This document shows, piece by piece, positions 1 to 64,000 of a stretch of 64,000 nucleotides of DNA. The notes under the pieces were generated by a model. The model ran no database searches and was not told the origin of the DNA. It was given only the letters and a program-made list of their open reading frames with translations. The DNA is from Alkalispirochaeta sp. (GTDB lineage: Bacteria; Spirochaetota; Spirochaetia; DSM-27196; Alkalispirochaetaceae). Made by a program: the position numbers and the translations under genes. The first letter of the stretch is position 1, and every line of letters starts with the position of its first letter. The stretch covers positions 2,240,001 to 2,304,000 of the forward strand of contig OZ271854.1 of NCBI GenBank assembly GCA_965601925.1, given 5' to 3'.

Positions 1-17
1 GAAGGTGACGGCATCCT

Positions 18-2915
18 CTAATCGTCGCCCATGGCGCGCCAACACTCTTCGGCGGTTATCGGGAGGCGCATGATTCGTACTCCTACAGCGTCCCGCACCG
101 CATTGGCGATCGCTGCGGGGGTCGCGGTAGTGGTCAACTCGCCTAACGCCTTTGCGCCCAAGGGGCCCGCATCGTCCGCTTCTTCAAAAAATACCGTTTC
201 CAGGCGGCCGACGTCTGCAATTGAAGGGACGCGATAGTCTCGAAATGCCGGGTTGGTCACCCGTCCCGACTCGTCGAGGACAAGATGTTCACTCAACGCG
301 TAGCCGATCGACTGTACCGTCGCGCCCTCCGCCTGCCCCCGGCAGACTCGCGGATTCAGAAGCGTTCCGCAGTCAATCGCCTGTACGATGTCGAGCACCT
401 CTACGCGACCCGTCGCCTCTTCGACGCGAACGCGCGCGCCTACCGCGGCAAAGCTCATCGATACGCGGTCGTGAGCAAAGCGGTCGACGGTGACGCTCAG
501 CTCCTCTTTGAACCGTCGCGCCCCCTCCACCAACTCCCCCGGGGTTAGAAGCGGCGTCGCATCCCGCGACCCCGAGGAGTCGATGACGCCCTGCATCGAC
601 AGCATCAGTGCGTCCGATGAGGTGCCCACCAACCGCGCCGCGACTGCGAGGATGCGCGACCGGAGGCGCGTTGCGGCGATGTATACCGCTTTGCCGGCGA
701 TATAGGCGGTCGCCGACGCGTACGCTCCCGAGTCCTCCGGGGCGTTGTGCGTGTCGCCGCTGGAGATATCGATCGTGCTGTACGGCAAACCGAGAACGTC
801 GGCGGCGATTTGAGCGAGGGTGGTATCGGACGCCGTACCGATATCCGCCGTCGCGGTGGAAAGCGATACTCCGCCGGCGGTGTAGGCAATCGTCGCTCCC
901 GAGATATGGATATTGGCGAGGCCGCTTCCGATGGTGGAGATTGCGAGACCCGAACCGCATCGCCAACCGTGGGATCTTTCTGCGTTTCGGGATCGGTCGG
1001 TATCGATCTCTGCGAGGCGGCCGGCGACGTGGTCAATGCATCGATCGAGAGCGTAAGAACCGATTTTGTGGTCGCGATCCTCTTGTTCTTCGAGGTGAAG
1101 CGGCGCGTCGGCACCTACCGCATTGCGACGGCGAAACTCCGCCGGATCGATAGCGAGGCGCCGTGCGAGCTCGTCCATGAGGGACTCCACTGCATATGCT
1201 GTTTGCGCCGCGCCGTAGCCGCGAAAAGCGCCGGCCGGCACCGTGTTGGTGTAGACCGCCCGACCGCGGGTGTGCTTGTTGGGACACACATAGAGGGCGA
1301 GCGCCTCGAAAGCGGCACACTCCAGCACATCGTAGGAGTGGTTTCCGTACGCACCCCCGTTCGCAATAAAGTCAAGGGAAAGCGCGGTAAGGCGTCCGTC
1401 GCGCGTCGCGCCGCCGCGGACGGTGATATGCATGGGGTGGCGCGTGTTGGTGGATGTAAACTCCTCGTGACGGTCGAACTCCCAGTGCACGGGACGCGCG
1501 AGGCGCAGCGCCGCAAAAGCCGCGATATCCTCGCACAGCACCTCTTGTTTGTTGCCGAAGCCGCCGCCTACCAACGGCTTGAAGAGGCGAATGCTCTCCT
1601 CCGGCCGATCCAATACGCGCGCGACGGTGCGCCGCGCGAGATGGGGAACTTGCGTGCTCGATCGTATGACGAGGGTGCCGTCGGCCTCGGCCCATGCGGT
1701 GGCCGCGTGCGGCTCCATGTGTGTATGTTGCTGCCGCGGCGTCCGCACGGTGAGCTCGACCACCTCAGCGGCTTCCTCATAGCCACGCTCTATCGAGCCC
1801 ACGCGGTGGTCGATCTCACCGATAAGGTTGCGGGTGCGGTCGGCTATCCGAAAGGACTCCTCCTCGGGATGAATCACCGGCGCGCCCTCCTCGAGAGCTT
1901 CGAGAGGATCAAAGACCGCCGGCAGCGCCTCGTAGTCGATCTCCACCAGCCGAGCGGCGCGACGCGCGATCATCGCGGACTCGGCCACCACAATCGCCGC
2001 TCGTTGCCCGACAAAGCGCATCGTATCGTCCAGGAGATAGGTGTCAAAGGCGTCGCGCGGCTCGGCGGGGTGGCACGCGGTCGTATAGGGGATACGGGGA
2101 ACGTGCTCGTGCCAAAACACGTCGAGTACTCCCGGGAGGGCGCGCGCCGCCTCCGCTCGCACGGCCGTGATGCGCGCGTGGGCGTAAGGCGAGCGCACGG
2201 CGCTGATGTACGCAGGCTCACCGGGCGTCGTCGAGAGAAAGTCGCCGGTGAAAGAGGGGGTTCCCGTCACTATGTCCCGACCGTGGCGATTGGGAAGAGA
2301 CATCCCAACACTGCCGGACGTCGCGTCCGACGCTCTCGTGACTCCGATTGCCGGCCGCGGCGTACCGGTTTCGACATCGACTACCTCTTCCACCCCGGCG
2401 AGCCCCGCCCGTTGATGCGTTACAATTGCATCGGCGCTGCGTTGTATCGACTGCCAGCCGGTGCAACGGCAGATGTTACCTTTGGTGCGCCACGCAATAT
2501 CGCGGTGTTCGCCGGCGTGCGGCGAAGCGAGGGTCATAATCATCCCGGCGGTGCAGTACCCGCACTGAAATCCCTCCTCGGCGAGGAACGCCGCCTGGAC
2601 GGGGTGTAGCGACGGTGGAGGCGTCGCATCGTTTCCGTGGTGCTCCGCGTGTCTCCCGTCGGCCGCGTTTCCCCGAGCGGCCCCCGCCAACCCTTCGATA
2701 GTGGTGATGCGACGGTCGCCGGCGCGCCATGCCGGAAGAATACACGATTGAACCGCCGCCCCGTCGAGCCACACGGTGCAGCACCCGCAGTCTCCCGCCT
2801 CGCAGCCGCGTTTCGGCCCCACGACGCCGGCGTCGCGTAGGGCGGTCAGAAGACTCGTTCCCGGTTCGTGGTCGAGGGTGCGTTCCGCGCCGTTGATCTG
2901 AAGGCGTGTCGTCAT
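18..2915 (-). CDS. Xanthine dehydrogenase-family protein, fused 2Fe-2S and molybdopterin-binding subunits
   Basis: N-terminal GCEAGDCGCC, FQCGYC and NICRC 2Fe-2S motifs; Moco-domain motifs GGGFGNKQ, AFRGYG and GAKALGE; ATGA overlap with the FAD subunit gene. Confidence 0.93.
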   Translation of the reverse strand: MTTRLQINGAERTLDHEPGTSLLTALRDAGVVGPKRGCEAGDCGCCTVWLDGAAVQSCILPAWRAGDRRITTIEGLAGAARGNAADGRHAEHHGNDATPPPSLHPVQAAFLAEEGFQCGYCTAGMIMTLASPHAGEHRDIAWRTKGNICRCTGWQSIQRSADAIVTHQRAGLAGVEEVVDVETGTPRPAIGVTRASDATSGSVGMSLPNRHGRDIVTGTPSFTGDFLSTTPGEPAYISAVRSPYAHARITAVRAEAARALPGVLDVFWHEHVPRIPYTTACHPAEPRDAFDTYLLDDTMRFVGQRAAIVVAESAMIARRAARLVEIDYEALPAVFDPLEALEEGAPVIHPEEESFRIADRTRNLIGEIDHRVGSIERGYEEAAEVVELTVRTPRQQHTHMEPHAATAWAEADGTLVIRSSTQVPHLARRTVARVLDRPEESIRLFKPLVGGGFGNKQEVLCEDIAAFAALRLARPVHWEFDRHEEFTSTNTRHPMHITVRGGATRDGRLTALSLDFIANGGAYGNHSYDVLECAAFEALALYVCPNKHTRGRAVYTNTVPAGAFRGYGAAQTAYAVESLMDELARRLAIDPAEFRRRNAVGADAPLHLEEQEDRDHKIGSYALDRCIDHVAGRLAEIDTDRSRNAERSHGWRCGSGLAISTIGSGLANIHISGATIAYTAGGVSLSTATADIGTASDTTLAQIAADVLGLPYSTIDISSGDTHNAPEDSGAYASATAYIAGKAVYIAATRLRSRILAVAARLVGTSSDALMLSMQGVIDSSGSRDATPLLTPGELVEGARRFKEELSVTVDRFAHDRVSMSFAAVGARVRVEEATGRVEVLDIVQAIDCGTLLNPRVCRGQAEGATVQSIGYALSEHLVLDESGRVTNPAFRDYRVPSIADVGRLETVFFEEADDAGPLGAKALGELTTTATPAAIANAVRDAVGVRIMRLPITAEECWRAMGDD

Positions 2916-3760
2916 CGTTTTCTCTCATCAAGGAGTCGATTCCAGGCTCGGACGGCCGCTACACGGACCATATGGTGCCGGTAGACGGCGCTCCCGTGGC
3001 CGTCGTCTAAAAGGGGATGGGCGGCACACACCGCATCGGCGGCCTGCCGTATTTCTTTGACGTCGCTCTCCGCCGCTAAAGAGCGACACACCGGGTATTC
3101 TATCGCCGCCGACACGACGATGCGCGGTGTATGCGTCCCGGCGGCGTTACGCCGGGCGTTCCCGCTCTTGCGGACGATAGCCATGGCCGTGGCGTGGCTC
3201 GTCGGGGTGTAGCTCATCTTTTCCAGAGCGTATCGATCCGCGAGAGCCTCCGCCGGTATGCGGATCGCCCGTAAGTACTCTCCGGGTTGCAGGATCGTCT
3301 TGCGAACGCCGACTTGAAAGGTTCCGGCGGGGACGATCCGTGTCGTCCCGCCCGGCCTCACCAACTCGTAGGTTGCACCGAGAATGCAACATACCGGTGC
3401 CATCATCGACTTCGCGTAGGCCAAACAGATGTTTCCGCCCACGGTAGCGACTTCCCACGTCTTGAAGCTCGAAGAGAGGGTATCGATGGCGCGCTCGAAG
3501 AGCGGCCCTGCACCTCCCAAGAGGTCCACGCGCTTCAAAAGCTCGCGGTACGTGCACGTCGCTGCGATCCGTATCCCCGTCTCGCTGCTCGAAAGCGGTT
3601 CCGCCTCGATCGCCGATAGGTCGATGAGGCGCGTTACACCGGGTTGTCTCTCCGAGAAGAGCCACGTCCCACCGGCAACGTAGGCGTCGCCCGCGCTCCA
3701 AGGGGGAATCTCAGTCTCGCTATCGGGCCTGACTATTGTCTGCACATCGATAAGATCCAC
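2912..3760 (-). CDS. Xanthine dehydrogenase-family FAD-binding subunit
   Basis: VAGGT and ATVGGNI motifs; GTG start preceded by AAGGA; coupled to the Moco subunit gene. Confidence 0.9.
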   Translation of the reverse strand: MDLIDVQTIVRPDSETEIPPWSAGDAYVAGGTWLFSERQPGVTRLIDLSAIEAEPLSSSETGIRIAATCTYRELLKRVDLLGGAGPLFERAIDTLSSSFKTWEVATVGGNICLAYAKSMMAPVCCILGATYELVRPGGTTRIVPAGTFQVGVRKTILQPGEYLRAIRIPAEALADRYALEKMSYTPTSHATAMAIVRKSGNARRNAAGTHTPRIVVSAAIEYPVCRSLAAESDVKEIRQAADAVCAAHPLLDDGHGSAVYRHHMVRVAAVRAWNRLLDERKR

Positions 3761-3790
3761 GGAACATCCTTCACCGTATATTTTTTACCT

Positions 3791-5164
3791 TCAGCCATTG
3801 ATCAGACGCACCGCGGCGCGGTTGTGTCGCGCCGTAAGCGCCGCGACGTCGACGTCTACCAGGGTGCCGCCGGCCACCCTTTGGACTCCGTTGATAACCG
3901 AGAACGAGGCTGCAGGAGCGTTGCAGAAGACGAGTGCGGCGACCGGGTCGTGAACCGCGCCGCCGGCGAAGGGGAGGGAGTCGAGGCGGAATCCCACGAG
4001 ATCGGCCGCCGCTCCGGCTTCCAACCGTCCGATGTCTTCGCGCCCCAACACCGACGCGCCGCCCCGTGTGGCGAACCACAACGCCCGGCGCGCCGTTACA
4101 TCCATCTCGCCGCCGAGCCGTTGCAGGAGCATCGCTTGGCGTACCTCGGCGATCATGTTCGATCCGTCGTTTGAGGCCGACCCGTCCACGCCGATGCCGA
4201 CGCGCATCCCCGCATTATGCATCGCCGTTACCGGCGCGATTCCCGATCCAAGTCGCATGTTGGAGCTGGGACAGTACGCCATTCCGCAGCGGCACGTTCC
4301 CATCCTATCGATCTCTTTCGGATGGGGGTGGACCATATGGGCGAACCAGACGTCCTCTCCCATCCACTCGACTTGCTCGGCAAACTCAACCGGCGTTGCA
4401 CCGACAGTTTGCCGGCAATACTCCTCCTCATCGCGCGTCTCCGCCAAATGAGTGTGAAGGTGGACGCCGTAGCTCCGGGCGAGGCGAGCGCTCTCTTTCA
4501 TGAGGGTCGAGGAGACCGAAAAGGGCGAGCACGGCGCAACGACGATCCGCGTCATGGCGTACTCCTCCGAATCGTGATACGCCTCGATCACCCGTCGCGT
4601 GTCGCGGAGAACAGCCTCTTCTTCCTCGACGACGCTATCGGGAGGCAGTCCACCCGCCGACTCGCCGACCGACATCGCACCTCGAGAACAGTGGAAGCGC
4701 AATCCCATCTCCTCGACGGCTTCGATCTCATCGTCGACGCGCGTTCCGGCGGGCCAGAGGTACGTGTGATCCGCGGCGCACGTACACCCCGAAAGCATGA
4801 GCTCGGCGGCGGCAATCTGTGAGGCGGTGTACAACGCTTCGCGGTCCATGCGCGCCCATACGGGGTAGTGCGTCACCAGCCAGTCGAACAGACGTGCGTC
4901 TTGCCCCGCCGGGATGTTCCGCGTGAGGGTCTGAAAAAAGTGGTGGTGCGTATTGACGAGCCCGGGAATAACCACGTGGCCGCGAGCATCTATCTCGCGG
5001 TCGGCCGTAATCCGGCGGCGAGTCATGAGCGTCTCGATTTCTGCGTGGGGACCGATTGCGAGTATTCGATTGCCATCAATCAGTACCGATCCGTTGTTAA
5101 TCTCGCGGCAATCGTCGTCGAATGTGGCCAGGACATCGGCCTGCCGCACCACGGTGTATTTCAT
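3791..5164 (-). CDS. 8-oxoguanine deaminase-like amidohydrolase (AtzB/GuaD group)
   Basis: PGLVNTHHHFFQTLTR, HTHLAET and GVDGSASND motifs; start placed at MKYTVVRQ, the longer ORF extension looks non-coding. Confidence 0.88.
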   Translation of the reverse strand: MKYTVVRQADVLATFDDDCREINNGSVLIDGNRILAIGPHAEIETLMTRRRITADREIDARGHVVIPGLVNTHHHFFQTLTRNIPAGQDARLFDWLVTHYPVWARMDREALYTASQIAAAELMLSGCTCAADHTYLWPAGTRVDDEIEAVEEMGLRFHCSRGAMSVGESAGGLPPDSVVEEEEAVLRDTRRVIEAYHDSEEYAMTRIVVAPCSPFSVSSTLMKESARLARSYGVHLHTHLAETRDEEEYCRQTVGATPVEFAEQVEWMGEDVWFAHMVHPHPKEIDRMGTCRCGMAYCPSSNMRLGSGIAPVTAMHNAGMRVGIGVDGSASNDGSNMIAEVRQAMLLQRLGGEMDVTARRALWFATRGGASVLGREDIGRLEAGAAADLVGFRLDSLPFAGGAVHDPVAALVFCNAPAASFSVINGVQRVAGGTLVDVDVAALTARHNRAAVRLING

Positions 5165-5333
5165 GGGAAAGAAAAATACATCGATGTGGGTGGTTTTTGC
5201 AAATACCACAGTATGGTAGCAATGACGAGGCTCCGAAAGAGGTATCCTCGACGGCAAGGGTGCTTCGATCATCGTGTTTGCCGTCGTCTTTGTTACCATC
5301 AAAGCGGTGTGTTGTTTGCTACGGTGGTACCGA

Positions 5334-5615
5334 ATGATGTTTTTATATCGTATTACTAGAGTTATGGTGGTGTGTCTCTTTTGTGTCGTAGGCGTATCGC
5401 TTTCCTCCTGCGTAACCGCGACGGAGCTCGCCCGGGCGTCGATAGACGATCGCGCGGATCTGCCGCCCTCCGAGAAGGAGCGTCTGGTCCGAGAGGCGGA
5501 ACGGCGGTTCTGGCTCGGCCTCTTGTTCGCCGGCGAAGAGCTTGACCGGCCGGTACCCCACGACGTCACCGCCGATCCGCGCTACATAGAAGCGATCGAC
5601 GCTGCCGGCCGGTAG
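5334..5615 (+). CDS. Small hypothetical lipoprotein
   Basis: Hydrophobic N-terminus ending in lipobox-like LSSC; fills an otherwise empty gap; start uncertain. Confidence 0.5.
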   Translation: MMFLYRITRVMVVCLFCVVGVSLSSCVTATELARASIDDRADLPPSEKERLVREAERRFWLGLLFAGEELDRPVPHDVTADPRYIEAIDAAGR

Positions 5616-5700
5616 AGCCGCTTCGGCCCCGACACGGTTCGGAAACCTACGGACCATCATTGCACGCCGCCTCTGTCCCGGACGGTGCCTCTTTTTTTCT

Positions 5701-5731
5701 TTGACTCTCCCCTAAGGGGAGGGATGAGACT
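5701..5731 (+). promoter_or_regulatory. MerR-type (BmrR-like) promoter/operator with 19-bp spacer
   Basis: TTGACT (5701-5706), perfect dyad CTCCCCT-A-AGGGGAG (5707-5721), weak -10 GAGACT at 19-bp spacing; MerR gene lies directly after the target gene. Confidence 0.7.
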
Positions 5732-5761
5732 CTCCTTACACGACGTGCGAGGAGGTTGATC

Positions 5762-6841
5762 ATGAACGACGTTGTTCGAGCCGCGACGCTTGCGGTGTTG
5801 TGCGCGGGGTTTTGGGCGTGCGGGGGAACCTATCGACCCGGCGACGTTGAAGATGCGGTCGGCGGCGCGCAACCGCCTCCGGCCGGCCCGCCCGTGGCCG
5901 AACGTGGTCGCTGGGCGATGAGCGACGGAGTGGAGCTCTACTACCAAACGCGCGGTCTCGGACGCAACGTGCTCGTGATTCACGGCGGCCCCGGCTATCC
6001 GTCGGCCGGTACGTGGCCCGCAGCCGACGCTCTCGGCGATCGATACCGCTTCGTCTATTATCATCAGCGCGGAAGCGGGCTGTCCGACCGACCCGTAGAC
6101 CGATTCGAGTCGCGGCGCTGGACGGAGAATCGAGATCTTCTTACCTCCGCCCTCGGTGTCGGGAGACAGCTTGCCGATATAGAGACGGTGCGTCGGATTC
6201 TCGGGGATGAGGCGCTCTTGATTGTCGGCCACTCCTACGGCGCCTTTTTGGCCGCGTTATACGCCGCTGAGTTTCTGAATCGCGTCGAGCGGCTCATACT
6301 GATTGCTCCGGCGCAGGTGCTCTTCATGCCCGTGGACGGCGGTGGTCTCTTCGGCGAAATCGAAGCGCGTCTTCCCGAGGACCGCCTTGCGGCGTACCGA
6401 GAGTGGATGGAGGAACTGTTCGATTACCGGAGCATATGGAGCAGAAGCGAGGCGGAGCTCGTCGCGTTGAGCAACGGAATCATGCCCTTCTTTGAGACGG
6501 CGCTCCGATCCTACCTCGCCGAAGTCGCCGAGGATCGGCCGGTGTGGGGTTGGAGCGCCACAAATGCGGCCGAGCTCACCGGAGGTTGGATCCAACACGG
6601 AATCTACCTCTCCCTCGGCCGCCGCTACGATATGCGTCCCTTTTTGAGTCGTATCACCGCGGAGACGACGATCTTTGTCGGCGACACCGATTTCTCGGGA
6701 GGTCCTGCGGCCATCGGCGACTACCTCGACGCCATACCGGGGGCGCGCATGACGGTGCTCCGAAATGCGGGACACTTTCCCCAGGGCGACGCCGGACGAT
6801 TTGCCGATTATCTGCAACGCGCCTTGGACGGCACGTTATAA
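5762..6841 (+). CDS. Alpha/beta hydrolase (proline iminopeptidase-like), probable lipoprotein
   Basis: GGAGG RBS; signal peptide ending FWAC; HGGPG, GHSYG nucleophile motif and C-terminal AGH. Confidence 0.88.
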   Translation: MNDVVRAATLAVLCAGFWACGGTYRPGDVEDAVGGAQPPPAGPPVAERGRWAMSDGVELYYQTRGLGRNVLVIHGGPGYPSAGTWPAADALGDRYRFVYYHQRGSGLSDRPVDRFESRRWTENRDLLTSALGVGRQLADIETVRRILGDEALLIVGHSYGAFLAALYAAEFLNRVERLILIAPAQVLFMPVDGGGLFGEIEARLPEDRLAAYREWMEELFDYRSIWSRSEAELVALSNGIMPFFETALRSYLAEVAEDRPVWGWSATNAAELTGGWIQHGIYLSLGRRYDMRPFLSRITAETTIFVGDTDFSGGPAAIGDYLDAIPGARMTVLRNAGHFPQGDAGRFADYLQRALDGTL

Positions 6842-6842
6842 T
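6812..6842 (+). promoter_or_regulatory. Possible second MerR-type promoter for a leaderless merR transcript
   Basis: CTGCAA-19 bp-TATAAT; imperfect dyad AACGCGCC/GGCACGTT (6816-6837); ATG 6 nt after the -10 box. Confidence 0.5.
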
Positions 6843-6848
6843 CGGCGT

Positions 6849-7760
6849 ATGGATCGTACGGAATATTCGATCGGCGAGTTCTCCGTCATCGCGCGCCTGA
6901 CCGTCAAGGCGATACGGTTCTATCACGAAAAAGGCATTCTTGTGCCCGCCAGAGTGGATGAGGCGACCGGTTATCGTTATTACGACGCCGCGTCGGTCGA
7001 GCGGGCGCGTATCGTCACCACGTTGCGAAGGTTGGAGTTTTCGGTCGAGGAGATCGCAAACATCGTGCGTGAGTGCCGGGAGGACGAGGACGCCGCAGTA
7101 TTTCTGCGTAGGAAGACCGAGGATATTCATCGCAAAATTCAGCATTTGCGAACGTTGGAACGCGATCTCACACAGATCCTCGCCTTCGTGGATGCACAGC
7201 ATGTAGGAGAGAAAATCATGAACATAGAGGAAAGGACGATACCGGCAATCAGTGCGGTTACCATACGCTACACCGGGAGATACGACCAGATCGGGCCGCG
7301 CATCGGGCTCCTGTTTCGGCTCTGCGGGAGGTGGGTGGCGGGGCGCGCCTTCGGTCTGTACTGGAATCTGGAGTATCGCGAAGGGGACGCCGACATCGAG
7401 GCGTGTCTTGCGTTGAAGGTAGGGAGCGAAGAGAACGCGACGCGATCGATGGAACGTTTTCTGAAAAAAAGCCTGGACGAGGCGGTCGAAGGCGGGTACA
7501 GCGGCGTTGCGCCGAGCGGCGACCGTCTCGCGGTTCGTACCATTCCCGCCGTCGACGTATTGGCGGCGGAACACATCGGCGGTTACGATACCCTCGGTGG
7601 GAGTTACCGCGAGATTCTCGATGAGCTCGCCGCTCGCGGGCTCACCCGCGCCCTACCGTCCCGGGAGGTCTACATCAAGGGACCGGGCATGATTTTCCGG
7701 GGCAATCCCGCGCGCTATCGTACCGAGATCCAGATGCCGATTTCGCGCGTCGGGGAGTAG
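6849..7760 (+). CDS. MerR-family regulator with C-terminal GyrI-like effector domain
   Basis: YSIGEFS...AIRFYHEKGILVPARVDEATGYRYY HTH; C-terminal HIGGYD and REVY...TEIQMP GyrI-like motifs. Confidence 0.92.
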   Translation: MDRTEYSIGEFSVIARLTVKAIRFYHEKGILVPARVDEATGYRYYDAASVERARIVTTLRRLEFSVEEIANIVRECREDEDAAVFLRRKTEDIHRKIQHLRTLERDLTQILAFVDAQHVGEKIMNIEERTIPAISAVTIRYTGRYDQIGPRIGLLFRLCGRWVAGRAFGLYWNLEYREGDADIEACLALKVGSEENATRSMERFLKKSLDEAVEGGYSGVAPSGDRLAVRTIPAVDVLAAEHIGGYDTLGGSYREILDELAARGLTRALPSREVYIKGPGMIFRGNPARYRTEIQMPISRVGE

Positions 7761-7952
7761 GAGCCGGGACGCGGGTCGTGATCTCACCGACGAGCGGGGG
7801 CCGATTCCACCGGAGTGAAGCGGCGCGTTTTCAGGGAGGCGCGTCCATAACCGAGCGCGTACGGCGCGGTCGATCGAGAGTGTTTGTGTGCCGAGCTCCG
7901 TAGAGGCGTCCTTCACTCGCCCATCGTCGCCAATCCCCGCTCCCGCAACGCC

Positions 7953-8486
7953 TCATTGGGCGGCGGAGAGAGCGATCAGCTTGCTTATCGTGTTGAGATT
8001 TCGAGTCGTTGTCGCGACTTTGAGCTTGCGTTCGAAGTAGTTGTTGTTGAACTTGGAGGCGCTGTGCTTGGTCGCGTAGAGCGTGTATATCGTATCGCGT
8101 ACGACTCGAACCCGGTCCGGTGAAAAGTCGGTAGACAGAAACCCTTCCAGTAGCTCTTTGTGTGGGTCGGCCGCCAACAACGAGAAGTACAGTCTCGGCC
8201 CGTCGAAGTTCGTGAACGGACACCGATTTAAAACGGTTGCGAGCTCTTGCGCCGTTCTGCCCAAGACGGCGATATCTCCGCCGAAGTCCCTGCGGATGAC
8301 GTCATGTACGAGCTTCTGGATTTCTCCGCGCGTACGATCTGACTTGGCTATTATGTTGCCGCTTTGAATGTACGTTTGTACCTCTGCCAACCCCGCCTCG
8401 GTGAGTGCTTCGCGAAGCGGCGCCATCGGTACTTTGTTTTTGCCGGTGGGAGTGATGCCTCGGAGAAATATGACAAACGTGTTCAT
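7953..8486 (-). CDS. DUF1697 family protein
   Basis: FLRGI, VQTYIQSGNI and TTRNLNT motifs; GGGAG RBS. Confidence 0.88.
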   Translation of the reverse strand: MNTFVIFLRGITPTGKNKVPMAPLREALTEAGLAEVQTYIQSGNIIAKSDRTRGEIQKLVHDVIRRDFGGDIAVLGRTAQELATVLNRCPFTNFDGPRLYFSLLAADPHKELLEGFLSTDFSPDRVRVVRDTIYTLYATKHSASKFNNNYFERKLKVATTTRNLNTISKLIALSAAQ

Positions 8487-8652
8487 GCGGTCGTCTCCCA
8501 CGCCTCTACTCCTCGTGTGATCTCCTCTGGGTTAGTATAGCACCGGGCGTACCGCATCGATAATGTGCGTCGTTGTCGGCAACGCTCTTCATATTGCCTA
8601 TCCGGGAAGTTACTGCGCACAATGTCCAATACGTACCGCGCAGGAGGCCTCC

Positions 8653-9240
8653 ATGCACGTATTTGTCCTCTTTGATCACCCCCACGAAAAGAGTTACTGC
8701 CACGCCCTCTTGGATGCGGCGATCGAGGGGCTCGGCGAGGCTGGCCACACGTATGATGTCGTGGATCTAAACCGGGACGATTTCGATCCGGTGATGCGCG
8801 TAGAGGACCTCAAGCACTACGGCGAAGGGCGCTCCTCGGATCCCAAGGTGGCCGACTACCAACGACGAATCGATGCGGCCGATCACCTGGTGATGATATT
8901 TCCGGTGTGGTGGGAGGTCATGCCGGCGCTCTCGAAGGGCTTTCTGGATAAGGTGCTCGTCCCCGGCTGGTCCTTCGAGGAGACCTCCGGCATCGTTCCC
9001 CGCGGGCTTCTCTCCCGCCTGTCAGCAACGGTAGTGACGACGATGGGATTCCCCACCTGGTATTATCGCCTCTTTTTCGGGAACGCCCTGAAGGGGGCGC
9101 TCCTCCAAGGAACGTTCGGTTTTGTCGGTATTCCGCGGCGTCGACGCACGTGGATCAACGTCGGTAACGTGGGACGTGTATCCGATACGACGCGAGCCCG
9201 CAAACTCGGGGTGGTACGGCGTCATTTTGCGCGCTTATGA
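8653..9240 (+). CDS. NAD(P)H-dependent flavodoxin-fold oxidoreductase (quinone reductase type)
   Basis: AGGAGG RBS; HP...S N-terminus and FPVWW..MPAL.KGFLDKV. Confidence 0.9.
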   Translation: MHVFVLFDHPHEKSYCHALLDAAIEGLGEAGHTYDVVDLNRDDFDPVMRVEDLKHYGEGRSSDPKVADYQRRIDAADHLVMIFPVWWEVMPALSKGFLDKVLVPGWSFEETSGIVPRGLLSRLSATVVTTMGFPTWYYRLFFGNALKGALLQGTFGFVGIPRRRRTWINVGNVGRVSDTTRARKLGVVRRHFARL

Positions 9241-9363
9241 GGTGGCCGCGAGACCTACGAGTTCGGGAGCGTTGCGTTCGGACTCGCGATGATCTCGTGC
9301 CGTCCTGCGGTATACGGGACGAGCTCGGAGCGGTTCATGCATGATGTCGTACCTGATGTGTTC

Positions 9364-10251
9364 TTATCTCTTGCTCCAACCGACGTTCTCGGGATCGGTA
9401 TCGCCGCCAAGTTCGAGATAGACGGACTCCACGTTGTTCCGATGGGGTTCTTGGTTTAGGGTGGGCTGTCGATACGCGATATCTCGGCATGCAGTTACCG
9501 TTTCCTCTAACGACCGTCCGTTCTCAACCGCCCGAGTAATGCGCGCTCGAAGAATGGATAGGTAATCGGCATCTTCGCGAAAACGCTTTTCTATTTCATT
9601 GGACTCCGATGTTGCGTGGCCGTGGCCGGGGATGATTACTCGGACATCAAGAGTTGAGAGATAGTTAAGTGTCTGCTCATAGGCGTGTAGACTATCGCTG
9701 ACAAACGGGATTTCGACGTCGCTCAGAATATCGGACGCCCAAAGCGTCCCGCTGTCGGGCTCATACACGGCGAGTTGATCTCGTGCATGACCGGGCACAT
9801 GAAGAAACTGCAGAGACAGATCACCAATCCGCACCTCCATCCTATCCTGAAACGTCATATCGGGGAGAGGGATTTCAAATTTCATGCGCCTATGGACGTT
9901 CTCGTCTCTGCACCATTGCTCGATGTCTTCTACAATTTCCCGACTGTGATCCCGAATGCAGGAGACGTAGTTCGCATGGGCTATCGTTTTGATACCGGGA
10001 AACTGCTCCGGACCCAATAGATGATCCCAGTGGCTATGAGTCAGCGCGATTAACTGGGGCGTTATGCTGTGTGCCGCCAAAAAGCGCGCGATATCGAGGA
10101 TTTCGTGGGGAAAGACGGCGGGATCGACTAACAGAGCGTCGCCCCGACTGACAAACATGCCGCTGTTTGTGAGGTACAACTCACTCTGCCGGACCCAGAG
10201 ACTGGGTGTGATTTGTCGAATGAAATTAGACACCGGACGACTGACTACCAC
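9364..10251 (-). CDS. Metallo-beta-lactamase fold hydrolase
   Basis: THSHWDH, PGH, SD and IPGHG motifs; start uncertain; visibly lower GC than neighbours. Confidence 0.85.
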   Translation of the reverse strand: MVVSRPVSNFIRQITPSLWVRQSELYLTNSGMFVSRGDALLVDPAVFPHEILDIARFLAAHSITPQLIALTHSHWDHLLGPEQFPGIKTIAHANYVSCIRDHSREIVEDIEQWCRDENVHRRMKFEIPLPDMTFQDRMEVRIGDLSLQFLHVPGHARDQLAVYEPDSGTLWASDILSDVEIPFVSDSLHAYEQTLNYLSTLDVRVIIPGHGHATSESNEIEKRFREDADYLSILRARITRAVENGRSLEETVTACRDIAYRQPTLNQEPHRNNVESVYLELGGDTDPENVGWSKR

Positions 10252-10401
10252 CCGTCGGTCGTAGCACGCCGGAGCGACGTCCCGATCCGGGACGCTTCTC
10301 CGCGGTCATTCCGGAAAGAAGCGTAACGTTCAAAGCGACCCGTAGCTCCACGGTGATGGTGCGCCGAATGATCATTGATACGCTCCTTCTCCGATATCTC
10401 C

Positions 10402-11787
10402 TTAGGCCAAACGTCCCGCCACTCGTACGGTCCACTGCGCGAGCTCGCGAATACTCATCTCCTTCATGGTTCGCACGTAGGTGTAGAGGGTGTCGCCGAT
10501 CGGGTCGGTCCAGCGTCCGTCGATGGCACCGGCGCCTTTGGCCACGGCTAAGGCGGTCATGATCTGCGCCGCGTTACAGTCGACGTCCTGACCCTCCATG
10601 GCGATGATATTGAGCGTCTCGTCAAAGTCGCCCTCGCCGAACCAGAGCGCCACCACTTCGGCGCACGCGTTGGGATATGCGTGCACCCAGTTGTAGCGCC
10701 GGTAGCGCTCTTCGCACCGCTTCCACGCCACGGCCCATTCCTTTGAGCGCTTGCAACTGTCCAGGGCAAACGAGACGACCGAGGCGTACTCGCTCTTCGG
10801 CGGCATTGCGGAAACCGTCTCTTCCACGAGTCGCCGCATGTCGTTCTCGACAAAGGCACGAGATACCAACACAGCGTTAAACACCTCGCCGATGATGCCG
10901 TTGTTCTCGTGGGAGATCGTGCCGTCCATCCACGCGAGCCGCGCAGCCTCGCCGGCGTTACCCGGGGCGACGAGTCCGCACACCGCGCCGCGCATCTGGG
11001 CGCCGATCCACTCGGAGAAGGGGTTGTTCCGCAGCGCGCTCTGTGGAGGGAGGACACCCTCCTCGAGATTGCGTAACGCGACCATCTCCGCGGACCAACC
11101 AAAGGGAATGAGCGACACCCACTGCAACGCGATATCCCGAGCGGTAAGATCGGCTCCCCGTTCGTCGGCGGCTTTGAGAAAGGCGAGCTCGAAGGTGATA
11201 TCGTCGTTGAAGGTCGACGGTTTTACGAGGTATCCGCGAATATCTCCGTACGCCTCCCGCAGTTTCTCCGCGGTGTATCCCTCGATACTCGTGCCTAACG
11301 CACCTCCAACGATCTGAGCGACCCACCCGGCGTGGACTCGCTCGAGATACGCATCCGAATCCTCGTGGTATCCTTCGTCCTCCGGTAACGACGAGGCCGC
11401 CTCGAAGCTCTTCCAATCGTCGTAGCGGTCGAACTGCCAGTACGGCGAGGCGCGGTCGATCTCGGCCGAGGCCAGCCGTCCGAGGTGTCGCACGTGGGCC
11501 TCTATGAGGCGCGGCGTGTCGCCGACATCCAGTGCCCGGAGCGCCTCGTCTACGGTTTTCTCCCAGTCGGGGACGCGCATGCCGCGGTTTTCCAGCGCCT
11601 GCACCGCCGCCACCATGAGGCGCTCCGGCGCGCCGGAACCGGGGACGCGACTGAACCACTGCATGCGAATCAGGCTCTCCTGTTGGTGTTCCAACGCCTC
11701 AATGGCGTTCCACGTTTGGTCCTCTTCCTCGCGGAGTACCGGTTGCGCCTCCGCCATGAGCGCACGCTCTCGTTCCCACGCGGTCAT
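10402..11787 (-). CDS. ADP-ribosylglycohydrolase family protein
   Basis: GGALG..IEG, NDDIT, WIGAQMR and GQDVDCNAA motifs. Confidence 0.88.
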   Translation of the reverse strand: MTAWERERALMAEAQPVLREEEDQTWNAIEALEHQQESLIRMQWFSRVPGSGAPERLMVAAVQALENRGMRVPDWEKTVDEALRALDVGDTPRLIEAHVRHLGRLASAEIDRASPYWQFDRYDDWKSFEAASSLPEDEGYHEDSDAYLERVHAGWVAQIVGGALGTSIEGYTAEKLREAYGDIRGYLVKPSTFNDDITFELAFLKAADERGADLTARDIALQWVSLIPFGWSAEMVALRNLEEGVLPPQSALRNNPFSEWIGAQMRGAVCGLVAPGNAGEAARLAWMDGTISHENNGIIGEVFNAVLVSRAFVENDMRRLVEETVSAMPPKSEYASVVSFALDSCKRSKEWAVAWKRCEERYRRYNWVHAYPNACAEVVALWFGEGDFDETLNIIAMEGQDVDCNAAQIMTALAVAKGAGAIDGRWTDPIGDTLYTYVRTMKEMSIRELAQWTVRVAGRLA

Positions 11788-12722
11788 GCTCTACCGTCCA
11801 TTTCGCGTATCGAGTCGAGGATAATCGCCTTAAAGCGATTCACATCGAGTTCAAATGCTACGTCTGCGTTCGGTTCCTCGCCGGTCACACCGTAGACATC
11901 CACTACCGTTCGACCGCGCGTAAACACCCCGCGCGTCTCTACCTCTACGCGGAGGCGGCGGGTCGTCAGGATATCGGGCTCGACCGAGGCCATGACCGCC
12001 AACGCATCGTGGAGCGGCGCTCCGGCGACACCGAAATTTTCATCATAGGCGGCGGCAAAGAACCGCAAGAGCGGGGCTACAATGCGCGAGACGCGCCCGC
12101 CTCGGTCTTCGATGGCGTCGATCTCCTCTACGGTAAACAGTGCGCGGTTGGTGACGTCCAGCCCGACCATTGTGATGGGGCGGCCGCAGCCGAAGACGAT
12201 TTCAGCCGCCTCAGGGTCGACGTAGATGTTGAACTCCGCAGCAGGAGTGACGTTGGAGTCGTAGACCGCGCCGCCCATCAAGACGATGCGTTCGATCTTC
12301 TCGGCGACGGCGGGGTTTTTCCGCAACAGAAGCGCTATGTTGGTCAGCGGTCCCGTCGGAACCACCGTCACCGGCTCCTCGGCGGCCATGAGCGTGTGTT
12401 CCAGAAATTCGACGGCGTGCTCCTCGCGAGGCACGATCGTCGACTCGGGAAGATCGGCACCGTCCAGTCCCGATACACCGTGAATATTGGGCGCCGTCTC
12501 GAGCTCGCGCGTCAAAGGATAATCGCATCCCCGAGCGAGCGGCGTGTCCGTTTCGCGCATTAGCGTGAGCACCTTGCCGGCGTTGGCGAACGTCCGCTCC
12601 CCCGTTTGGTTGCCCGCCACGGTGGTTACACCGAGGAGCTCGATATCGGGATGCGATGAGGCCACCATCATGGCCATCATGTCGTCGTGACCGGGATCGC
12701 AGTCGAGTAGTATGCGTTTCAT
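11784..12722 (-). CDS. Nucleoside hydrolase (IUNH/Rih family)
   Basis: DCDPGHDD, TGPLTN, AEFN..DPEAA and LHD motifs. Confidence 0.95.
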   Translation of the reverse strand: MKRILLDCDPGHDDMMAMMVASSHPDIELLGVTTVAGNQTGERTFANAGKVLTLMRETDTPLARGCDYPLTRELETAPNIHGVSGLDGADLPESTIVPREEHAVEFLEHTLMAAEEPVTVVPTGPLTNIALLLRKNPAVAEKIERIVLMGGAVYDSNVTPAAEFNIYVDPEAAEIVFGCGRPITMVGLDVTNRALFTVEEIDAIEDRGGRVSRIVAPLLRFFAAAYDENFGVAGAPLHDALAVMASVEPDILTTRRLRVEVETRGVFTRGRTVVDVYGVTGEEPNADVAFELDVNRFKAIILDSIREMDGRA

Positions 12723-13741
12723 CGTAACTCCTCTTTTCGTTCGCCGTCGGATGAGGATCGGCGGCGTCGAACGGCCGCTGCTATGCCGCCCGCCGTCCCG
12801 CCTCGCCGGCCCGGACGCGTTCCGGTGGGATGGGGCCTTCGTCGGCGCGTGTGCCGTGCCGCGTAGACGGTCAGGGCGATGACCGTCGCTACGTACGGAA
12901 TCGTCTGTATCAGTTCCGACGGCACCTCCAGAGAGCTAATGTATATGGCTGCGGCATTGACGAAGCCGAAGAGGAGCGAGCCCATTGCCGTGCCGAGCGG
13001 CAGATTGCCGCCCATAGTTGCCGCCGCCACGGCGATGAATCCGCGTCCTGCGGTCATGTCTCGGGAGAACCACGAGACGTAACCCATGGATAGGTACAAT
13101 CCGCCCAACGCTCCGAAGACGCCGGACAGAAGCAGGGCGTACATTTTCGTCCGGCCGACGGGTATGCCGACCGATTCGGCGGCGTCGGGATTCTGGCCCA
13201 CCGCACGGATACGGAGTCCCAGCGGCGTACGATAGAGGACGACTCCGTACACGATCGCCGCCGCCACGGCACCGTAGGTGAGTATGTTGTGCCCGCTTAC
13301 CATAGGGCCCAGAATCGGAATCCGAGACAGTACCGGGATCTGCAATGTCGGAAACACGAGACTCGCCAGGCGGCTCGTACTGCGCTCTCCGGCAATGACG
13401 ATAAGGAGAAAGATCGACAAGCCGCTCGCCAGGAGGTTCAATGCCACCGCGGCGAGAATGATGTCCGCCTTCAGGTTGAGATGAAAATACGCCAACAGCG
13501 CGGCAAAGAGTACGCCCGCGGCGAGTCCGCCGAGAAGCGCCAACAGGAGGCTCTGCGTATAGACGCTCACCAACACGCCGGCGAAGGCGGAAATCAACAT
13601 GGTGCCTTCCTGTCCGATATTGATCGTGCCGCTCTTGGCCGTAATCGCGACGCCAAGGGCGGGGTACACTAACGGCGTCGTCACGCGAATCACGGCATAG
13701 CCGAACTCGGGAGACAGTAGGCTCTCGAGGAGGGGATTCAT
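12719..13741 (-). CDS. Nucleoside ABC transporter permease (NupC-like)
   Basis: NIGQEG, GLRIRAVGQNP.AA and MTAGRGFIA; multi-TM. Confidence 0.9.
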   Translation of the reverse strand: MNPLLESLLSPEFGYAVIRVTTPLVYPALGVAITAKSGTINIGQEGTMLISAFAGVLVSVYTQSLLLALLGGLAAGVLFAALLAYFHLNLKADIILAAVALNLLASGLSIFLLIVIAGERSTSRLASLVFPTLQIPVLSRIPILGPMVSGHNILTYGAVAAAIVYGVVLYRTPLGLRIRAVGQNPDAAESVGIPVGRTKMYALLLSGVFGALGGLYLSMGYVSWFSRDMTAGRGFIAVAAATMGGNLPLGTAMGSLLFGFVNAAAIYISSLEVPSELIQTIPYVATVIALTVYAARHTRRRRPHPTGTRPGRRGGTAGGIAAAVRRRRSSSDGERKEELR

Positions 13742-14805
13742 CGTTCCGTCTCCCGCGCCGTCTCAGCTGCGGTAACGACGAGATTTCGACGCCACCGATC
13801 CAGAAAAGCCTGCGCCGTAATAAGCAGAATGATGATCGATTGAATAACCGGAACGATCTCGCCCGGAACGTCGGACATGAGCTTTAGCTGCTGTCCTCCG
13901 ACTCTGAGATAGGCCAAAAAGAGCGACGCCGGAACGATAAGGAACGGGTGGTTGCGACCGATAATGGCGACGATTACACCGTCCCATCCGTATCCGGGAC
14001 TAATTTGCCAGTTGAACCGTCGGTGGATACCCATGACTTCGGTCATACCGCCTACTCCGGCGATGAGACCGGTAAGCACGTGCGCCAATATGACGATCCG
14101 CGTCGTATTGATGCCGCCGAAACGTGCGAATCGGCGGTTATACCCGGTCATGCGAATCTCATAACCGGTCGTCGTATGGAAGAGGAGATAGTAGACCGCC
14201 ACCGCCGCCAGGAGAGACATGACGATCCCCCAATGAATACGCGTTCCATCCACAAATCGTGCGAGCCAAGCGCTCTCGGGTAGGGTCAGGGATACCATGT
14301 ATCCGGCGTTCAGATCTCTGAAGTGGTGATTGATGAGATACAAACCGCCGAAGTACGCCACGTAGTTAAGCATCAGCGAACTCACCACCTCGCTGGCGTT
14401 GTAGCGCGCTTTGAGAATGCCCGGCACAACACCCCACACCGCACCGACCGCTGCGGAAAGAAGCAGAATGACGGGGACGTGAAGAAAGGCGGGCATATCG
14501 GTAGAGACGGCAAAGGCGGTGCCCACCGCTGCGGTGAGATACATCGCGCCCTCGGCTCCGATATAAAACTGCTTGGCGCGAAACGCGACCGCGATCGCGA
14601 GTCCGGCAAAGATGATCGGGGATGCAGTTTCCAGTATCGTCGCAACGGTGCGTCGACTGCGAAAGGGCCCGAGGAAAAACGACTCGAGCGCAACGACGCG
14701 GTCCGCGCTTATCAATACGACGAAGAGCACACACAATGCAATCCCCGCCGCAACGGCGATCGACGTGCGAATCAATGTGAAGTTGCGAAGCACGAAACGT
14801 TGCAC
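13738..14805 (-). CDS. Nucleoside ABC transporter permease (NupB-like)
   Basis: IGAEG, EVVSSLMLNY and GYGWDG motifs; multi-TM. Confidence 0.9.
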   Translation of the reverse strand: MQRFVLRNFTLIRTSIAVAAGIALCVLFVVLISADRVVALESFFLGPFRSRRTVATILETASPIIFAGLAIAVAFRAKQFYIGAEGAMYLTAAVGTAFAVSTDMPAFLHVPVILLLSAAVGAVWGVVPGILKARYNASEVVSSLMLNYVAYFGGLYLINHHFRDLNAGYMVSLTLPESAWLARFVDGTRIHWGIVMSLLAAVAVYYLLFHTTTGYEIRMTGYNRRFARFGGINTTRIVILAHVLTGLIAGVGGMTEVMGIHRRFNWQISPGYGWDGVIVAIIGRNHPFLIVPASLFLAYLRVGGQQLKLMSDVPGEIVPVIQSIIILLITAQAFLDRWRRNLVVTAAETARETER

Positions 14806-14808
14806 CGA

Positions 14809-16335
14809 CTACCGCTCCTGTCGCATCACGCCGAGCATGTACGGTCCCAAATCGGTCGCCTCCATCCCCGCGGTATCGTCAAAGCGCGCTACGATCTCAC
14901 CGTTGTACATTACCAGGATTCGCGACGAGAGTTTAATAACCTCGTCCAGGTCCGCGGAGACTACAAAGACCGCTCGACCGCGATCCCGCGTGGTTACCAA
15001 GAGTCGATGGAGCTCTTCCCACGAACCCACATCGACGCCGCGGGTCGGCTGGCTGGCTACGACCACGTGCGGCTCCGCCGAGAGCTCGCGCGCGACGACG
15101 CACTTTTGAATATTGCCCCCCGAGAGCGCGCGCATTTCCTGTTCCACGCCGGCGGCTCGAATATCGAAGTCGCGCATCAAGGTGCGGCTGAACGCCGCGA
15201 TCTCCTTCCAGCGCAGATGTCCACCGCGAGAGAACGGCGCCGTATCGTAGCGGTCGACGATGAAGTTTTCACGAAGCGACCCCTCCACCGCGACGCCGTC
15301 TTCCATGCGGTCTTCCGGGATGTGGGCGACGCCCCGTCTGCGGATCTCACGGGGGGATAGACCGGCGATATCCTCGCCGCGAATCAGGATGCGGCCCGCC
15401 TGTGGCGCAATGAGCCCGGCAATCGAACGAACGATCTCGGTTTGTCCGTTTCCCTCGACACCGGCGACGCCGACGATCTCCCCGGCGTGTACCTCGAACG
15501 ACACATCGCGCAGAACGTCGACTCCTTCGTCGTCGGTGTAGCGCACATGCTCTACCTGCAACAGCGGCGGCCCGACCTCCGTCGACGGGGCGACGCGATC
15601 GAACTCGATCGTGCGGCCGACCATGAGCGTGGCGATATCCTCGCGCGAGAGATCCTTCGTCTTGCGCGTGTCCACGACGGTGGCGTCCCGCATGATCGTC
15701 ACGGTGTCGGCGACCCGAGCTATTTCATCGAGTTTGTGAGAGATAAAGAGAATCGTCTTCCCCTCGGCGGTCAGTGCTGCGAAAGTTTCAAAGAGGCGTT
15801 CCGACTCTTGCGGTGTGAGTACGGCGGTCGGCTCGTCGAGAATCAGCAGCTCCGCCTCCCGAAAGAGCGCCTTGAGGATCTCCACGCGCTGCCTGGTACC
15901 GACCGGTAGGTCGCGGATTTTGCGTTCCACCGGTACATCCAGCCGATACCGCGCCGCCGTCTCGCGGGCGATCCCGACGATCCGCTTTGTGTCGAGAAAG
16001 AGCGCCCCGCGCCGCGGTTCGATACCGAGAATAAGATTTTCCGCAACGGTCAAATCGGGGGCGAGCATGAGGTGTTGGTGCACCATGCCGACGCCGCGCT
16101 CAATCGCCTCGTGAGGGGAGTGGGGTGCGAACGGTTCGCCTTTGAAGACGATTTCGCCGTGCTGCGCATCGACCATACCGAATAGGATCTTCATGAGCGT
16201 GGTCTTACCCGCACCGTTCTCGCCGACGACGGCGTGAACGGTGCGGGGCGCTACGTCGAAAGAGATATCACGATTCGCTACCGTGCCGTTGGGATATATC
16301 TTGGTGATGTTGCGAACGCGTAGTATCGGTTCCAT
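14809..16335 (-). CDS. Nucleoside ABC transporter ATP-binding protein, two NBDs (NupA-like)
   Basis: GENGAGKT, ILDEPT and LSGGNIQK. Confidence 0.93.
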   Translation of the reverse strand: MEPILRVRNITKIYPNGTVANRDISFDVAPRTVHAVVGENGAGKTTLMKILFGMVDAQHGEIVFKGEPFAPHSPHEAIERGVGMVHQHLMLAPDLTVAENLILGIEPRRGALFLDTKRIVGIARETAARYRLDVPVERKIRDLPVGTRQRVEILKALFREAELLILDEPTAVLTPQESERLFETFAALTAEGKTILFISHKLDEIARVADTVTIMRDATVVDTRKTKDLSREDIATLMVGRTIEFDRVAPSTEVGPPLLQVEHVRYTDDEGVDVLRDVSFEVHAGEIVGVAGVEGNGQTEIVRSIAGLIAPQAGRILIRGEDIAGLSPREIRRRGVAHIPEDRMEDGVAVEGSLRENFIVDRYDTAPFSRGGHLRWKEIAAFSRTLMRDFDIRAAGVEQEMRALSGGNIQKCVVARELSAEPHVVVASQPTRGVDVGSWEELHRLLVTTRDRGRAVFVVSADLDEVIKLSSRILVMYNGEIVARFDDTAGMEATDLGPYMLGVMRQER

Positions 16336-16422
16336 CGGTGCTCTTCCGCGCCGGGCGCACGAGTAGCCGGCGCGGGACGCATCTCCGCGCTGTATCGTAC
16401 GGTCGAAGCCGTCGACTCGGCG

Positions 16423-17481
16423 TCAGTTTCCCAACGCGCTCTCGACGCGAATTGCACCGCTTTCGATTCGACCGGCCAACTCGGTTATACGCGTCGCAAT
16501 CTCCGACGGAACGAGCCTGGTGAAGTTTTCGTTTTCCGCAAGGCCTACACCGCCTTCGCTGAGACCCAGTACCTCGGCCTCTCCGTACGGCAGCTCGCCG
16601 GACAGATGAAGACGGATAGCGCGATAAATCGAGTTATCGACATTTTTCATCATCGACGTCACGATCGCGCGCGCTTGCGCCTCGTCGGTCTCCCGTAACA
16701 GCTCGTACTGATCGGAGTCGACGCCGATCGCGTAGCGGCCCCGCTCCTCAGCCGCCTCGATCACGCCCAAGCTGCTTTCGGATGCTACACCGAAGACGAA
16801 GTCGGCGCCCTGTTCGATCTGTGCAAGAGCCAGTTCCTTGCCGCGCGCCGGATCGTTGAAACTACCGACGTAGGTCGCAAGGACGCGAACTTCGGGATCG
16901 ATCTCGCGCGCTCCCTGTTCAAACCCCACGCGGAAGTCGTTGATAACCGGAATATCCTGTCCGCCGATAAAGCCGACTACCTTCTCGTCGTTGACGCCCT
17001 CTATGCCGGTCTCTTGAGTAAGAAGCGCCGCCAAGGCCCCGGCGAGAAAGGACCCTTCGTTTTGGCTGTACAGGATCGAGTACACGTTGTCGAGTCCGCC
17101 GCGGGAGAAATCGACCGCAGTGTCGTAGGTGATGAACATTTTATCCGGATGGTCGGGCGCGATGTCCCCGACATACTCCGCAAGTTGCCACGTTCCGGCG
17201 ATGACGATATCCCAATCGCCCTCGGCAAGCTGTGTAATGTCCGGTTGCCAGTTGGCGGGGTCCCAGCCGCCCTCGACGGTTCGTCCGACAATCCCGAACT
17301 CCTCGATTGCCCGTTCCATGCCGCGATGGGCGGAGTCGAAAAACGACTGGTCGCCGAGGGTGCCGTTGAGATAGAGCACCACACGAAGTTGATCGCCGTC
17401 CCGCTCTTCCGCCTCCCCGCCGGCAAACAGAGAACCGGTCGCCGTCGCTGCAATGACCAATGCAATGATGAAACGCTTCAT
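16423..17481 (-). CDS. BMP-family nucleoside-binding protein
   Basis: LGDQSFF, EGSFLAG and AIGVDSDQ; spirochete-style SLFAGG signal; AGGAGGAG RBS. Confidence 0.93.
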   Translation of the reverse strand: MKRFIIALVIAATATGSLFAGGEAEERDGDQLRVVLYLNGTLGDQSFFDSAHRGMERAIEEFGIVGRTVEGGWDPANWQPDITQLAEGDWDIVIAGTWQLAEYVGDIAPDHPDKMFITYDTAVDFSRGGLDNVYSILYSQNEGSFLAGALAALLTQETGIEGVNDEKVVGFIGGQDIPVINDFRVGFEQGAREIDPEVRVLATYVGSFNDPARGKELALAQIEQGADFVFGVASESSLGVIEAAEERGRYAIGVDSDQYELLRETDEAQARAIVTSMMKNVDNSIYRAIRLHLSGELPYGEAEVLGLSEGGVGLAENENFTRLVPSEIATRITELAGRIESGAIRVESALGN

Positions 17482-17561
17482 GTGTCTCCTCCTTTACGAC
17501 TCGTCGTATCGACAAAAGTGTATATTTTTCACAAACACCGTACCGCCACCGCTGCACCAGG

Positions 17562-18563
17562 TCAAGGAGTGGTAGTGGATACTCCCGCCGGCGGATTTAC
17601 CAGATGGCAGGCCACGCGACGCCCGTCGGGGTGCGTTTTCAACCGTGGTGTGAGGCGGCGGCACACCTCCATCGCGTAGGGGCAACGCGTATGAAAGCGA
17701 CATCCCGGCGGCGGATCGGCCGCCGAGGGTAGCTCGCCTCCCAAGACGATGCGCCGCGTCTTCTCACGGGGATGGGCGCGCGGTACCGCCGACAGGAGCG
17801 CCTGCGAGTAGGGGTGCAACGGGCCGGAAAAAAAGGTCTCCGGCGGCGCCTCCTCGACGATCTTGCCGAGATACATGACTCCCACCGTATCGGCTACCAG
17901 ACGCACCACGGCCAGATCGTGGGATATGAAGAGGTACGTGAGCCCGTACTCGGTCTGCAGCTCCGAGAGAAGGTTGAGAATCTGCGCCTGTATACTCACG
18001 TCCAGGGCGCTCACCGGCTCGTCGGCGACGACGAATGAGGGCCGGACGGCAAGGGCGCGGGCGATGACGATGCGTTGCCGCTGCCCGCCGGAAAACTCGT
18101 GGGGAAAGCGACGCGCTTGGCTCTCGGCGATTCCGCATCGCTTGAGGAGTGAGCGCGCTTCGCGACGCGCCTCGCGTCCACGGGCGAGGCCGTGGACGAC
18201 GAGCGGCTCGGCTACGACGTCTTCGACGCGCATGCGCGGGTTGAGCGCGCTGTAGGGGTCTTGAAAGACGATCTGCATTTGCCCGCGCAGGCGCCGGATC
18301 GCCGCGCCCCGGTCTTTCAGCACCTCCACGCCGTCGAAGCGCACCGACCCCGCCGTCGGCTCAACCAAGCGCAGAATCGACCGTCCCGTCGTGGACTTGC
18401 CGCACCCCGACTCCCCCACGAGGGCGTACGTCTCACCGGGGGCTACGCGGAAGCTGACACCGTCGACCGCACGAACGGTGCGTCTCTTGCGACCGATGGA
18501 AAGGCCCGGAGAGGAGAAGTGAGTCGCGAGGTCGCGTACATCAACGAGGGGCTTCTCCGTCAC
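17562..18563 (-). CDS. Oligopeptide-type ABC ATP-binding protein (OppF-like)
   Basis: [16 protein letters not shown] and C-terminal GCRFHTRC. Confidence 0.93.
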
Positions 18564-19687
18564 GACGATCCTTCCGGCGCGGAGGTTCGGCGTTCCCGTT
18601 GCTCCGACGTGTCGTGGAGCCAGCAGTATACTTCGTGGGCCGCTTCGAGACGGAACCGCCGAGGACGACGCTCACCGCACACCTCCATAGCGTGGGGGCA
18701 ACGGGGATGGAACGGACACCCCGACGGCTTGACGAACGGATTGGGCGCCTCGCCGGGAATGGGACGAAGGGCTGTGCGCCCCTGCCGAAGAGTCGGACGC
18801 GCTTCCAACAGTGAGCGTGAGTAGGGGTGGGCCGGCGCATCGAAGAGCACCTCAACCGTGGTCCGTTCGACCAACTGGCCCGCGTACATGACCGAGACGT
18901 CGTGGGCGACCTCGGCAATCACTCCCAGATCGTGTGATATGAACAACACCGCCACTCCGAGGTTCTCTTGAAGGGTGCGGATCAACTCGATTATTTGCGC
19001 CTGGATCGTCACATCGAGGGCGGTCGTCGGTTCGTCGGCGATTAAGAGTTGCGGATTGCACGCCAGCGCCATGGCGATCATCACGCGCTGCCGCATGCCG
19101 CCGCTCAAACTGGCCGGATATTGGGCGACCAGTTGCCGGGGGCGGGCGATACCGACCATATCGAGGAGCTCCACGGCGCGTTCCACCGCCTGGGCGCGCC
19201 GGAGGCGTTGGTGCAGTCGCACGCCCTCGGCTATCTGATCTCCCACGGTGTACAACGGATCGAGAGATGTCATCGGCTCCTGAAAGATCATGGCGATTTC
19301 GCCGCCGCGAATGCGCCGACGTTCGCGCTCGGCGAGGGTGAGTACGTCTTTACCGTCGAACCAGATCTCGCCGTCGTCGATGCGCGCGCCGTCGGAAAGT
19401 AGTCCGATAATGCTTAAGGCCAATTGCGTCTTGCCGCTGCCGGACTCTCCCACGATCCCCATCGACTTACCCCGTTCAAGGTCGAAGGAGACGTCGTCGA
19501 CGGCCGGGACTACGCCGCGCGGAGTATCGAACACGGTACGGAGATTTCTCACGCTGAGGAGCGTTCCCGATCGACGGTCGGGGTGCGATGGCGTCGCCGC
19601 CTCGGACCGGCCGCTGTGAGATCGAGGCGCATTGCGGTCCGTTCCTCCCTCTTTGCCGCCTCGCGCGCCGTATCGTACTCCTCGCAT
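18560..19687 (-). CDS. Oligopeptide-type ABC ATP-binding protein (OppD-like)
   Basis: [16 protein letters not shown] and GCPFHPRC; start uncertain. Confidence 0.92.
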
Positions 19688-19693
19688 CGCGCG

Positions 19694-20605
19694 TCAGATC
19701 CTCACCTTGGGATCGAAGAAGTCGCGCAAAAAGTCGCCTACGAGGTTGATCGACAGAACGATCACCATAAGGAGCACGCCGGGGAAGACGACGATCCACC
19801 ACGCCGCAAAGAAGGTCTCCTGCGCCTCGCTCAGGATGCCGCCCAACGTCGGTGTCGGGAGCGGAATTCCTAAACCGAGAAAGCTGAGCGCCGCCTCGGC
19901 GATGATCATCTGTCCCGCCGACAAGGTGATGCTCACCAGAACGATTCCGACGATCTGCGGCGCAATGTGGAGCGCCAGTATGCGCGCGTGCGAGCATCCC
20001 ACCGCTCGCGCCGCCTCGACGTAGTTGGACTCGCGCGTCCTCAGCACCTCGGCGCGCACCAACTTGGCAAAGGTGACCCATCCGGTCAGCCCGAGAACGA
20101 GCGCAACATTGACGAGTCCCGGACCGATCGCCGCGACCACCGCGATGGCGAGAACGACGAAGGGAAGGGAGAGCAGCGCGTCGACGATACGCATGATGAC
20201 CGCGTCGGTGACTCCGCCGAAGTAGCCGGCAAGGAGTCCCAACACGACCCCAATGGAGGAAGCGACCGCAACCGCGATCATCGCTACGGTGAGTGAGACG
20301 CGGGTCGCCATCAGCAATCGCGCTCCCAGATCGCGACCCAGAGAGTCGGTGCCGAGGTACGACGGATACGCCGCCTCGACGCCGAAGGTCACCGCCGGTA
20401 CCCGGGACGGGGGCTTGAGGGCGTTCATCAACTGCTGCTCCAGCGGATCGATGGGATACAGCGGCGCCGCCGACGCCGAGATCACGACGACGAGTACCAA
20501 CACGTGCGCCGCCATCGCCGCCGGGCGACGACGGACCGCGACCAGATAATCGCGAATACCGAGGCGAGTCTCACTCGGCGTGGTCGGTATCGCACCTACG
20601 CCCAC
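19694..20605 (-). CDS. Oligopeptide-type ABC permease (OppC-like)
   Basis: LGTDSLGRD, YVEAARAVG and EAALSFLGLG; GTG start overlapping the upstream stop is inferred. Confidence 0.9.
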   Translation of the reverse strand: MGVGAIPTTPSETRLGIRDYLVAVRRRPAAMAAHVLVLVVVISASAAPLYPIDPLEQQLMNALKPPSRVPAVTFGVEAAYPSYLGTDSLGRDLGARLLMATRVSLTVAMIAVAVASSIGVVLGLLAGYFGGVTDAVIMRIVDALLSLPFVVLAIAVVAAIGPGLVNVALVLGLTGWVTFAKLVRAEVLRTRESNYVEAARAVGCSHARILALHIAPQIVGIVLVSITLSAGQMIIAEAALSFLGLGIPLPTPTLGGILSEAQETFFAAWWIVVFPGVLLMVIVLSINLVGDFLRDFFDPKVRI

Positions 20606-21516
20606 ACGCGCACCCTCGAGTCGATGAGGCCGTAAACGAGATCGAGTACGACGTTGAAGAGAATGATGAAGAGGGCGACGAAGAAGGTCGCCGTGATGAC
20701 GACCGGATAGTCTCTGCCGAACGCGGCTTGCGCCAATAACTGGCCGATACCGGGCCACCCGAATATCGATTCCACCACCACCGATCCGCCGATCACAAAA
20801 CGCATCTGAAGCGACAGTTGCGTCACGACCGGTATCGCCGCGCTGCGCAACACGTGCTTGAAGATCACATTCCCCTCTCCCAGCCCCTTGGAACGGACGA
20901 CCGTCACAAAGGGCTGTGACAGCACCTCTATGGTACTCGTCCGCGTCACTCGCGTAACGCCGGCCACAAGGAAGAGTGCAATCGATAGGGTGGGCAACAC
21001 CAGATGGGCCGCCGTCCCGTACCCCGACGGGGGAAGAACGGGCACCATCACCGCAAAGACGAAGATCAAGATGAGGGCGATCCAAAACACGGGGGTCGAC
21101 TGGCCAACCATGCTGACGAGGATCGCCGCGGTGTCGAGTGCCTTCCCGCGCTTGATCGCCGCCGCCACGCCCAGGGGTATACCGATGAGTGCCGCCGTCG
21201 CCAAAGCGCTAAAAGAGAGCAGGAGCGTCGCCGGGAGGCGCTCGAGTACGACATCCAGCGCCGGTCGGCGTCGTTGTATCGACTCGCCGAAGTCGAGGCG
21301 TGCAATCCGACCCATGAAGCTGAGGTAACGCAGCGCCACGGGACGATCGAGCCCGAAGGAGCGGCGCATCGCCTCTGCTTGTTCTTCCGAGGCGGTGGGA
21401 GGGAGCATCATCCTAATCGGGTCGCCCGACAGATTCAGCACGATGAATACGACCGAAACGACGACGACGATCGCGATCGCCCCTTGTCCCACGCGGGTGA
21501 GCACGAAGCTAACCAT
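20596..21516 (-). CDS. Oligopeptide-type ABC permease (OppB-like)
   Basis: GLDRP, DFGES, RSKGL and VVVESIFGWPGIG. Confidence 0.92.
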   Translation of the reverse strand: MVSFVLTRVGQGAIAIVVVVSVVFIVLNLSGDPIRMMLPPTASEEQAEAMRRSFGLDRPVALRYLSFMGRIARLDFGESIQRRRPALDVVLERLPATLLLSFSALATAALIGIPLGVAAAIKRGKALDTAAILVSMVGQSTPVFWIALILIFVFAVMVPVLPPSGYGTAAHLVLPTLSIALFLVAGVTRVTRTSTIEVLSQPFVTVVRSKGLGEGNVIFKHVLRSAAIPVVTQLSLQMRFVIGGSVVVESIFGWPGIGQLLAQAAFGRDYPVVITATFFVALFIILFNVVLDLVYGLIDSRVRVWA

Positions 21517-23320
21517 CCGTCGATGCCGCCACACACGGGACGATGCGTTCCGCCTCGGTATCAAACAGGCCTCGATCGGAGATGCGATAGTAGGGGGCGA
21601 CCTCCATTCCCAGCCAAAAGAGGAAAAAGATGGGTTGTCGCCACGCCACGCCGTTACCGCGGAGGTACGCTTCGATTTCGCGGATGCGCCCGACGGTCTC
21701 GTCCACCGGTAAGCTCGACATCAATCCGGCCACCGGGAGCGCCAACTCCACGACGACCTCTCCGTCGCGAACCACGACTATACCGCCCTGGAGCGACATG
21801 ACGCGGTTGGCGGCGACGCACAGATCGTCTTTGGTTCTGCCGAGAGCGACGATACCGTGGTGGTCGTGGGCGAGGCTGACCGCCACCGCACCTTCTCGGA
21901 GCCCGTAGTTTCGCAGAAAAGCGCGTCCCACCAGCTCGTCGTAGCGCCGGTTGGCGCACACGACAAAGAAAAGATTTTCCTCCGAACCGTGAAAGGTGAT
22001 CTCCCCCTCTCGTACCGGCACCTCGACGTCGACGAGGGAGGTAAAACGCGTCGTCTCGTCCAGCTCCATCGCCCGGATCGTTACGCTGCGTTCCGCGAAG
22101 CCCTCCGGGAGATAGGTAAGATCGGCCGTGGTAATCGGCGACCGAGTACACGTTGTGAGAATCGCATCCGAATATGACGTTACGGCCGTCGATTCGACCG
22201 ATCCGGCGGAGAATTGCGCCCCGGACGAATAGACCGCCTCGAGGGAGAGAGATTCCAGGGAGTCGAAGACTAAGATATCGGCGAACGCCCCGGGGCGCAG
22301 CGCACCGACGAGCTCGCCCAGACGGTAGTGGTCGGCGACGTTGTAGCTCACCATACGCAATGCGTCGACCGTCGCAACGCCGCGATCGACCGCGGTGCGT
22401 ACTTTGTGGAGCATATAGGTGTCGACGGTCATGTCGCTCACCATGATATCGTCGGTTACCAGACCGATTCTATCGGGCGGCAAGTGTTCTCGTGCGACTA
22501 CCTCGACGAGGGTCTCTACCTCGCGGGCGAGCGTTCCGTTGCGCAGCATGACGAACAACCCTTTGCGAACCTTTTCGGCGACTTCGTCTTGCCGGCGCGG
22601 TTCGTGGTCCGAGCTCACCCCCACGGCGAGGCACGCGTCCAACTCGTCGCCGCGAATAAAAAAGAGATGACCCTCGGGGGTGCGTCTATCGACCGTCGCG
22701 TGGGTGAAGAGGGCGAAGTCGCTCGCCCGTCCGTCTCGTAGCGACTCGACGATCTTGCGGCCGTTGACCTCCGAAAGTCCGACGGTCCGCGCCTCGCCCA
22801 AGAGCTCGAGGGCTTCCACGGGTTCCAACGTGCTGAGGGTCCGTTGTATTTCCGGAAGAAAGGGGAGCCGAATCGGCGTCATGTAGAACGCCTTGACGGG
22901 CGTGGACTCCAGGGCGGCGAGCATCTCTCGGATTCCCGATACTCCCGCAATGGCCCCCACCTCGTGAAAATCGGTCACGACGCTGGTGGCCCCGCAGCGC
23001 AGGGCCGCCTCGGCGAAATGGGGCGGATCAACGAGTGAGCTTTCGGCGTGAATGTGGCCCTCGACAAAGCCCGGCGTGAGGACCTTGCCCGTCACGTCGA
23101 CGACGGTGGAATCGTGGGGACACGGTGCGGACGTGATTTTCGCGATGTAGCGGCCGCTGATCCAGATATCGCCGCGTACGACCTCTCTCGTAAAGACGTT
23201 GAGGTAACTGCCGCCGCCGAGAATCGTATCCGGCGGATCGATGCCGAGCGCTACGCGGCCGAGGTTGCGGCGCTCGGCGTTACTCGGGAAGAGAGAAAGA
23301 CCGCCCGCGGTGCGCAACAC
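21509..23320 (-). CDS. Adenine deaminase-family amidohydrolase (divergent)
   Basis: PGFVEGHIHAESS, SDHE, VTDD and C-terminal LALPVAGLMS; GTG start inferred. Confidence 0.85.
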   Translation of the reverse strand: MLRTAGGLSLFPSNAERRNLGRVALGIDPPDTILGGGSYLNVFTREVVRGDIWISGRYIAKITSAPCPHDSTVVDVTGKVLTPGFVEGHIHAESSLVDPPHFAEAALRCGATSVVTDFHEVGAIAGVSGIREMLAALESTPVKAFYMTPIRLPFLPEIQRTLSTLEPVEALELLGEARTVGLSEVNGRKIVESLRDGRASDFALFTHATVDRRTPEGHLFFIRGDELDACLAVGVSSDHEPRRQDEVAEKVRKGLFVMLRNGTLAREVETLVEVVAREHLPPDRIGLVTDDIMVSDMTVDTYMLHKVRTAVDRGVATVDALRMVSYNVADHYRLGELVGALRPGAFADILVFDSLESLSLEAVYSSGAQFSAGSVESTAVTSYSDAILTTCTRSPITTADLTYLPEGFAERSVTIRAMELDETTRFTSLVDVEVPVREGEITFHGSEENLFFVVCANRRYDELVGRAFLRNYGLREGAVAVSLAHDHHGIVALGRTKDDLCVAANRVMSLQGGIVVVRDGEVVVELALPVAGLMSSLPVDETVGRIREIEAYLRGNGVAWRQPIFFLFWLGMEVAPYYRISDRGLFDTEAERIVPCVAASTDG

Positions 23321-23331
23321 GACGGGCCGCC

Positions 23332-24867
23332 TTACCGGAGCTCGGCGTCGTACATGAGTAGAAACTCGTCCGATCGCGGCTCCCAATCGAGGCGTCGACT
23401 CATACCGAAGAGCACCGGCTGCTTGTAGAGAAAGATCGCCGGCGCCGCCTCATGAATCAGCGGTACCGCCTCGTGGTAGAGCTCCAGACGCACGCCTTGA
23501 TCGGTCGTGGAGCGCGCCTCTTCCAGGAGGCGATCGATCTCGGGATCTTCGATCGTACGCAACAGGCTGCCGCTGCGAGTCACGAAGTCGAAGATAAACG
23601 ACGGATCGAACACCGGATTTCCCCACCCGACCAAGTACATCGGAGAGGTTTGCTTGGAGAAGAGCGCCGAGTTGAACGCACCGAACTCGAGGGTGTTTAC
23701 CTCGACGGTGACGCCCACCGCGCCGAGATACCCCTGAATCGCCTGCACCACGTTAGCGTCATTGATATAGCGCCCGTTGGCGGTATCGATGCGGATTGTG
23801 AACCCGTCGGCGTATCCGGCCTGGCGTAGGAGCGTGCGTGCGCGGTCCGGATCGTAGGGATACGGTTGTACGCTCTCGGTATAGCCGAAATCCTGCGCGG
23901 TAAGCAGTGTCGTCGTCGCCTCCGCCGAACCGAACAATAGACTCCCTATGATCGCATCCTTGTCGACCGCATAGTTTAGAGCCTGACGTACGCGCACGTC
24001 CGTGAGGGGCGACTCTTGCACCGTGTCCAGGCCGACGAAGATGACCCGCGTTCCCACCGCCGACTCGAATCGCGTGTTGCGGTTGGCGTTGACTTGATTA
24101 CGCGCCGTGATCGGCGGATCCACGATGAGATCGGCGTCGCCGCTCAAAAGGGTCGCCACCCTGCTCGTCGCGGAGTTGACGAAGCGAAACTCGACCGCCT
24201 CGACCTCGGCCGGTGCGCGCCAGTAGGTTTCATTGCGTTCGAGGACGATGCGGTTGCCGCGGTCCCAGCGCACGAAGCGGTACGGGCCTGTGCCGACCGG
24301 CCGGTCGGTGAAAGAGCGCGCGCCAACCTCTTCGCGATACCCCGGCGGTACGATCTGCAGCTCGGTGAAGTAGTGCTCTGCGAGGGCGAACTCCTCGTTC
24401 GCCACGATTCGCACCGTGAGATCATCGATCACCTGGACCTCTTCTACCCAGTCGAGGTCCGCCGCGCGCGTCGAGTTGGTCTCTGGGTCCAAGATCGCTT
24501 GAATCGTATAGCGCACCGCCTCTGCGGTGAGCGGCTCTCCGTTGTGAAAGCGGACTCCCCGCCGGAGATGAAAGATCCACGCCGCCTCGCCATCGCGCTC
24601 GAACCGCTCGGCGAGGGCGGGAGCATTGCGTCCGTCGCGGGTCTTTTGGAGGAGAGAGTCGAAGAGGTTGATCGTCACGTTGTACGTCGGGCCCTCGCGG
24701 TGGACGACCGGGTCGAGTCCCGGGGGTTCTGCGGCTTGCACTATGACAAGGGGATCTTCCGCGCTTCCCGCGTTCTGCGCCGCCACGTTCGCGTTGGTGA
24801 AGATAAGAATAACAGAAACGGTAAGAAGCAGGACGAGTCGGCGCGCGGTGGGCGATGCTGTATGCAT
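23332..24867 (-). CDS. ABC transporter family-5 substrate-binding protein
   Basis: Signal peptide; LDP, FHNGEPLTA, PVGTGPY and VRQALNYAVD. Confidence 0.92.
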   Translation of the reverse strand: MHTASPTARRLVLLLTVSVILIFTNANVAAQNAGSAEDPLVIVQAAEPPGLDPVVHREGPTYNVTINLFDSLLQKTRDGRNAPALAERFERDGEAAWIFHLRRGVRFHNGEPLTAEAVRYTIQAILDPETNSTRAADLDWVEEVQVIDDLTVRIVANEEFALAEHYFTELQIVPPGYREEVGARSFTDRPVGTGPYRFVRWDRGNRIVLERNETYWRAPAEVEAVEFRFVNSATSRVATLLSGDADLIVDPPITARNQVNANRNTRFESAVGTRVIFVGLDTVQESPLTDVRVRQALNYAVDKDAIIGSLLFGSAEATTTLLTAQDFGYTESVQPYPYDPDRARTLLRQAGYADGFTIRIDTANGRYINDANVVQAIQGYLGAVGVTVEVNTLEFGAFNSALFSKQTSPMYLVGWGNPVFDPSFIFDFVTRSGSLLRTIEDPEIDRLLEEARSTTDQGVRLELYHEAVPLIHEAAPAIFLYKQPVLFGMSRRLDWEPRSDEFLLMYDAELR

Positions 24868-24910
24868 TGTCTTCCCCTTTTTTGTATAAATATTCACTAT
24901 AACGCTTGGC

Positions 24911-24940
24911 AACATACTGATAGACTCAACACTCTGTCAA
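24911..24940 (-). promoter_or_regulatory. Sigma70-type promoter for the ABC/nucleoside operon
   Basis: TTGACA-18 bp-TATGTT on the minus strand; overlaps imperfect dyad TGATAGA-N8-TCTGTCA. Confidence 0.5.
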
Positions 24941-24959
24941 TGCAAAGGAGTATCATACC

Positions 24960-25676
24960 ATGGGTGTTCACATTTCAGCGGAGCGCGGCGCGATCGCGTC
25001 GCGTGTTTTGCTCCCCGGAGATCCGTTGCGCGCCAAGCATATCGCTGAGACCTTCTTCTCCGACGCGGTCTGTTATAATACCGTGCGTGGGATGCTCGGT
25101 TTTACCGGCACGTACAGAGGGGAGCGCGTCTCCGTGCAAAGTACCGGTATGGGTATCCCTTCCATCTCCATTTACGCTCACGAGCTCATGGCGGAGTACG
25201 GCGTTCGGACCCTTGTTCGTGTGGGGACGTGCGGAGCCCTGAGGAAAGACATGAATTTGCGCGACGTGGTCATCGCGATGAGCGCGTGCACCGACTCGGC
25301 GACGAACAGATTGCGATTCGGAGGGTGTGACTACGCCGCAACCGCCGACGCGGCGCTCTTCGTCTCCGCCGTCGAGGCGGCGCGACGGCGCGGAATCGCA
25401 GTACACTGCGGCCCGGTGCTCACTTCCGATACCTTCTATTCACAGGATACCGACGGTCGTCGCCTCTGGCGCGAGTACGGAGTTCTCGCCGTCGAGATGG
25501 AGACCAACGCGCTGTATACCCTCGCCGCGGGCTTCGGGTGTCGCGCACTCTCGATACTCACCGTGAGCGACAGCGTCGTCACCAAAGAGCAAACCACCAG
25601 CGCAGAGCGCGAGACAAGCTTTGACGCTATGGTAGAGCTCGCCCTGGAGACGATGCCGGCGGAGGACGGCGAATAG
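24960..25676 (+). CDS. deoD: Purine nucleoside phosphorylase, DeoD type
   Basis: [17 protein letters not shown] and AVEME; AAGGAG RBS. Confidence 0.96.
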
Positions 25677-25841
25677 TCGGTCTCACGGTTCCGCCGTCGT
25701 CTCCATAAACTCGCCGCCGGAGAGGTTAACCGGTTCCGAAACGCGTGTTCTCGGTCCATCCTTCCGTTTCACTGCGAGCATTGCCGGTTAGGAGCTGGGT
25801 GCCGTGTGCAGAGAGAACTCTATGACCGCTTTGCGAAATCG

Positions 25842-26654
25842 TCACCGCGATCCGCGTAACGTCGCCATTACCGCTTCCCAGTCGAGGTCCAACGGCTCCG
25901 TGACGATCGGATGGTCGCGGGCGAAGTCTTTGGCACTTTGGATACGCTCGTCTATGGCCGGATGCGTATCGAGGTAGGACAACACTCCTTCGAGCTCCGG
26001 TCCGCTCCGCTCTTTAAGGGCGAGCAACGCGTCGGCCAAGGCGTGCGGGTCGACGCGAGCGGCGAGGAGCGCCTCTAAGGCGAATGCGTCGGCGCGCTCC
26101 TCCAGGGCGCGAGAGAACGAACGCGTAACGACGTCTCCCACGACGCGCTCCAAGACGCCGCCGGCTTCCGGCCCTCCTACCAGCGCCAAGAGGGCGCGAA
26201 TGCCGATCTCGCGGATGAGATGGTTCATGGCGTCGTCCTCCACCACGTGGCCCAACTCGTGGGCCAAAACGGCCATGACCTGTTCCGGCGTCTCCAGCAC
26301 GCGAAAGAGCTCGTCGTAGAGTACGATCAGATCGCCGGGGAAGGCAAAGGCGTTCGCCGTAAATGACTCGACGACCAAGACCGTCGTCTCGTTCGGCACG
26401 GGAATACCCGCCGAAGAGAAGCGTTGGAGCATCGTCTCGATTGCCGCTTCCGCTCCCACCAAAGTCTGATCCTCGAACGCGGTGAGCACGTGCTCTCGTA
26501 TCGCCTCCTCGGCGCGGCGACGCAGTTCTGACTCCTCGCGCTGTTCGCGGCGCTCTTCGACTACGCGTACCATACCCCACGCCGCGGCGAAGATCGCCGC
26601 GCCCACCAGAAGCAGGACCGAGAGGTCGCGAATCCACGGGAATGCGCGCGTCAC
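25842..26654 (-). CDS. M48-family metallopeptidase, membrane anchored
   Basis: NAFAFPG, HELGH, EERAD and THP..ERI. Confidence 0.9.
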   Translation of the reverse strand: MTRAFPWIRDLSVLLLVGAAIFAAAWGMVRVVEERREQREESELRRRAEEAIREHVLTAFEDQTLVGAEAAIETMLQRFSSAGIPVPNETTVLVVESFTANAFAFPGDLIVLYDELFRVLETPEQVMAVLAHELGHVVEDDAMNHLIREIGIRALLALVGGPEAGGVLERVVGDVVTRSFSRALEERADAFALEALLAARVDPHALADALLALKERSGPELEGVLSYLDTHPAIDERIQSAKDFARDHPIVTEPLDLDWEAVMATLRGSR

Positions 26655-27142
26655 AGTCCCTCCGGCGGCGCGTTCGTACCTGCGGGTTTCGGCGTCGTTC
26701 GACGTATGTAGTGCTTCACGAAGGCGACGCGACCGAAGACCGGCATGTAGTAAAAGAGTCCCTTACGCGCCCTGACCATAGCGACAATGGAAAAGGAGAT
26801 GTACACGATGTTTGCGAGGCCCATCGCCGCCAAGAGCACAAAGAATGGAGTCGGAAATACGAGGTCGGTCACTACGATGCGAACGAGCCATATCACGACC
26901 GCCAAGTTGAATAGCGTGACCGGTATCTGCGAAAGGAGCGACTGGAGGGCGTGAAAGCCGACGAAGTCCGACGTCTTGCGATTGAGAAAGTAGTAGATGA
27001 GCGCCGCCACCAAGTTGAGTACCGGCAGCGGCAACCCGACGCCGAGAGCCGCGAACATCATCAGGTAGGCGCCCATTGCGTCGTCTTTCTCCTTGCGAGT
27101 CAACTCGTCCGGTTGCGGTAACACGATCTGAGATGTGTTCAT
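26651..27142 (-). CDS. DUF4870-like membrane protein
   Basis: Three hydrophobic segments; FVGFHALQSL motif. Confidence 0.75.
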   Translation of the reverse strand: MNTSQIVLPQPDELTRKEKDDAMGAYLMMFAALGVGLPLPVLNLVAALIYYFLNRKTSDFVGFHALQSLLSQIPVTLFNLAVVIWLVRIVVTDLVFPTPFFVLLAAMGLANIVYISFSIVAMVRARKGLFYYMPVFGRVAFVKHYIRRTTPKPAGTNAPPEGL

Positions 27143-27156
27143 GGATTCAGTATAGC

Positions 27157-27182
27157 AAAAGGGGCGCCCGGAAGGACGCCCC
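27157..27182 (-). terminator. Intrinsic terminator after the DUF4389-like gene
   Basis: Minus strand reads GGGGCGtccttccgggCGCCCC followed by TTTT. Confidence 0.75.
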
Positions 27183-27199
27183 GTATCGCCTCGGAGCGA

Positions 27200-27784
27200 C
27201 TACTCCGCCGCCGAGAATGACGGATACTCGTCGGTATAGTAGCCCATGTAGAGGTTTACGCGCAGCGACCAGCGCATCGTGCCGACCATAAACGTATGCC
27301 ACGACACGGGGTACTTGCCGGTGAACAGGACCACCCACCATGCAAGTGCGCTGAGAATCCCACCCCAGATTTGGCGAAAGAAGAGCACGAAGGCGTGCGG
27401 AATCAATACGTAGAACGGACCGAACAACGCTCGTACGATCACGAGTCCTCGATTGACACTCTCCGGATTCTCGAACTCGACCCGCGCATTATCGGCGCGC
27501 GCTTTGATTCCGAACTGGGGGTATCCGTCAACGAGGTTGGTGATGCTCGCGTTGAGCCGAGCACCCCAGTTGATGAGGCCGAGCTGAAAGTCGAATATGT
27601 TCTGCGGGATCTTCCCAGTGAAAAGAACCACCCAAAACTTGACGAAGGTAAGAACGGCGTCCCAAAAGCTGACGAACAGCAAGACGAGCGCGTGCGGTAA
27701 GACGATGTAAAATGCGCCCAGGAACGTCCTCAGCAGCAGCTCACCCCGTGAGTAACCTTCCTGGTGTTCAATAATGAGTTTCAT
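27200..27784 (-). CDS. DUF4389-like membrane protein with internal two-fold repeat
   Basis: Repeated PHA.VL.F...WVVLFTGK.P...YP.F unit. Confidence 0.85.
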   Translation of the reverse strand: MKLIIEHQEGYSRGELLLRTFLGAFYIVLPHALVLLFVSFWDAVLTFVKFWVVLFTGKIPQNIFDFQLGLINWGARLNASITNLVDGYPQFGIKARADNARVEFENPESVNRGLVIVRALFGPFYVLIPHAFVLFFRQIWGGILSALAWWVVLFTGKYPVSWHTFMVGTMRWSLRVNLYMGYYTDEYPSFSAAE

Positions 27785-27957
27785 AAGCCCCCTAACTCCG
27801 AAAATGGTTTGTTTGACCCGTCTCAACGACCGGTCTCACTTTGAATATAGTTCATCATTTTCATGAGTACCAACCTCATCAATTGGTATGGAGGAAAAAG
27901 TACTCGCTTGACCCGCGACGGAATGCGTCGGCGTCCGCATTACGTGTATTAGAATCG

Positions 27958-28989
27958 TCACGCGCGTTCTCGGTGCTCGCGGCGGTACCATTCCGCGGTA
28001 CGACGCAGACCCTCTGCGAGAGAAATCGAAGGATCGTACCCGAGCTCGCGCCTGGCCTTCGTTATATCGAGGGTTTGATGGTAGCGAAGCAACCCGACCG
28101 CATAGCGCGTAAGCAGCGGCTCGCCCGTAATCCACCGCATACGATGCACCGATTCGAGAGTCACCGTGGCGGCAACACCGATGCCGTAAGGCACGTGTAT
28201 GATGCGATGAGGCTCGCCGATATCGCGAAGAAGGTTCGATACCGCCTCCTGCAGGCAGCCCGGCTCGCCGTTGGTGACGTTGTACACCGGCGAGCGTGTG
28301 CGAATCGGGTTTCTTAGCGCGCCGGCAATGACCTCGCACACATTATCGATATAGGTGAGGTCGGCCAGTATGCAGTCGCGTCGAAAAAAGGGCACACCAC
28401 CCAGTTTTCGTGAAACTCGTACCAAGCGGGGCAGGAGTGTCGTGTCGCCGGGCCCGAACATCGCTCGCGGCCGGAGGATACATCCGTGGCCGGACTCCCT
28501 GAGGCGCGAAAGAACCAGATCTTCCGCCATGCCCTTCGTAGCGGCGTAGGGATCGACGATGGTGCCCGCGGCCCACGACGCCGTCGGTGGCACTTCGCCC
28601 ACATTCAGCTGATCTCGAAATTGGAAGCTCACGCTCGGTGTGCTGATGTGAATGAAGACGGGGCGCCCGTTCGATCCGCTCCGTTTACCGAAGAGATGAT
28701 CCAGAAGGTTGCGCGTGGTTGTGTAGTTGGCTCGATAGTGGCTATCCCAGCTACCCCATGAGCTGGAGAGCGCCGCGGTATGGACCACGCCCTCGATGTC
28801 CGACGGCACGGCGTCCCAACCCGACTCCTGCGCCAGATCGAGGGGTACAAAGGGAATGCCGTGCGCTTCCAGCGACCGACCGACGGCACGATTGCGTCCC
28901 GTAGCTACCACGTCGAACTGCGAGTCCTTTAGAAATGTACAGAGGCGACCACCGAGAAAACCGGTAGCGCCGGTTATCAGAATCTTCAT
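27958..28989 (-). CDS. NAD-dependent epimerase/3-beta-HSD-like extended SDR
   Basis: ITGATGFLG, HTAA, YAATK and LRPRAMFGPGD. Confidence 0.9.
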   Translation of the reverse strand: MKILITGATGFLGGRLCTFLKDSQFDVVATGRNRAVGRSLEAHGIPFVPLDLAQESGWDAVPSDIEGVVHTAALSSSWGSWDSHYRANYTTTRNLLDHLFGKRSGSNGRPVFIHISTPSVSFQFRDQLNVGEVPPTASWAAGTIVDPYAATKGMAEDLVLSRLRESGHGCILRPRAMFGPGDTTLLPRLVRVSRKLGGVPFFRRDCILADLTYIDNVCEVIAGALRNPIRTRSPVYNVTNGEPGCLQEAVSNLLRDIGEPHRIIHVPYGIGVAATVTLESVHRMRWITGEPLLTRYAVGLLRYHQTLDITKARRELGYDPSISLAEGLRRTAEWYRREHRERA

Positions 28990-29074
28990 GAAGTGTGTTA
29001 TTCCGGCATTATTGGACGTGTTTTATAATAATAGCAAAAGATGATGTAAATAGTAAGCTCATCCACGTTGTTTG

Positions 29075-29116
29075 ATGAGTTACACCATGTCATTCATATT
29101 AGTTACACGACGTAAT
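29075..29116. promoter_or_regulatory. Tandem imperfect palindromes, possible repressor operators
   Basis: ATGAGTTACA-CCA-TGTCATTCAT, then a related ATTAGTTACACGACGTAAT 23 bp later. Confidence 0.45.
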
Positions 29117-29142
29117 GTAGAAAGGAGTGTGGGTCGGCGGAT

Positions 29143-29193
29143 ATGAACGGCACACACCCGGTAGTCCTCGTAGCGGGAGCCTCGTCGGGTATG
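29143..29193 (+). pseudogene. 5' remnant of a short-chain dehydrogenase
   Basis: MNGTHPVVLVAGASSGM matches the SDR Rossmann start, then similarity is lost. Confidence 0.5.
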
Positions 29194-29293
29194 CGTGCAT
29201 CCGCACGACCGCATGCGGCGAGATCCGCGGCTGTGCGACGCCTACCGCACCGGCGGTATGCGCAAGCATCCCTGCGCATCTATATTGAGGGGT

Positions 29294-30133
29294 ATGTCAC
29301 ACGCAACGGGGAACCAACGCAACGTGCTTGCTCACTGTATCGGTCGGGAGCAACTCGGCGTCGTTGCCGCTTGGACGCAGGACGGTGCGCGTCTCGGCGT
29401 GGCGCGCGTGGAAGTGGGTGCGGACAACACGCTCCAACTGTTTGTAGAGGACTGTCTCGACTTGGAGGAGGGACGGGCCGTCACGATTCACTTGGACAAT
29501 CGCACGGGCGTTGAGGAGTACGACACCGATCTGAAAGTCTACCGCAGCAGCTACAAAGGGCGCATCTCTCGCGTGTCGTCGGGGCGTATAGCGGTAGAGC
29601 CCGAGCACTTCGAGCTCATCTACGGCGTCAAACCGGTTGCGGCGTGGTCGACCCCCGGCTACGAACATCCGCCACTACCGCGACTCGCCGATGCGATGCT
29701 CCCCGGCGATCCGGTTCCGCCGTTTGATGCGGCGCCGGAGGACGCATACAACAGCGTCGGCGTATTGGTCACCTCGGCTCCGGTGCGCCCCCACACGACT
29801 TTAATGGCCTTTCACGCTATGACCGAGGAGCGCATTTTCCTCGTGACGTGGCGTAGTTCGCTGAAGTATCGTCTGTTGCAGCGCGACGCCCGCTGTTGGT
29901 TTGCCATCGACAACCGTAACACGTTCACCTTCGAGAAGCATCCCAAGTTCAACTACACGATCATCGAGACGCACGCCCGCGTTGTCGCCGACGATCATCC
30001 GCGTCACGATGACGTCGTGCAACGGTTTCTGGAAAAGAACCCTTTCGAACAGGGGTTTTTCCTCCATCCGGAAGCGGTGCTCCTCTATCTTGAACCGGTG
30101 AAGGTCGTGCATCCAACGCTGCGCCCGGCGTAG
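29294..30133 (+). CDS. Pyridoxamine 5'-phosphate oxidase-like split-barrel protein
   Basis: GAGGGG upstream; C-terminal PHTTLMAF...IFLVT...SLKYRLL.RD.RC.FAID pattern. Confidence 0.65.
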   Translation: MSHATGNQRNVLAHCIGREQLGVVAAWTQDGARLGVARVEVGADNTLQLFVEDCLDLEEGRAVTIHLDNRTGVEEYDTDLKVYRSSYKGRISRVSSGRIAVEPEHFELIYGVKPVAAWSTPGYEHPPLPRLADAMLPGDPVPPFDAAPEDAYNSVGVLVTSAPVRPHTTLMAFHAMTEERIFLVTWRSSLKYRLLQRDARCWFAIDNRNTFTFEKHPKFNYTIIETHARVVADDHPRHDDVVQRFLEKNPFEQGFFLHPEAVLLYLEPVKVVHPTLRPA

Positions 30134-30145
30134 CCGCCGACGCGA

Positions 30146-30442
30146 CGACCACGGCCCACCGAACTTCTCGTCGATCAACAGCGATAGCGCCCCGTCGGAT
30201 ACTCCGGCGATCGAGTATTCGCGGTATTCCTCCGGCGAGACCGCGAGTTTCACGTATTGGCCGGGGCGGAACGACGGCTCGAGGTCGTTCGTGAGTTCGA
30301 TACGGGAGATGGAATCGCTAAGGCGCTTCGTCGAACGGAGTATCGCGTGGAAGCGTCCCCCATCGACACGCTGCGGGAAGGGGACGAGATGGGAACGCTG
30401 CGTCTCTCTCGAGCGCCGCTGCTTTTTGAGTTCTCGTTTCAT
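30146..30442 (-). pseudogene. Truncated ferredoxin-reductase-type FAD-binding domain
   Basis: FRPGQYV, REYSIA and GGP.S motifs; no NAD-binding domain; frame runs antisense into the convergent gene. Confidence 0.7.
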
Positions 30443-30555
30443 TTTGCGAAAAGAGGCGCCGGCGGACCACGCGGCGACGCAGATGCTCGATACCGTGCCT
30501 GCGAATCGTGACCGCTCCGGGGATACCGCTTGATGCGATTCGTTCAATATTATAT

Positions 30556-30571
30556 ATGAACATATGTTCAT
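30556..30571. promoter_or_regulatory. SmtB/CzrA-type operator
   Basis: Perfect 16-bp palindrome ATGAACATATGTTCAT just upstream of the ArsR/SmtB gene. Confidence 0.85.
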
Positions 30572-30595
30572 TTGTTCAGGTTTAGGAAGACCGCT

Positions 30596-30958
30596 ATGAG
30601 CGTGTCGACCGCGATCGAATGGTGTTGTACCGATGCCGCCACAGCGGACACGCTTCAGCGCCGGCTTCCCGACGAGCAAAGCATCCTCGGTACGGCCGAG
30701 CTATTCAAAGTGCTCGGCGATCCCACGCGTCTGCGTATCCTTCTCTTGCTGCAATGGGAGGCGCTGTGCGTTCGTGATCTTTCCACGCTGCTCGGAATGC
30801 ACCAAACTGCCGTATCTCACCAGCTCAAGGTATTGCGACACAATCGTCTCGTTACGCGTCGACGGGAGGGTAAAATGGTGATCTACTCCCTCGACGACGA
30901 TCGCATTGAAGCGTTGATACGAATCGGTTGCGAACACACCGAGGAGGGGCGGTCATGA
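30596..30958 (+). CDS. ArsR/SmtB-family metal-sensing repressor
   Basis: LFKVLGDPTRLRIL, LCVRDL and VSHQLKVLR; N-terminal CC. Confidence 0.93.
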   Translation: MSVSTAIEWCCTDAATADTLQRRLPDEQSILGTAELFKVLGDPTRLRILLLLQWEALCVRDLSTLLGMHQTAVSHQLKVLRHNRLVTRRREGKMVIYSLDDDRIEALIRIGCEHTEEGRS

Positions 30959-32265
30959 CGGCATTCATTGGGGAACTGGCACGGGAAATCGCGCATCTGT
31001 TTGTCGAGATGGCGCCGTACCTCCTCATCGGTCTGACGGTCGCAGGAGTGCTCAGCGTTTTCGTGCGGCAAGATTTCGTAGCGCACCACATTGGAACATC
31101 CGGCCCCCGTTCGATCGTCACCGCTGCAATGCTCGGTGTACCATTACCACTATGCTCGTGCGGCGTCGTTCCCACAGCTGCGTACCTCAAGCGGGCCGGT
31201 GCTTCCAAGCCCGCCGTGATGTCGTTTCTCATCTCGACCCCGCAGACCGGCGTCGACAGCATCATCGCGACGTACGGCATGCTGGGGCCGCTGTTTGCGA
31301 TCTTTCGTCCGATCGTAGCGCTCCTCACCGGCGTGGCGGGCGGTTTCCTCTCATTGCTCGACGAACGCCGAACCGGCGGAGCGCTGCGGTCCGCCCCCGT
31401 CGCAACGATCGACGATCGCGAGCGGCCGAGCACGACACGCGCCAAGCTCGGAGCGTTCCTGCGCTACGCGTATGTCGAGTCGGTAGACGGAATCGCGGCG
31501 TCGTTTCTCGTCGGGTTGCTCATCGCCGGGATCATCGGCCTGCTCATTCCCGACGACTTTTTCGCGGGCAGTATCATCGGATCGGGGTTGCCCGCGATGC
31601 TGCTCATGGTCTTGGTCGGCATTCCGATGTACGTCTGTTCCACCTCGAGTATTCCGATTGCCGTCGCCTTAGTTGCAAAAGGGTTGAGCCCCGGTGCGGC
31701 CTACGTCTTTCTCGTCGCGGGACCCGCCACCAACGCCGCCTCTCTCGCTGTACTTTCACGGATACTGGGGCGTCGGCAAACCATTTTGTATGTGGCGACT
31801 ATCATCGTAGGAAGTCTGCTCGTTGCGCCCGCCATGGACTCGATTTCCACTGCGGTCGGGTGGTCCCTTCCGGTTTCACTTTCGGATCACGGACACGCTG
31901 AGGCTCCATCCGTAACCGGCTTGTCGGCCGCGGTGGCGCTGGCGCTCATGGTCGCCGCCTCGCTCGTACGTCGATGGCGACGATCTCGGACGGGTGGGCC
32001 GGATAACTCCATCGAACGGTCGGACGGTGCGCGACCGGTCCTCGAGGAGCGCATCGCAGTTGTCGGTGTCGAGGGAATGACGTGCAACTGCTGCGCGGCG
32101 GCCGTTGAAGACGCGATACGCTCGGTACCCGGCGTCACCAAGGTTCGCGTTGATCTTCATTCCAAGCTCGTGTACGTAGAAGGGGCTCGGTCGGCGTCGC
32201 TCGTGGCCGAGGCGGTATCGCGCGCCGGCTACGAACCGGTGCGCGGCGTCGGAGACGGATCCTGA
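30955..32265 (+). CDS. DUF318/SO_0444-like metal permease with C-terminal HMA domain
   Basis: PLPLCSCGV, MYVCST and GPATN; GMTCNCC HMA motif; ATGA overlap with the repressor. Confidence 0.9.
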   Translation: MTAFIGELAREIAHLFVEMAPYLLIGLTVAGVLSVFVRQDFVAHHIGTSGPRSIVTAAMLGVPLPLCSCGVVPTAAYLKRAGASKPAVMSFLISTPQTGVDSIIATYGMLGPLFAIFRPIVALLTGVAGGFLSLLDERRTGGALRSAPVATIDDRERPSTTRAKLGAFLRYAYVESVDGIAASFLVGLLIAGIIGLLIPDDFFAGSIIGSGLPAMLLMVLVGIPMYVCSTSSIPIAVALVAKGLSPGAAYVFLVAGPATNAASLAVLSRILGRRQTILYVATIIVGSLLVAPAMDSISTAVGWSLPVSLSDHGHAEAPSVTGLSAAVALALMVAASLVRRWRRSRTGGPDNSIERSDGARPVLEERIAVVGVEGMTCNCCAAAVEDAIRSVPGVTKVRVDLHSKLVYVEGARSASLVAEAVSRAGYEPVRGVGDGS

Positions 32266-32297
32266 GTCGCGAGAGCATTCCTAATATTGTTAAAAAA

Positions 32298-32338
32298 TAC
32301 GTACGTAGGTTGACATTGTACGTACGTATCGCTACTGT
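32298..32338 (+). promoter_or_regulatory. Toxin-antitoxin promoter with two operator palindromes
   Basis: TACGTACGTA at 32298 and 32319 flank TTGACA (32310); TACTGT lies 17 bp after the -35 box. Confidence 0.8.
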
Positions 32339-32344
32339 ATACCT

Positions 32345-32593
32345 ATGAAGGTTTCCGCGACTGAGCTGCGACAAAACTTATACAAAATCGTCGATCACGT
32401 GCTCGAGACCGGTGAAACCGTGGAGATTCTCCGCAAAGGGAATATTGTACGGCTCGTTGCCGACTCGGCGCCGAGTATTTGGGACCGGCTCGAGGTGCGG
32501 GAGGCGGTCGTCGGCGACCCCGAGGGCATCGTCTCCATTGATTGGTCCGCCACATGGCGCGGAGAGGGCGAGCTGGATGATCCTCTACCTTGA
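32345..32593 (+). CDS. Phd/YefM-family antitoxin
   Basis: SATELRQNLYKIVDHV.ETGE.VEILRKG; overlaps the toxin gene. Confidence 0.88.
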   Translation: MKVSATELRQNLYKIVDHVLETGETVEILRKGNIVRLVADSAPSIWDRLEVREAVVGDPEGIVSIDWSATWRGEGELDDPLP

Positions 32594-32963
32594 TACGCAT
32601 GTCGTCGTCTGGTTGTACGAAGGGCGTAAAGAGCGTTTCACACCCCGCGGGCGCTTGGCACTTGATCACGCTCGGTTGTTGATATCGCCGATGGTGGAGC
32701 TTGAACTTACATATCTCTGGGAGTCCAAGCGCATCGCGGTACGACCCGATACCATCATCGGCTATCTCACCGAACGAGTCGGTCTTGCACGCGATACGAG
32801 TCCATTCTCCGCGGTTGTCGCCGCCGCCGCGCCCTTGCGTTGGACGCGGGACCCCTTTGATCGGCTCATAACGGCGACCGCTCTGCTCAACGATTGTGCG
32901 CTCCTCTCAAAAGACGAGACGATCCGCACCCACTACGCCGAGGCGTGGTGGGGCGAGTCGTGA
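32577..32963 (+). CDS. PIN-domain (VapC-like) toxin
   Basis: YLDTHVVVW, ISP.VELE, RDPFDRLI.ATA and SKD. Confidence 0.92.
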   Translation: MILYLDTHVVVWLYEGRKERFTPRGRLALDHARLLISPMVELELTYLWESKRIAVRPDTIIGYLTERVGLARDTSPFSAVVAAAAPLRWTRDPFDRLITATALLNDCALLSKDETIRTHYAEAWWGES

Positions 32964-32995
32964 AACCGCCGGTCGCCTCCGCGACGCAGTATCGG

Positions 32996-35311
32996 TCACG
33001 CTCCCCGTATCGACGTCGTCGACCTCAGTAAAGAGGCTCGCAAACGCTGCGCCGCGGCGACCATATTTTGGAGGGACGGACGTACTTCGTCCCATTGCCG
33101 CGTTTTGAGCCCGCAATCCGGATTGACCCACAGTCGCTCGGGTGGGACGTGCTCTGCGGCGCGTTCCATTAACGCCACAATCGACTCCACCTCGGGTACG
33201 TTGGGGCTGTGGATATCGTAGACGCCCGGTCCGATCTCGTTCGGATACGCAAAGTCGGCGAAGGCCTCCAGGAGTTCCATGTCGGAGCGCGACGTCTCGA
33301 TTGTGATGACGTCGGCGTCGAGCGCCGCGATCGAGTCTATGATATCGTTGAACTCCGAGTAGCACATGTGTGTATGGATCTGCGTCTCGTCACGGACACC
33401 GGTCGTCGCGAGACGAAACGCGCGAATCGCCCACTCGAGGTAGCTCCGATGATCCGCCCTGCGTAGCGGCAGGCCCTCGCGAAACGCCGGCTCGTCGACC
33501 TGAATGACGCCTACTCCCGCCCTCTGCAGGTCACCGACCTCGTCGCGCAATGCGAGGGCGATCTGCAATGCCGTTTTTTCGCGACTTTGATCGTCACGCA
33601 CGAAGCTCCATTGGAGAATGGTAATCGGGCCGGTTAGCATTCCCTTCACGGGCTTCTCGGTGAGCGAGGCGGCGTAGGTGGTCCAGCCCACCGTCATCGC
33701 CTCGGGACGATCCACATCGCCGTAAATAATGGGCGGTTTCACACACCGGCTGCCGTAGGACTGCACCCACCCGTACTCGGTGAATGCAAAGCCGCCGAGC
33801 TTGTGTCCGAAGTATTCGACCATATCGGTACGTTCCGCCTCGCCGTGCACCAGGACGTCGAGTCCTATCTCTTCCTGCTCGTGAATGACGTGCGCGATCT
33901 CCCGCTTCATAGCGTCGGAGTACCCTATATCGTCTAGTTCACCCGTTCGCCACGCCTTTCGCGCGCGGCGGATCTCGTCGGTTTGGGGAAACGATCCGAT
34001 TGTCGTCGTGGGATAGGGCGGGAGATCGATGTGCTCGCGCTGTCTCTCCGCGCGCGTGCGGTACGGCGAGTCGCGTCGCGTCATGTCGGACGTGATGCGC
34101 GCCAAACGGGCCTCTACGGCTCCATTGTTGCGCAGCGGCGAGGCGCCTCGCGCCGCAACCACTCGATCGCTCTCGGCGAGCTGAGCGGCGACCGTCTCCC
34201 GACCGTCGTTGAGGGCCCGCTTGAGGATCGACAACTCATCGAGTTTCTGGACGGCAAAGGCGAGCCACGAGGCGATGTCCACGTCGAGAGACTTCTCGCT
34301 TCCCGTGTCGTAGGGAACGTGGAGAAGGCTGCAACTCGGCGCGAGCCACAGCCGGTCACCGAGCGTTGCGTGAAGCGGCTCGAGACGGTCGACGAGCGCC
34401 GAGAGGTCCGCCCGCCAGATGTTGCGCCCCTCGATCACTCCCAGACTTAGTATCGCGTCGCCCGGTAGTTCGGAAACGGCGCGCGCGATCCCCTCGGCGC
34501 CTCGGACGGCGTCTATGTGATATCCGGCCACCGGCAGTCGGGCGACGAGCGGTAGATTATCGCCGAGCGGGCCGAAGTAACTTGTCAGCAGAATCTTGGG
34601 ACCCGCCGCCGCGAGTCCGTCGTAGGCGCGAGTAAACAGATCACGCCATCGGCCGTCAACATCCTGTGCGAGAATCGGCTCGTCCACCTGTATCCATTCG
34701 ACGCCGCGCTCGGCTAGCATAGTGAGGAGTTCGCCGTACAGCGGTACGAATCGATCGAGGAGTGTCGCCGTATCCACCGCACTCTTCGCCTTGCCGAGAC
34801 GTAGATAGCTGACGGGGCCCAGGAGCACCGGTTTTACTCGCCCTCCTACGACGGCGGTCGCCTCTTCGATCTTTCGGAGATACGTATCGGCGGACAGGTG
34901 TGGTCGATCCGCGTGATCGAACTCGGGAACGAGGTAATGGTAGTTGGTATCGAACCATTTGGTCATTTCTGCCGCGTGAATCGGTTCGCCCGTTGCCGAT
35001 CGCCCTCGCGCCGAACGAAAGTATGTGTCAACGGGCGCCTCTTGATTCATGCGAGTATCGTACGCTCGGCGCGGTAGATGGCCGAGGAGTTCGCTCGTAT
35101 CGAGTACGTGATCGTAAAGTGCGAAATCGCCCGCAGGAATGAGGTCGAGTTGCGCGTCACGCTGCAACGCGAGGTTAGCGCGATGAACCTCGGTTGCCGA
35201 GCGCATGAACGCGTCGCGATCGATTCTTCCGTTCCAGTACCGCTCGGCGGCAAATTTGAGCTCGCGGTGAGCTCCGATTCTCGGGAAACCCAGATTATGC
35301 GTCCGTACCAT
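32996..35311 (-). CDS. metE: Cobalamin-independent methionine synthase
   Basis: [23 protein letters not shown] and [11 protein letters not shown]. Confidence 0.97.
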
Positions 35312-35347
35312 AGTATGACAATACCGAGTACTATGCATTCAGAAAAT

Positions 35348-35360
35348 TGAAAAATTCTTA
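35348..35360. promoter_or_regulatory. Possible MetR box (LysR T-N11-A)
   Basis: TGAAAAATTCTTA in the AT-rich metE/metR spacer resembles TGAA-N5-TTCA. Confidence 0.45.
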
Positions 35361-35380
35361 TAGTATGATAAATTTAATTT

Positions 35381-36271
35381 ATGATTGAGCGTGTACACTT
35401 GGAAATACTCAACTCCCTCGCCGAGGAAGGAACGCTTACCCGAACGGCGCAAGCGCTTTACAGAACGCAACCCGCCGTGACGCACGCAATACGCCGACTG
35501 GAGGACGCCGTCGGTGCACCGGTCTGGCGCCGGGCGGGACGGCGCGTCGCCTTGACCCCGGTGGGCGAGTATCTGACCGGGGAGGCTCAACGTATCCTCG
35601 CGGATCTTCGACGTGTGGAGGAACACGCCGCCGCGCTTGCCGCGGGGCGACGCGGAGTGCTGCGCATCGGAGTGGAGTGTCATCCGTGCTTTCATTGGTT
35701 GACCGGAGTAGTGCGCCCTTATCTGGAACGCCGCCCCGGGGTTGAAGTAGATGTGGTGCAGGAGTACCGATTCGCCGGCTACGACGCCCTTGTGAGTCGG
35801 CGCATTGATGTGCTCATTACTCCCGATCCACGCGTCGACCGGCGGTTCGAGACCATTCCGGTGCTCTCGTACGAACTCGTGCTCGGCGTATCGCGGTTCC
35901 ACCCATTTGCGCAGGCGCCCTGCGTCCTCCCGGAGGATATCGCGGAGGAGACCTTATATACCTATCCGGTGGAGCGCGCGCGCCTCGACATCTTTACGCA
36001 GTTTTTCGGTCCCGCCGGCGTCGAGCCGGTAGCGGTAAAAGAGATAGAGGCGACCGAGATTATGGTGCAACTCGTCTCCGCCTCCCGAGGTGTATGCGCG
36101 TTGCCCGATTGGCTCTTCCGAAAAGGCGCCCTCGCCGGAGAGCTATCGCGTGTTCGATTAGGGCCCGGCGGTATCGCGAAACAACTCTGCCTGGTGATAC
36201 GCGTAGAGGACGCGGATTGCGAGTATCTGGCCGACTTCGTCGAGAGTTCCAAGGGCTCACAGGGCGAATGA
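35381..36271 (+). CDS. metR: LysR-family regulator MetR
   Basis: LysR HTH; ECHPCFHWL, YP....RLDIF and ALPDW; divergent from metE. Confidence 0.93.
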   Translation: MIERVHLEILNSLAEEGTLTRTAQALYRTQPAVTHAIRRLEDAVGAPVWRRAGRRVALTPVGEYLTGEAQRILADLRRVEEHAAALAAGRRGVLRIGVECHPCFHWLTGVVRPYLERRPGVEVDVVQEYRFAGYDALVSRRIDVLITPDPRVDRRFETIPVLSYELVLGVSRFHPFAQAPCVLPEDIAEETLYTYPVERARLDIFTQFFGPAGVEPVAVKEIEATEIMVQLVSASRGVCALPDWLFRKGALAGELSRVRLGPGGIAKQLCLVIRVEDADCEYLADFVESSKGSQGE

Positions 36272-36334
36272 TCCGCCGAGGCGGACGGTCGTCTTACGCT
36301 TCTTCTAAAAAGAGCATAAACGTGGAAAAAACTC

Positions 36335-36363
36335 TTGCACCACCGCTCGTTTCTTCTTATAGT
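36335..36363 (+). promoter_or_regulatory. Sigma70-type promoter of the nrdD operon
   Basis: TTGCAC-17 bp-TATAGT. Confidence 0.65.
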
Positions 36364-36391
36364 GTTCCATGTCAGGCAAAATCGATCATCG

Positions 36392-36407
36392 ACACTATAT
36401 ATAGTGG
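36392..36407. promoter_or_regulatory. NrdR box
   Basis: ACACTATATATAGTGG matches consensus acaCwAtATaTwGtg, upstream of nrdD. Confidence 0.9.
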
Positions 36408-36515
36408 TAAAACCGATGCTCGTGCATACGCCCCGACGTAGCATAACGCGGCTTCTCCGGGAGGGGTTGCTCGTATTTGACGACAGTTCAGGCGATCTCA
36501 ACTGGGAGGGGAACT

Positions 36516-38618
36516 ATGACCGGAGTACCGCGTTATGTCGAAAAACGCGACGGACGGCTCGAGCACTACTCGAGGTCTGCGATTACCGAGGCGATGCGTA
36601 AGGCGTATTGCGCAGTCTATCCGGATCGAGAAGTTCCGGAGATAACCCTGGTGTTACTCACCGATCAGGTGGAACGACGGCTCGAAGCGGTTATCGCCGA
36701 CGATACCGCAGGAGTGAGTGAGCCCCCGCAGTCCGTGCGTACCGGCTCTGAACGCGACGGCGCGACCGCTCCGTCGATCGAGACCATCCAGGACATCGTC
36801 GAGGAGACGCTTATGGCCTCCGGCGAGAGCGCGGTAGCCCGTTCATACATCATCTATCGTGCCCGGCGTGAGGCGGTTCGCGATACCCGCGCACTCATGG
36901 TGGACATCGACAAGACGATGGATGGGTATCTCTCAATGTCCGATTGGCGCGTCAATGAGAACGCCAACGTCAACTTTTCTCTCGGTGGATTGATTCTCCA
37001 CAACTCCGGCACCATTACCGCCAATTACTGGCTCAAGAACATCTACTCGCCGGAGGTTGCCGAGGCGCACCGGAGCGCCGCGTTTCATATTCACGACCTT
37101 TCGATGTTTTCGGGGTATTGTGCCGGATGGAGCTTGCGGCAGCTCATCGAAGAGGGACTCGGCGGTGTGCGGGACAAGATCACCTCAAAGCCGGCCGAAC
37201 ACCTTTCCACCCTTGTGCAGCAGATGGTCAATTTTCTGGGCATCATGCAGAACGAGTGGGCGGGGGCGCAGGCGTTTTCCAGCTTCGACACCTACCTTGC
37301 ACCGTTCGTCCGAGAGGATGCGCTCGCCTATCATGAGGTTAAACAGGCGATCCAGTCCTTCGTCTTCGGCGTCAACACGCCGAGCCGTTGGGGAAGTCAG
37401 GCGCCTTTTACCAATATCACCCTCGACTGGGTCGTACCGGTAGATCTTCGGGAGCGTCCGGCGATTGTCGGCGGTCGTGAGATGTCCTACACCTACGGCG
37501 ATCTTCAGGCGGAGATGGATCTCGTCAACCGCGCCTTTCTGGAGTTGATGATCGCCGGCGATGCCGACGGGCGCGGCTTTCAATATCCGATTCCCACCTA
37601 CAACATTACTCGGGAGTTCGACTGGGAGAGCCCTAACGCCGAGCTCCTCTTCGAGATGACTTCTCGCTACGGGACGCCGTACTTTCAGAATTTCATCAAC
37701 TCCGATCTCGACCCCTCCGACGTGCGTAGCATGTGCTGCCGCCTGCAGCTCGACAAGCGAGAGCTGCGTAAGCGCGGGGGTGGGCTCTTCGGGAGCGACG
37801 AGTTTACCGGGAGCATCGGTGTGGTAACGATCAACATGCCGCGGATCGGGTATCTGTCGCGGACCCGGGAGGAGTTTTTCGCATCTCTCGACAGACTCAT
37901 GGACCTTGCCGCGGAGTCTTTGACGACCAAGCGCAAGGTGATTACCCGGCTGTTGGACGCCGGCCTCTTCCCCTATACGCGACGCTATCTCAAACACCTC
38001 GACAACCACTTCAACACGATCGGCCTGGTGGGTATGAATGAGGCGCTTTTGAACTTTCTCGGCGAGGATATCTTGTCGGAGAAGGGGCGTGTCATGGCCC
38101 TGGAGATCCTCGATCATATGCGGGGCCGCATCGCCGACTATCAGGAGCGCACCGGCGAGCTGTTCAATCTGGAGGCGACGCCCGCGGAGAGCACAAGCTA
38201 CCGGCTGGCGCGGCACGACCGTGAGCGCTACGCCGACATCGTGACCGGCGGCACCGCCGAGTCGCCGTACTACACCAACTCGAGTCAGCTCCCCGTCGGA
38301 TACACGAGCGACATCTTCGACGCTCTGGACCTCCAGGATGCGCTGCAGACGCGCTACACCGGTGGTACGGTGTTTCACTCTTTTTTGGGCGAGGCGGTCG
38401 AGGATTGGCGCGCCGCCCGCAGTTTGGTGCGCGCGATCGCGACCAACTATCGGCTTCCGTACTTCACCGTGAGTCCCACCTTCAGCGTCTGCCCGGTGCA
38501 CGGATACATTCGCGGCGAACACTACACGTGTCCGAAGTGCGCGGAGGAGGAGCGGGAACGGCTTCGTGCGGAGATCCGGTCCCTGGAAGAGGAACGCGCA
38601 TCGGTCGGCGATCGATAA
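36516..38618 (+). CDS. nrdD: Class III ribonucleotide reductase large part (ATP cone and catalytic core, no glycyl-radical loop)
   Basis: VEKRDG ATP cone; SMCCRL, EATPAES, YTGGTVFH and CPVH..CPKC; GGGAGG RBS. Confidence 0.95.
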   Translation: MTGVPRYVEKRDGRLEHYSRSAITEAMRKAYCAVYPDREVPEITLVLLTDQVERRLEAVIADDTAGVSEPPQSVRTGSERDGATAPSIETIQDIVEETLMASGESAVARSYIIYRARREAVRDTRALMVDIDKTMDGYLSMSDWRVNENANVNFSLGGLILHNSGTITANYWLKNIYSPEVAEAHRSAAFHIHDLSMFSGYCAGWSLRQLIEEGLGGVRDKITSKPAEHLSTLVQQMVNFLGIMQNEWAGAQAFSSFDTYLAPFVREDALAYHEVKQAIQSFVFGVNTPSRWGSQAPFTNITLDWVVPVDLRERPAIVGGREMSYTYGDLQAEMDLVNRAFLELMIAGDADGRGFQYPIPTYNITREFDWESPNAELLFEMTSRYGTPYFQNFINSDLDPSDVRSMCCRLQLDKRELRKRGGGLFGSDEFTGSIGVVTINMPRIGYLSRTREEFFASLDRLMDLAAESLTTKRKVITRLLDAGLFPYTRRYLKHLDNHFNTIGLVGMNEALLNFLGEDILSEKGRVMALEILDHMRGRIADYQERTGELFNLEATPAESTSYRLARHDRERYADIVTGGTAESPYYTNSSQLPVGYTSDIFDALDLQDALQTRYTGGTVFHSFLGEAVEDWRAARSLVRAIATNYRLPYFTVSPTFSVCPVHGYIRGEHYTCPKCAEEERERLRAEIRSLEEERASVGDR

Positions 38619-38651
38619 GGCGATAGTATACAGCACCACAGGGAGGGAGTT

Positions 38652-39137
38652 ATGAGAACCGTTACCGAGATCGACACGGAAATCGAGGCCAAACGGGCGG
38701 CGTTACGCGCGGTAACGGGCCGCGAAACCGAGGTCTATTCGCGAATCGTCGGGTACTATCGGAGCTTGCGAAACTGGAATGTCGGCAAGAAGGCCGAGTT
38801 CGGCGAGCGGAAGACCTACGACGCCGCCGCGTCTCTCGCGCGGCGCGAGGAGCCGTCGCAAGAGCGCAACCATCCTGCGACGCCCGCCGCGTTCCAGCTC
38901 TTCACCCGTGCCCATTGTCCGGGGTGTACCGCGGCGAAGATACTCATCGACACGTTGCCCGAGTTAGCGCCGCGCGTCCGTGAGATCGACGTCGACTCAG
39001 AGGACGGGATGCGTCGCGCCGAGGTAGCGCTGATCGCCGTAACACCGACGCTCATCGCACGCGATGAGTCCGGCGGGGAGTTGTGGCGGAGCACCGACCC
39101 GCTCCACATGCGCGATCTTTTCGCTGCCGGCGGGTGA
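38652..39137 (+). CDS. NrdD glycyl-radical domain fused to a glutaredoxin-like CxxC domain
   Basis: EVYSRIVGYYR..NWN.GKKAEF.ER, then LFTRAHCPGC...TPTLI; own GGGAG RBS. Confidence 0.9.
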   Translation: MRTVTEIDTEIEAKRAALRAVTGRETEVYSRIVGYYRSLRNWNVGKKAEFGERKTYDAAASLARREEPSQERNHPATPAAFQLFTRAHCPGCTAAKILIDTLPELAPRVREIDVDSEDGMRRAEVALIAVTPTLIARDESGGELWRSTDPLHMRDLFAAGG

Positions 39138-39814
39138 TTACGCATGTCGGACTCGTGAAAACGAGTCTCGTCGACGTGCCGGGGCGCCTCGCCGCGACAC
39201 TGTTTACCCACGGATGTCCGTTATCGTGCCCGTACTGTCACAACGAGCGCTTGCGGTCCGGCCCGATTCCCGACGAGTTCGTTACGGTCACCGAGGCGGT
39301 GGCCTTCTTAGCCGGACGCGCGGGAATCGTGGAGGCGGTGTGCGTTACCGGGGGCGAACCGCTGATGCACACCGATCTCGCCGATCTCCTCGGCGCGGTA
39401 CGTTCATTGGGATACTACGTCAAGCTCGATACCTCGGGAGCGTATCCCGAGCGATTGCAGGAGCTTTTGTCCCATGGATTGGTAGATATGGTCGCCCTCG
39501 ACATCAAGACGAGTCCTCGGCGGTACCGTGACGTGGGACTCGACGGCCAAACGTTTCTCGACGCGCTCTCCGCGGTGCGCCGCTCCGGCGTGCCGTACGA
39601 GCTGCGAACTACCGTTGCACCCGAGGTCGTCCGTCTCGAGGATATCGAGGACATTGTAGGGCTTGTGGAACCGGGTGAACCGCACGTTCTCGCGCAGTAC
39701 CGTCGTCCCGACGCTCCGGGGAATCATCCGCAACCGTATCCGGCCGGCGTTCTACGGGAGTGGCTGGCGTCGGCACGCGAGAAGAACGGCGCCGCGACGG
39801 TGCGTGGTATATAG
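39134..39814 (+). CDS. nrdG: Anaerobic ribonucleotide reductase activating radical SAM enzyme
   Basis: CPLSCPYCHN, TGGEP and KLDTSG; GTGA overlap with the upstream gene. Confidence 0.93.
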   Translation: MITHVGLVKTSLVDVPGRLAATLFTHGCPLSCPYCHNERLRSGPIPDEFVTVTEAVAFLAGRAGIVEAVCVTGGEPLMHTDLADLLGAVRSLGYYVKLDTSGAYPERLQELLSHGLVDMVALDIKTSPRRYRDVGLDGQTFLDALSAVRRSGVPYELRTTVAPEVVRLEDIEDIVGLVEPGEPHVLAQYRRPDAPGNHPQPYPAGVLREWLASAREKNGAATVRGI

Positions 39815-40018
39815 GGGCCGGTTACCCGATAGAACCGATCTCTTGCGCTGCGTATTGAAACGGAGTAGTGAACTCTTCACAACGAGCCTATTGCCCTTCC
39901 GTCGACCGCGCGTCACCGCTCTTGAGGTCGGTACAGTTCAGTTGTTGATTTGTCCGTTTATTTTTCGGGTGTGTGATATATTCTGCGTGAAACTTTATCA
40001 CATGGGGAGAGGTCTTCT

Positions 40019-40837
40019 ATGAAGCGTAAACATTTGTTCGTCCTATTGGTCGTGATCGTCGGAGTAGCTCTGGTCGGGTGCAGCAGCGACGGAGACAGCG
40101 ATAGCGGAACCGTCAATCTGCCGAGCGCCGGGGAGCTGACCGACTACACGGGCACTGAACCGTCGACCGACGCGGAAGCGCAGACCACCGTGTCGGAGGT
40201 CCAGGGCGATCTCGAAAGTGTCATTGATGCGGCGCAGCTCGGTACCGCCGTCTCGGCCGCAATATCGGGAGCCGTGCAAGCAGCAGCGACCGAGACCGAG
40301 ACGTTCAGCGGCACCTATGAAGTACCGGCGCCCTCGGGAGGCACCATTACCATTACCGGTACGGAGTCCTTCACATTTCCCGATGATCCTAACGCTACCA
40401 GCGGCACGGTCGTGCTCGCCTCAAACTACGTAGCGGAGATTGACTCCTTCTTGGTCGATGCCGACAACGACAACAACTACGATACGACGATGAATGGAAG
40501 CTCGGCGGACAATTATGCCATTACGGCTGTCGTTCAGTTCAACGCCGATAGCTCCGGAAGCGCCACTATTAGTGTAGCCGGGGAAAACGGTTGGGCGATC
40601 TCGGTATCGAGCACCGAGCCGAACGTTTTCGCCGGGAAGTACATTTTACGGATCACCTGGAGCGGTAGCACCGCCGTCACGATCGATGCGGAGGGGAATG
40701 CGTCGAGCGATCTCGCAGCCGAGTTGTCGATCAGCGGGACGTTGTCGGTCTACGACAACGCCGACGAGTTGATTATCCAGACGACGCTGACCGCTGCGGA
40801 TCTCGGAATCGACGAAAACGACCTCATTTTCTTCTAA
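40019..40837 (+). CDS. Hypothetical acidic lipoprotein
   Basis: Signal peptide with LVGC lipobox; S/T/D-rich mature region. Confidence 0.8.
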   Translation: MKRKHLFVLLVVIVGVALVGCSSDGDSDSGTVNLPSAGELTDYTGTEPSTDAEAQTTVSEVQGDLESVIDAAQLGTAVSAAISGAVQAAATETETFSGTYEVPAPSGGTITITGTESFTFPDDPNATSGTVVLASNYVAEIDSFLVDADNDNNYDTTMNGSSADNYAITAVVQFNADSSGSATISVAGENGWAISVSSTEPNVFAGKYILRITWSGSTAVTIDAEGNASSDLAAELSISGTLSVYDNADELIIQTTLTAADLGIDENDLIFF

Positions 40838-40857
40838 CGAGAACAAGGGAAAGGATA

Positions 40858-40893
40858 CGCGCCGACCGGGGACGACACCACCCGGTCGGCGCG
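40858..40893 (+). terminator. Strong hairpin after the lipoprotein gene
   Basis: 13-bp perfect stem CGCGCCGACCGGG/CCCGGTCGGCGCG; weak U tail. Confidence 0.6.
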
Positions 40894-41139
40894 CTGTTGT
40901 CACGCGTTTCGAGCGGCGACGAGTTCTCCGACCGTTGGGTTGAGTGCGCCGTCGCCGGCGCTCGACCGACTCCTATCGGTACTCCAATTTTTCTCCACTA
41001 TCTGATCAAGAGGATGACTGCGGCGGGCCGAACAAGATAGCGCGTACGCCTGTGCAAGCCTCCGTAACGATGCCTATCCGGCCGCACCGTATTGCATTGC
41101 ATTGCTCTTGTATCCGACAATCGGCTACCGGAGGTGCAT

Positions 41140-41814
41140 ATGTCCGAGCATTCCCAAACATGGGCGGCCGTCGATACGTACTTCGAGAGTTTTTTGCCGC
41201 CGCCGGACCCGCGCCTCAAGACGATCGTCGACCGGTCCCGTGCAGCGGGGCTCCCGGACATACAGGTGACACCGATGCAGGGCGCCTTTTTGGAACTCAT
41301 TGCGCGGATCCACGGCGCGCGACGAATTCTGGAGGTCGGCACGCTCGGTGGGTACAGTACGGCGTGGCTCGCTCGGACGCTTCCGGCCGACGGACGACTC
41401 GTAACGCTGGAGCTGGAAGAGGAGCACGCCGCCGTCGCACGGGAGAATCTCTCGCGGTTTGAGTTCTCAGACCGCATCGAAGTCCGTGTCGGGGATGCCG
41501 AGGACTCCTTTCGCGCCCTCGCCGCCAACGAGGGAGGGCCGTTCGATCTTATCTTTCTCGATTCCGATAAAAGACGTCTTGCCGCGCACTTCGCCTGGGC
41601 GATGAAGCTATCGCGCCCGGGCACCGTCATCATCGCCGACAATGTGGTGCGGGAGGGAAAGGTAGCCGACGCCGATCCCGACGATGAGCGTGTCGTCGGG
41701 GTGCGAGAGTTCTTCGCCGCGATATCGGGTGATCCGAGACTTCGTGTCAGCGCGCTTCAGACCGTAGGAGCCAAAGGATATGACGGGTTCGCCCTTATTC
41801 GCGTCGTCGAGTAG
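41140..41814 (+). CDS. O-methyltransferase (Methyltransf_3 type)
   Basis: ILEVGTLGGYS, FDLIFLDSDK and ADNV; GGAGG RBS. Confidence 0.92.
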   Translation: MSEHSQTWAAVDTYFESFLPPPDPRLKTIVDRSRAAGLPDIQVTPMQGAFLELIARIHGARRILEVGTLGGYSTAWLARTLPADGRLVTLELEEEHAAVARENLSRFEFSDRIEVRVGDAEDSFRALAANEGGPFDLIFLDSDKRRLAAHFAWAMKLSRPGTVIIADNVVREGKVADADPDDERVVGVREFFAAISGDPRLRVSALQTVGAKGYDGFALIRVVE

Positions 41815-41852
41815 CACGGTTGCGATATCCGTCGGAGCGGTTAGGCCCGGTG

Positions 41853-42860
41853 TTATGACGAACGTTCCGAAACCGGTTTCGGCGGCGTCACCTCGACTCC
41901 GACGACCGGATGCGGCTCGTACGGCTCGGCAATGTGTCGTATTTCCTCCGGGGTCAGGGTTACATCCACGGCGGCGCACGCTTCCTCTAAGTGGTGTAGC
42001 TTGGTTGCTCCGACGATCGGAGACGTGACCCCCTCTTGATGGAGGAGCCACGCGAGGCCGATCTGGGCTTGCGACACACCGTTGCGACCGGCGATCTCCT
42101 GGACCCGTTCGACGACGAGGCGGTCGGTCGGGTGACCGTAGAAGCCAGCGGCCAGAGTGTCGGTCCGCGCGCGCGTGCTGTCGCCGCCCTGGGGCGGCCG
42201 TGCGACGGTGCCGCGGGCCAACGGGCTCCACGGGATGACGCCCACTCCCTCGGCGCGACAAAGAGGAAGCATCTCGCGCTCCTCCTCGCGATAGATCGCA
42301 TTGTAGTGATTCTGCATGGAGATAAAGCGCGTCGTACCGAGCTCGCGGGCGAGGCTCTGGAGGCGGGCAAACTGCCACGCGTACATGCTGGATGCACCGA
42401 TATAGCGCGCCCGTCCCGAGCGCACGATGTCTTCCAATGCGCGCAACATCTCTTCGTCGGGAGTCTCGGGATCGTAACGATGGATCTGATAGAGATCGAT
42501 GTAGTCGGTACCGAGGCGCCGAAGGCTATCGTCGACCGCGCTCAGTATGTGCTTGCGCGAGAGTCCTTTTCGGTAAGGGCCGTCTCCCATAGGGAAGTAA
42601 ACCTTCGTCGCAATCACGACCTCATCGCGGACGGCAAAATCGCGCAATGCACGGCCGGTAACCTCTTCGCTCGCGCCCAATGAATACATATCGGCGGTAT
42701 CGAAAAAGGTGATGCCCAGCTCAACCGCGCGCTTAAAGAAGGGGCGGGCGTCCTTCTCGGACAGCACCCATTCGCGCCATTGCGGCGTGCCGTAGGTCAT
42801 CGTTCCCAGGCAGATCCGACTTACCACAAGGCCACTCGATCCGAGGCGTACGTATTGCAT
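41853..42860 (-). CDS. Aldo/keto reductase
   Basis: CLGTMTYG, FDTADMY, IDLYQIHR and PWSPLARG. Confidence 0.95.
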   Translation of the reverse strand: MQYVRLGSSGLVVSRICLGTMTYGTPQWREWVLSEKDARPFFKRAVELGITFFDTADMYSLGASEEVTGRALRDFAVRDEVVIATKVYFPMGDGPYRKGLSRKHILSAVDDSLRRLGTDYIDLYQIHRYDPETPDEEMLRALEDIVRSGRARYIGASSMYAWQFARLQSLARELGTTRFISMQNHYNAIYREEEREMLPLCRAEGVGVIPWSPLARGTVARPPQGGDSTRARTDTLAAGFYGHPTDRLVVERVQEIAGRNGVSQAQIGLAWLLHQEGVTSPIVGATKLHHLEEACAAVDVTLTPEEIRHIAEPYEPHPVVGVEVTPPKPVSERSS

Positions 42861-42937
42861 AATGAGCATTATAGCGTCCACGTCCGCCGTGTGTCAGGAC
42901 GATGGGCCGGCCTATACGCGTACGTGCGCCCCGCGAA

Positions 42938-44359
42938 TCACGCCAGAGCCGGGCCGTCTTGGGGACCGCGGCGACTGACCATGATGACGGTCATGTCGTC
43001 GGACTGGCCGTGTTGATAGCGATCGATCTCTTCCTGGAGTTTGCGCAAGCCCGCCTCGGCGCCCCAGGGAGCAAAGCGGGCAAACGCTTGCGTGAGACGT
43101 TCCTGACCGTAGAGCTCGCCGGTGGGAGACTCCGCCTCGGTCACACCGTCGGAAAAGAGAAGCACGCAATCGCCCCCGGCGATCGGTATATCGATACCGT
43201 CTACGAAACCGTCGAGGTCGTCGGCGATACCCAACCAGCTGCCCTTTGTCGCGATCGTTTCGACGCGTCGGGCGACGCGTCGATAGACCAAGACGTCCTG
43301 GTGGTGTCCGGCCACGGTAATGTGATCGTCGCCGAGTTGCATAACGATCATCGTCATGTAGTGGTTGGAGCCGAGGCGCCCCACATTCTCCCGCAACACC
43401 GAGTTGACCGTCTTGAGTACATCGCCCGGTGCACACTCGTCGTGGCCGCGGACGACCGTCGAAACGGCCGTTTGCGCCATCATCATTATCAGGCCCGAAT
43501 CGAGGCCGTGGCCGGCGACATCGCCGATGGTGATGTATCGATCGCCGCCGGTCGTTTCGATGATATCGTAATAGTCACCGCCGACCTCTCGCGCCGGTGA
43601 GAATGCGACCGCGACGTCATAGCCGGTAATCGCCAATCGACGCGGCAATAGGGTCGTTTGGACGCGCTTTGCAAGTTCCATCTCGCTCCACAACGCGTCT
43701 CGCGCTTGCTTCAACTGGACGAGTAACGAAAACTCGGTCTGAATAAGACGAAATCGGACGTGGTTGATCGCCACCGATATCACCGAGGTGCCGACGAGAA
43801 AAAAGAGATTGTTGGCCGCCGCGACTCCGCTGCTGCTGTCGGTCAGAAGAAGGTTGAACCCCACATACATGAGCAGGATGATGATGCAGTTGGCCGCAGT
43901 ATGCGTAGCCCGCCACGGCATGAGGAGGTTCACCCCGATGATGACCATGATGAGTCCCGGATAGTAGCTCGACTCGAATCCGCCCAAATGCACGATCATC
44001 GCCGCAATGATGCCGCCTACCTGGAGCGAGACGAAGTATCCGTGCAGAAATGAGAGTCGGGACGGCTTTGTGTTTCGCACAACGAGGTGCTGCGCGAGAG
44101 CCAACAACGTCGATACGGCGCGATATATCGCGAACAGCACCAATACATCCCGAGGGATGATGAAGATATCGAGAACGAAAAAGAGCGGTACCAGGACGAA
44201 TGTCAGGGCCGTTATCGCACGCAGCCACGAGTGAATGATGCCGTGCTGATACGCCGAGAAGTCGTTTCGATCGATCGCGTCGGTCGTCAAGCCGTTGGGA
44301 TCTTTGTGTCGGAACATACCGAGCGAGTGGTCTATCGGTTCTCTCGTCGCATCAGCCAT
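42938..44359 (-). CDS. Six-TM sensor fused to PP2C/SpoIIE phosphatase
   Basis: Six hydrophobic segments; EVGGDYYD, GDVAGHG, FSDGVTEA and DDMT catalytic motifs. Confidence 0.92.
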   Translation of the reverse strand: MADATREPIDHSLGMFRHKDPNGLTTDAIDRNDFSAYQHGIIHSWLRAITALTFVLVPLFFVLDIFIIPRDVLVLFAIYRAVSTLLALAQHLVVRNTKPSRLSFLHGYFVSLQVGGIIAAMIVHLGGFESSYYPGLIMVIIGVNLLMPWRATHTAANCIIILLMYVGFNLLLTDSSSGVAAANNLFFLVGTSVISVAINHVRFRLIQTEFSLLVQLKQARDALWSEMELAKRVQTTLLPRRLAITGYDVAVAFSPAREVGGDYYDIIETTGGDRYITIGDVAGHGLDSGLIMMMAQTAVSTVVRGHDECAPGDVLKTVNSVLRENVGRLGSNHYMTMIVMQLGDDHITVAGHHQDVLVYRRVARRVETIATKGSWLGIADDLDGFVDGIDIPIAGGDCVLLFSDGVTEAESPTGELYGQERLTQAFARFAPWGAEAGLRKLQEEIDRYQHGQSDDMTVIMVSRRGPQDGPALA

Positions 44360-45767
44360 CTTCGACAGCCGGCTTTCTTACTTGCAAAAAGAGCTGGATC
44401 CCCGTTGCGTCGCTTCGTACGGTCGTCTCCGCTCCGTCGATGTCGGCTGCGAGCTCCAGCATCTCCTCCTCGGTCCGGTAGATAAGCATCCAGTCCATCC
44501 AGTAGGCCATATAGATCATTGTCGGATGTTCCGCCAAAAAGTTTCCGATAATCATCGTGCCGCCGGGCAAAAGAAGGCTGTAGAGCTTTTTTATTACCGC
44601 CGAGGCAACCGGCTTGGTTAGATAATCGAACAATCCCATCGAATAGATAAAATCGAACCGACCCCAGCGCACCTGAAGCTCGCGGGTTACCAACATCGTA
44701 CGCACCGACTCCCGAATGAAATCGGCCGGCAGCGTCGCGCCGAGGCGCTCGGATATCCGCTCGATAACGCCCGCCGCCTCCGACAGCGCATCGCGATCCT
44801 GGTCCAATAGTGAGTAGTGGAGCGCCGCGCAGTCCTCTTTGGTGCGAAGGATTTCGTTGAGTTCCATCGCCGGACCGCACGCTACCGATAGGACCTTTAC
44901 CGGCCGCTCATCGATCGGTACGCGCGCGCTCCGCTCCCGCACGAAGGCGCGCAGTATCTCGGCCAGGTCGACTCGACGGTTGCGCACCGCCTGTGCCGCC
45001 AGCTGTCGTACTGCGTGTTTGTGGACGATCTTTCCGAAGGTCGTTTCTCCTTCGTAGTCGTTGTCGTAGATCATCCTCATCATCTCCGAGTCGCCGATGT
45101 ACCCTCTCGGCTTGAGATTCGTGCGCGCCATAATGTTGGAGCAGAGAATGATGTTCCACATTTGCTTGCGGAAGTAGAATCCGTGGTGGCCGTGTTGCTC
45201 CTCGCTGAAGCCGGCCGTGATTTCTCGAAGGCGCTCGTAGCTCCCGTCCAGGTAGTCCAAAAGGCGTCCACCCAGAGCCTGCACTATGCCTTTCTGGAGC
45301 GTGTCGCGGACCTCACGCGGTTCGTCCTGGATCCGGTCGTCTATCTCGTCGAACATCGCCCGATAGGCGTTGAGATCGTAGGTGAGCGCGGAGACGAACT
45401 CCACGAACTGCGGTTCGATGCGGCGCTTGTAGCTGAGAATGAGCGGAAGGTTGACCGCCGCGGACTCCAGGACTTCCGGTTTTGCTTTGAACAGGAGTTT
45501 TTCGAAGTTGTACATCGACTCCAACGGTACGACGCGGAACTCGCTCGCCTCCTCCTCGTTTTGCGCGCTGAGGACGCAGGGGCCGGTCTCTACCAGTTTG
45601 CCGTCGATCTGGAGCGAAAGCTTGCTATAGGTTGTTTGGCCCGAGTCGGCGCCGCCGTCCTCAAATCGTAGCCAGAGCGAATAGCGTGATGCGTGGCGGA
45701 CGCGTACCGGTATGGTATGGTCGCCGGCGGTAAGACTGCCTTCGAAATAGAGATCCGCGGCGCTCAT
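44352..45767 (-). CDS. Class I SAM methyltransferase, PhcB-like (fatty-acid methyl ester signal synthase family)
   Basis: KPRGYIGDSEMM, AQAVRNRR, VLSVACGPA, FDFIYSMGLFDYL, IGNF and DW.LIYR; PhcB resemblance is from recall. Confidence 0.75.
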   Translation of the reverse strand: MSAADLYFEGSLTAGDHTIPVRVRHASRYSLWLRFEDGGADSGQTTYSKLSLQIDGKLVETGPCVLSAQNEEEASEFRVVPLESMYNFEKLLFKAKPEVLESAAVNLPLILSYKRRIEPQFVEFVSALTYDLNAYRAMFDEIDDRIQDEPREVRDTLQKGIVQALGGRLLDYLDGSYERLREITAGFSEEQHGHHGFYFRKQMWNIILCSNIMARTNLKPRGYIGDSEMMRMIYDNDYEGETTFGKIVHKHAVRQLAAQAVRNRRVDLAEILRAFVRERSARVPIDERPVKVLSVACGPAMELNEILRTKEDCAALHYSLLDQDRDALSEAAGVIERISERLGATLPADFIRESVRTMLVTRELQVRWGRFDFIYSMGLFDYLTKPVASAVIKKLYSLLLPGGTMIIGNFLAEHPTMIYMAYWMDWMLIYRTEEEMLELAADIDGAETTVRSDATGIQLFLQVRKPAVEDG

Positions 45768-45770
45768 TGC

Positions 45771-46145
45771 CTACTCTTTTCCGACTACCGATACCCGGCC
45801 GTCACCGGTAGCGAAAATGGTGAGGGCTACGAACGAGACCGACTGCCACTTTTGCGCGGCGTCGTACAATACCGTGATCCGCGATTGGCCGAGGCGCGCC
45901 TTCTCCAATGTTTTTACCAACGGCGTATACGTCGACGAGTTCATGTACGTGAGACCGCTGAAATCGAGTACGAGCCGTTTGCCCTCCTCATCGGCCTCGT
46001 CCAGCACCTGAATGAGAATCGGCTGCAGAAACTCAGCCGGGTCGCGTAAAATACTCTTCCCTTCGAATACCAATACCAAGTCGTCTGTTATCTCTTCACG
46101 TCTGATCGTCAATGGACCGTCTTGTACACCTTCGAACTGACTCAT
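45771..46145 (-). CDS. SiaC-like (STAS-related) phosphoacceptor protein
   Basis: GKS..RDPAEFLQPIL and LDFSGLTYMNSST; GGAGGAG RBS. Confidence 0.72.
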   Translation of the reverse strand: MSQFEGVQDGPLTIRREEITDDLVLVFEGKSILRDPAEFLQPILIQVLDEADEEGKRLVLDFSGLTYMNSSTYTPLVKTLEKARLGQSRITVLYDAAQKWQSVSFVALTIFATGDGRVSVVGKE

Positions 46146-46161
46146 GAAACTCCTCCCCGAG

Positions 46162-46656
46162 TTACCGCGAAAACTTCGCTACAGCTGATACACGTATCGT
46201 GTTGTCTTCGTCGACGATGAAGTCGATAGCGGCTCTGGCTTCATATGCGATGCGAACGATCCCCAAACCGCTCATCCCTTGACTGGTCGGCTCCCGCGAT
46301 ATCTCTTTGACGCGCTCGACATACGCTTGAAACGGATCTTGAAATCCCCGAATCCACTGAAGCGTCCGGTCCAACTGACGCAGGTGAAAGCGCGTCTCGT
46401 CGCCGATACGGTTTTTAACCTCCACGGTTATCGAAAAACCGACGATCGACAGCATAAGCTCAACCTCGGCACGACTCATGTTCCTGTAGTCGCCGTATTT
46501 GATTCCATTTTCAACGAGCTCACACGCCACCATGGTGTAGGTGTCTACCTCATGATCGGGCATGTATATCGACTCGAGAAACTCGTGAATTTCCTCGTTT
46601 ACCCGCACCATCTCGTTCCAATCGGGTTTTACGCTGATGTGAAACTCTTCACTCAT
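46162..46656 (-). CDS. SiaB-like GHKL protein kinase
   Basis: ELVENGIKYG N-box, VKN, AY.ER and SGLGIVRIAYE G2-box. Confidence 0.75.
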   Translation of the reverse strand: MSEEFHISVKPDWNEMVRVNEEIHEFLESIYMPDHEVDTYTMVACELVENGIKYGDYRNMSRAEVELMLSIVGFSITVEVKNRIGDETRFHLRQLDRTLQWIRGFQDPFQAYVERVKEISREPTSQGMSGLGIVRIAYEARAAIDFIVDEDNTIRVSAVAKFSR

Positions 46657-46690
46657 CGTGCACTCCAATTTCGGCAATCGTACACCATCG

Positions 46691-48742
46691 TTACAACAAT
46701 TCCCCTCGCAATGGTCGTCTCGCAATCGTATCACAACCGCTCTTCAGTATTCTCCCGACATGCTCTTTTTCCATGGGAGGACTGCAAAGATAGCCCTGTA
46801 TCTCCTGACACCCTTTGTCCGCGAGAAAGTTCAACTGCTCGATGGTCTCGACGCCCTCCGCGATGACGCCGCAGCCCAAGCTCTTTGCCAGCGAGATGAT
46901 GGCGGTCACGATCTGCGTGGCGCTCGGGTCCTCCGGGAGATCACGGACAAAGGTTCGATCGATCTTTAGACGGTGAACGGGAAACAACTTAATGTACATG
47001 AGGGACGCGTAACGCGTGCCGAAGTCGTCCACGGCAAGGAACACTCCCATGTCCGCCAGGTCGTTCAGCGTGGGAAGCACTTCGCTGGCGTCGTCGATAA
47101 ACACCGTTTCGGTCAGCTCGATCTCAAGGCACTCGGCGGGAAAACCGGTCTCGTTCAAGATTCGCGCTACCGTATCGGAGAAATCGCGATGACGGAGCTG
47201 GCGTACCGAGGCGTTTACGCCCACTCTGATCGGCGTTCCGTGCTCGTCGGCCCACCGTCGTCCCTGTCGGCACGCCTCGAAGAGTACTCGTTCGCCGAGC
47301 TCGTGAATGAGACCGAAATTTTCGGCGACCGGTATGAACTGACTCGGAGGGACCGCGCCGAACGTCGGGTCGCTCCATCGCGCGAGCGCCTCCACGCCGA
47401 CGACCGCTCCGGAGGTCGTGTCCACCTGCGGTTGGTATTGAACGTATAGCGAACCGTCGGAGATGGCGCGGCGCAGACCGTTTTGGATGCGTAGATTTTG
47501 CGCCGTATCGGCGCGAACCGCGTCGGAGAAAAAGTGAAAATCGTTCTTACCCTGCCGTTTTATGCGGTACATGGCACTATCGGCCTTACGGAGTAGCGGC
47601 TCGACTTCCGTTTGATTGGCCGGGTAGAGAACGATACCGATGCTGGCCGTCGCATGCACCTCTTGTCCCTCTATCTCGATCGGCTTGGATACTGCGTCCA
47701 GGACCTTTCGAGCTACGATCGCCGCGGTGTCGGTCGTTGCTACGTCGCGGGCCAAAATGACGAACTCGTCTCCGCCGTAACGCGCCACCGCGTCGCTCGT
47801 ACGTACCGTCTCGGCCATTTGCCGCGAGACGTGTTGGAGTATCCTGTCGCCGGCGCGGTGACCGAACGCGTCGTTGAGCGCCTTAAATTCATCCAAGTCG
47901 ACCACCATGATCGCGAATCCCTCACCCGTTCTCCTGGCGTTGGTGATTGCGTTGTGTACGTAGTCTTCGAAGAGATAGCGGTTGGGGAGCCCCGTCAGCC
48001 CGTCGTAATGCGCCATGCGACGCAGCTGTTCTTCCGCCTCTTTGCGAAAGCTGATATCGGTAACGAAGGTAAGATAGTGCGTGACCGCCCGGCTCTCGAA
48101 CCGCACCGCCGTTATAAGAATACGAACCGCGATCTGAGCCCCGCCCTTAGTGCGATCCCACACTTCGCCCTGCCAGCTCCCACCGTCGGCCAATGCCTCG
48201 GTAATCTCGGCAAATAACGCCGTATCGCGCTTTGCCGCGATGAGAAAGCTGGGCCACTCTCCGAGAGCGTCGACCTCGGTGTATCCGGTCAGACGCGTGT
48301 AGGCGGGGTTGATATCTATCGTACGAAACTCTTCGTCGGTGACGACGATCGCCTCGTGGGCTTGGGCGTAAATGTGCGCCTTTATGAGGCGATCTTTCTC
48401 TACCTGGCGGCGAGAGGTGATATCGGCGCCGAATACGTACGCAGCCGTCCTCGCTCCGTCGGGGACGAAAAGGAGGCGTACCGATACCGGTCCGGCGGCG
48501 AGGATGCGCTCCTCGGTGCGCGCCGTCTCGCAGGCGGTACGTACGGTGATCGCCCACGGCTCCGGGATGCGGGAACCCACGGTGGCCTGCCACTGTTGGA
48601 GAACCAGCCAGCTCCCCGGATTGGCGTAGACGATCTCTCCGACGCACGATATGACGAGTACCGGGGCCGGGTTCGTCTCCGAGGCTTTCGCGAACGCGTC
48701 AAGTGTAGCTACGTCATAGTGTGTCGAATCTTTATCTGTCAC
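46691..48742 (-). CDS. PAS-GGDEF-EAL c-di-GMP enzyme
   Basis: PAS domains; RTSD I-site plus GGDEF; EAL, DDFGT and QGY motifs. Confidence 0.94.
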   Translation of the reverse strand: MTDKDSTHYDVATLDAFAKASETNPAPVLVISCVGEIVYANPGSWLVLQQWQATVGSRIPEPWAITVRTACETARTEERILAAGPVSVRLLFVPDGARTAAYVFGADITSRRQVEKDRLIKAHIYAQAHEAIVVTDEEFRTIDINPAYTRLTGYTEVDALGEWPSFLIAAKRDTALFAEITEALADGGSWQGEVWDRTKGGAQIAVRILITAVRFESRAVTHYLTFVTDISFRKEAEEQLRRMAHYDGLTGLPNRYLFEDYVHNAITNARRTGEGFAIMVVDLDEFKALNDAFGHRAGDRILQHVSRQMAETVRTSDAVARYGGDEFVILARDVATTDTAAIVARKVLDAVSKPIEIEGQEVHATASIGIVLYPANQTEVEPLLRKADSAMYRIKRQGKNDFHFFSDAVRADTAQNLRIQNGLRRAISDGSLYVQYQPQVDTTSGAVVGVEALARWSDPTFGAVPPSQFIPVAENFGLIHELGERVLFEACRQGRRWADEHGTPIRVGVNASVRQLRHRDFSDTVARILNETGFPAECLEIELTETVFIDDASEVLPTLNDLADMGVFLAVDDFGTRYASLMYIKLFPVHRLKIDRTFVRDLPEDPSATQIVTAIISLAKSLGCGVIAEGVETIEQLNFLADKGCQEIQGYLCSPPMEKEHVGRILKSGCDTIARRPLRGELL

Positions 48743-48866
48743 AACGTCCCGAGACTCTTATGATGTGGCACCATCATAGTCTCTACTCGTTGCGCCTGAC
48801 AATATTCGCGTACCGATTGTTGTCGGAGTGCCGACGGCCCTCCGACAGATGCATGCGGGGTGAGGG

Positions 48867-49328
48867 TTATCTCGTTGCGGTAGGCCACTCGGCGTCGGCG
48901 CGTTCGATGAACCCCTCCAAATCTCCCAGAAAGCGTCGATTGATGCGCTGTGAGAAGTTGAGAAACAGTCTCCCGTCGTGAATGACCCACGCCTCGGGGT
49001 CGATGCGGGCAAAGCTGCCGCTTGCCATAGCATATGCGCACCATCCGCCGTATTCCGGGAGATACTCATCGGGTGACGCAACGAACAGATCGCGATGTTC
49101 GGTGGTCGAGAACTGATATGTCGCTCCGTGGTGCTCCGCGGTGATTGCAGGATCGCCCTCGACCGCCTCCCCGACGGTGAAATACGCCACCGGATCGTAG
49201 CCGTGGATAGCTACGCCGCGCCGGTTTACATTTGTCTCCCGCGAGGTTTGCGCCATCGTATGGAAGGCGAATATCAGCGCAAAGACGACGACAAATCCGA
49301 GAAATACTAAACGGCCTGCATTGTTCAT
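48867..49328 (-). CDS. Secreted YHS-domain protein
   Basis: AIHGYDPVAYF and PEYGGWCAYAM; AAGGAGG RBS. Confidence 0.88.
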   Translation of the reverse strand: MNNAGRLVFLGFVVVFALIFAFHTMAQTSRETNVNRRGVAIHGYDPVAYFTVGEAVEGDPAITAEHHGATYQFSTTEHRDLFVASPDEYLPEYGGWCAYAMASGSFARIDPEAWVIHDGRLFLNFSQRINRRFLGDLEGFIERADAEWPTATR

Positions 49329-49431
49329 AGTGTCCTCCTTGGGCAGCACGCGTTGCGTCGTGTCTGCCGAATCGGTTCCCCGATACTCGGGGTGGTCAAC
49401 ATCAATGTACTGCGATATAGTTGCATCTACA

Positions 49432-50310
49432 ATGAGGACCGGAGCTTTTTTGCCCGCGACGGTGAGTTCGGATGGGCGCGACGAGATCAGATTTGCGGAC
49501 GTGATCTCGGAGCAGGCTCCCCGCGTCGCTCGACGCCTCGGACGGTTCGGCTTGTGGCTCGTCGGCGTCGCGATCGGCCAACGCCCGTTCGGAAGAGCCC
49601 TCAAGCACGTACGAGGGGCGACCCCGCAGGCGTTCCTCAACGCCGCCGTCGCGAGGCTCGACTTACGCATCGACGTCCGCGGCGCCGACCTACTACCCGA
49701 CTCTCCCGAGATTATCGTCGTTGCGAACCATCCCACCGGCGGTGCCGAAGGTATTGCGCTGCTCCAACTGCTCCTGAACCGCTACGGTTCGGTGATCGTG
49801 CCGGCGAATCGCGTCCTCTGTCGTTTGTCGGCGTTGAGCCCGATCATTGCGCCGGTGAACGTATTCGGTACGGAACCTTCCAAGACGCGCGTACCGGAGG
49901 CGCTCGTCCCGCCCGGAACGCCGTTACTGCTCTTTCCCGCCGGGCGTACCGCTCGCGAGCGCGGCGGCGTCATGCACGAGTTTCCTTGGAAACGCGGGTT
50001 CATTCGAGTCGCCCGCCGTTCCGGGCGATTGATCGTTCCGGTATGCGTCGTGGCCCGTTCGTCGCGACTCTTTCGTACGATCGCCGCGGTTCGGCGGCTC
50101 TTGCATTGCCCGATCAATATCGAGATGTTCTTACTGGTCCGCGAAGTGCTCCTGCGACGCAGGCGCATAACGCTCGTAATCGAACGCCCGATAACGAGCG
50201 ACGATTTCGACCACGAGCTCACCGACGCGGCGCGCGCGGAACACATACAAAAGATGGTAGAGGTGACATATGGGAAATACCGAAAACGCGACCCGGCATC
50301 CGCCGGTTGA
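49432..50310 (+). CDS. PlsC-like acyltransferase (OlsA/OlsF N-domain type)
   Basis: VANHPTGGAEG, LFPAG and WKRGF; start uncertain. Confidence 0.82.
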   Translation: MRTGAFLPATVSSDGRDEIRFADVISEQAPRVARRLGRFGLWLVGVAIGQRPFGRALKHVRGATPQAFLNAAVARLDLRIDVRGADLLPDSPEIIVVANHPTGGAEGIALLQLLLNRYGSVIVPANRVLCRLSALSPIIAPVNVFGTEPSKTRVPEALVPPGTPLLLFPAGRTARERGGVMHEFPWKRGFIRVARRSGRLIVPVCVVARSSRLFRTIAAVRRLLHCPINIEMFLLVREVLLRRRRITLVIERPITSDDFDHELTDAARAEHIQKMVEVTYGKYRKRDPASAG

Positions 50311-51220
50311 GTTGGCTCCCGCCGTCGACCCTGCGGCATTGGCTGCGGAGATTGCGTCCTGCGAGCGAATCGCCGTGGTCGGTCGACTTGAGGTGTACGA
50401 TTTTGAGGGCGATTCCGCACCGGCGATGATGCGCGAGATCGGGCGTATCCGAGAGCGGGAGTATCGAGCGATCGGTGCGGGTCGGGGCGGACAGATCGAT
50501 GTGGACTCGTACGATACGGCACCCCATCGCTACCGGCAGATCGTCGTGTGGGATCCACAACATCGCCAACTCGTCGCGATGTATCGTTACGCCCGTACCC
50601 GCGAGGTGTTGGAGACGCTCGGCCTCACGGGACTCCGAACCCACACGATGTTTTCTTTCAGCAAGACGTTTGAACTGGGGGTTCTCTCGTCGGCGGTTGA
50701 GCTCGGCCGCTCGGTCGTCAACAGCGAAGCGTCGGCCGCCATCAGAGGGTTGCACGCCGTGTGGTTCGGGCTGGCATCGATCGTGGAGCGCAATCCGTCG
50801 ATCGCGTTTTACTTCGGGAACGTGACAATCCCCGCCACGATGCCGCCGGAGGCGATCGGCCACATTTTGGCAATGCTGCGCGCCGCATGCGCGCCCGGCG
50901 ACGGCCTTGCAATCCACGACGTCGCGGCGCGAGGGAGCGTCGCCCAACCGTCGCTACCGGTCGACGCGGACGGGTACATTCTCGGTGACCATCGCGGTGC
51001 ACTCGCGACCCTTCGGGAACGCCTTGCACCGCATGGGGTCGCACCACCTCCGATCCTCATGTCCTATCTGAAACGAAGCACGCGACTATGGGCCTTCGAG
51101 AGTGCTCGCGACGACGACTTTGGAGGCGCATGGGAGACGGCTATCGTAATGCCCGTAGCGACCATTACCGATGAAGCGAGACGTTTGTTTTTTGGGGACA
51201 AGAAGGGAGCAACGATATGA
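50270..51220 (+). CDS. GNAT N-acyltransferase (OlsB-like)
   Basis: REIGRIRE..YR..G.G, D.YD, YR and ELGRS motifs. Confidence 0.82.
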   Translation: MGNTENATRHPPVELAPAVDPAALAAEIASCERIAVVGRLEVYDFEGDSAPAMMREIGRIREREYRAIGAGRGGQIDVDSYDTAPHRYRQIVVWDPQHRQLVAMYRYARTREVLETLGLTGLRTHTMFSFSKTFELGVLSSAVELGRSVVNSEASAAIRGLHAVWFGLASIVERNPSIAFYFGNVTIPATMPPEAIGHILAMLRAACAPGDGLAIHDVAARGSVAQPSLPVDADGYILGDHRGALATLRERLAPHGVAPPPILMSYLKRSTRLWAFESARDDDFGGAWETAIVMPVATITDEARRLFFGDKKGATI

Positions 51221-51693
51221 GTGATACGACATACTACGACGGTTTTGCCGAACGATGGACGAAGGCCACCGATGTATTGGCTGAAGAGCACGGTGTCGAC
51301 TCGGTGCTCATCATGAAATCGACTCCCACGCACATGGTGACCGCAGCGAGCGGCGGTGCGGCCCGGCACACCTACGTTCCCGGTGGCGCAGGGCCCAAGA
51401 GCGTCGTGCCGGGACACCATAAGCTCTATTGCGAGCAGGTAATCGACACCGATCGAGTGCTCCACGTGCCCGACGCGGCCGCGGACCCCGAATGGCGCGG
51501 AAACGAAGACTTGGTCAAGTTCGGCTTCGGATTCTATTTGGGAGTTCCGGTACACGATAAGAATGGGACGCCGATCGGCACGGTGTGCGCCTTGCACCCG
51601 TCGTCTCCCGGCGACGATGACGCGTTGGAGAGGCTGCGCGCGTCCCTGTCACGGTTGGCCCGTGAGGTGGAGACCGACATCGACCGACAATAA
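51217..51693 (+). CDS. Stand-alone GAF-domain protein
   Basis: LYCE.VI, VPDA..DPEW..N and YLGVPV...G..IGTVCAL. Confidence 0.88.
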   Translation: MSDTTYYDGFAERWTKATDVLAEEHGVDSVLIMKSTPTHMVTAASGGAARHTYVPGGAGPKSVVPGHHKLYCEQVIDTDRVLHVPDAAADPEWRGNEDLVKFGFGFYLGVPVHDKNGTPIGTVCALHPSSPGDDDALERLRASLSRLAREVETDIDRQ

Positions 51694-51806
51694 CGGATCA
51701 AGCGGCCGGTGGGGTCGTGTCGACCGCGTCGTGCGATAGAGCGCGACGTGTCGGTCAAGCGTGCCTACCGTATTGCCTATCTTCGAATGAGCCGTACACT
51801 GTCGGT

Positions 51807-52883
51807 ATGGCTGTGAAAAAAGAGGCTCCGGACATCGATCACATTCGCAATCTCGTGTTTCAAGGCGGCGGCGTACGCGGTATCGCGTACGTCGGCGCCC
51901 TACAAGTATTGGAGAGCGTCGGCGTCACGAAACACATACGGCGGGTGTGCGGTTCCTCGGCGGGAGCGGTTACCGCCGCGCTGTTCGCCCTTTACGAGGG
52001 AGACGTTGCAAAGATTAAGACGGTGCAACAGGATACCGACTTTTCCCGATTTGCCGACGATCCCGGCGGACCGATTGGAGGCATCGTCCGACTATGGCGC
52101 CGTTTCGGGTGGCACAAAGGAGACGCCTTTTCGCGATGGATAGAGGGGCAGGTCCTATCGAGTCGCGGTGTACGACACATCAGTTTTGCCGATCTCAAGA
52201 AACGGAGCGGCATCGATGTGGTCCTGACGGGGTTCAACTACACAAGGGGGCGTACGATCCTCATGTCGAGCGAGACCACCCCCGATCTCTACGTCGATCG
52301 CGCCGTTCGGATTTCCATGTCGATTCCTCTCTATTTCGCCGGGGTTTTCATCGACGGGAACAATTTCGCGCCCGATACCGGTGCGATCATCGGTAATCCT
52401 GAGAATAAAAGGGTGCACGGGAGGCGGCGCGGCCTGGTGGTCGACGGAGGTACGGTAGACAGGTATCCGATTCGTGTCTTTGATCTGCCCCCGTATGCCG
52501 ACCACCCGTTGGACGGCGAAATCATCGTCGACAGCGAAGATCGTAGCGGCCGGTTTAACAAATCGACCCTCGGGTTTCGGTTGTCGCCGCTGCCGGACGA
52601 TGGAGTGCCGATCGTCGACGGGAAGATCGGAGACAAAAATGTAGCGGCGTACGCGATGGGTCTGGTCTCCATACTACATAGTTACGCCAACGATCGCCAC
52701 TTAGATCCCGAGGATTGGCACCGCACCATTCGCATCGAGCCGGACCCGCCGATCTCTCGCATCGATTTCTCTTTGGACCGCGCGCAGCAGAATTCCCTCA
52801 TCCGGAACGGCGTCACAGCCACCGAGAGGTACCTTTCCGATTACAGCACGGAGTGGCGCAACCACCCGCGCTACCGCACATAA
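51807..52883 (+). CDS. Patatin-like phospholipase
   Basis: GGGVRG, GSSAG, SMSIP and DGG motifs. Confidence 0.92.
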   Translation: MAVKKEAPDIDHIRNLVFQGGGVRGIAYVGALQVLESVGVTKHIRRVCGSSAGAVTAALFALYEGDVAKIKTVQQDTDFSRFADDPGGPIGGIVRLWRRFGWHKGDAFSRWIEGQVLSSRGVRHISFADLKKRSGIDVVLTGFNYTRGRTILMSSETTPDLYVDRAVRISMSIPLYFAGVFIDGNNFAPDTGAIIGNPENKRVHGRRRGLVVDGGTVDRYPIRVFDLPPYADHPLDGEIIVDSEDRSGRFNKSTLGFRLSPLPDDGVPIVDGKIGDKNVAAYAMGLVSILHSYANDRHLDPEDWHRTIRIEPDPPISRIDFSLDRAQQNSLIRNGVTATERYLSDYSTEWRNHPRYRT

Positions 52884-53035
52884 AAACCGCAAACGCCGGA
52901 CGCCGCGCATCGGTGCTCACCCGCGGACAGACGCGCCTGCCCTCCGGAGTCACGCGTCGGCTCCGGCACGCCTCACCACACCACGGATTGTAATCTCACA
53001 TGCACGGCACTATATTCAGTGCCGAGGAACACCAC

Positions 53036-54019
53036 ATGAAACGTACTCGACAGTCCCTATCTTTGGACCCCAGAGTCTGGCAACACCCTGCGGATCGTGG
53101 AGCTCTCGCCGCGCTGCAGCGGGCAAAGGGGATCGACGATATCGTGCAGCGCGTCATCGGACTCACCCAGGAGCGGTCGTTGCGACTCATTCACCTCGCC
53201 TCCTCGGTGCGCGTCGGGGAACGGCAGTTCCCGAGGGTACACGAGGCGATGCGCGAAGCGAGCGCGGTGTTCGGCGTGGACGCCCCCGAGGTCTTCGTCT
53301 CTCAGAGCCCTTTTTGGAATGCCGCCGCAATCGGGGCCGACAAGCCGTTCGTCGTCATGCAGAGTAGCTTTCTCTCACAAATAGACGACGACGAGTTATT
53401 GGCCGTCATGGGGCACGAGTTGGGTCACATTCTCTGCGGGCACGTACTGTACAAAACACTGCTGTGGCTGCTCCTCAGTTTCTCCTTCAATCTCATTCGT
53501 ATTCCCGGAGCCAATCTGATACTTGGGCCCGTGCTGCTCGCTTTGCGTGAGTGGGATCGCAAAAGCGAACTCTCGGCCGACCGGGCCGGGCTTCTTGCGA
53601 CTCAGGACGAGGAGCCCAACCATCGCCTCCTCATGAAACTCGCCGGCGGCTCCGATCTGGGGCAGATGAACGTGAATGAGTTCTTCCTTCAAGCCGCGGA
53701 GTACGAGGAAGATGAGAACGGCATAAACCACGTCCATAAGCTTCTGAATATGATGTGGAATACCCATCCTTTTGCCGTGGTACGTCTCAAGGAACTCAAA
53801 ACGTGGGTGGACGACGGTTCGTACGAGGCGGTGCTCTCCGGTGCCGCCGGTCCCGATACACTCGACGACGCCGACGATTTCACAGGCGCTCGCGACTACT
53901 ATCAGGAGCAGTTCGTTCGCGCCCGCCGTAAGGTCGAGGAGACGGTCGGTACGATCAAGGACGAGGCCGTAGAGGCGGCCAAGCAGGTCGGTGATGCACT
54001 ACGGGGACTCCTCTCGTAG
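53036..54019 (+). CDS. M48-family metallopeptidase
   Basis: HELGH, ELSADRAGLL and THP; GAGGA RBS. Confidence 0.9.
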   Translation: MKRTRQSLSLDPRVWQHPADRGALAALQRAKGIDDIVQRVIGLTQERSLRLIHLASSVRVGERQFPRVHEAMREASAVFGVDAPEVFVSQSPFWNAAAIGADKPFVVMQSSFLSQIDDDELLAVMGHELGHILCGHVLYKTLLWLLLSFSFNLIRIPGANLILGPVLLALREWDRKSELSADRAGLLATQDEEPNHRLLMKLAGGSDLGQMNVNEFFLQAAEYEEDENGINHVHKLLNMMWNTHPFAVVRLKELKTWVDDGSYEAVLSGAAGPDTLDDADDFTGARDYYQEQFVRARRKVEETVGTIKDEAVEAAKQVGDALRGLLS

Positions 54020-54085
54020 GGCCGCGGTGCGATTGCCCAGCGGTATCGGTCCCATCCCCAATAGATAACGTGTATGCTCCGGCGA

Positions 54086-54733
54086 TCAATCGGAGCCGTG
54101 CGTCTCCCGCCGCCTATGATAGTAGCGGCTCGCCTTTGATCGATTGCCGCATATTTGCATGGTGCACCACTGTCGGCTTCTGTTTTTGCTCGTATCCAAA
54201 AAAAGATACCCGCATGTCGCGTTCGCGCACCGCTTCAGTCGTCGACGGTCGCCGTCAATGATGAGATCCGCCGCGCCCTTGACGATCGGCTGCAAAAAAC
54301 CGAGCGGAGTGCGCGATACGTCGGGAAAACTCCACCGATGGCCGTGCTCGTCCGAGACTATCTCGATGCGCCGGAGGGACCGCCGCACCAACGCGTTGAA
54401 TCGATCCCACCTCTTCGCTTCGGGCGTTCGCGCGTCGATGATCGCCGCAAATGTCCCGTACAGCGTCTCTCGTGCGACGATTATTTCGCGGTATAACGGC
54501 TCGGTGTCATCGCCGTGCGTCGCCTCGATCAGTCGCTCCGTCGTCGGCGGGTCGATTATACGTACACGCTCGGCCCAGCCCACCGCATCGGCGTAGGTCG
54601 AGAGCCACTCGTATTCCTTCTCGGTCGTGCGGTTATCGACGGTATTCAAGAAATCCATGACAGGGTGGTTACCGCTCAGCGTGATGTGGCCGAACTTCTT
54701 CCGCTTCCGTGCAATCAGCTCTTGTGCGGTCAT
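54086..54733 (-). CDS. ABATE/CGNR zinc-finger protein
   Basis: DFLNT; C..C.YLFLDTSKN.SR.WC.M..CGNR.K. Confidence 0.92.
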   Translation of the reverse strand: MTAQELIARKRKKFGHITLSGNHPVMDFLNTVDNRTTEKEYEWLSTYADAVGWAERVRIIDPPTTERLIEATHGDDTEPLYREIIVARETLYGTFAAIIDARTPEAKRWDRFNALVRRSLRRIEIVSDEHGHRWSFPDVSRTPLGFLQPIVKGAADLIIDGDRRRLKRCANATCGYLFLDTSKNRSRQWCTMQICGNRSKASRYYHRRRETHGSD

Positions 54734-55429
54734 TTCGGCTCACTCAACGTAGCATCGGGTACGATCTCATACCTCAAGATCGGACGATAGTCTCGTCTAC
54801 GCGCTACCTCGACGAATCCGAGCCGTCTGTACACCTCGTCGACGCCCATGAATGCACCGACCGCGGACGTAGCGTGGCGATTCGGATACGCCTCCACAAC
54901 GGTCGCTCCTTCCCTTGCGGCGTACGTCACCGCGTGCCGGACGAGGATCGGAAGTAGGCCGCGGTTCCGATGGGTAGACAACAAGTAAAAGCATACGATC
55001 GACCAAACCTCTCGACCGTCGACGGGTTTCAGAGTGGGGGACCTATTCAACGCGGGGTAATGACGGCGCGGCCCGATCGAACACCATCCTATCGGCTTTT
55101 GATGTTCGTAAAAGAGAACGCCCGGCGTCGTACCGGCGTCGACGATCTTCTTGAAGGCTGCGCGGTTGCCGGCGTTACCATTTTGTTCAAGCTCCTTGCG
55201 GGTAATACGCCAATACATACACCAACAACCGGAGCACGCACCGTTGCGACCGAACACCGTCTTCAGATCGTCCCACCGTTTCGAGTTCAGCGGTCGCGCG
55301 TGCCGATGCGATACGAGCGCTCCGTAGCGGCTCGGCAGGAAGTCGACGCGATAAACGTCGGTCAGTTCGGGAGAGGCGGGGGCGTCCGCAGCGGCTTGTG
55401 ACGTTACGCCGCGGAGTCGGACGATTCAT
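54730..55429 (-). CDS. GNAT acetyltransferase with apparent 5' frameshift
   Basis: PL..KRWDDL..VFG..GAC.GCWC, GWCSIGPR and EAYP; the only RBS-backed ATG (55429) is out of frame. Confidence 0.7.
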
Positions 55430-55466
55430 GATTGTCCTGCGTTCGCGTCGCATTACACTATCTCTT

Positions 55467-55910
55467 TCAATCGTTAAGGTCTGCGGGCGATGTGTCGCCG
55501 AGGGCGGCGGACAGAGCGGCCCAGGGTAGCAGGGCGCAGCGTCTGCGCGTCGGGTTGGTCTTGAGGTGGTCGAATACTTCCAAGGTGGAGAGCGTCTCCG
55601 GCAGTTCATGCTCATCGCTCGCTACGTAGGACTGGAAGACCGTTACCGCCTCTCGTGCGGCGGCTTGCGATAGCCCCCTCACCGCGTCGGTCATGAGAGA
55701 CGCCGAGGCGCTACATATGGCGCAACCGCGCACCCGATAGCCTATCTCATCTATCACGTCGTTCTCTATACGGAGTCCGACCTCGACGCTGTCGCCGCAG
55801 GTCGGATTCGCATGAGACGCCGTATGAGTCGGGTCGTCCGGAAGAACGCCGTTTTGTGCGGAACGCGCGTGTTCGAGTATGATCTCGCGGACGACCGATC
55901 GATCCAACAC
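55467..55910 (-). CDS. SufU/IscU-like protein
   Basis: NPTCGD, GCAICSASAS and R.RCALLPW. Confidence 0.9.
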   Translation of the reverse strand: MLDRSVVREIILEHARSAQNGVLPDDPTHTASHANPTCGDSVEVGLRIENDVIDEIGYRVRGCAICSASASLMTDAVRGLSQAAAREAVTVFQSYVASDEHELPETLSTLEVFDHLKTNPTRRRCALLPWAALSAALGDTSPADLND

Positions 55911-56921
55911 TTAACCGTCTCCCATCCGTTGGTCGTCTGTCCGCGCGACGCCGAGAACCTCGGCTACGACGCTTAAGGCGATCTCCTCGGGGCCTCGCGC
56001 ATCCAAGTCTATGCCGGCCGGCACAAAGAGGGGTTCCGTCGCCGCATCGATGCCGGCATCGGTCAACGCGTCGATCACCTCCAAGGCCCTCTTGCGGCTA
56101 CCGATCATCCCGACGTACGCGGCGCCGGCGCGTAGTGCGTCACGCACGAAGAGCGAGTCCATCGGGTGGTGGCCAGCGATCACGACGATCGACGCAGCGC
56201 GAAAATCGAGATCGTCGTAGCGCTCCGTCACGCACCGACAGCGCACCTGCGAGGGGTACCGCTCGTCCTCGACACGCGGTGAGGCGACGGTTACCTCATA
56301 GGCGATCTGCGCGAACATGCGCGCCAGCGCCTCGGTGATGCGCGTATCTCCCACAATAAGCACCGCTCCCGACGGAGTCGGCGCTCCCGGTGAGAAGGAG
56401 ATGCCCAGGTCTTTTTTTTCTCGCAAAGCGCCCGCATCTCGCTCCCGGCTTCGTGCCACCGCGCGGGCTGCGACGCGATACACGTCTGCGGTCTCCTCAA
56501 TAGCGACGCGTTCCTCGGTCCATTGAGGTACCATATTGAGACTTTCCAAAAGAAATGACAGTTCGGCCTCCCCGCGCGAGGGACGCGGAAGTGTAATCGC
56601 TTCCGGAGGAAGCGACGGCTCGATGAACACATGCATCGTGCCGCCGCACGCGATACCGAGGCCGAATACCTCGTCGTCGAGATCGACCAGTACCGTACGC
56701 GGCACTCTCTCGGCCACGGCGGCCAACGCATTCTCGGAGACGAAGCTTTCTGCACATCCGCCGCCGACCCACCCGAATACGTTGCGCCCCGTCTCGTCGA
56801 ACAGCGCCTTGGAACCGACTCGTGCCGATGCGGAGCCGCGCACTTCCACGACGGTGGCGATTGCGAACGGCCGCCCGGTCGCGGCGCACTCGGCTAAGGC
56901 ATCGAGGAATCGGCGGTTCAT
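55911..56921 (-). CDS. XdhC-family Moco sulfuration/insertion accessory protein
   Basis: GWVGGGCAE, CGG.M.VFIEP, YVGMIGSRKR and P.EIALSVVAE. Confidence 0.9.
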   Translation of the reverse strand: MNRRFLDALAECAATGRPFAIATVVEVRGSASARVGSKALFDETGRNVFGWVGGGCAESFVSENALAAVAERVPRTVLVDLDDEVFGLGIACGGTMHVFIEPSLPPEAITLPRPSRGEAELSFLLESLNMVPQWTEERVAIEETADVYRVAARAVARSRERDAGALREKKDLGISFSPGAPTPSGAVLIVGDTRITEALARMFAQIAYEVTVASPRVEDERYPSQVRCRCVTERYDDLDFRAASIVVIAGHHPMDSLFVRDALRAGAAYVGMIGSRKRALEVIDALTDAGIDAATEPLFVPAGIDLDARGPEEIALSVVAEVLGVARTDDQRMGDG

Positions 56922-57382
56922 GGTGCTCTCCGTTCGGATTCGAAATTCCGTACGCGTGATGTGCCCAGATAGCGCTCCAGTCCGGCGATGCAGGCCGCCC
57001 ACCCGTCCCGATGCATCCGGTGTATCTGCGCTTCGTCCGGCAGTGCGTGGTATAGAACCAGATCGGTTCTTTCGCGTCCCCTCGGGGTCAGCTCGACGGT
57101 CACGACGGTGTCTTGTACCAGATCGTTGCTCCAGGTAAACACGAGGCGGTCCGGAGGGTCGATCTCTCGATATTCGCCCCATTGCGCGATCGACCGTCCG
57201 TCGGGTGCGTGCATCGTGATCGTGTAGGCGCCGCCGACACGGGGATCACCCGAAACGTCTGCGCTCCAGTCGGCACCGGCAAAGAACCATTGCGCCATGA
57301 TTGCAGGGTCGGTGAGGGCGGAAAAGACCGCCTCCGGAAGCGCCGAGAGGCTGCGCTTCACAACGAGTACCGCATCACTCAT
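56918..57382 (-). CDS. SRPBCC/AHSA1 domain protein
   Basis: PE.VF.ALTDP, GEY.EIDPP.RLVFTW and GW. Confidence 0.9.
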   Translation of the reverse strand: MSDAVLVVKRSLSALPEAVFSALTDPAIMAQWFFAGADWSADVSGDPRVGGAYTITMHAPDGRSIAQWGEYREIDPPDRLVFTWSNDLVQDTVVTVELTPRGRERTDLVLYHALPDEAQIHRMHRDGWAACIAGLERYLGTSRVRNFESERRAP

Positions 57383-57758
57383 CGACAGGTCCGCCCATCT
57401 TCGCCACCGACCGTTCGGCCGCGCCGTCGTTCGAACCGATCGAGCGCCGTAGGTACGTGTCGAGTTCGTCCAATCGAGCATTCCAGTGAGCGTGGAGTTC
57501 GCGTATGGTTCGTTCCGCTTCGTCCAGGGAACGTACGTTGATACGGCATCTGATCGTGCGTCCCTCCCGTTCCTTGGTGACCAGGCGCGCGCTTTCGAGT
57601 ATCTTGATGTGCTTTGATACCGCCGCCAGACTCATGGAGAAGGGTCGTGCCAACTCCGATACCGGGGCGGGGTGCTGTGCCAAGGTGCGTAGTATGGCGC
57701 GCCGCGTCGAATCGGAGAGGGCATGAAAAATCCGATCGACCGTGACCTGATCGTTCAC
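57375..57758 (-). CDS. ArsR-family regulator (non-metal type, SRPBCC-associated)
   Basis: FHALSDSTRRAIL, VSKHIKILE.A.LV and W..RLD.L. Confidence 0.92.
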   Translation of the reverse strand: MNDQVTVDRIFHALSDSTRRAILRTLAQHPAPVSELARPFSMSLAAVSKHIKILESARLVTKEREGRTIRCRINVRSLDEAERTIRELHAHWNARLDELDTYLRRSIGSNDGAAERSVAKMGGPVDE

Positions 57759-57776
57759 CCCTCTATTGTATGCGAA

Positions 57777-58211
57777 TCACATTCCTTTGCGTAAGTCCTC
57801 GCCCCCCGCGAGGCGCGAGCGCAGGTTTTGCATGAATAATCCCCACCCCGCCTTGTGCAGGGCGAACGCATCGTCTCCCGCGCCGCCGTCGGCAAATCCC
57901 GAGTGGTGGAGCGTAACGCGAGTGATGGATTCCCCCTCTTCAATCGCAAAGGAGACCGTCGTCGGGCCGGCGCCGAAGTCCCAGTCGTACTCCACCCGTT
58001 CACCGGGACGCAGGGAGAGAAAGGTGCCGGTGCGCTCGTGATCGGTAGTGCCGTCGTCGCGGGCAAACGCGAAGTGGTACGAGCCCCCTTCCCGCACGTC
58101 GGTGCTCGCTCGGGAGGGAAACCACTCTTGGAGTTTGGAACCCTCGGTGAGATACGAATAGACCGTGGACGAGTCCGCCGATACCTGAATCGAATGGCGT
58201 ATCGTTCGCAT
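57777..58211 (-). CDS. SRPBCC/AHSA1 domain protein
   Basis: VY..LT...L..WF, TRVTLHHSGF and GW; AGGAGG RBS. Confidence 0.9.
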   Translation of the reverse strand: MRTIRHSIQVSADSSTVYSYLTEGSKLQEWFPSRASTDVREGGSYHFAFARDDGTTDHERTGTFLSLRPGERVEYDWDFGAGPTTVSFAIEEGESITRVTLHHSGFADGGAGDDAFALHKAGWGLFMQNLRSRLAGGEDLRKGM

Positions 58212-58222
58212 AGAACCTCCTG

Positions 58223-58286
58223 ATAATCAACTGATTGGTTCAATATATCGGAAGGTGTAATAATATTCAACCATTTGGTTTAGTAT
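58223..58286. promoter_or_regulatory. Two related palindromic operators 40 bp apart, probably bound by the ArsR
   Basis: ATAATCAACTGATTGGTTCAATAT and ATATTCAACCATTTGGTTTAGTAT. Confidence 0.7.
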
Positions 58287-58368
58287 TTTCGGACCTGCGT
58301 GAGTCGTCTTGCTCGTCTGAGACGACGATTGACGATGAGGGTGTGATTCGTGCGATGATTCATCCGTT

Positions 58369-58773
58369 ATGGATTTCTTCGTACCCTTCATGGTGCTCTT
58401 GGTTTCGATATTTCTGGCGCGTATTATCAACGAGCGGTCGTATAAGACGATTTCAACGGAGGAAAAGGCGCGTTTAATCGATCTCTTCTCTCGTTCACGT
58501 ATCGTCGGACTCGCAATTATTATCGTCTTGATCGCATTTCTGTTTCTCGCCCCGCAGTGGGGTGTGCTCTCCGCTACGACGACCCTTGCGGTGTACATCG
58601 CATCTCTTCTGGTCTATTTTGCGGCGTTTACGGTGCACTCATTTCGCGTCCTTCGCCGTAACGGATACGAACGCTCTTTTATTCGACTGTACTCTCTCGG
58701 CGTCATCGTGCGATTTGCGGGACTTGCGATATTCTTTGCGATTTTCGCCGGTGACGTTACCAGACTTTTTTGA
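58369..58773 (+). CDS. Hypothetical four-TM membrane protein
   Basis: Four hydrophobic segments; fills the gap between genes. Confidence 0.7.
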
Positions 58774-58825
58774 CCGCTCGAAGCGCTCCATTCGGGACAC
58801 TCCTCGAGAAACGGAAGGACTCGGC

Positions 58826-59806
58826 ATGAACGATCGTGTAAATATCAAGAAAATCGACATACTCTCGGACAATTGGTACGTACTCAAAAAGGTAACGTTC
58901 GACTACCGCCGGGGCGACGGATCGTGGCATACCCAGGAGCGCGAGGCGTACGATCGAGGTAACGGCGCCACGATCCTCCTATACAACCGCGAGCACGGTA
59001 CCGTCGTCCTGACGCGTCAGTTCCGCGTACCGACCTACATAAACGGGAATCCTACCGGAATGCTGATCGAGGCGTGTGCCGGACTCTTAGATGACGACGA
59101 TCCCGCAACGTGTATACGGCGAGAGACGGAGGAGGAGACCGGATACGCAATCTCCGGGGTCGAACACGTCGGCAAGGCCTATATGTCCCCGGGATCGGTC
59201 ACCGAGGTCGTCCATTTTTTCATTGCCGAGTACTCCGCGGAGATGAAGGTTCACGACGGCGGCGGACTCGATCACGAGCACGAGGACATAGAAGTGCTGG
59301 AGATACCTTTCGCGGAAGCGACTGCCATGATCGGTCGCGGCGAGATTCAGGACGGAAAGACGATCATGCTTCTCCAGTACGCGCGTATTGCCGGTCTGTT
59401 TCGGGACGCGCCGATCGACCGGCCGCTGCACGTCCTCGTTGCGGGACCGTATCGGTCGGGAACGGGTGATGATCCGGCATTGATTCGGGACAACGTAGCG
59501 TATATGAACCGTGTCGCCCTCGAGGTGTGGGAGCGGGGGCACCTACCGGTTCTCGGGGAGTGGTACGCGCTTCCGTTGATTGAGACCGCCGGCTCCCGTG
59601 AGCCCGGCGATGCGGTTTTTGACCGGATTTTTCACCCCGCGGCGATGCGCCTCGTGCCCCACTGCGACGCCGTGCTGCGCGTCGGAGGTGCATCACGGGG
59701 AGCCGACGAGATGGTGCGTGTGGGCCGCGAACACGGTAAACTCATTTTCCGTGATCTGGGGGAGTTACCCGACCGCGCGGACCGACGAGCCGGCGGCGTC
59801 GGTTAA
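58826..59806 (+). CDS. nudK: NudK-like GDP-mannose pyrophosphatase fused to a DUF4406/nucleoside-deoxyribosyltransferase-like domain
   Basis: [10 protein letters not shown], Nudix box AGLLD...RRETEEETG and [10 protein letters not shown]-terminal VAGPYRSG and CDAVLR.GG.S.GAD.MV. Confidence 0.85.
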
Positions 59807-60213
59807 TCCGCCGGTACCGCCGCCATTGCATCAATTTCCATCAGATAGTCGGGATGCGCCAACCCCGCAACGAACAGAACGGTAACAAGCGGCGGATTGG
59901 GACGGTCCCCCCATACACGCGTGAAGGCGTCGAATGCCGGCCTCGGATCGGCGCCCTGTACGACGTACACGCTCCATTTCACGATGTGTTCCATCCTCGC
60001 GCCGCCCGCTCGTAGGGCTATCTCCAGATTCGTGAATATCTGCCGGGCTTGTGCTCCGATATCCCCGATACCCACGATCGTGCCCGAAGCATCGACGGCA
60101 TTCTGTCCGCCGACGTGTACATTCCGCACGTGACCCGGGACGACGACGACCTGCGAGTAAGCGGGATTTTTGTGGAGACCCTCGGGATTGAGATACTCGA
60201 TCGCGGTAGACAT
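59803..60213 (-). CDS. RidA/YjgF-family protein
   Basis: YSQVV, GGQ and LAHPD.L.EIDA.A. Confidence 0.9.
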
Positions 60214-60354
60214 AGATTTCCTCCCTGATTGTCGGCCTTGGGGTAAGGGTACAATCGGCGCAGTCGGATCGAACAGTAGTCACTTTTTTGTATCTCCGGA
60301 ACGTACATCAACCGAACGGCGACTCGTTCTATCGCCCCCTCGTCGCGGCGCGCG

Positions 60355-61341
60355 TCACTCTTGCATCGATGAGCCGATCGCATCGGGGATTGTCACATCC
60401 ACCGCCGTTGAGACGACTCTGTTTTTGCCTGCGGCCTTTCCCTCATACAACGCATCATCGGCGCGTCGAATGTTATCGTTCATCGATAGGCGCGATACAT
60501 ATTCGGCGACTCCGATGGTCACCGTGATCGTGACCGCCACATCCTCCCACACCACCGCGTCCTCGGCCAACGCGAGGCGAACTTTTTCGGCGGTTGTGGT
60601 TGCTCCGCGAAGGTTCGTCTGCGGCAGCAGTATCAGAAACTCCTCGCCGCCCCAGCGTGCCACGGTATCCTCCGGTCGCAGGAGACGGCTCATCGAGCGG
60701 GCGACGTGACGAATGACGGTATCGCCGCAGTTGTGGCCGTAAGTATCGTTTATGGACTTGAAGTTATCGATATCGATAATCAAGAGCGCCATCGTTTCGT
60801 GGTGACGAGTTATGCGACCGGCCTCGCTTCTCAATCTGCTGGTCATGTATCGTCGATTGTAGACGTGTGTTAAATCGTCGATCATCGACAGCTCTCGTAG
60901 TCGATCGAGGGCGCGTGACAAGGCCCTGTTTTTGCGCTTCAGCTGATCGGCGAAGTGGCTCAGCTCCTCGCGGGTTCGCTTGAGTTCGATGTGCGTTTTT
61001 ACTCGAACCAGCAGTTCCTCGGGATTGACCGGTTTTGCAATATAGTCCCGCCCTCCGGCGCGGAAGCCCTCGATGATGTGTTCCGTGTCTCCGCTTCCGG
61101 CTATGAAAATGACCGGTATGTCGCGCGTCTCGACGCGCGAGGTGATACGACGACACACCTCGTAGCCGTCCAGATCGGGCATGACAACATCGAGAAGAAT
61201 CAAATCGGGCGTAATGTGTCCCGCGAGGTGTACTGCATCGGCACCGTCTCGGGCCACCGCGACGTCATATCGACCTTTTAGCAACTCTCCGAGGAGACGC
61301 AATGTGGTTGGATCGTCGTCTACAATTAAGACCGTATCCAT
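60355..61341 (-). CDS. Response regulator diguanylate cyclase (REC-GGDEF)
   Basis: VDDD, LLDVVMP and KP; RPED I-site plus GGEEF. Confidence 0.95.
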   Translation of the reverse strand: MDTVLIVDDDPTTLRLLGELLKGRYDVAVARDGADAVHLAGHITPDLILLDVVMPDLDGYEVCRRITSRVETRDIPVIFIAGSGDTEHIIEGFRAGGRDYIAKPVNPEELLVRVKTHIELKRTREELSHFADQLKRKNRALSRALDRLRELSMIDDLTHVYNRRYMTSRLRSEAGRITRHHETMALLIIDIDNFKSINDTYGHNCGDTVIRHVARSMSRLLRPEDTVARWGGEEFLILLPQTNLRGATTTAEKVRLALAEDAVVWEDVAVTITVTIGVAEYVSRLSMNDNIRRADDALYEGKAAGKNRVVSTAVDVTIPDAIGSSMQE

Positions 61342-61392
61342 TTTATTCTTACATTGTACACGGATAGCGGCCGACTGCCAGCCACCGTGCGA

Positions 61393-64000
61393 TCACCGAC
61401 GAAACTCCCGCATGTAGGCGTTGAGCGCTTCCAACGCCCTCTCGTAGTCGAACGCCTCTATCAGGGTGCCTATCTCGTTGAGTTTTGGAGACGAACGATC
61501 TCGGTGGTGATCGAGGAACTCCTGGTACAGATCAAGGGCGGCAAAGCGCCGAAATTCGAGTGCGGTACGTACTCGCTCCAAGTACTCGCCCGCCGGCGTG
61601 ACGGTCTCGGACCGAGCGGCACGTTCCTCTTCGACCCGCGACGTCTCATCTCCGTGCTCCGGCTCGACGTCGCCGGCGACGACGCGGAGGGCGGCGTCGA
61701 ACTCGTCGAGAGTGTCCGACACGCGGACGTCATCATCGGGAAGCGTCTCATCATTGAGCGCACTCTCCAACGCCTGTGCGCGCGAGCTCAACTCCCGGGC
61801 TCCGATCGCGCTTGCCGCGCCCTTGATTCCGTGGACCACGATCATAGCCTCGGTCCTTCGCCCCTCAGCGAGGTGCTTTTTCACTTTGGCGGCCGCGCCT
61901 CGTGAACGCTTACGAAAATCGTCAACGATACGGAGAAACCGCTCTCGTTTCCCCACGAAACGGCGCAACGCATCGTCCATATCGATGCCCGGCCTCCGAG
62001 GGAGCGGTGCGTCTTCTCTCTCCGCATCCCCGGGCGGATCGCCCGTCGCGCTTAACGCGACGGAACGTGGAGACGCGACCAGATATTTCGCAAGAACGGT
62101 GCGTAATACACCGGGATCGATCGGCTTGGAGATGTAGTCGTCCATGCCCGCGGCCAGGCACGCTTCTCGATCGCCGCCCATCGCCTGGGCCGTCATCGCG
62201 ATAATCGGAAGCGTCTCAAAGCGCGCATCACCGCGGATTCTCCGGGTCGCCTCGATACCGTTCAGTACCGGCATACGCACATCCATCAGGACCGCGTCGT
62301 ACTGGTGCACACTGAGCTCGGCAATCGCTTCCTCCCCGTTTCCTACGACTTCTACGGCGATGCCGAGATCGCTCAACAGTTCAATGGCGACCTGTTGGTT
62401 TATGGCGTTGTCCTCTACGACCAACACCGAGCGACCGATCAGTTCGGGTTCCTTGTCGGCCGAATCGGCGGTATCGCCCGAGTAGTCGTCGTCGGTTCCC
62501 GCGTCTTGATCGCCGTACAGCGCCGCCAACAGCGCCTCAAAGAGCGTCGATTGATGGACCGGTTTTGCCAAATATGCGTCGATGCCGGCGTCGCGGGATC
62601 GTTCGCGCAGCTCTTCCAAGTCATACGCGGATACCATGACGACCGCCGGCGAATGGGCCGTACCGGAGCGGCGGACGTAGGTCACCAACTCGACGCCGTC
62701 CATATCGGGCATGTTCCAATCTACAACGAGAACGTCGTATGTGTGAGATCGCACCGCCTCGATCGCCTCGTGTGCCGACGGTACCCGATCGACAACGCAT
62801 CCGAAGGTTTCCAGATATCCCGTGAGAACATCCAGGACGGTCTCATTGTCGTCGACGACGAGGACGCGGATCGATTCAAGCGTCGCGCGTCCGGTATCGC
62901 TCTCCGGACGCACCACACTACGAAGCTTTTCGAACGGTAGCGTGACGGTAAACTCGCTCCCTATTCCGGCTTTGCTCTGGACGGAGATCGTGCCTTCCAT
63001 CAGTTGCGCCAGTCGCTGGCTGATCGCAAGACCCAGCCCCGTACCGCCGTAACGCTCGGAGATGGACGGGTCGGCTTGAGAGAACGAGGCAAACACCCGA
63101 TCCTGCTCTTCATCGGTCATGCCGATACCGGTGTCGGCAACGACGAATTGCAGTGTAATCGAGCGTTGCGTGTCGGTTGCGACGGCGGTGCGGACGACCA
63201 CACTGCCCCGTTCGGTGAACTTGATTCCGTTGCCCACCAAGTTAATGAGGATTTGACGAAGCCTCTGAGCGTCTCCGATCAACGTCTCCGGAATTTCCGG
63301 ATCGATGTCGAAAATCAGCTCGATCTTTTTAAACGCCGCCGGCGCCGCCAGTACGTCGGAGATGTCGGAGAATACATCCTCTATGCGAAACGGTCGCTCC
63401 TCGATCATGAGTTTGCCCGCCTCAATCTTGGAAAAGTCGAGGATGTCGTTGATGATGCCCAATAGGTGGTCGGCGGAACTGCGGATCTTACGAGTGTAGT
63501 CCGTCTGTATGTTTGAGAGCGTCGTCCGGGAGAGTAAGGTCAGCATACCGCGTATCCCGTTCATCGGCGTACGAATCTCGTGGCTCATGCGGGCCAGAAA
63601 CTCGCTCTTCGACAGCGTAGCCGCCTCGGCGATCGAACGTGCTCGTTCGGCGTCATCCCTTTGTCTTTGCAGATTGTCGCGGGCGATTTCCAGCTCCACG
63701 GTCCGCTCGCTCACACGACGCTCGAGCATCGCGTTGTGTTCCCGTATCTGACCGTATAGCCGTGCGTTTTCAAGCGATACCACGACGGTCGATGAGAGCG
63801 TGCGCAGGACCTCGAGGCGATCCCGCGAGAAGGCGCCGGTCATAGCGTGATTCTCGAGATACAGCACCGCCCTTACGCGGCCCGCATTCACCAACGGGAG
63901 ACACAACACCGACTTCGTATCGGTGCGAAGGAAGTATTGCGGATCCACGTCGATGTGCGCTGTCGCGTCGTCGTAAATCGTCGCCGCGCGCGTATCGATC
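61393..64000 (-). CDS. Hybrid histidine kinase GAF-HisKA-HATPase-REC-REC-Hpt (5' end outside the window)
   Basis: YLEN GAF motif, MSHEIRTPM, GGTGLGL, two receivers and HGIKG; frame stays open to the window edge. Confidence 0.95.
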   Translation of the reverse strand, partial: IDTRAATIYDDATAHIDVDPQYFLRTDTKSVLCLPLVNAGRVRAVLYLENHAMTGAFSRDRLEVLRTLSSTVVVSLENARLYGQIREHNAMLERRVSERTVELEIARDNLQRQRDDAERARSIAEAATLSKSEFLARMSHEIRTPMNGIRGMLTLLSRTTLSNIQTDYTRKIRSSADHLLGIINDILDFSKIEAGKLMIEERPFRIEDVFSDISDVLAAPAAFKKIELIFDIDPEIPETLIGDAQRLRQILINLVGNGIKFTERGSVVVRTAVATDTQRSITLQFVVADTGIGMTDEEQDRVFASFSQADPSISERYGGTGLGLAISQRLAQLMEGTISVQSKAGIGSEFTVTLPFEKLRSVVRPESDTGRATLESIRVLVVDDNETVLDVLTGYLETFGCVVDRVPSAHEAIEAVRSHTYDVLVVDWNMPDMDGVELVTYVRRSGTAHSPAVVMVSAYDLEELRERSRDAGIDAYLAKPVHQSTLFEALLAALYGDQDAGTDDDYSGDTADSADKEPELIGRSVLVVEDNAINQQVAIELLSDLGIAVEVVGNGEEAIAELSVHQYDAVLMDVRMPVLNGIEATRRIRGDARFETLPIIAMTAQAMGGDREACLAAGMDDYISKPIDPGVLRTVLAKYLVASPRSVALSATGDPPGDAEREDAPLPRRPGIDMDDALRRFVGKRERFLRIVDDFRKRSRGAAAKVKKHLAEGRRTEAMIVVHGIKGAASAIGARELSSRAQALESALNDETLPDDDVRVSDTLDEFDAALRVVAGDVEPEHGDETSRVEEERAARSETVTPAGEYLERVRTALEFRRFAALDLYQEFLDHHRDRSSPKLNEIGTLIEAFDYERALEALNAYMREFRR

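Follow-up and report, generated by a model that had tools for sequence, protein, structure and literature searches.

A conserved bacterial gene cassette, likely to make and sense a lipid signal, joins a PhcB-like methyltransferase to a PhcS-type membrane phosphatase and a predicted partner switch

We describe a cassette with which bacteria likely produce and detect a lipid signal of their own, found in a 64,000-nucleotide stretch of Alkalispirochaeta sp. DNA (the window). Its four-gene core would make a methylated, fatty-acid-type signal that is sensed through the PhcS-type domain of a phosphatase, sets the phosphorylation of a STAS protein and, here, feeds c-di-GMP, a reading to which we assign a probability of roughly 0.55. 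This explanation rests on the conservation of gene order, homology to both PhcB and PhcS, intact catalytic motifs, and the cassette-bound distribution of the c-di-GMP gene. The locus is composed as follows:

48773..48802, minus strand: weak sigma70-like promoter candidate (10/12 matches), directly upstream of gene 1
46691..48742, minus strand: gene 1, PAS-PAS-GGDEF-EAL protein, 683 aa, cytoplasmic, accessory output
46162..46656, minus strand: GHKL/Bergerat-fold kinase-like protein, 164 aa from ATG, SiaB/slr1658/SpoIIAB-like
45771..46145, minus strand: small STAS protein, 124 aa, SiaC/slr1659/SpoIIAA-like
44352..45767, minus strand: PhcB-like class I SAM methyltransferase, 471 aa
42938..44359, minus strand: membrane receptor-phosphatase, 473 aa, six-helix PhcS-type domain and PP2C

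The five minus-strand open reading frames are separated by gaps of 34, 16, and 3 bp and then overlap by 8 bp, exactly as the initial annotation had it; the longest frame of the kinase-like gene begins at a GTG at 46734. A second sigma70-like site lies at 42897-42868, ahead of the next downstream gene, and with 4 such sites observed against 3.4 expected by chance, the signal is weak. Among the matches listed, other copies of the cassette are not accompanied by the flanking aldo-keto reductase or acyltransferase/patatin genes.

The conserved unit is formed by four genes: kinase-like, STAS, methyltransferase, and membrane PP2C. They are intact and in the same order in 65/80 GTDB loci across several phyla, so the order is not due to chance, and the neighborhood on which the original proposal depended is indeed conserved for these four. 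Methyltransferase and kinase are paired 41 : 41 across 401 spirochaete genomes, Leptospira included, and the methyltransferase is found in 61/61 kinase-anchored metagenome loci having enough flank. The cassette occurs in Spirochaetota, Thermodesulfobacteriota, Myxococcota, Gammaproteobacteria, Calditrichota, Fidelibacterota, and SAR324. Its hosts include cultured, harmless genera (Saccharospirillum, Natronospirillum, Aquisalimonas, and Anaeromyxobacter), and the signal can therefore be searched for directly.

The methyltransferase is composed of an all-beta N-terminal domain (residues 8-81), a helical cap (107-282), and a Rossmann domain (290-464). Measured against references that are so-named proteins of Cupriavidus, Paraburkholderia, and Janthinobacterium, with no Ralstonia solanacearum sequence among them, it is PhcB-like, as first proposed: it matches a Cupriavidus protein named PhcB (P0292) at 29% over 295 aa (E 4e-37), the profile-profile comparison of its family with PhcB gives a probability of 100 over 420 columns, and 47 alignment columns reach 90% conservation or more in each of the two families. 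The homology is full-length, with shared motifs, but distant (101/455 aligned residues, 22% identity), and in a tree built by a quick method the two form separate clades on long branches; the cassette enzyme is not an orthologue, and because of the low identity and the split between clades its product and role may differ from those of PhcB. Pfam gives weak methyltransferase matches only (Methyltransf_20, 25.8 bits, cut-off 21), and a PDB sequence search with the methyltransferase alone as query returned nothing useful. By fold, however, the best match is 3OCJ, an orthologue of the fatty-acid methyltransferase FmtB with bound palmitate (scores below), which speaks for the enzyme activity of the preferred reading. 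Judged by sequence, the catalytic motifs of the cassette proteins are intact.

The six-helix domain of the receptor-phosphatase spans approximately residues 34-223 (43691-44260); a hydropathy scan finds five membrane segments, and the AlphaFold model has six helices (pLDDT 94.5). An HMM of this domain, built from cassette loci alone, scores PhcS-named proteins at 63 and 50 bits, while in a control on 477 membrane-rich ORFs of the same genome unrelated members reach at most 9.2 bits, and hhalign gives 99.3 against a PhcS alignment that included one Pseudanabaena kinase. These profiles show homology of the domain with the PhcS sensor, which the initial reading needs but did not claim. Conserved residues of the domain are D31, Y99/Y100, and N151 (A2 numbering). 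The MASE8 model (PF20968) does not match the window domain, matches 1/26 members at E 1.6e-5, and scores PhcS P0341 at 16.4 bits against a cut-off of 26.2. The phosphatase part has a SpoIIE/PP2C Pfam match of 111 bits with the metal-binding Asp motifs present, and the PP2C motifs are conserved in 60-68 of 68 family members.

The domain is present in 58/65 methyltransferase-bearing genomes (321/401 genomes have neither), with at least two copies in 37/80 loci. Beside these methyltransferases it is also fused to histidine kinases, HD-GYP hybrids, adenylate cyclases, and GGDEF-EAL, and the window's own genome encodes elsewhere a second receptor in which it is fused to GGDEF-EAL. In Rhizobium, a GGDEF-EAL protein next to a short methyltransferase has a membrane part similar by eye; at 6 bits, within control noise, it was not counted.

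Together, the PP2C phosphatase, the GHKL kinase, and a STAS protein with a predicted phosphoserine have the make-up of a partner switch of the RsbU/V/W or SpoIIE/AA/AB type. The kinase-like protein has an N-box (E46-N50, conserved in 77/79 family members) and a G2-like SGLG at position 129; the DxG G1 motif is absent. The putative phospho-acceptor of the STAS protein, S70 in YMNSS, aligns by motif with T68 of SiaC (LYLNTSS), and NSS is found in 75/78 family members. Of the Sia-type switch first proposed, the PP2C domain, the N-box, and the acceptor serine thus stand, while the kinase-like and STAS proteins do not reach the SiaB and SiaC cut-offs and are only Sia-like. For the former, DUF6272 gives 15 bits (E 0.02, cut-off 26.6) and matches 11/21 members at E ≤ 0.01, the SiaB model NF038262 matches 6/21 weakly (best E 0.0012), and the SiaB structure 6KKO gives E 0.62; for the latter, the SiaC Pfam model PF09345 gives 22.7 bits (cut-off 24.5) and matches 18/21 members, and the NCBIfam SiaC model matches 6/21 weakly. 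Both score better on the slr1658 and slr1659 superfamily models (NF047703, 20/21 kinase-like members, 38.7 bits; NF047705, 21/21 STAS members, 28.6 bits), yet well under the cut-offs of 100. Structure matches to SpoIIAB (kinase-like) and SpoIIAA (STAS) are weak.

Gene 1 has PAS, GGDEF, and EAL matches above the Pfam cut-offs, with GGDEF at 323 and an RxxD I-site at 314, and with the EAL-domain motifs DDFGT (572), KIDR (593), AEGVET (628), and QGY (649). Its orthologues are found in 18/80 GTDB loci and 5/41 spirochaete modules, each time at the module. The c-di-GMP gene is accessory: it travels with the cassette only, but with a minority of copies. Two parts of the initial annotation therefore fell away: c-di-GMP as a fixed part of the system, since the gene is missing from 62/80 loci and 36/41 modules, and the likeness to SiaD, since the SiaD model covers only the GGDEF part and stays below cut-off (138.6 against 290 bits) and the linker between PAS and GGDEF is short, without a SiaD-like stalk (SiaD: PMC8457831).

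Among known systems, Phc (phcBSRQ of Ralstonia, Cupriavidus, and Paraburkholderia) is alike in having a homologous full-length methyltransferase followed by a receptor with a homologous six-helix membrane domain. The Phc receptor is a histidine kinase, whereas that of the cassette is a SpoIIE/PP2C phosphatase; Phc has the PhcR/PhcQ receivers, whereas none of the window's five genes encodes a receiver; and the cassette adds the kinase and STAS genes. The cassette is a real variant of Phc-type signaling. SiaABCD of Pseudomonas aeruginosa likewise places a membrane PP2C, a GHKL kinase, and a STAS-like protein beside a c-di-GMP enzyme, and the small proteins have an N-(S/T)-S phospho-site motif in common, but the sensor domain is another one (the SiaA model NF038263 scores 49.6 bits against 700, on the PP2C residues 217-460 only), PAS-PAS-GGDEF-EAL takes the place of stalked SiaD, and a methyltransferase is embedded. 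In the open literature covered (main articles), no account of the cassette was found, in keeping with the initial view that the hybrid is undescribed. Among the matches listed, none contains PhcB, one Leptospira paper has the ester in its reference list only, and the parts consulted of those under the slr1658/slr1659 names describe no such cassette.

In the reading we prefer, the methyltransferase would use SAM to methylate a fatty-acid carboxylate, and the ester, which may be a hydroxy-fatty-acid methyl ester as in Phc, would build up in or outside the membrane and bind the six-helix domain, two steps that we consider fairly probable. Ligand binding would then switch PP2C activity on STAS Ser70, opposing the kinase; given the motifs, phosphatase and kinase very probably control this serine. 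By analogy with SiaC-SiaD, unphosphorylated STAS would bind a partner enzyme, for which the nearest candidate is the PAS-PAS-GGDEF-EAL protein, presumed to be co-transcribed, although action of STAS on the c-di-GMP enzyme is a tentative proposition and somewhat doubtful. The second receptor would link directly to c-di-GMP. We counted against the preferred reading that some genomes have the membrane domain but no methyltransferase, that a minority of copies have the c-di-GMP gene, and that, in the parts of the sources consulted, ImcA (the best fold match of the membrane domain) is controlled by a partner protein and FmtB showed neither in vitro activity nor a signaling role.

It is also conceivable, but unlikely, that the target of the switch is the methyltransferase itself, with the c-di-GMP gene a passenger read-out: the signal would turn the phosphatase on, STAS or the freed kinase would bind to the N-terminal beta domain of the enzyme, and synthesis of the signal would be tuned post-translationally. 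Of all the genes, the methyltransferase alone accompanies the switch in every case (41/41 and 61/61), three separate deletions (L025, L146/L173, and L147/L148) remove STAS jointly with the N-terminal domain, and enzymes are known targets of partner switches, according to the part consulted of PMC13555669. However, STAS adjoins the N-terminal domain, so the co-deletion may be positional, and the full-length enzyme is kept without STAS in L090, L056, and L077. The domain may be a regulatory slot, because rearranged copies (L183 and L238) have canonical PilZ-like RxxxR and DxSxxG motifs in it. A related Leptospira-type methyltransferase has PilZ above the Pfam cut-off; for the window's own domain, modeled as all-beta plus helix, sequence did not show PilZ homology. 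There, PilZ proteins are the top matches of an Atlas search (0.85, a lead only), the PilZ Pfam model matches 0/26 members, hhalign against PilZ gives 0.2 from a poor 8-row alignment, and the c-di-GMP-binding RxxxR and D/NxSxxG motifs are absent; as a whole, these tests were negative or weak.

Less probable still is a cassette with no diffusible signal, in which the methyltransferase would serve to detoxify or remodel free fatty acids and a membrane-stress partner switch uses the membrane domain as a lipid-state monitor or as an anchor for dimerization or protein contact. The best fold match for the helical cap and Rossmann domain is 3OCJ (Z 20.2, rmsd 3.1, 252 aligned; next Z 18.1), an orthologue of Bordetella FmtB (BP2936) crystallized with probable palmitate in its fatty-acid pocket; the part consulted of PMC5426589 proposes free fatty acid detoxification or remodeling for FmtB and reports no in vitro activity, signaling role, or signaling neighbors. 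FmtB has 16% identity to the cassette enzyme and lacks the N-terminal beta domain. The membrane domain has the same fold as ImcA (Z 16.8) and the mammalian adenylyl cyclases AC5/AC9 (14.7 and 14.6; next row 9.2; profile match to AC5, E 1e-4), whose ligands are unsettled (PMC12414865), and the part consulted of PMC10904736 describes a partner protein as the regulator of ImcA and reports no small-molecule ligand. Unlike these, the cassette domain is fused to PP2C and paired with a methyltransferase. CqsS/LqsS, likened by design alone, are not among the matches listed. Orphan receptors are many (21/29 carriers among 61 relatives and 15/73 in the phylum sample are without methyltransferase), and short homologues of the enzyme (≈370 aa) lie beside a desaturase or within a PKS, with no membrane receptor within ≈7 kb of L242-L244 or of L245 (501 aa). 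Yet the closest characterized pair with both parts, PhcB-PhcS, is a proven synthase and receptor (PMC7694676, PMC6989110). In several separate clades, moreover, which differ in their outputs, the long-form enzyme has the membrane domain as its neighbor: PhcB-PhcS, the group G059/G053/G039/G049/G026, a Pseudanabaena plasmid, and the PilZ-type copies (11/11 in the phylum sample).

A little more improbable again is a direct route in which the PAS domains of the c-di-GMP enzyme would sense the signal or bind the synthase independently of the switch, as RpfR does with RpfF in DSF signaling. The first PAS is family-specific and strongly conserved (ANxxSW motif). Across 401 genomes it has five strong matches, every one of them immediately upstream of the cassette, and the protein reaches 387 bits against PRK10060, short of the cut-off (782). 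In 28 other genomes, however, weaker matches to this type of PAS are found in unrelated places. Finally, adaptation through methylation of the membrane receptor by a CheR-like enzyme is very improbable: the methyltransferase always adjoins a membrane receptor, the Pfam CheR SAM-domain matches it weakly (E 0.006), and CheX and CheA-like genes are close to some loci, but its PhcB homology is full-length, small-molecule methyltransferases head its fold-match lists, and CheR is not among the matches listed.

To our knowledge, known quorum-sensing receptors are transcription factors, histidine kinases, or c-di-GMP enzymes. A receptor that is itself a phosphatase and acts on a partner switch would add a new wiring to quorum sensing. 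It is still debated if six-helix domains of the adenylyl-cyclase type act as lipid receptors (PMC12414865, PMC4821796), and the cassette offers a synthase-paired test case. A wider reading, which seems to us rather unlikely, is that of widespread mobile quorum sensing with a PhcB-like lipid autoinducer, a phosphatase receptor, a switch that completes the autoinduction loop through the synthase protein, and interchangeable second-messenger outputs. If true, the six-helix domain common with mammalian adenylyl cyclases would gain a genetically paired lipid ligand, and spirochaetes, pathogenic Leptospira included, a candidate autoinducer. Proteins of Leptospira borgpetersenii, L. weilii, and L. 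mayottensis are among the cassette's cluster members, and a REC-PAS-adenylate cyclase is found in the Leptospira-type loci.

The five packed minus-strand genes of the initial annotation were confirmed in this spirochaete in their coordinates and spacing (gaps of 34, 16 and 3 bp, then an 8-bp overlap in the last pair), and domain scans agree with the content assigned to each:

48742-46691, minus: PAS-PAS-GGDEF-EAL gene
46656-46162, minus: kinase-like gene
46145-45771, minus: STAS gene
45767-44352, minus: PhcB-like methyltransferase gene
44359-42938, minus: membrane PP2C gene

Judged from sequence, the last four genes, the cassette, are a real, newly seen form of Phc-type signalling, in which a phosphatase is predicted to act as the receptor and to feed a partner switch. 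As first proposed, the hybrid seems new: we found no description of the cassette in open-access papers and preprints. The kinase, STAS and methyltransferase genes are single-copy in the genome (BLAST), module GC is 0.58 versus 0.60 genome-wide, and one of 16 same-genus genomes searched (G001) carries the cassette.

The cassette is conserved. A GTDB scan gave 245 confirmed stretches; the best 80 were tallied (two duplicate G001 and G038), so the counts describe a close clade. Among these 80, the kinase is found in 74, STAS in 72, an adjacent membrane PP2C in 66, all four genes in 65, and the membrane domain anywhere in 75; of the 15 lacking the full cassette, four are cut off by the end of a contig and two are interrupted by an extra gene. 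The L028 methyltransferase stands without partner genes, and its genome gave no membrane-domain match. In the best 80 of 378 kinase-anchored metagenome loci, counting those with enough flank, STAS is present in 63/67, the methyltransferase in 61/61 and membrane PP2C in 32/34. The 401 spirochaete genomes hold 41 strong matches to the methyltransferase, spread over 38 genomes, and 41 to the kinase; the two sets pair one-to-one as direct neighbours, and wide score gaps lie beneath them. The cassette is also intact at six loci (L232-L237) whose proteins fall in clusters bearing the names of several Leptospira species. Three genomes (G365, G157, G238) have two copies each, ≈ 13-14 kb apart in G365 and G238. 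STAS is lost along with the N-terminal part of the methyltransferase in three differing deletions (L025:7674-9068, L146:6474-7616, L147:6115-6972); in L025 the first 135 residues of the kinase are fused to the methyltransferase from its residue 112 on.

Many close homologues of the methyltransferase carry the automatic JGI label "3-hydroxypalmitic acid methyl ester biosynthesis protein". The PhcB label was checked via a Paraburkholderia plasmid locus (methyltransferase, kinase, two regulators), whose enzyme has Arg22, a conserved PhcB residue according to PMC6989110, and shares 64-70% identity with Cupriavidus proteins, of which some bear the name PhcB; the cluster of its kinase carries the name PhcS. 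Named PhcB and the window enzyme share 29% identity over 295 residues, and their families align at profile-profile probability 100 across 420 columns. The proposed homology is upheld, though at 22% overall identity and in a separate clade: a quick tree of 45 rows parts the window clade (31 rows, SH-aLRT 99) from PhcB (7 rows) by long branches. The top fold match of the AlphaFold model (pLDDT 90.7) by two methods is 3OCJ (E 4e-12; Z 20.2, rmsd 3.1, 252 aligned), which is orthologous to FmtB, a fatty-acid methyltransferase, and has a probable palmitate bound; a fatty acid is therefore the likely substrate on this modelled fold. The paper that identifies 3OCJ in this way (PMC5426589) reports no detected in vitro activity for FmtB.

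PilZ-like N-termini occur in related methyltransferases (L183:8225-9661, L238:7511-8938, L234:373-1833, L012:7694-9448), with RxxxR and DxSxxG motifs in L183 and L238, where the cassette is rearranged, and Pfam PilZ over cut-off in L234; the PhcB N-terminus may be a degenerate PilZ.

The annotated Sia-type switch stands in part. The N-box is kept in 77/79 kinase-like proteins, the NSS motif in 75/78 STAS proteins and the PP2C metal-binding motifs in 60-68 of 68, and STAS Ser70 occupies the position of SiaC Thr68, the residue reported as phosphorylated in bioRxiv 10.1101/674879. The kinase-like and STAS proteins fall under the Sia cut-offs, closer to the slr1658/slr1659 models; we infer that they operate Sia-like, not as Sia members. 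Diverged kinase-like genes lie downstream of methyltransferases without STAS or PP2C (L056:9882-10394, L077:9722-10321, L093:1325-1792), each followed by a membrane-domain gene, a histidine kinase in L077; the N-box is absent in L056 and L093.

An HMM of the PP2C N-terminal 190 residues, from cassette loci alone, matched 124 ORFs within those loci and gave scores of 63 and 50 bits for proteins named PhcS; in the host genome, with 477 membrane-rich ORFs compared, the best unrelated score is 9.2 bits. The modelled domain has six helices, and its fold matches are ImcA (Z 16.8), AC5 (14.7) and AC9 (14.6), the next being 9.2; by score it is not a MASE8 member. The 20 non-PP2C fusions scanned include histidine kinases, kinase-receiver-HD-GYP hybrids, Hpt-kinases, adenylate cyclases and GGDEF-EAL proteins. 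The sole related match in the own genome is a membrane domain with intact-looking GGDEF and EAL domains, possibly a direct route from signal to c-di-GMP:

G000:C1:2216955-2219000 (L198:6956-9001), plus: second receptor, ≈ 23 kb before the window

Pairing of methyltransferase and domain is favoured by 58/65 methyltransferase-bearing genomes having the domain and by its adjacency in 11/11 loci of a separate PilZ-bearing methyltransferase clade. Against strict pairing count the domain carriers without methyltransferase (21/29 among 61 relatives; 15/73 among 401 genomes) and the control of ImcA by a partner protein (PMC10904736). In all these tallies related genomes are not independent.

c-di-GMP, annotated as part of the system, proved a real but accessory link. 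The PAS-PAS-GGDEF-EAL motifs are intact for synthesis and breakdown alike. Its orthologue, recognised by the specific first PAS domain, occurs in 18 of the best 80 of 245 GTDB loci (17 directly upstream) and in 5/41 spirochaete modules, all five strong matches lying at the cassette; the gene is thus a cassette-specific accessory. Unlike SiaD, on whose long stalk SiaC acts (PMC8457831), the protein has no such stalk. In Natronospirillum sp. (L052:4976-7531) it reads with the kinase-like gene as one 851-aa ORF, either a true fusion or a sequence error. In Leptospira-type loci a REC-PAS-adenylate cyclase takes its slot (L232 scanned; N-termini similar in L234, L235, L237). In 13 loci the gene after PP2C encodes a small PilZ protein, and in 5 there is one of another type; none was found in the host genome.

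At a probability of roughly 0.55, the methyltransferase would produce a signal of the methylated fatty-acid type for the six-helix domain to sense, the phosphatase would set STAS phosphorylation, and c-di-GMP would be the likely output here. Feedback of the switch on the methyltransferase, a weaker candidate, is suggested by constant co-inheritance (the only gene inherited with the switch in every case) and by the three deletions that lose STAS with the methyltransferase N-terminal domain; PMC13555669 offers a precedent for partner switches that have an enzyme as target. A lipid-stress role outside signalling seems doubtful, direct sensing by the PAS domains slightly more so, and methylation of a protein highly improbable.

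Around the cassette, 49321-52883 (+) encodes GlsA-like and GlsB-like glycine-lipid acyltransferases, both under NCBIfam cut-offs, a lone GAF protein and a patatin; these lipid-related neighbours do not recur beside the cassette elsewhere. At 48851-49328 (-) lies a small secreted protein, presumably resembling a YHS-domain protein; the longer ORF there gave no Pfam match. At 36477-39814 (+) we read an anaerobic ribonucleotide reductase and its activase, together with a small NrdD-tail/glutaredoxin-like fusion.

Methyltransferase homologues have varied company: a divergently oriented membrane GGDEF-EAL gene beside a short PhcB-like enzyme on a Rhizobium plasmid (L199:1417-4717, the locus examined out of 126 Rhizobium plasmid records with the enzyme), whose membrane part has no significant similarity to the six-helix domain; a six-helix kinase and receiver gene, adjoined by a Tn3 transposase and recombinase, beside a short enzyme on a Pseudanabaena plasmid (L097:6920-9539); a fatty-acid desaturase in one Deinococcus operon (L200:1338-4696); the end of a type I PKS on an Enterobacter plasmid (L201:3610-6747); and an upstream cyclopropane fatty-acid synthase gene in the Paraburkholderia phcB-like locus (L096:4382-5404).
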